From contig CAWDOY010000044.1 in assembly GCA_963803975.1 (NCBI GenBank), positions 1-26,830 of the forward strand: a stretch of DNA of 26,830 bases, written 5' to 3'. Each line of letters starts with the position of its first letter. Position 1 is the first letter of the stretch. This document shows, in pieces, positions 1 to 26,830 of this stretch. The notes below the pieces were generated by a model, which saw only the letters and a list, made by a program, of their open reading frames with translations, had not been told where the DNA came from and made no database searches. This stretch comes from an uncultured delta proteobacterium. Its GTDB lineage: Bacteria > Desulfobacterota > WTBG01 > CAIYCZ01. A program made the position numbers and the translations under genes.

Positions 1-204
1 TTCTGGAATTGCGGAACTATCCAGTTACCTGTTTCCAGCATGTTCCGGGCGATTTCAGCCCTGCGGGATTCAAGCCGGATATCATAGAAATTTGGGGCCC
101 CTAATTTAAAAAAAAGAACCCAGGCGGAGAGCGCGATAAGGAGGAAAATTAAAAGATATAGTGGCGTTGCCAGTGCTGTTATGCTGTGCGTTTCTCATCA
201 TCAT
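1..204 (-). CDS. ArnT/GT83-like glycosyltransferase, 5' part only (runs off the window); apparent frameshift near the start
   Basis: Manual translation of the minus strand gives PLYLLIFLLIALSAWVLFFKLGAPNFYDIRLESRRAEIARNMLETGNWIVPQFQ, matching the N-termini of the other ArnT paralogs here (EPRYAEVAREMLKTGNYLVP). The ATGs at 204/201/198 are out of frame with this reading. Confidence 0.8.
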
Positions 205-347
205 GATGTTTTATTGCTCTGCTTCAACTGCCTTGGTTATCGGCGGCGCAATCGTCCGCCCCGGCTGCCCGGTCAAACATTCAAAGCTGGGCTGCCGCTG
301 AGGTTTTACTGAATGATAAACCGTGCGTTGCCGGCCGAGGCCGATTT

Positions 348-1136
348 TTACCTGATAAAGACCAGCACTAAAACAAGCAAACCAAGGCCGAAGCGGTACC
401 AGACAAACGGGGTGAAATCACGCTGCTGCACGTACTTAAGCAGTATTGCGATGCTTGCAAAACCGGATAGCGCTGAAACAATGACCCCGACCGCAAATGG
501 CGTATTGACCATGTCCGGGTTGGCAATAAGCTTGGGCAGTTTTATAATTGCCGCGCCAAAAATTATGGGCGCGCTGAGCAGGAATGAAAACCGGGCAGTC
601 GCCTCCCGCGTCAGACCGGCAAAAAGGCCCGTGGTCATGGTGATCCCTGAGCGGGAAACACCGGGAATTATAGCCAGCGCCTGTGAAATGCCGATACAAA
701 AACTTGTGGCAAAACGTATCCCAATAAGCCCGGTTACTTTTGCCCCCTTCCGGTCCGCCAGCAGCAGCAGTATGCCCATGACGATAAGCATTACCGCGAT
801 AAGGGCAGGGCTGCGAAACACTGTTTCCGCCTTATGTTCCAGAAGAAATCCGATGCCAGCCCCCGGTATCGACGCGGCGACAATAAACCAGAACAATTTC
901 CCCTCCGGAGTCGTAAACCCTTTCAATCCTCCCCGCACTAATTGCAGCCAATCCCGCCAGAAATAGGCAACCACTGAAACGAGTGTGCCGACATGCAGGG
1001 CAATGTCAAAGGTGAGGCCAGGGTCAGGCCAGTTGCATATCCAGGGAATCAGCACCAGATGCGCTGAGCTTGAAATCGGAAGGAACTCTCCCATCCCCTG
1101 CACCAAACCGAGCACTATTGCCTGCCATAGCGTCAT
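348..1136 (-). CDS. uppP: Undecaprenyl-diphosphate phosphatase (BacA/UppP)
   Basis: Motifs QGMGEFLPISSSAH and PGVSRSGIT; 262 aa polytopic membrane protein. Confidence 0.96.
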   Translation of the reverse strand: MTLWQAIVLGLVQGMGEFLPISSSAHLVLIPWICNWPDPGLTFDIALHVGTLVSVVAYFWRDWLQLVRGGLKGFTTPEGKLFWFIVAASIPGAGIGFLLEHKAETVFRSPALIAVMLIVMGILLLLADRKGAKVTGLIGIRFATSFCIGISQALAIIPGVSRSGITMTTGLFAGLTREATARFSFLLSAPIIFGAAIIKLPKLIANPDMVNTPFAVGVIVSALSGFASIAILLKYVQQRDFTPFVWYRFGLGLLVLVLVFIR

Positions 1137-1220
1137 GACTAATCCTTCTTACATTCCATTATTGATTGTTTGTAATACATCAAAGCTCTCTATGTTGTCC
1201 GGTAATGTCAGTATATAAGA

Positions 1221-2138
1221 CTAATCAAAAAAAACAACCTGGTGCGTGACGCTCCCGCTTTCCACTTTCACGAGGACATAATTAAATTTGTTCGTTATGC
1301 CCTCCCGCGAGGCATGCAGTTTTTTACCGGCCCCGCCGCTGACTATGTAGGTAACGCCGTCGGCAACAAGCTCGGAATACCCGTGAATATGGCCTGAGAA
1401 TACCCCTGATATTTTTGCGGCATTCTGCTTCATGAGATTAATAAATCGCTCGCTGTTTCTGGTGAAGCTGTGGTGTTTGAAGGTGCTGAAGTCGGGAGGG
1501 GTATGGATAAAGATAAAATGATGCTGATTGCCCTGAAGGAGTGGCTCCAGATTATCAATCTGCTCAGCCTCCATGCCCCGCTGCGGCTTATACTGATGAT
1601 CAGCGCCGAGCAGCTCATGAAGGTCGGGGACAAATTCTTTCTTGGTGTTGTTTATAAAAATGAAGCGAAAGGCATTGATGTCAAAATAATAATTTAACGG
1701 CCCGAAAAAGTGCACAAAACACTCCGGTCCTCGATTACTTATATCATGATTGCCAATGCCGCAAATGACGGGAATTGCTGTGCCGCTCAGAAAACGAACC
1801 ATGTTCATGTACTGCGTATAACGGCCGCTGCTGGTGAAATCCCCGACATGCACCATGAAGTCAAATTTGTCAGCTTCTCGTTTTTGCAGAATCTTTTTAA
1901 AAGATGCAAAACTCTTCTGTGTATCGCCGATAACAGCAAATGAAAAAGCGTCCTTTCCCTTAATGCTGTTCTGAATTTTCTGTATGGCTTTGAGATTGAG
2001 CTGCACGGGGGTGCTGCGGCGCAACTTATCCACCCAGTAGTCATCAAGGTATTCCCTGAGATCCTGCCACAGCTCGTAGCCGAGGAGAGACAAAACAGCC
2101 AGAGCCAGCAGGATACCAGTAATCATTGTAATGTCCAT
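1221..2138 (-). CDS. Membrane-anchored calcineurin-like metallophosphoesterase
   Basis: N-terminal hydrophobic helix; motifs GDTQ, HVGDF, GNHD, FIH, SGHIH and YIVSGGAG. Confidence 0.9.
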   Translation of the reverse strand: MDITMITGILLALAVLSLLGYELWQDLREYLDDYWVDKLRRSTPVQLNLKAIQKIQNSIKGKDAFSFAVIGDTQKSFASFKKILQKREADKFDFMVHVGDFTSSGRYTQYMNMVRFLSGTAIPVICGIGNHDISNRGPECFVHFFGPLNYYFDINAFRFIFINNTKKEFVPDLHELLGADHQYKPQRGMEAEQIDNLEPLLQGNQHHFIFIHTPPDFSTFKHHSFTRNSERFINLMKQNAAKISGVFSGHIHGYSELVADGVTYIVSGGAGKKLHASREGITNKFNYVLVKVESGSVTHQVVFFD

Positions 2139-2183
2139 GTAACCTCACGCGAGAAAAACGCTGTTCAAGTCAAGGTAAGTTTA

Positions 2184-3113
2184 TTAATCAAGGAACCTGA
2201 CGCTTCGGGTAACATTTGTACCATTTACTTCCACCAGGATATAATTAAATTTACTGGTGATGCCTTTGCGGGCATCGTGCAGCCTTTTGCCGGCACCGCC
2301 TGAAACAATGTAGGTTACGCCATCCGCAACGACCTCTCCATAGCCGTGGATATGCCCGGAAAAAACACCGGCAATGCGGCCGGCATACTTTTTCATGACG
2401 TTGAGGAAGGGCTGGCTGTTTCTCACAAAACTGTGATGTTTAAAGGTGTCAAGGGCAGGGGGCATGTGCATTATAATAAAATTATGCCCCGTTTTATTAA
2501 TCATCGCATCCAGGGCGGTAATCTGGTCCAGCTCGAAGCCGTGCAGGTAATCATACTGCGCGGGCTCCTGCGGAAGCTCAATAAAATCAGGATTTATTTT
2601 TTCATAGTTACAGTCAAGGAAAATAAATCTATAGCTGCCCGTGTCAAAATAGAAGTCCAGCGGGCCAAACAGGTGCGCGAAGATCTCCCTGCCGCGGTGA
2701 CTGCTGTCGTGGTTACCTATCGCAAAAATGATCGGTATGTCGAGGTTCTCAATAAAGGAAACCATTTTAATATACTGGCGGTACCGCCCGCCGGTGGTTA
2801 TGTCCGCGGTATGAATAATAAAGTCAGGCTTTTCTTCGCGAGCCTTTTTCAGTATTTTATTGAAAGTGTCGAAGCTTCCCTGTGTGTCACCGATTACATA
2901 GAACCTGAAAGTATCTTTGCTCTTAAGACGGGTCAAAACTTTCTGTACGGCGTTTGAGTTCAGGTTTTTGGGAGCATTTTGAAGCAGAGTTTCGGTGGAA
3001 TGGTCCTCACTATACCTGGCATAGTAGTCCCACGTCTCGTAACCGGCCAAAAGAAAAAAGCCGCACGCAAACAGGACCGTCAGGAGGTTTATCTGTATCT
3101 TGAAGACTCGCAT
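2184..3113 (-). CDS. Membrane-anchored calcineurin-like metallophosphoesterase (paralog of 1221-2138)
   Basis: N-terminal hydrophobic helix; motifs GDTQ, HTADI, GNHD, SGHIH and YIVSGGAG; C-terminus closely similar to the neighbour. Confidence 0.9.
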   Translation of the reverse strand: MRVFKIQINLLTVLFACGFFLLAGYETWDYYARYSEDHSTETLLQNAPKNLNSNAVQKVLTRLKSKDTFRFYVIGDTQGSFDTFNKILKKAREEKPDFIIHTADITTGGRYRQYIKMVSFIENLDIPIIFAIGNHDSSHRGREIFAHLFGPLDFYFDTGSYRFIFLDCNYEKINPDFIELPQEPAQYDYLHGFELDQITALDAMINKTGHNFIIMHMPPALDTFKHHSFVRNSQPFLNVMKKYAGRIAGVFSGHIHGYGEVVADGVTYIVSGGAGKRLHDARKGITSKFNYILVEVNGTNVTRSVRFLD

Positions 3114-3155
3114 ACTGTAAACAATGCAATTACAATTATAAGTATTTTTATGAAA

Positions 3156-3580
3156 TTATTTGCTTGCAGAGGGCGGCGCAACAGGCGGCTTGAGAAGCAG
3201 ATAATATTTATCATGGCCATAATCTCCTTCACCGCGCACGGTTACCAGACGCTGTAATGTTTCGGGAGCCTTCTGGTAGGTTCTTTCCAGCATCAGGCAG
3301 TAAACCGGCCCGGGCGCGGCAAGACGTTCAATGAGCTCATCAAAGTTCCTGATTTCCGGGGATGGCGCACGTTTCCGGTATCAAGCATTTCACGAGCAAC
3401 CTGCGCGTAGCGCGGCTCATCAGGATTGTACAGCTCCCATCCGCCGATATTAATAAACAATATGCATGAACAGAGAAGAAGCAGGGCAGCGCAATGCAGG
3501 CACGCGGTAAGCCGGGACTGCGCGGCAAAAGGATTGCTGCAAAAACCGGGGGTAGTAAGCGGTGTTTCTGCGGTTGCCAT
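3156..3580 (-). pseudogene. ArnT/GT83-like gene with a ~1.3 kb internal deletion (N- and C-termini joined out of frame)
   Basis: N-terminus ILFINIGGWELYNPDEPRYAQVAREMLDTGN ends near 3371. Another frame then reads KRAPSPEIRNFDELIERLAAPGPVYCLMLERTYQKAPE...GHDKYYLLLKP...stop at 3156, matching the C-terminus of the paralog at 8581-10339 (KRSPIPVIDEYKDLKALMLSPGKVYCLIH...GHREYYLLVNKP). Confidence 0.88.
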
Positions 3581-3581
3581 G

Positions 3582-5769
3582 TCACTCTGCTTTTACGGCA
3601 GCGACTGCATCATGCTTCTGCAGAAGCTGCGAGGTTATTGTCAGATCGCGTATTTTCTGCGGCGTGATTCCGGCGTGTTTTGTTATCAGCGCGGTTATGG
3701 CAGTCTGCAGATAGGCGGACGCGTCGCGGGACAGGGAAGACGCCATACCAGTCTGACCGGATGTTTTAACTGCGCGCCAGGGATTGAGCTCGAATTTGTA
3801 CAGCTCCGGATTAAACTCCGGCTTCAGTATCAGCAGAGAGTCGTCGTGAATAAAGGCCGCCTTCTGACTGGTGCCGGCAGGCTTGATCACTGCCCACCCG
3901 CGATCGCGCGCGTCAAGACGGAACAAATCCCGTCCCCAGGACTGGCCGGCATAGCGCACCTCCAATAGCCCGAGGCTTGTCGGCAGCACATCGACCTGGC
4001 TGCCGACGATGTGAATCCGCCGACCGGCATAGCGCGTGTCACCGGGATAGTAGATAAGCAGCGGGATGTGATACTCGTCCAGATCTATATCAGCCTGTTT
4101 TGACTCAAACGCAAAGCCGTGATCGGCAAGCACGACAAACAGCGTTTCCCTGAACCACGGTTTTTGACTGGCACTATCGAAAAATTTACCCAGCGCCCAG
4201 TCGGCATAGCGAAGGCCGTTCAGGCGGGGCATCAGATGCCGGGGCCCGGAAATATCATTAAACGGCGCCGGAGGCGGAAGGTTAAAGGGAGCATGGTTGC
4301 TCAGGGACTGAAGCAGCGCAAAGGCCGGCCCTTTTGCACACAGGCGGTCCATCTCCACTGCCGCCCGCATGAACATGTCTTCATCAGAAACTCCCCAGGT
4401 AGGATCGTTATGCAGGGGGTTGATGTAGTCTTCGCGGCCGACAAAATGGCGCATTCCCTGGTTACGGAAAAACCCCTCCTGGTTGTCCCAGGTAGGGTTG
4501 CCGTTGTATACATATACCGTCTGGTAGCCCTGTTCGCTCAGGATGGCCGGCAGGGACCGGAACGGCTGTTTTCCCGCTGTGTCGGACATGAGAAACTCAA
4601 AGCCGGGGAGGTTCGGGACACTGCAGATCGTGGCAAAAAGCCCCTGGTGGGTATGGGTGCCCTGTGAAAAAAAGTGATCAAACAGCATGCCCTTTTTGCT
4701 GAGCTGATCAAAACAGGGGGTAGCGTTGTAGGGAGCGCCCAGCGCGCCGACGAACTCGCCCAGGAAACTCTCCATGAGAATGATAACAAGATTACGCGGA
4801 CGCGGTGAAAATTGAACAGCCCGCGGGCCTTCCCCCGGCACACGCAGCAGGGGATATTCAGCCGGCGCCAGTAGGCGGTCGCCGGACTGGAGTACGAGGT
4901 CACGGGTCACGGCAAGCGCCCTGTCCGCGGGCATCGTCTTTATCCAGGCGGAAGCCCTGCTGTTGCGGCTCCTTTGCTCTATAGTTCTGCTGAGAGTAAA
5001 GATGCCATTCAGGGCAAGCTGGTTGGCCGCAGCGCAATCGCTGAAGCATGCATCTCCCCAGCGCAGCGGCGGTCCCCGCCGGAGCGTGCCCCGGGCGCCG
5101 ATAACAAGAAAAATGGTGAGCAGCAGGCCAAAGGGCAGAATGCGCGCAGTATAGCGCTTCCAGGTGAAGGTTCCGGGCAAGCCGCTGCGCCTGAGCAGCA
5201 GCTTCAGGCAGTAATAGAGGAGCCCGGCCATCAGCAGCCAGATACAAGCGTATCGCGCCAGCGGGTAGCCGTGCCAGAGCATGCTGAGCACAATGGACGG
5301 GCTGTCGTACAGATACTGAACGGCCAGATTGTTGAAGCGGTCCTGAAACTCTCCGTAAAACTGCCACTCGGCCATGGCCAGAAAAAGCACAGGGGACCAG
5401 AGCAATGTCAGGCCAAGCGGCATCCAGCGCACGATACGAAGGCTGTACTGCCAGCCGAGCACGGGGTAGCAGGAGCCATGCCAGCAGCGGCAGAACAATC
5501 TGGCACGATACCAGACAGTCAAAGCGGCAGCCCACAAGAAAACTGGTAAAAAGAGTTTTTGCCGGTACGGAAGAGAACAGTACCGCGTTGCTCAGCAGCA
5601 GTCCCGCCCTGAAAAATAAAAACAAAAGCATCCACAGAAGAAATATCTGAAGAATAAATTTCAGTTCACCCGCGAGGGTACATAACGGAAACAGCGCAGA
5701 CGGACTTCTGAAGGTATCCGGTGTTCCGGCAACCGGAGGAGCCGGGTTGTGGTTCTTTGCGTTATCCAT
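3582..5769 (-). CDS. LTA synthase (LtaS)/phosphoglycerol transferase-like sulfatase-fold membrane enzyme; one frameshift near 5465
   Basis: Joins ORF 4900-5781 (N-terminal TMs, GCRFD) to ORF 3582-5537 across a CCCC run at 5463-5466. Motifs NLVIILMESF, GTHTHQG, WGVSDED, SNHAPF, ADHG and SQVDVLPT. Confidence 0.88.
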
Positions 5770-5883
5770 ACTGCTCAGCACACATCAGTCGTTTAAAATT
5801 TAAAAGCGCATTACAAAGGCCGGGCTGCTTTGCATAACAGCCCCGGCAGCGAAAAGAAAAAATAATCTAATAAATATACCATA

Positions 5884-6810
5884 TTATTTCCCCAAAAACC
5901 TCTCAAGAATTGGATAGACATGCGCCACTGAGCAATCAAGAGCAATACCGGTAACAGATTCAAGCGAGGATGCATGCAGGCTGATTTTTTCCGTAAGAAC
6001 CTTCTCCGCAGATACTTTGACCACGGTATAGTAGGTTTCATTTCCCGTGCGGCCTTTCTGGTCACTCTCCAGGCCGTTTGATATATAGCGGGTGCCGTCC
6101 AGCTCATGCACGCGGTAGTCATGGAGATGCCCTGAGAACACATAGTCAATTTTATAGGTCTTCTGAATTTCAAAGAACCGGGAATAATTTTTTAACTCAG
6201 GGCGCGGCTCGCCGTGCTCCCAGTCAATGGGCGGCCGGTGTATGAATATAAACGTCCATCTCACTTTTTCCTGGTGTTCTTTCAGAGTTTCTTCCAGAAA
6301 CTGGAAAAGAATGTCGTAGGGGGCGCCCAATGAATTGTCGAGGAAAATAAAGAGGCAGCCGCTCCATACAAAGTAGAACTGTTTCAGCTTGAAATATATA
6401 TCAAAAAGACCGGGGTTGCCTTTTACATCATGGTTGCCCGGAACAACAAAGAGCGGCATCTGCAGATCGCTTTTCTTCAGTTCGTACAGTGCCAGGCGGT
6501 AGTGGCCCTGATCCGCATGGCTCACCAGGTCACCGGTCTGCACCGCGAAGGCGCATGGCTCAGAAGTGGTTTTAAGCAGGCGGCTGAGATTACGGTAGCC
6601 GGCCTGGATATCGCCCAGTACCAGAAAGCTGAAGGATTCGGCAGAGGACTGCTCCTGAAGCCACTGGATATTATCACTGTTATTGATAAAGGGGATAGCA
6701 GTTAAATCCTCAGAACCATAAACATGGCCGCCCAGATAGTAAGAAGCCGCAAAGAACAGCAGTGCTGCGATCATGGCAGCAGCACTGACATAGAGAATAA
6801 ATATTATCAT
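5884..6810 (-). CDS. Membrane-anchored calcineurin-like metallophosphoesterase (third, more divergent)
   Basis: N-terminal TM; motifs GDIQ, TGDLV, PGNHD, FIHRPP and SGHLH. Confidence 0.9.
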   Translation of the reverse strand: MIIFILYVSAAAMIAALLFFAASYYLGGHVYGSEDLTAIPFINNSDNIQWLQEQSSAESFSFLVLGDIQAGYRNLSRLLKTTSEPCAFAVQTGDLVSHADQGHYRLALYELKKSDLQMPLFVVPGNHDVKGNPGLFDIYFKLKQFYFVWSGCLFIFLDNSLGAPYDILFQFLEETLKEHQEKVRWTFIFIHRPPIDWEHGEPRPELKNYSRFFEIQKTYKIDYVFSGHLHDYRVHELDGTRYISNGLESDQKGRTGNETYYTVVKVSAEKVLTEKISLHASSLESVTGIALDCSVAHVYPILERFLGK

Positions 6811-6908
6811 ATATCACTCTGATGTTCAGCAGGCATTAGGGTGAATGCTCCAGTGTTTTTTTTGCCGCATCAACGAACTGCGGAAGAACCGCGGCATGGC
6901 CCTTCACT

Positions 6909-8449
6909 TCAGGATTCCCTGCTGCAGCAGCCGCGCAAATAATTAATCTTGTAATCAAACGGCCCTTTCTCAACAACGTATGGTATCCGCCTTTTATCAA
7001 GCTCAGGCAGCACCTTTTTCATGCTTATAGCATTTAAAAGAAATACGCTGATGACACGGCTTGAGAGCATTTCATCACACTTCTGCTCAATTTTTTTTGT
7101 CGCGGAAAAAGAAATCTCACGGTCTTTATCCGTGGAAACATTTTCAACAATGCTCTTGGTGTAAAATGCCAGACCGTCATGATGCAGATCAACAAGAACT
7201 ATTTCATGCGGCGCATCAGCAACGCGCTCATGGACAATCTTATGTACGCTCTGCGCGATAACGCGGCTGTCAATTTTAGTGGGCACATGCGCGGCAATTG
7301 CCCTCGAAGCGATTAAGAAATACTGCCAGAATCATTACCAGGGCTCCCTGCCGGTTGCGTAAGAAGCATGTTGCGACGGCTTGCGCGGGATAATAGAGCA
7401 ACAGGCTCCGGGCCGTGGCAAGTGCCAGAGGGTACAAAGAGCGGCAGCACGTACAGGGGCAGCCGTGAATTCGCCGCGCTTAACAGGAAAAGGGATATGC
7501 CGAACCATAGCGTGAGAAAGAGCGCGTTATTTCTTGCGCGAAGCAGGTGCCACCACGCTGCGGTAAATACCTGCGGACGGGTTTTCCATGCTATGGTAAA
7601 CCAGAAGTATGCCCAGGGAAGCGAGCCAAGCAGCAGGGTGTGCGGATATACTTTAAGTGAACCAAACAGGCCGGGATTGCGGGAGTGCACACCATGGACA
7701 ATTCTCCCGATAATTTCATTTTTTATAAAGTAAGAAAGCAATCCGGAATATTTTTGCATAACAAGAATATACCAGGGAAACGCCACTGCGGCAAAAATAA
7801 GCACGCCAGTGAAAGCGATGTGGGGATTGAAATCCATTTTCTTGTCCTGTTCAGGAAGAGATACACAACTATTATCAGCAGCGGTATAAGCCCCGGCGGC
7901 CCCTTGGTCAAAAAAGAAAGGCCGAAGGAAAAGAACATTAAACATGCATAGAGATTTATTTTGCGCTGCTCATGCGTGCCGTGCGCTGTAACTGAGCCAG
8001 AAGAAGAGCATTGACGCAGTTTCAAAACAGGTGAGCAGCATGTCGGTAGTGATGATGTTGGCGGCGGTAAACGGGAAAACCATGGTGCTGAAGACGAGAC
8101 ATGACAACAGCCCTGCAACCTGACCCCACATGCAGGTGCCTAATAGCCCCGTCATGAGTGCGGTGCCAATAAAAGCCAGAGCATGAAAAAATCGTGCACC
8201 CCATTCGTTACTGCCAAACAGAGAAAGCCCTGACGCAATGAGCCAGTACGTGAGCGGCGGTTTAGTAAAATGTGGTTTGTTATCTATTCTGGGCGTTAGC
8301 CAATCGCCGGACTTCAGCATCTCATAGGCGCAGCGGACATAGCGGCCTTCACTGGGCTCCCACAGACCGCGGGAGCCCTGAAATGCAAAGGCGAGCAGCA
8401 CGGTAAGTGTAATAGTAATGAGCCAGTATTTTTTATACTGTAGCGGCAT
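6909..8449 (-). CDS. ArnT/GT83-like glycosyltransferase, split by about 4 frameshifts (~7980, ~7810-7845, ~7430, ~7313)
   Basis: Consecutive frames give EPSEGRY..EMLKSGDWLTP..KPPLTYWL, LTKGPPG, FPWY..SLPW..RLPLYVLPLFVP, LALATARSL and a soluble C-terminus. ATG at 8449. Confidence 0.85.
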
Positions 8450-8488
8450 AATTAGTATGGTTGCGCAGTGAACATGCGGCTCGATAAA

Positions 8489-8580
8489 GGCAACTGGCAA
8501 TAGGCAGTAGGAAATAGTGGCGAGTGTTGAGCCTATTCACCTCTTTACCTATTCTCCTTTTGACCTTTTACCTCTTTACC
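8489..8580 (-). repeat. Intergenic degenerate 8-mer (AGGTAAAG-like) then 7-mer (CCTACTG-like) tandem arrays
   Basis: Minus strand after the stop: ggtaaag aggtaaa aggtcaaa aggagaat aggtaaag aggtgaat aggc, followed by ccactatttcctactgcctatttgccagttgcc. Confidence 0.8.
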
Positions 8581-10339
8581 TTATTTAAAAAGAGGCCCCC
8601 GTGCCCTGCACGCGTAAGAGGGGGGGAACGCAGATGCAAGGCACTTAATGGGGGCCTCAACCTGATTTATTGACCGCGCATTTGATGGCTTGTTGACCAG
8701 TAGATAGTATTCCCGGTGTCCGACCTTGTATTTATCCAGGACCGTAAACAGCTTTTTATCCTCCTCTGGTGCGTATTCATTGTATTTTGCGTGAATCAGG
8801 CAATACACTTTCCCCGGGGAGAGCATGAGCGCTTTAAGGTCTTTATACTCATCGATAACCGGGATAGGGGACCTCTTCATAAAATAATTGAATGATTCGG
8901 GATTAAAACGGAACGTGACCAGAGTGTCAGAGGGCTGTACGATTTGCGCTATCCGGTCACAGAAAGGCTTGCCGGATTTAAAGACATTGATAGCGGGGAA
9001 GAAGCTTGTCACGCTGAATAAAAAACCGGAAAGCATAATTACAACTACCAGGGCAAAGGAGAAAATCAGCCGGGCCTTTTTTATCACCAGCACCAGCCCG
9101 GTGACACCGCCCGCCAGGAAGATGGCAATCATCGGGTACAGGGGCAGGGCACGCGGGTCGATTTCAAGGTTCCTGAGCAACGGAGTCCTGTCCCCCAGCG
9201 CAAGCAGTGCGCCTGCGCCGATGCTGCACAGAGTGAGCGCGCCGAACAGGATATAGCACGGAATGGTTATCAGCTTGGCGGGCTGTTCCTTTTGCAGCTT
9301 CGATAACATCGGACCAGAACCTTGCCATCAGGATGGCTGCCGCCGGATAGAGGGGGAGCAGGTAGAGATTTCGCTTGCCTGAAACTAACGAAAAAAAGAT
9401 AAATGTTCCTGCGAACCAGACCAGCGGAAACGTCAGGTTCAGCGTCTCGCCCTGCTTCTTTTTTCTCCAGAAAAAGATTACGGCACTGGGTATAAAAATT
9501 GTCCATGGATTGAAATCAGCCGGGAAATTCTCCAGATAGTAATAAAAAGGCTGTTTATGACTGTATGAATCAACTGCCCGGCCGACGGTCTGTTTAAAGA
9601 GAATGTTCTGTGTGTACTCGTTTCCTCCCAGGATACAGGCGGGGACGAGCCAGAGCGCTGCAGTTGCGGCGATAATGATGAGCCCCGGCAGGAGGTCAAG
9701 CTTTTTCAGCTGCCCGTACTGTTTTTGCACGATGCAATACAGCAGCATGGTCACAAGCGGAATTGCAATCCCGACCGGCCCCTTGGTTATTGTCGCGAGA
9801 CCCATGAAAAAATATGCGAGCAGATAGCATACATGCTTTCCCCGCTCCCGGGTGTACCCGCAATACAGGAGAAAAATGGCAAGCGTGGTCCAGAGCGTGA
9901 GCGTCATGTCGATGTTCGCCCGGACCGCGAGCCAGAAAAACTGGGCGGTGGAGAGCAGGATAAGCCCGGCAAAAATGCCGACCGTCGGGTTGTAGAGCTT
10001 TCGCCCCAGAAGACAGGTTATAAAAATTACGCCCAGGGCGGCAAGCGCTGACGGAAAGCGGGCGGCAGCCGCGCTCACATCGCCGAACGGCATTGAACAG
10101 AGGGCAATGAGCCAGAAAAAGACCGGCGGCTTGTCTGGATAAATGTGAGCGTTGATGTGGGGCACCAGATAATTGCCGGTCTTCAGCATTTCCCGGGCAA
10201 CTTCAGCATAGCGCGGCTCATCGGGGTTCCACAAATCCCACCCGCCGATATTGATGAACAGGATGACGGCGGCAACAAGCAGCAGCAGGATGATGCTGAT
10301 AACATCCTTTTTTCCGGCAGAAGCAGCTTCGATTGTCAT
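8581..10339 (-). CDS. ArnT/GT83-like glycosyltransferase; one frameshift near 9291
   Basis: Motifs NPDEPRY, DKPPVFFW, TKGPVG, HKQPFYYY and KRNLYLLPLYP. Removing one A from the run at 9290-9293 joins ORF 9164-10339 to ORF 8581-9309. Confidence 0.9.
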
Positions 10340-10381
10340 GGCAACACTTTCAGCCCGTGGTCACGGTACAGGCATTTTCTT

Positions 10382-10654
10382 CTAACTCATGTTCTTTTTT
10401 TTTGTGATAAGCATAAGGTTTCTGGCATAGACGATGAGACCCGTTGCCTGGCCGAGCATAAAGACCGGGTCTTTTTTGTAAATAGCATATATCAGCAGGA
10501 TAACCCCGCCGCAGATGCTTAAATACCAGAAAGAGAGAGGAACAATACTTTCCTTCTTTTTTTCAGATACGATCCACTGAATAATAAATCGCATGGCAAA
10601 GACAAACTGCCCGAAGAACCCAAACAGCACCCATCCGTTCATCCACGTGTTCAC
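10382..10654 (-). CDS. Stand-alone lipid A biosynthesis N-terminal (LAB_N) domain membrane protein
   Basis: GFFGQFVFAMRFIIQWIVSEKKKESIVPLSFWYLS...YAIYKKDPVFMLGQ...YARNL is the characteristic LAB_N pattern. Confidence 0.9.
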   Translation of the reverse strand: MNTWMNGWVLFGFFGQFVFAMRFIIQWIVSEKKKESIVPLSFWYLSICGGVILLIYAIYKKDPVFMLGQATGLIVYARNLMLITKKKNMS

Positions 10655-10659
10655 AGGTA

Positions 10660-11385
10660 TTACTCCTCTATTTCATAGGTTAATTTTCTTTTTTTCATCC
10701 AGCAGACCGCGAGCAGGTCAATAAATGAGCGCACCACCCGGTTGCGTATATTATACTTGGGCGTGCCGAACTTTCGCGGCCGGTGATTGACCGGTATCTC
10801 GGCGACCGTGCCTCCCTCCATTTTAATAAGCGTGGGGAAGAAGCGGTGCATGCCGGTAAAGAGCTGCATCTTTTTAGCGTACACGCTTCTGAAAGCCTTC
10901 AGCGAGCAGCCGACGTCTTTTATGGTCTCGCCGCTCAGCCGGTTTCTCACGCTGTTGGCAATGCGTGATGAAATGCGCCGGACGAATGTGTCATTTCTCT
11001 TTTGCCGCCAGCCGCATACCGCGTCAGCGTCCCCGATTTTCTCCAGCAGTTTCGGGATATCGTGCGGGTCATTCTGCAGGTCAGCGTCCATGGTGACAAT
11101 CACTTCTCCCAGTGCCGCCCTGATCCCCGCGTCAAACGCTGCAGTCTGGCCGCTGTTTTTCCTGAATTTGATAATACGGATGGACGGGTTGTTTTTTTGC
11201 AGCTCTTTAAGCAGAGCGTAACTTTTATCTTTTGACCCGTCATCGACATAGATGACCTCGAAGGTTTTACTGAGGCCCTGCAGGACCTCCACCAACTCAG
11301 CGTTGAGGGGGCCTACATTCTCCTCCTCGTTGTAAACCGGAATCACCAACGATAAATAAGGCAATCTTCCGTGTTGTGAATCCAT
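10660..11385 (-). CDS. GT2 polyprenol-phosphate glycosyltransferase (ArnC/DPM-like, no C-terminal TMs)
   Basis: Motifs VIPVYNEE, VDDGSKD, NSGQTAA, MDADLQNDP, DVGCSLK, GMHRF and VNHRPR; GGGAG RBS upstream. Confidence 0.92.
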   Translation of the reverse strand: MDSQHGRLPYLSLVIPVYNEEENVGPLNAELVEVLQGLSKTFEVIYVDDGSKDKSYALLKELQKNNPSIRIIKFRKNSGQTAAFDAGIRAALGEVIVTMDADLQNDPHDIPKLLEKIGDADAVCGWRQKRNDTFVRRISSRIANSVRNRLSGETIKDVGCSLKAFRSVYAKKMQLFTGMHRFFPTLIKMEGGTVAEIPVNHRPRKFGTPKYNIRNRVVRSFIDLLAVCWMKKRKLTYEIEE

Positions 11386-11580
11386 TGTCTCTATTCGCTC
11401 CCTTGATAATCTTAATTCTTTTGAAAAACATCTATAGTATCATAGCATTAATTTATAATTAAACCGCAATTAAAATTATTTAATGTATAATTGTGTTCCA
11501 GTGAAGCAGCATGGTTAGGTTGGTAATAAGAATAGAATATTGATGAGTTGTAAGCCAATGATGAGATAAAGGAAGAAGCT

Positions 11581-12282
11581 CTAAACAAGGCCCAAACGTA
11601 TTTTCAAAATCATCAGCATGCCGCTCAAAAGCCTGCCGATAGTCAGCTTGGACTGATCATGTATCCGGTCAACAAAATCAATGGGAACTTCAGCGATGGT
11701 AAACCCCTGTCTGAAAGCCCGGTAAAGCAGCTCGTGAACAATTGAAGGGCCTTGTGATTGCAGGGATAACGGATCTATTGCCTCAAATACCCGCCTCCTG
11801 AAGCACCGGTAGCCGCTGTTGCAATCACGCAGGGGAAGGCCAAGGACAATGCGGGAGTACCCGTTTGAAAGTTTGCTGATCATATTGCGGGCGACTGATT
11901 GCCGGGAGTCTTTGCCCCCGGCAATGTAGCGCGAGCCAATGACCACATCATAGGTTTTTGCGGCCTCGATTAACGAGGGAATAAAACGGGGATCGTGGGA
12001 CAGGTCGCCGTCCATTTCTATGATAAGCTCCGCGCCGTGGACAAAGGCATAGTGAAAGGCATCCCGGCCGGCGCTGCCGCGGCCTTTGTCTGTTTTCCGG
12101 TGGAGCAGGTGGATGGCGGGGTTAGTCCGGGACAGCTCCTGAACTATCTGCCAGGTACCATCAGGGGAATCATCGTCAGCGACAACTGCTTCTATTCCCT
12201 GCCCGAGCGCGGCAATATTATTCAGCAGCGTGCCGATGTTCTCTTTTTCATTGTACGTGCTGATGGTTACCATGGTTTTCAT
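11581..12282 (-). CDS. GT2 polyprenol monophosphomannose synthase-like (DPM1-like)
   Basis: Motifs TYNEKEN, DDDSPDGT, MDGDLSHDP, GSRY and DCNSGYRC; start overlaps the upstream GT9 stop (ATGA). Confidence 0.9.
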   Translation of the reverse strand: MKTMVTISTYNEKENIGTLLNNIAALGQGIEAVVADDDSPDGTWQIVQELSRTNPAIHLLHRKTDKGRGSAGRDAFHYAFVHGAELIIEMDGDLSHDPRFIPSLIEAAKTYDVVIGSRYIAGGKDSRQSVARNMISKLSNGYSRIVLGLPLRDCNSGYRCFRRRVFEAIDPLSLQSQGPSIVHELLYRAFRQGFTIAEVPIDFVDRIHDQSKLTIGRLLSGMLMILKIRLGLV

Positions 12283-13384
12283 GAGGAAGTAAGAAGCCTT
12301 TCTGCTGCATGCACTATATCATCAACAGAAATCAGCTCCATGCAGGTGGGACTCCTGTCGCAGGAAGGCAGGTAGCAGCACAGGCACTCTGCCGCGGAAG
12401 AGAATTTTTCACCCCGCTGAAACAGGTCTATCTCATGGGCTGACGTGGGACCGAATACGGCAAGCACGAGCTTGCGCTGAGCCAGCGCCAGATGCAGGGC
12501 CAGCGTGTCACCGGTAATAACCAGGCGGCACTGGTTGACAATGCCGGCAAACTCCCGCAGGCTGTGGCTGCAGCCGCTGTCAGGAACGCCGGTGAGACAG
12601 GACAGCCGGGCGTTTTTATCCACCTCTTCCGGGCCGCCGAGCAGCAGCACCTGGAACGTTGCCGCGAGCTTTTCAATGAGGCTTTTGAGCCCGTCAGACG
12701 GCAGGCTCTTCATCTTCCAGCGCGAGCCGCTACCGGTATTAACGCCGATTACGGGCCGCGAGGGGTCAAGCCCAAGGTTCACCACCAGGTCCCTGCCGCA
12801 GCGGTTCTCCTCTTCGGTTATATAATACTGAGGGGGATGAAGGCGTGCGGCCGGAAGCCCGCACAGCTCAAGCAGTATCTGCTGGTATGATTTACGATTT
12901 TCTTTTTTCAGCCGGTCATTAAGCCCCATGTAAAACCATTCTTTCGCGCTCTCATTGAGCGGGAAAAGAGCACCGGCAGCATCGATGCTGAAGCCGCGTT
13001 TATCTGCAGCACGGGCCAGAGCGCACAGGGCACCACTGTCCCGTGACATATCAAGGCCCAGCACCAGGTCAAATTTCCGCACCAGCAGCTGGCTCAACGC
13101 ACCGGATTCAAGCACCAGCAGTTCATCAAGAAGGGGGTTATGGGCGATGAGCTCAACTGCCTCGCGGCGCGTTATCCAGGAGATGAAACAGGCAGGATGC
13201 TCTTCCCGCAGGGCAGGTAAAACAGAGGTGGTCCTCAGCACGTCTCCCATTGAGTCAAGTTTAATAATAAGAATGCGCAGGGAAACCGGCTCATAGGAAG
13301 TGCACGTTTCGCACTGTGCGCCATTTTTTTTGTGGCGCACGGCTTGCTTCCTATAAAATAGCGGCAATCAGTATGTATTTTCAT
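12279..13384 (-). CDS. GT9 family (LPS heptosyltransferase-like) glycosyltransferase; frameshift near 13338
   Basis: Motifs IIKLDSMGDVLRTT, LLGGPEE, ITGDTLALHLA and FGPT. The likely start MKIHTDCRYFIGSKPC at 13384 is in a different frame from the body. Confidence 0.88.
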
Positions 13385-13546
13385 AGCAATGCGGTCAGTT
13401 GTTTAGTCCTTATAAATTTTGCGTAATGAAGAAAATTAGAAATCGGAATCAGGAAATAATGTTATTCATTTATCACCAGAGTCATGAGTTCCAGATAATC
13501 ACTTTAATTTGCAGTTATGGTTTTATTCGATTCCGGCTTATCCGGG

Positions 13547-15172
13547 TTAGGGCTTTCTGTTCGATACGAGCGCGAAATAGCCCTCCTGGTCAACAAGATA
13601 GTAGGGACTATGCAACACTTGCTTGATTTTATCAAGGGTCTTGATGCTGATAAGGCAGAATACCGGCTGCGGCGAGCTCAGGTAGGCGGCCAGCTCTTCC
13701 TTTGTTTCGATGACGACAGCGCGCCGCTCGCTGTAAAATATAACAGACTCCCTGAGGTCCCGGTAGAAAACAGCCGGCTCTCCCGGCGGCAGTATGTGCT
13801 TCATTCTGAGAGCAAGCTCCCGCGCTGATTTGAAGTGACTGACTTCAGGGAGCACGAAAATTTTAGCGGCGGTGAATATAATCACCATCATGGCCACCAG
13901 GGAGAAAAAAGAGGAGAGAGTGTTTCCTCTCCGGTTCAGCATTAAAAACACTACAGCAAAGAAAAGCAGGGCGGCACAGCCCAGAACAGTCTGAACCGTG
14001 TAGAGCGGATACCGGCTGTAGACGTAGACAATGCCGAAGCCGGATACCGCCAGAATGAAAAAAAAGAAGACCAGCGAGCAATTCTTCAGGTGCCGTGCCC
14101 AGGATGCGCCGGCTTCAGGCCGCAGCCCGGCTTCCCAGAACCTCCCGACCAGGATTGCCAGAGCAGGAAAGACCGGGAGAATATAGGTGGGGAGCTTGGA
14201 GCGGGAGAGGCTGAAGAAGATGATCGGCGCCACCGCGGCAAGCAGCAGAAAAAAAGAGTCGTTGTCTTTTCTTCGGCGGAAGCTCTGGAAATGCAGGTAC
14301 AGGGCCGAGGGGATAAACACCGACCAGGGGAAAAACCCTGCTGCCAGCATTTGAATATAGAAGTAGAACGGCTCCCGGTGACCGGATTTACGGGAAAAAA
14401 AACGGGCTATGTTGCCCTTGATGAGAAATGCCTGCAGGTAATCGTCGTGGCGCAGGGCCATGATGATATACCAGGGAAGAGCTATGATGAGAAAAATTGC
14501 AGCGCCGGTAACAATGTTCCGGTTCAGGATAAGGCGCCACTGCTTTGTTTTCAGCAGGTAGAGGAAGATGATGAGCCCGGGCAGGAGCAGGCCGATGGGG
14601 CCTTTCGTAAGCACCGCGCCGCCCAGCGCGGCATAGAAGCAGACAAACGTGATTCTGGTGAAGCCGTTCTCGCGGGATGCCCGGTGAAACAGAAAAAGAG
14701 CAATGCTTATGAACAGTGACAGCGCCAGGTCATGGATGATGTTTTGAGAAAGCACCACATACTCAACGCTGGTTGCGAGCACGAGCGCGGACAGCAGCGC
14801 CGCGAAACTGCCGTACAGGGTTCGCGCCCACACATAGACGAGCAGCGCGCCGAGCATTCCCAGCATTGCGGACGGAAGGCGTGCGGCCAGCTCATTGACG
14901 CCCAGCAGCAGATAACTGCCTATGACCAGCCAGAAATGAAAAACCGGCTTGTCATAGAAGTTTTCGCCGTTGAAAACCGGCGTGCACCAGTCTCCCCGCT
15001 GGAGCATCTCTTTTGCCACCTGGGCATGCATTGCTTCATCATATTCCCAGAGCGGCCTTTGGCCAAGCTTGTAAAAAAACAGTACCAGGCAGACTATGGC
15101 GATAAGAAGGATAAACAGTATCTCTTTTCTGCTGAATGCATTATCTCTCAAGGGCAATCCTTTCCCGGTCAC
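13547..15172 (-). CDS. ArnT/GT83-like glycosyltransferase (intact, 541 aa)
   Basis: Motifs EYDEAMHAQVAKEM, DKPVFHFW, TKGPIG, HREPFYFY and SKLPTYILPVFP. Confidence 0.93.
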   Translation of the reverse strand: MTGKGLPLRDNAFSRKEILFILLIAIVCLVLFFYKLGQRPLWEYDEAMHAQVAKEMLQRGDWCTPVFNGENFYDKPVFHFWLVIGSYLLLGVNELAARLPSAMLGMLGALLVYVWARTLYGSFAALLSALVLATSVEYVVLSQNIIHDLALSLFISIALFLFHRASRENGFTRITFVCFYAALGGAVLTKGPIGLLLPGLIIFLYLLKTKQWRLILNRNIVTGAAIFLIIALPWYIIMALRHDDYLQAFLIKGNIARFFSRKSGHREPFYFYIQMLAAGFFPWSVFIPSALYLHFQSFRRRKDNDSFFLLLAAVAPIIFFSLSRSKLPTYILPVFPALAILVGRFWEAGLRPEAGASWARHLKNCSLVFFFFILAVSGFGIVYVYSRYPLYTVQTVLGCAALLFFAVVFLMLNRRGNTLSSFFSLVAMMVIIFTAAKIFVLPEVSHFKSARELALRMKHILPPGEPAVFYRDLRESVIFYSERRAVVIETKEELAAYLSSPQPVFCLISIKTLDKIKQVLHSPYYLVDQEGYFALVSNRKP

Positions 15173-15337
15173 TATCGGTGCAATGAATGAGTGCAGGTAT
15201 GCAGCAATTAGAACTTTTATAACTATAATAAAATCTGTCAGCCATCAAGGACAAAATACCCTCCTTGATCCAGACCCGTGTGCATACCGATTGCTCATGA
15301 CAATAAAAACCTGTGTTAAAATCCTCGACTCTTACGG

Positions 15338-15343
15338 TATAAT
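15338..15343 (+). promoter_or_regulatory. Candidate sigma70 -10 element for the APC permease
   Basis: TATAAT about 30 nt upstream of ATG 15372 in the divergent intergenic region; the -35 match is weak. Confidence 0.4.
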
Positions 15344-15371
15344 CTGCTATCAAATTTAATTTTACCTTACG

Positions 15372-17382
15372 ATGGAACGGGATATGAACGAAAAACAACC
15401 GCTGTTAAAACGGCTGAAAACAATTATTATCGGAGATCCGCACAGCCCCCATGATCAACGGATATTTCATCAGCTTTCCCTGATAGCATTTTTTGCCTGG
15501 GTGGGGCTTGGAGCTGACGGATTGTCATCGTCCTGCTATGGTCCGCAGGAAGCATTTCTGGCGTTGCAGGGGCACGAGTATCTGGCTATCTTTGTTGCTC
15601 TGGGAACGGCAATCACGATTTTTGTCATCTGCGCCAGCTATAATCAAATCATTGAATTATTTCCCACCGGCGGCGGCGGCTATCTGGTTGCCAGCAAACT
15701 GCTGTCGCCGCAGCTTGGCATGATTGCCGGCTGCGCGCTCCTTATTGATTACATGCTGACGATTACGGTATCGATTGCCAGCGGTGCAGATGCCATCTTC
15801 AGCTTTCTTCCCGTGTCCTGGCAGGCATATAAAGTCACCTTTGCGCTGGTTGTTATTGTTCTCATCACGGTGTTGAATCTGCGCGGGGTAAAAGAGTCAG
15901 TCCTGCCCCTGGTGCCCATTTTTATCATCTTTGTCATAACGCATGTCTTTGCCATTCTTTACACCCTGTTTACCCATTGGCTGAACTTATCTGAAGTTGC
16001 CAGCGCAACAGTTGTTGAAATCCAGAGAAGCCGGACAGAGCTCGGGCTTGCAGGAATGTTTTTCCTGATTATGCGTGCCTATAGCATGGGCGCCGGAACG
16101 TATACCGGCATTGAAGCGGTGAGCAACAGCCTTCCCTTACTCCGGGAGCCGAAGGTGCAGACGGCGCATCGCACCATGCGCTATATGGCGTTTTCGCTGG
16201 CCTTCACGGTGGTGGGGCTCATGCTTGCGTTTCTCCTGTACCGGGTTGATTTCCAGGCCGGCAAGACCCTGAATGCCGTATTTTTTGAACGCCTGACAGC
16301 AGGGTGGGGTACATCAGGCTACCTGTTCTTGCTGGTGACCCTCATTTCAGAAGCAACTATACTGTTTGTTGCAGCCCAGACCGGTTTTTTGGGCGGCCCG
16401 CAGGTGCTGTCAAATATGGCGCTGGACCGGTGGGTGCCAACACGCTTTACCATGCTGAGCGACCGGCTCGTAACACAGAACGGCATTCTGATCATGGGTG
16501 TCTCGGCATTTCTGATGATGATTTTCACCCAGGGCTCCGTGCAGTTTCTGGTTGTGCTTTACAGTATCAACGTTTTTATTACTTTTGCCCTGTCACAGCT
16601 CGGCATGGTGCGGCACTGGCTGCAGGTCAGAGCGGAAGCACTCAAGCTGGAAGAAAAAGCTTTTTGTAAATGGCGTGGGGTTGTCCCTCACCCTGTTTAT
16701 TCTTATTTCCGTGGTCACAATCAAATTTAATGAAGGGGGCTGGATCACGCTGCTGGTCACCGGGACACTGGTTGTCCTGTGTTTTGCCACCAAGCGGCAC
16801 TACAGCAAAACATCACAGCTTCTTCAGAGGCTGGATAACCTCATCGTTGATGTGGTTGAATCTACCAAGCCAAAATATAATCTGGAATCAGCAGCAGAGT
16901 TAAAACAGCCGTCGGGATTTGACCCCCGGGAGAAGACTGCCGTGGTGCTGGTGAGCGGTTTTAACGGCATGGGACTGCACACGCTGTTTGGTGTTTTACG
17001 GACCTTTGAAGGAGTTTTTAAAAATTATGTTTTTGTTCTTGTGGGCGCGGTTGATACCGGAAGTTTCAAGGGAGCAGAGCAGATAGAACAGCTTCAGGCC
17101 CACATAAAATCCGAGATAAACCGCTATGTGCTCTTTATGCGCAGACAGGGATTTTGTGCTGACGGATACAGCTCCATTGCTGTTGATGTAGTGGATGAGA
17201 TTGCCCAGCTTGCACCGAAAATACTGGAGGTGTATCCGCAGGCGGTTTTCTTCGGCGGGCAGCTGGTATTCCCTGAAGACCCGTTCTTGTCCCGGTGGCT
17301 CCATAACTACACGATTTTTACCATCCAGAAACGGCTCTATCAGCAGGGGATGCTGGTGGTGATCATGCCGATACGAGTGTAA
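15372..17382 (+). CDS. APC-superfamily permease, KimA/YdaO-like (possible K+ transporter); frameshift near 16645
   Basis: Motifs ADGLSSSCYG, GGGGY, LLIDYMLT, YTGIEAVSN and KFNEGGW plus a cytoplasmic C-terminal domain. ORFs 15372-16730 and 16552-17382 are the two halves. Confidence 0.85.
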
Positions 17383-17512
17383 GGCAACAGGCAATAGTGA
17401 ACAGTGGATGGTGAATAGGCAATGGCAAAAGGGAAAAGTGGAAAGTGAAAGGTGAAACGAGTCACGGGGCACGGGTCACGAGTCACTATTTTAAGGTGAA
17501 TAGGTAAAACAG
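17383..17512 (+). repeat. Intergenic degenerate 7-mer tandem array
   Basis: ggcaaca ggcaata gtgaaca gtggatg gtgaata ggcaatg ... gtggaaa gtgaaag gtgaaac gagtcac ggggcac gggtcac gagtcac, starting immediately after the stop codon. Confidence 0.85.
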
Positions 17513-17521
17513 GAATTCAAC

Positions 17522-18711
17522 GTGTCCAGGGCTGGTGACAATAACAAGAGCGTTGCTTTTCAGTTTATTCTTCTTATGGGCGTGGTAAGCCTGTTCGGGG
17601 ATATCACCTATGAGGGAGCGCGAAGCATTACCGGGCCCGTATATGGCTATGCTGGGAGCCACGGCCGGCATTGTGGGACTGGTCGCGGGCATAGGAGAAT
17701 TCAGCGGCTATGCGCTGCGGTTATTGTCCGGCTATTTTGCGGACCGCACCAGGGCCTACTGGCCTCTGACCATCGCCGGCTATGGATTGATCCTGGCCAT
17801 TCCGCTGATGGCGCTGGCCAATAACTGGCAGGTTGCAGCTGTTCTTGTGATCCTTGAGCGGATGGGCAAGGCAATCCGCTCACCTGCCCGCGATGCGATA
17901 CTGTCCCATGCAACCAAGCAGGTGGGAAGGGGTTGGGGCTTCGGCATTCATGAGGCAATGGATCAGATCGGGGCAATTGCCGGCCCGCTGATTTTTACCG
18001 CGGTTATTATTTTTAAAGGCAACTACCGCACCGGTTTTAACATCCTGTGGGTCCCTGCGTTTCTCACGCTCGCCATGGTTATTGCCGCGCGGATGAAAGT
18101 GCCGTCACCGGAAAAACTGGAGCAACCAGACGCGGCAGCCATTTCTGCTCCTGACGGCTCACGGTTGCCAAAAGTCTTCTGGCTTTACGCTGCGTTCATA
18201 TTTCTGAGCGTGGGAGGGTTTGCCCATTTTCAGATCATCTCCTATCATCTGAAAATCCGGGCTGTTGTTTCAGACGCGCAGATACCGTTATTTTATGCCA
18301 TTGCCATGGGCGTGGACGGCGTGGTTGCGCTCATAATAGGCAAAGCCTATGACAAGATCGGCCTGAAAACCCTGATAAGCATTCCTCTTCTGACCCTGCT
18401 CATACCTTTTTTTGCGTTTTCTTCCAGCTATGGATTTGCGCTGTTTGGCATAATTCTCTGGGGGGCGGTGATGGGTATTCATGAGACCATCATGCGCGCG
18501 GCAATCGCGGACCTGATTCCCATAGCGCGGCGCGGCTCGGCATACGGGATATTTAACACGGTCTACGGCGTGTGCATTCCTGGTCGGTTCGGCGGTGATG
18601 GGATTCCTCTATGATAAGGCGCCGGGAGCTATCTCTGCCTTTGTGGTGCTTCTGGAAGTGGTTTCAGTGCCGATTCTGTTCGCGATTTTGAGGGAGCTGC
18701 GGCACCGCTGA
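17522..18711 (+). CDS. MFS transporter; frameshifts near 17637 and 18572
   Basis: MGVVSLFGDITYEGARS, SGYFADRT, ERMGKAIRSPARD, GKAYDKIG and RRGSAYGIFN. The corrected C-terminus AFLVGSAVMGFLYD...RELRHR ends at 18711. Confidence 0.88.
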
Positions 18712-18863
18712 TAACAATTCTTCATAAAGACCGGGGCAGGTATTGTTAATTACACTATCTGCGGGTATCGTTGAGCAATAACAGAGAAATGCATCAATTG
18801 CCGGGAAAAAAGGTTAATGACAATGAATCTTACTTTCAGCACTAAGAAACGGGGATAGATCTC

Positions 18864-20882
18864 TTGTATAACATTCCACAACTTCTTCCACGGACAACGT
18901 TCTGCGTGATCCTGTCGTTTCTTGCGGCGCTGATCCTCACTCTCTATCGAGCATGGCTCTACTATGAGAGGGCGGCGGCGCTCAGCGAGCTTACCCTGAA
19001 GCAGCGTCTCCGCTTGTTCTGGGTCGGGTTTCGCCTGGACTTTGTCATCGTCAGCCGGACCACTATTGCCCTGGTTCTCATCCTGCTGTTTCTACCCGAA
19101 TCGGCTGCGAAAAGCTGCAACATGGTTTTTCGTATCTTCGCGGCAATCGTTTTCTTCGTTATTTTTCTTGTTGAAACAGCAGGGGTCTACTTTTTTCGCT
19201 ACTACGATTTCCGGCCCAACTATCTCGTTCTTGAGTACGGTGCTGATCCAGAAGTGTTTCGTGCAATTTCCAAAGCATATCCTTTATTCCGCATCATAGT
19301 ACTGAGTGTTCTGGGCACTCTGATAGCGTTCTTCATCCTCCCCCGGGCTGTTTATCTCCACGCCGGCAACGATAGCGGGGTTTTCCTCTGGTGGTGGGAC
19401 CGGGTGGGGATTTTTCTCTGTCTTTTGCTGATTGGTTTTGCCACACGGGGCACGCTGTCTCACCGCTCACTGAATCCCAGTTTTGCTGCGGTCTCGCAGA
19501 ACCGCATTGCCAATGAAATCGCCGGATGCGGTATTTTCAACGTTCTGTATGGGTGGGGACATCAGCTGCAGAACGAATTCACCGATCTCAGAACCGTCAT
19601 AAAACTTCTTCCGCCCGCTGAAGCGATGCAACGGGCGCAGGCGGTGCTGTCAGTGCAGGGGCGCTTGACGTATGATGCGCCGAATCCTCTCGTGCGTGTT
19701 ATTAATCCCGGTACGCCAGCACAGCCCTTGAATGTCGTCATGGTGGTCATGGAAAGTTTCACCAACCGGCTCGTTGGCGCGGTTGGCGGCAGCCCGGCCC
19801 TGACACCTGAGTTTGATAAATTGGCCGCCCGGGGCATTCTTCTGGAACAGTGTTATGCGACCGGGGAAAGGACCATTCAGGGATTGGAAGCTGCTGTCTC
19901 ATCGTTTCCGCCGCTTCCCGGCGCCGGAGTTGTGAAGCGGCCGCATGCGCGGCAAAGCTTTGCGACCCTTGCCGGCATCCTGAAAGAACGGGAGTACGAA
20001 ACGCTGTTCCTGTACGGCGGACAGGGTACGTTTGATCACATGCGCGGATTTTTTCTGAACAATGGGTTCAACACGTTTATAGAAGAGAAGGACTTTAAAA
20101 ATCCGATATTTCGTGGCGCCTGGGGCGTCTCGGATGAGGATTTGTTCAGCCGCGCCGATCAGGAATTTCGCAGGCTCACGGAACAGGGCCGTAATTTCTT
20201 CGCCACGATACTCACTGTTTCACTCCATTCACCGTGGGAATATCCATTGGCTCGAATCCAGCCTCTTCAGGCCGGCACACCGGTTCCGCAGGGTTTCGTA
20301 CTGGAGGAGCTGAACAACTTCCTGTACGCGGATTACGCTGTCGGGCAGTTTATGCGAGAGGCTTGCAGCGCTCCCTATTTTGCTGATACCGTGTTTGTAT
20401 TCGTCGGTGATCATGGGGTCCATCTTCGCGGTCGCGATCTGATTCCCGTTGACGATTATCTTGTCCCCGCGCTGTTTTATGCACCCGACCGTCTGCTGCC
20501 GAAGCGTGCCGGCACTGTAACGAGTCAAATCGATCTTCCGCCGACAATCATGGGAATTCTTGGAGGCGAGTATCGAAGCCCGTTTTTTGGCCGCGATGTG
20601 CTGAGTTCAGATGGTGATGCAAATTTCGCTATCATCATCTACAATAAGAAACGGTATGGAATCGTCTCCGGGTCGCAGCTGGTAGTCCTGACCGAAACCG
20701 GAGAGACGCTGGCCTATGAACGCAGCAATGTCAATGCATCATGGCTGCCGGTTACAGTATCATTGCAGCATCAGGAGATCAGCCGTAATGCCAGAGCGTT
20801 GCTTGGCGCTGCTGAAAAGCTTTTGATAAGCGGCTGTTACAACACTGCCGCACACTCAAACAATGTAAAACAGAGTGTCTGA
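18864..20882 (+). CDS. LTA synthase (LtaS)-like sulfatase-fold membrane enzyme
   Basis: N-terminal TMs with GFRLD; motifs NVVMVVMESF, GERTIQG, WGVSDED, SLHSPW, GDHG and SQIDLPPT. The true start may be ATG 18823 with a frameshift. Confidence 0.9.
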   Translation: MYNIPQLLPRTTFCVILSFLAALILTLYRAWLYYERAAALSELTLKQRLRLFWVGFRLDFVIVSRTTIALVLILLFLPESAAKSCNMVFRIFAAIVFFVIFLVETAGVYFFRYYDFRPNYLVLEYGADPEVFRAISKAYPLFRIIVLSVLGTLIAFFILPRAVYLHAGNDSGVFLWWWDRVGIFLCLLLIGFATRGTLSHRSLNPSFAAVSQNRIANEIAGCGIFNVLYGWGHQLQNEFTDLRTVIKLLPPAEAMQRAQAVLSVQGRLTYDAPNPLVRVINPGTPAQPLNVVMVVMESFTNRLVGAVGGSPALTPEFDKLAARGILLEQCYATGERTIQGLEAAVSSFPPLPGAGVVKRPHARQSFATLAGILKEREYETLFLYGGQGTFDHMRGFFLNNGFNTFIEEKDFKNPIFRGAWGVSDEDLFSRADQEFRRLTEQGRNFFATILTVSLHSPWEYPLARIQPLQAGTPVPQGFVLEELNNFLYADYAVGQFMREACSAPYFADTVFVFVGDHGVHLRGRDLIPVDDYLVPALFYAPDRLLPKRAGTVTSQIDLPPTIMGILGGEYRSPFFGRDVLSSDGDANFAIIIYNKKRYGIVSGSQLVVLTETGETLAYERSNVNASWLPVTVSLQHQEISRNARALLGAAEKLLISGCYNTAAHSNNVKQSV

Positions 20883-20950
20883 AACGAGTGGCGAGTAAAG
20901 AGGTAACAGGCAATAGGCACGAGGCAGTAGGCAATAGTGACAGGTGAAAA
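20883..20950 (+). repeat. Intergenic degenerate 7-mer tandem array
   Basis: gagtggc gagtaaag aggtaac aggcaat aggcacg aggcagt aggcaat agtgac aggtgaa directly after the stop codon. Confidence 0.8.
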
Positions 20951-21059
20951 TCCAGTTTGTTAACACTATACATCATCGCCACCTTGAGCAGCTTACAGAT
21001 CAAGCCTCCGGCTCTGCCGAAGGTGCATGCCTGATTCACATTTTAAAAAAGGAGGGGTA

Positions 21060-21530
21060 ATGCTTGAAATAAATGTCCCTGGCTTTGGAATAATAAGGCT
21101 TGAACATCTGGTGTGTGATTTCACCGGGACCCTCTCTGTAGATGGCAGGCTGCTGCCCGGCGTGAAAGAGAAAATCGAGAGGCTCGCGCAACATGTTACG
21201 GTGCACGTTGTCACTGCCGACACCTGCGGGACCGCCAGAGATGAGCTGCAGAATATGCCGTGCAGCATTACCGTGCTTTCCGCTGCCGACCACGATATCC
21301 AGAAAGAGGAGTATGTAAAAAAGCTCGGTGCCGACCACGTGGTTGCCGTGGGCAACGGCAACAATGACCGGAGAATGCTGCGTGCGGCCCGTCTGGGGAT
21401 AGCGGTGATAGAAGGGGAGGGTGCTTCAGCACAGGCAATGATGGCTGCCGCGATAGTAACGAGAAACATTGCTGATGCGTTCAACCTGCTGCTCAACCCG
21501 ACGCGGTGCAAGGCGACGCTTAGGTTTTGA
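21060..21530 (+). CDS. HAD-superfamily hydrolase, soluble P-type ATPase-like
   Basis: Motifs DFTGTLSVDG, TADT, QKEEYV and VGNGNND; AAGGAGG RBS before ATG 21060. Confidence 0.9.
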   Translation: MLEINVPGFGIIRLEHLVCDFTGTLSVDGRLLPGVKEKIERLAQHVTVHVVTADTCGTARDELQNMPCSITVLSAADHDIQKEEYVKKLGADHVVAVGNGNNDRRMLRAARLGIAVIEGEGASAQAMMAAAIVTRNIADAFNLLLNPTRCKATLRF

Positions 21531-21663
21531 AAGGTAAAAAGGTCAATCGGTGAATGGGTGAGTCGGTGAAGAGGTAATTGAAGTGATTGGCATAAAAACC
21601 CTACAAATCCAGAACTCCTGAACTTTGCAAATCATGTCAGTGAATGGGTTAATCGGTAAATCG
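21531..21663 (+). repeat. Intergenic degenerate 8-mer tandem arrays
   Basis: aaggtaaa aaggtcaa tcggtgaa tgggtgag tcggtgaa gaggtaat; then ctacaaat ccagaact cctgaact ttgcaaat; then cagtgaat gggttaat cggtaaat. Confidence 0.75.
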
Positions 21664-21733
21664 CTCTGTTACTATTGTCTATATGCCGAAACAGCTCAAA
21701 AAGTGTATACACGGTGGTACAAAAGGAATAGCT

Positions 21734-22765
21734 ATGAACACGACGCTTAAAACTACGCAGCTTGACAAGCTCTGGAAGCGCGGCCAGGAACTCCTGGGAG
21801 TACGGTTTCCCATCATGTGCGGCGCCATGACCTGGGTCAGTGAGCCAAACCTTGTCTCGAAGGTCTGCAATGCCGGAGCGTTTGCCAGCCTTGCCTGCGG
21901 CAACATGGCTGGCGTTGAGCTGGAGCGGCAGATCCAGTCGACGCGCAATCTCACCGACAAGCCCTTTGCCGTCAATCTCATAACCGTTGCCCCCAACTAC
22001 AAAATGCACCTTGATGTGTGCGTAGAGGCCAATCTGCCGGTCATCATCTTTGCGGGCAGCCTGCCGCGCGACCAGGAGATAGACAGGGCCAAGGCATCGG
22101 GAGCCAGGGTGCTCGTTTTCGCCTCTACCGATGCGCTGGCAAAGCGCATGATCAACCACGGCGTTGACGGTCTCATTCTGGAGGGCATGGAGGCGGGCGG
22201 GCACATCGGCCCGGTGGCAGGCCCGATCCTGTGGCAGCAAATACTTTTTGAATACAGCGAAACAGTGCCCATTTTCATCGCCGGGGGCATCGCCCGGGGC
22301 AAGATGATGGCCCACCTCATTCTGATGGGCGCCGCGGGCATTCAGCTTGGCACTCGCTTCATCATGACCACCGAATGCGTGGTGCACGACAATTTCAAGG
22401 CCGCGTTCCAGAAAGCGCAGGCTCGCGATGCCCTGGCCACGCCGCAGTTCGACTCGCGCCTGCCGGTCATACCTGTGCGGGCTCTGAAAAATAAGGGGAC
22501 CATAGAGTTCAGCAAGCTGCAGCTGGAGATACTGAACGATCTTGACGAGGGCACCATCGACCGCGAAACCGCTCAGCGCAAAGTCGAGGAGTTCTGGATA
22601 GGCGGCCTCTACCGCGCTGCCATTCAAGGAGATGTGGAGAGCGGCTCGCTCATGGCTGGCCAGGCCGTGGGCCTTGCAGACGAAATCAAATCGGTGAATG
22701 AGGTGATCGGCGAGCTGGTCTGCGCTGCCGAGCAGGAGCTCCAGCTTATCATGAAAAAGCTCTGA
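21734..22765 (+). CDS. Nitronate monooxygenase / enoyl-ACP reductase FabK family flavoprotein
   Basis: Motifs TDKPFAVN, EGMEAGGHIG, AGGIA, GIQLGTRF and GSLMAGQAVG; AAGGA RBS before ATG 21734. Confidence 0.88.
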   Translation: MNTTLKTTQLDKLWKRGQELLGVRFPIMCGAMTWVSEPNLVSKVCNAGAFASLACGNMAGVELERQIQSTRNLTDKPFAVNLITVAPNYKMHLDVCVEANLPVIIFAGSLPRDQEIDRAKASGARVLVFASTDALAKRMINHGVDGLILEGMEAGGHIGPVAGPILWQQILFEYSETVPIFIAGGIARGKMMAHLILMGAAGIQLGTRFIMTTECVVHDNFKAAFQKAQARDALATPQFDSRLPVIPVRALKNKGTIEFSKLQLEILNDLDEGTIDRETAQRKVEEFWIGGLYRAAIQGDVESGSLMAGQAVGLADEIKSVNEVIGELVCAAEQELQLIMKKL

Positions 22766-22828
22766 TATGCTGAGTTAGAAGTAGAAAGCGTCAATTCTTT
22801 CTTAAAGAAACTGGAAGAAACCTATATG

Positions 22829-22913
22829 TTGTGGTGGGCATTAATCGCAAAAAAGTGAAGCTTATGTATCAGCAGCGAGAGAAGTGAGTCGACCAAAATT
22901 CATTGCACACTTC
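22829..22913. repeat. Diverged direct repeat, copy A (pairs with 24911-24994)
   Basis: Hand alignment gives about 60/85 identities with one gap. Confidence 0.8.
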
Positions 22914-22925
22914 TTTTGCAAAGCG

Positions 22926-23215
22926 TCACTGGCAGTCAAAAAAAATCATAGCAGAAGTAGTGACTTTTTGTGAATAATCAGCCGCATACAATTCTGCGGG
23001 CGGCGGCCGTTACCCCGTCTTCCACAGCCCGACATGCTGGAGTATTGCTTTGATGACCTCGGGCTGGTCTATGAAACTGATTACCTTCATTTCTCCTTTA
23101 CACTGGGGGCTGGTGAGCGGATCAACCTCATAGGTTCTCTGAATCAGCCGCGCCATGCCCTGCGCCGGGCCGGTGAAATGTCTTCGGGCTCAATGATGCA
23201 GGGGATTTCGTTATC
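22926..23215 (-). mobile_element. Decayed IS91-family (rolling-circle) transposase C-terminal fragment
   Basis: Manual translation: IPCIIEPEDISPARRRAW/(A)RLIQRTYEVDPLTSPQCKGEMKVISFIDQPEVIKAILQHVGLWKTG*RPPP. This matches the WARLI..YEVDPL.CP.C.G.M..I.FI....VI..IL.H.GLW...RPPP tail of IS91-like transposases. It has a frameshift near 23152, an in-frame stop at 23010-23012 and a Cys-to-Ser change. Confidence 0.85.
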
Positions 23216-23251
23216 CAAGAGCATTTGTTCAGATTTTAAAACAGCATGTTT

Positions 23252-24713
23252 CTAATCCCCTAAAACAGTAATGGGTGTTGCAAGAGTATATAGCGGGTCA
23301 TCTTCGTTGTCTCGGTAGGTCAGCTCAATATAAAACGCCGTATACCCCTGTTCCGGTCGTGTAACAGTTCCCGTGTATGAGCCATCTGCACCTGCTTCCA
23401 AGACGGTTGATGTCCACGGAATTCCTGCAATCTCACGAAAATCCCTTCCGGATGGATTAGTGGCAGTCCACAGTTTCACCTCAACAGGCTTTTGTTTGAC
23501 CGGCATTACTTTAAATACCCCGTCTGTCAAACCTTCCCAGGTAAAATCAGGCATGGGCTGATTCTTAATTAAACGGCGGTAAAAAGCCGTAATGGAACTC
23601 TGCACTTCCGGAATCTCACGAATGTCATGCCCATAATTGGGCATATACGAGATTCTTATATCTCCCGGCATGTCTCCGAGATAAAGGTTTGCACCGTCGG
23701 GGCATGAGTAATTGTCACCTGTTCCAACCAGAATCAGAGCAGGAGCCGTAAGACGATCGCGATATGCATAGGGATCTATATCTGCAATGAGCTGCGTTCC
23801 AATGTCTGATTTAAACCGATTATACAGGTCAAACTCTTCATTTGCATCCTGTTCAGGGCTGCGCGTGGGCCAGGAAACTTCTTGTAACAAAACCTGCTCA
23901 GATAGATTAAGCAGATCATAACTTACCGGAGCCACTCCTGTTATGCGGTTGTCAAGTGCAGCGGCAAGCCATGCAATATGCCCCCGCTTGGAATGCCCGG
24001 TGAGCACAAAATTATTGACCACCCGGCGACCCAGATATCGTTGCTGCAAAAATTCCTGCATTACATCCATGCTGCTGATAACCGCTTTTGTCATGGGCGC
24101 CATGAGCGTCCAGGTAAAATCTTCAGTGCTCAGTGCAAGATCAAATGCGCGTGCCTGAAGCGAGTCTTCCTCTCGCAGAACCTTGTTATCGTCATCATCT
24201 TTAAACGGATTCAGCTCATCCCACCAGTCTGTCTCCTTCTGTTCATCAAGGAATGCCACCGGGCCAATAGGTATTCCATGCAGCTCTGCAACAATGGAGC
24301 GGGTGTCCATTGCCAGCTGCACCGCCTGCGGTGACGCCTCGGATGGCCTATCTTCATGATCTGCATCCCCGCGCAAGAGATACAGGAGTGCTGTATCCGT
24401 TCTCACCAGAGAAAAGAATGGAAGGCGTTCTGTGTATTGACCAAGCAGGCGGGGCTCCACAATAACCAGCCAGTGCTCCCATTTTTTAGGCCGCACCTCG
24501 TCGGGATGCCATTGCTGCGATGTAAGATCAAGAATATAGGTTGTATAAAAAACATCATACCTGGTTTTGACAAGACTATATTCGAATTTGTCATCCATCG
24601 TTCTTACATACTGTTCCAGAACCGTTTCTTCAGCAAAACAGGGTGTTACAATTGATAAGAAAATAATGACATCGATAATGATACTGTTGTGTTATAGATA
24701 TTTTATTTTGCAT
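23252..24713 (-). CDS. PhoPQ-activated pathogenicity-related (PqaA) family secreted alpha/beta-hydrolase; frameshift in the signal peptide
   Basis: Motifs LTSQQW, WEHWL, REEDSL, PMTKAV, LTGHSKRG, DPYAYRDRLT, GTGDNY, PNYGH and VKLWTATNP..RDFR. The frame extends upstream to IIFLSIVTPCFA/EETVLEQYV; AAGGAG RBS precedes ATG 24713. Confidence 0.87.
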
Positions 24714-24827
24714 GCATTCTCCTTATGCTTAAATGTAATCGTTACAAATAAATTATGTCCTCATGATAATCCAGAAATAAAAAAAGCAGAATATAGTATT
24801 GATAGAAACTTTCTTTCGGATGAAAGA

Positions 24828-24856
24828 AGTATAGTGCTGGAGCGATTGTACGTCAA
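24828..24856 (-). promoter_or_regulatory. Near-consensus sigma70 promoter for the PqaA-like gene
   Basis: TTGACG (24856-24851), 17-nt spacer, TATACT (24833-24828). Confidence 0.7.
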
Positions 24857-24910
24857 TAAGGAATCCGTCGAAAGATATGGAGTGGGTTTGTCCGGACAAA
24901 AATCAACTTA

Positions 24911-24994
24911 TTGTGGTAGGTGTTAGTAGAAAAAACTGCAGCCTTTGTATCAGGTGTGATAGCGGTTAGTCAGTCGAAATGCAGTGAAAACTTC
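24911..24994. repeat. Diverged direct repeat, copy B (pairs with 22829-22913)
   Basis: Shared blocks ttgtggt, aaaaaa.tg.agc, tgtatcag, agtc, aaat.ca.tg and acttc occur in the same register. Confidence 0.8.
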
Positions 24995-25094
24995 ACTATT
25001 GGTAATCAGCCATTGTTCGATGGAGTAAATATCCTGTTTCAAAAATTGACAGTTCAAATCCAGGTTTTCACACTTATTGCCTATTACCTTTTTC

Positions 25095-25862
25095 CTATAT
25101 TAGACGGAAGAGCGTTTTTGCATTGTGCGTGGTGGCGCGTGCCACCTCTGCTAAAGGCAGGTTTTTAATTTCCGCTATTTTTTCTGCCACATACCTGACA
25201 TGGGCAGGCTCGTTTCTTTTCCCGCGGAACGGGTGGGGTGTGAGAAACGGGGCATCTGTTTCAATCAATATTCTATCAAGCGGCAGTTTTTTCACCACGT
25301 CGTGAAGCATTGCGGCATTTTTAAAAGTTATGGTGCCCGGTATGGAAATATAAAATCCCATATCCATACAGTCTGCGGCCATTTGGTAATCTCCCGAAAA
25401 GCAGTGTATCACGCCGCCGACCTCCCCGGACTGCTCCTCCTTCAGTATTCTGACTGTTTCTGCATGGGCATCGCGGTCATGAATAATAACCGGCAGCTTC
25501 AGTTCCCGGGCTATGGCGAGCTGTTCATGAAAGCAGCGGACCTGGTCCTGCTGCGGTGACCAGTTTTTAAAAAAATCAAGGCCCATCTCTCCCAGCGCTA
25601 CGACCTTTTTATTGCTAACACTCCCTTTTATAAAATCATAAAGACGGGCGGCATCTTTTTTAGCGTTGTGCGGGTGCAGCCCCAGGGCAGCATAAATAAA
25701 CGGATAAACGCGTGCAAGCTCAAGTGCCTGCTCGCACTCTTTCCTGCCGATGCCAATAGTAATAATTTTATCTATTCCCTGGTCAAGGGCACGTTTGATG
25801 ACGGCATCACGATCAGCATCATAGTCGGACATTTCAAGATGGGCGTGGGAATCGATTAACAT
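25095..25862 (-). CDS. tatD: TatD family deoxyribonuclease
   Basis: Motifs MLIDSHAHL, GLHPH, ALGEMGLDF, IIHDRDA, IHCFSG, IETDAPFL and RGKRNEP. Confidence 0.95.
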   Translation of the reverse strand: MLIDSHAHLEMSDYDADRDAVIKRALDQGIDKIITIGIGRKECEQALELARVYPFIYAALGLHPHNAKKDAARLYDFIKGSVSNKKVVALGEMGLDFFKNWSPQQDQVRCFHEQLAIARELKLPVIIHDRDAHAETVRILKEEQSGEVGGVIHCFSGDYQMAADCMDMGFYISIPGTITFKNAAMLHDVVKKLPLDRILIETDAPFLTPHPFRGKRNEPAHVRYVAEKIAEIKNLPLAEVARATTHNAKTLFRLI

Positions 25863-25867
25863 TATAA

Positions 25868-25915
25868 AAGGGTCCAAGGGGTCAAGGTTGCAAGGGTTCA
25901 AGTGCTGGAGTGTTT
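25868..25915. repeat. 8-mer tandem array at the 3' side of the four-helix-bundle gene
   Basis: Plus strand: aagggtcc aaggggtc aaggttgc aagggttc aagtgctg gagtgttt. Confidence 0.9.
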
Positions 25916-26269
25916 ATTTTCTAATGATTTAATAAGCGCCTTGAGCATTCGTTCAATGTCGCCGGTATCTTTTTCTGTCTGTTCTAAGACAGCTTTATTA
26001 ATATACCCGAGGTCTCCGGAAAGAAGAATTTGAGTTTCAAGTTCAGATAGAGAGCCATATGCGATATATAAAAACTGAAGATATTCTTTTATGGACTTTC
26101 TACCATACCCTTCGGCAATATTTGAAGGAATAGAAACCGCGGCTCTTCTAAGTTGAGATGATATGCCATATTTTTCATCAGAAGGAAAAGTTCTGGTTGT
26201 TTTATAAATATGTAGGCAGAGCTGGTAAGATTTTTGCCATACCTGCAATTCTTTATAACTTTTAAGCAT
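25898..26269 (-). CDS. Four helix bundle protein (23S rRNA IVS protein-like family)
   Basis: SYKELQVWQKS, FPSDEKYG..SQLRRAAVSIPSNIAEGYGR and FLYIAYGSLSELETQ; more AT-rich than its neighbours. Confidence 0.95.
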   Translation of the reverse strand: MLKSYKELQVWQKSYQLCLHIYKTTRTFPSDEKYGISSQLRRAAVSIPSNIAEGYGRKSIKEYLQFLYIAYGSLSELETQILLSGDLGYINKAVLEQTEKDTGDIERMLKALIKSLENKHSST

Positions 26270-26308
26270 AACCCTTGACCCCTGGGACCCTTGGAACCTG
26301 GGACCCTT
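26270..26308. repeat. 8-mer tandem array at the 5' side of the four-helix-bundle gene, inverted relative to 25868-25915
   Basis: Minus strand: aagggtcc caggttcc aagggtcc caggggtc aagggtt, then ATG. Confidence 0.9.
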
Positions 26309-26702
26309 ATGATTTAATAATTTTTATCCACACCTTTCTGTTTCTTGGTCCGTCAAACTCGCAGAAAAAAAGGGACTGCCAGGTACCAAGTTGCAGAACG
26401 CCACTCTCGATGATGACGGTTTGTGAACAGCCGAAAAAACTCGACTTGATGTGAGCGGCTGAATTGCCTTCACTGTGACGATAGCCGTCCTGCAGCGGGA
26501 TAATTTTATTCAATGCTGCCAGCATATCCTGGATAACGGAGGGGTCGGCATTTTCATTTATAGTTAAGGCCGCGGTGGTGTGAGGTACAAAGGCGATACA
26601 CATACCGCTGGTAACACCACTTTTGTGCACCATCTTTTGTACCTGATGGGTAATATCAATCAGCTCTATACGGCTGTGCGTTTTGACCTGCAGTTCTTCC
26701 AT
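26307..26702 (-). CDS. yjbQ: YjbQ/UPF0047 family protein (secondary thiamine-phosphate synthase)
   Basis: Motifs PHTTAALTINENADP, YRHSEGNSAAHIKS, LGTWQ and EFDGPR; GGAG RBS before ATG 26702. Confidence 0.93.
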   Translation of the reverse strand: MEELQVKTHSRIELIDITHQVQKMVHKSGVTSGMCIAFVPHTTAALTINENADPSVIQDMLAALNKIIPLQDGYRHSEGNSAAHIKSSFFGCSQTVIIESGVLQLGTWQSLFFCEFDGPRNRKVWIKIIKS

Positions 26703-26727
26703 GTATATCTCCGCAGATATATAATAA

Positions 26728-26766
26728 TTGTTAGCTGTAGGCTGATGGCTGTTTGCTGTTGCCTGA
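26728..26766 (-). repeat. Degenerate 7-mer tandem array upstream of yjbQ
   Basis: Minus strand: caacagc aaacagc catcagc ctacagc taacaat. Confidence 0.75.
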
Positions 26767-26830
26767 TCAGGCGGCGGGTTTTGTATTGGAGAATTGATGG
26801 GCAACTTTGTCAAGGATGCCGTTAATAAAT

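Follow-up and report, generated by a model that had tools for sequence, protein, structure and literature searches.

A gene for a small four-helix-bundle protein, enclosed by two inverted arrays of an 8-base repeat, lies between yjbQ and tatD in the genome of an uncultured delta proteobacterium, and the gene together with its two arrays constitutes one exchangeable unit. The window, that is, the whole stretch of 26,830 nt analysed here, belongs to the genome G000, which is compared below with a relative of the same genus (G001) and with a further one (G003). With a probability that we place at roughly one half, the unit is a selfish cassette free of any transposase, whose Avd-like protein, predicted to bind the repeated word, helps it to overwrite older hairpins at operon junctions. 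Both the binding of the repeats by the protein and the mobility of the unit are suggested by comparison of sequences.

The gene and the inverted 8-mer arrays between yjbQ and tatD are a real feature of this genome. On the minus strand, yjbQ is followed by a 37-nt spacer, an ORF of 123 codons, a 35-nt spacer and tatD (Table 1). Both arms are built from the 8-mer AGG(G/A)(T/G)TCN, with the two arrays in inverted orientation, and positions 25868-25887 are complementary to positions 26273-26292 at 19 of 20 bases over a separation of 385 nt. The upstream spacer consists of repeat throughout, its outermost unit taking the final two bases of the TAA of yjbQ, and the downstream array begins within the last codons of the ORF, provides its TGA stop and finishes 5 nt before the ATG of tatD. 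The ORF, the neighbouring genes, the arms with their complementarity and the overlaps of the arrays with the adjoining genes had all been reported in a preliminary description of this DNA and were found again at the same positions. That account also held that tatD lacks a Shine-Dalgarno sequence of its own, and no AGGAG-like site was seen ahead of the tatD ATG when the sequence was read by eye. An in-frame TTG at 25901 overlaps the stop of the cassette ORF (TTGA), which leaves room for tatD being coupled with that gene instead; a tatD protein starting at this TTG would read the downstream arm as 13 extra residues. Neither a sigma-70 promoter nor a terminator was predicted on the minus strand between 24900 and 26830, and there were no Rfam matches above chance in 24800-26830. 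The four-helix gene is the sole ORF of at least 80 aa between the arms, the element contains no transposase, and comparison with the alleles of the relatives disclosed neither a terminal inverted repeat nor a target-site duplication at the G000 site. For the duplex of the two arms an energy of -56.6 kcal/mol was calculated, against -36.5 +/- 5.0 for dinucleotide shuffles, none of which (0/300) reached it, and the fold of the whole 481-nt region gave z = -2.2, a value equalled in 2 of 100 shuffles. The two-unit pattern of the AGG(G/A)(T/G)TCN word forms 42 clusters in G000 versus 0 in each of three shuffled genomes.

Table 1. Features of the yjbQ-tatD junction, with positions in the window.
Feature	Position	Strand	Remarks
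yjbQ (UPF0047 / TIGR00149)	26307..26702	-	Upstream host gene; last three codons unlike the G001 allele
Upstream arm, purine-rich	26270..26308	-	About five 8-mer units AGG(G/A/T)(T/G)(T/C)CN, running from the stop of yjbQ to the ATG of the cassette gene
Four-helix-bundle gene, 123 aa, PF05635/TIGR02436	25898..26269	-	Profile match and predicted fold
Downstream arm, pyrimidine-rich	25868..25904	-	Four inverted units and conserved inner end CACTTG; gives the ORF its stop
Entire exchanged tract	25857..26315	-	Non-homologous to the G001 allele; extends into the final yjbQ codons and the first two tatD codons
tatD (TIGR00010)	25095..25862	-	Downstream host gene

The protein encoded between the arms scores 140 bits with PF05635 (cut-off 33.8) and 138 with TIGR02436 (cut-off 24), so that its earlier assignment to the four-helix family first met in intervening sequences (IVSs) holds. 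Its predicted model (pLDDT 96) has four helices and superimposes on Xcc0516 (PDB 2GSC) with a TM score of 0.91 at 43-45% identity. The structural kinship to the Avd protein of diversity-generating retroelements (DGRs), likewise proposed before, is borne out for the predicted model by a TM score of 0.76, and the family has in fact been called Avd-like (PMC10053308; bioRxiv 10.1101/2023.10.23.563531). Unlike Avd itself, the cassette protein stays under the Avd cut-offs (25 of 40 bits for the Pfam profile and 26.5 of 80 for that of NCBIfam) and has no reverse transcriptase next to it, the three RVT_1 matches of G000 all lying on other contigs. Both Xcc0516 and Avd have been described as pentamers (PMC4990558; bioRxiv 10.1101/2023.10.23.563531), and by analogy with these homologues the cassette protein would probably be a homopentameric ring as well. 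No catalytic motif could be identified in it.

Filled, alternative and empty alleles are present at one orthologous site. The comparison covered 30 tatD loci of relatives, 18 of which have yjbQ upstream, with spacers of 2 to 664 nt between the two genes. Two of these 18 junctions are empty (2 and 5 nt), as had been anticipated for some relatives if the unit is an insertion, two hold a four-helix gene, and at least six further ones hold, as judged by eye, gene-less arrays of other words. Between G001 and G000, yjbQ shows 93.6% nucleotide identity over 407 of its 417 nt and tatD 89.5% from its nucleotide 7, and what lies between them differs as one block, which agrees with the earlier suggestion that the gene and its arms may form a mobile unit with no transposase. 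At the same site G001 has a cassette gene whose product is 45% identical to the G000 protein and whose reading frame is disrupted near the 5' end by an inserted palindrome. The arms of G001 follow a TTCACC(C/G)A word, the array gives yjbQ its stop, and the only in-frame ATG of tatD precedes the downstream arm, i.e., it lies within the cassette. The G003 junction carries no gene and has an outer arm of the ATAGGT type, and because G001 and G003 have this outer arm in common, the G000 state looks derived, with its cassette as the newcomer. A phylogenetic tree separates the cassette proteins of G000 and G001, although an AU test does not reject their sisterhood (p = 0.086, 117 columns).

Both alleles also occur in public sequencing runs, where the G001-type tatD junction was met on an RNA-library contig of a 92%-identical relative and where DNA contigs diverge from the window sequence at 26316. 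In a near-identical metagenome contig the upstream arm is two units (16 nt) shorter, at 26281. Scanning metagenomes by yjbQ returned distant relatives only, with tatD adjoining in 1 of 80. A join of 25904 to 26272 in run X4 was considered as a product of excision and set aside, its short side being 21 letters long with 27 letters in between; it is read as a gene-less hairpin from elsewhere. Coverage gaps in run X8 were given no evidential weight, and two runs of raw DNA reads yielded no read for the locus.

The arrangement is not peculiar to this junction, and the complementary arms that had been expected at other four-helix loci are present there. G000 has 10 matches to PF05635, and all six of those over the cut-off carry their own 7- or 8-mer arms. 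A set of 186 loci was assembled from these six, the best 80 of 569 relatives and 100 regions taken from 150 listed of 185 family matches, a pick from which G000 was omitted, as were the weakest tail and the majority of copies that contain stops or lie at a contig end. Full flanks were available for 179 of them, and a family-only sample (n = 99) was picked regardless of flanks. The inverted pairing of a locus with its own partner fell within the top 5% of all pairings in 144 of the 179 loci and in 88 of the 99 of the family-only sample, and the inverted orientation was better than the direct one by 157 to 20. When the own-partner test was restricted to G000, the own partner was the best of its row in six of eight loci, the misses being a short-armed copy and a decayed one. 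Genome copies are co-oriented with their neighbours by 32:4 on the upstream side and 33:3 on the downstream side, with 32 ambiguous cases on each.

Moreover, each clade of the protein has a word of its own, which accompanies it through unrelated phyla and gene contexts. Among 148 intact armed loci, mean arm similarity is at background (0.04-0.05) below 55% protein identity and reaches 0.37 at 65-75%, being high where proteins are more than 65% identical. The AGG(G/A)(T/G)TCN word, together with the inner end AGTG, is carried by the cognate clade in records of Desulfobacterota, Nitrospirota, Ignavibacteria, WOR-3 and Planctomycetota, and the cassette protein of the window is 68-69% identical to proteins of other genomes that bear this same word. 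An automatic caller of repeat units mislabelled some loci, including that of the window, and an anchored reading was used in its place. A search for a residue-to-base code, with about 59 representatives per draw, found no column that on average rose over the family-wise null (best mean z 2.84, threshold 3.42), the top candidates at positions 49, 55 and 80 being non-significant, so that co-inheritance alone would suffice to explain the match between clade and word.

The arrays clearly outlast the gene or do not need it. The 42 clusters of the word in G000 fall at 35 sites, 13 of which have an inverted partner, and only the one at yjbQ-tatD holds a gene of the cognate clade; across the genome the arrays sit beside stop and start codons. 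Relatives with the same arms form a series of decay, in which the gene is intact, frameshifted, frameshifted with an insertion, half-deleted or missing altogether (loci L240, L221, L222, L223 and L225). Of 30 genomes of the class, 10 have the AGG(G/A)(T/G)TCN pattern, and in these fragmented assemblies an intact cognate protein was detected in two of these 10 and in none of the 20 that do not have the pattern.

Other words re-use the spacers in which an array is already present, for the most part in nested fashion. For 20 words defined by hand, arrays were found in 327 of 2902 spacers versus 9 after shuffling, and where a spacer has one word in both orientations the arrangement is convergent in 50 cases against 2. 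In multi-word spacers every left arm came before every right arm in 17 of 23 (6.6 expected), a test that is not fully independent because the orientations of the words were set by eye, partly from the cassettes. Eight of nine array-bearing sites of G000 differ from their G001 counterparts in the word or carry a second word in the loop, and the ninth has a cassette conserved at 95%. A doublet of the nested word TGCGGAWT has 41 matches in G001 versus 4 in G000, and G001 has two genes cognate to it, at different sites and about 85% identical by eye. At C47:131714 the nested state of G001 is shared by G003; the direction of change is known at few sites.

As originally proposed, the transcript of the junction would fold a long stem that loops out the ORF. 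In a model of this kind the arms pair on the mRNA, RNase III cuts the stem, and either the loop with the ORF is set free or yjbQ comes to lie next to tatD. The folding itself is indeed predicted, with some 27 inter-arm pairs that cover the ribosome-binding region of the ORF; a 20-bp register with a single mismatch exists, and G000 has a gene for RNase III. The model can also point to the IVS of Coxiella, in which the same family and heptamers ahead of the ORF go along with a 28-bp stem that RNase III cleaves (PMC4990558), to the co-orientation of genome copies and to a slight tendency of fold energies to favour sense over antisense (71:60, p = 0.057). However, the tests did not support selection for a stem at the level of RNA. 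Over 131 non-redundant cassettes, would-be G-U mismatches are not in excess (144 vs 125 for A-C, with 275 transversions), and the compensatory change between arms that had been suggested as a check was not seen: in the clade of the window protein, variable positions match the own arm in 250 of 456 cases and a shuffled one in 261 (own 0.548 vs foreign 0.540), and of 30 foreign arms 11 do at least as well as its own partner in pairing with the upstream arm of the window. A preference for the sense strand was recovered for a tRNA control (37/51, p = 1e-4); the terminator control for G-U bias (47 hairpins, 12 versus 6, p = 0.24) was underpowered. Unit variants follow a weakly mirrored order in the two arms (Stouffer z 3.3 versus 0.8 in the control), which suits either pairing or copying from arm to arm. 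Excision is disfavoured because cassettes inside pglX leave the host frame open and because the tatD start of G001 precedes the downstream arm and would be lost with the excised part. In three contigs of a viral collection the cassette sits within the BREX gene pglX in another frame, and the PglX frame stays open through the insert, which is some 135 residues long. The same arrangement is seen with a DUF1156 methylase gene at one genome locus and with a frame lacking any Pfam match at another; the frame concerned is open in 4 of 173 genes. The mRNA-excision reading of the yjbQ-tatD cassette is therefore disfavoured, and we hold the model as a whole to be improbable.

The arms could instead be MITE- or REP-like and be moved in trans by an enzyme of the host or of an insertion sequence, with the gene riding along and being kept for an effect of its own, such as defence or addiction, and with word and protein matched by co-inheritance only. 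Such an account is helped by the finding that 14 of 185 loci have outer 22-nt terminal repeats, at one end or at both, and that four have a perfect 8-bp flanking duplication (by eye); a subclade with these IS-like ends and duplications shows that ordinary transposases can move the unit. The failure to find a residue code, the eight of 10 array-bearing genomes in which no cognate gene was detected, and the five cassettes within frames of methyltransferase type fit it too, as does a promoter-like motif just before the ORF in 13 of 28 viral-contig copies vs 4 of 171 genome copies. Yet the cassettes of G000, that of yjbQ-tatD included, do not have the 22-nt terminal repeats and there is no duplication around the arms, and dozens of words each track one clade, which would not be expected from a single trans-acting enzyme, so that we consider this account unlikely. 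A domesticated regulator has also to be weighed, namely a ring that would bind to single-stranded copies of the word in mRNAs and adjust, for the word-bearing operons and for its own, either translation or stability. The position of the arrays beside stop and start codons genome-wide, a stem that would hide the ribosome-binding region of the ORF, the binding of an RNA stem-loop by Avd (bioRxiv 10.1101/2023.10.23.563531) and the regulatory role proposed for TAACTGA repeats (PMC4679880) would all accord with it, but words at orthologous sites differ in eight of nine cases between genomes about 95% identical, the genes decay and the word is patchy within genera, and we hold a regulator of this kind to be improbable. 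Finally, slippage and template switching might build arrays and hairpins in any spacer, with the gene associated by accident. Slippage has been put forward for heptamer repeats (as cited in PMC4679880), and the arm that varies by two units in the near-identical metagenome contig is what it would produce; nevertheless, the recurrence of one word with one protein clade across phyla and contexts and the matching inverted arms in the family-only sample largely refute a neutral origin, which appears very improbable. Retro-mobility by way of a reverse transcriptase of the host was weighed as well because of the likeness to Avd and the co-orientation of copies, and set aside; the reverse transcriptase matches of G000 are unlinked to the cassette, one of them is broken by stops, and they give no evidence either way.

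In the reading that we prefer, that of a transposase-free cassette, the protein would form a ring like Xcc0516 and Avd and would read the arrays at both ends as its predicted binding sites. The arrays are taken for binding sites because the arms keep the consensus but not base-for-base pairing: within the units AGG and C are invariant and the other positions free, and the arms are complementary because both follow one word. As no catalytic motif is identifiable, the protein would have to depend on enzymes of the host. An existing hairpin might suffer a break, to be followed by resection of variable length and by repair from the cassette or from a gene-less derivative, the old element being lost to a varying degree, completely at yjbQ-tatD and partially at nested sites. 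The host may tolerate the arms since these are able to provide stop codons and to be translated as short linkers, and at yjbQ-tatD the operon of the host would drive expression of the cassette gene. On this view the stem predicted for the mRNA would be a side effect, which may damp translation of the cassette gene.

REP and REPIN elements with their RAYT proteins, as well as MITEs, present a protein gene flanked by cognate repeats, many gene-less hairpins in spacers and a fast turnover. Their layout is similar to the one found here, but the cassette protein is a four-helix bundle and not a transposase of the HUH or DDE type, each arm repeats a degenerate 7-9-mer in tandem instead of being a palindrome or a single terminal repeat, and target duplication is absent at the yjbQ-tatD site. 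With Xcc0516 (2GSC), BT_0352 (2RLD) and Avd (4DWL, 8UB7) the likeness is one of fold, the neighbours of the cassette gene being yjbQ and tatD. The nearest known kind is the 23S rRNA IVS of Coxiella, because of the same protein family, the heptamers before the ORF and the cleavage by RNase III. In Coxiella burnetii, an IVS at helix 45 encodes S23p within terminal inverted repeats, with tandem heptamers (GACAGAT) before the start codon, variation in copy number and decay of the ORF, and ORF-bearing 23S rRNA IVSs of Leptospira are cited in the same report (PMC4990558). Both have terminal inverted repeats that can pair into a stem. In contrast, the yjbQ-tatD cassette is flanked by protein genes, and others lie inside protein genes, not in 23S rRNA; its stem is less regular and shows no RNA-specific selection, and the unit is exchanged between relatives.

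Heptamer repeats have been reported as STRR hairpins in cyanobacteria (PMC2670836), as GGGAATC in Xanthomonas (PMC4692102) and as TAACTGA in Beggiatoaceae (PMC4679880), and these reports describe them as intergenic, often as convergent inverted pairs by start or stop codons, and of unknown function. Here, by contrast, every word is tied to a clade of PF05635 protein. A term search of the text available for two of these surveys (PMC4692102 and PMC4679880) gave no mention of Xcc0516 or of intervening sequences, and the accessible parts of PMC8700078 and PMC10392669 add nothing on the cassette class. No description of repeat-armed cassettes of the PF05635 family was found in the literature searched, which covered subscription journals to a small extent, and the class of exchangeable gene-plus-repeat cassettes is apparently undescribed.

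PF05635 proteins and intergenic repeats of 7 or 8 bases have been two separate puzzles for decades, which are tied together at yjbQ-tatD. The link can be put to the test with a protein of 123 residues, one 8-base word, 35 sites of that word within a single genome and naturally swapped alleles. Binding of a cassette protein to its own word could account for the 7- and 8-base repeats that have been a puzzle in many bacteria; and should the protein indeed recognise its word and favour movement, the unit would be a mobile element without transposase and its relatives a family of small sequence-reading rings, with the rRNA intervening sequence as a special case that landed in rRNA and not the rule. 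On a wider scale we advance, tentatively, that there may be a widespread new class of selfish elements in which an Avd-like ring, itself not catalytic and directed to a clade-specific target word of 7-9 bases, drives its cassette and gene-less hairpins into existing hairpins through host repair. Such a class might be the common source of repeats of the STRR, GGGAATC and TAACTGA types and of ORF-bearing rRNA IVSs, and would amount to a natural library of small repeat-reading proteins.

Members of the four-helix family have also been seen between cas genes (PMC3936711). On viral contigs, arms are present in 21 of 28 distinct copies, whose upstream neighbours run in the opposite direction in 8 cases and in the same one in 4, 13 being ambiguous.

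Cassettes, that is, the four-helix-bundle gene with its inverted arms of a short word, are contained within host genes as overlapping genes in five loci (see table), with the host frame staying open and with words that differ from one cassette to another. The three found inside the BREX gene pglX occupy roughly one common position, where the insert amounts to ~135 residues. One of these loci (L387) also carries a second four-helix gene directly after pglX. In viral contigs, a promoter-like motif is frequently present immediately 5' of the four-helix ORF and the gene frequently runs opposite to the adjoining genes, two traits in which it resembles phage accessory genes.

A different kind of boundary was observed for one subclade of the window's cassette, which is enclosed in 14 loci by a 22-nt terminal inverted repeat beginning with GG, and a perfect 8-bp flanking duplication occurs at L042, L063, L065 and L134. 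This subclade looks like a non-autonomous IS derivative with the cassette as cargo, which we take to be ISL3-like. A search of the genome holding the window (G000) that allowed up to 3 mismatches did not find the 22-nt repeat.

Further replacements were found when cassette sites of G000 were compared with those of its relatives. The site of the cassette L005 holds a different gene and a different word in the relative G002 (L290), and that of L003 is occupied in the same-genus relative G001 by a hairpin of a different word with no four-helix gene (L249). The arms of cassettes and hairpins are themselves recurrently interrupted by insertions of a family of short GC-rich palindromes.

Location of cassettes, arrays and neighbouring genes
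Feature	Location	Remark
Cassette inside BREX pglX	L387:3-2480	viral collection
Cassette inside BREX pglX	L393:79-1617	viral collection
Cassette inside BREX pglX	L406:3-2486	viral collection
Cassette inside DUF1156 methylase gene	L079:993-3362	
Cassette inside open frame without Pfam match	L181:12-1112	
Viral-contig loci noted	L389, L390, L392, L394, L398, L400, L401, L403, L404, L407, L408, L411, L412	
22-nt terminal inverted repeat	L041, L042, L044, L045, L057, L063, L065, L134 and six more	
Palindrome insertions in arms	L012 spacer; L252 spacer; G000 C1 near 192900; G000 C55 near 2400	
Intergenic array, 7-mer GTGAAAG/GTCACGG	window 17433-17488	
Intergenic array, 8-mer ATGGGTGA type	window 21541-21569	
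Nitronate monooxygenase/FabK-like flavoprotein	window 21683-22765	downstream of tatD
PhoPQ-related family protein (PF10142)	window 23252-24598	downstream of tatD

Within the window, the four-helix ORF and yjbQ share a 15-nt direct repeat that matches at 14/15 positions and lies at the end of each gene (25921-25935 in the ORF; 26306-26320 at yjbQ). The C-terminus of yjbQ, IIKS, is unlike the ending in relatives and similar to the LIKS of the four-helix ORF. This repeat may be due to chance in AT-rich DNA or may have been left by the insertion. Upstream of yjbQ there is a single 7-mer array (26725-26770; its units, read along the minus strand, are of the ACAGC/TCAGC kind), almost unchanged in G001, and the preceding gene, truncated by the contig end, presumably corresponds to nusB, as it reads in relatives. 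The two further intergenic arrays listed in the table are made of words other than the cassette's, and the genes for the PF10142 protein and the flavoprotein are unrelated to it.

Elsewhere in G000, a reverse transcriptase gene interrupted by stops (L303, C50:1-2649), which from its sequence we assume to be of the group II intron type, and a second reverse transcriptase fragment (C47:24463-24871) were found.
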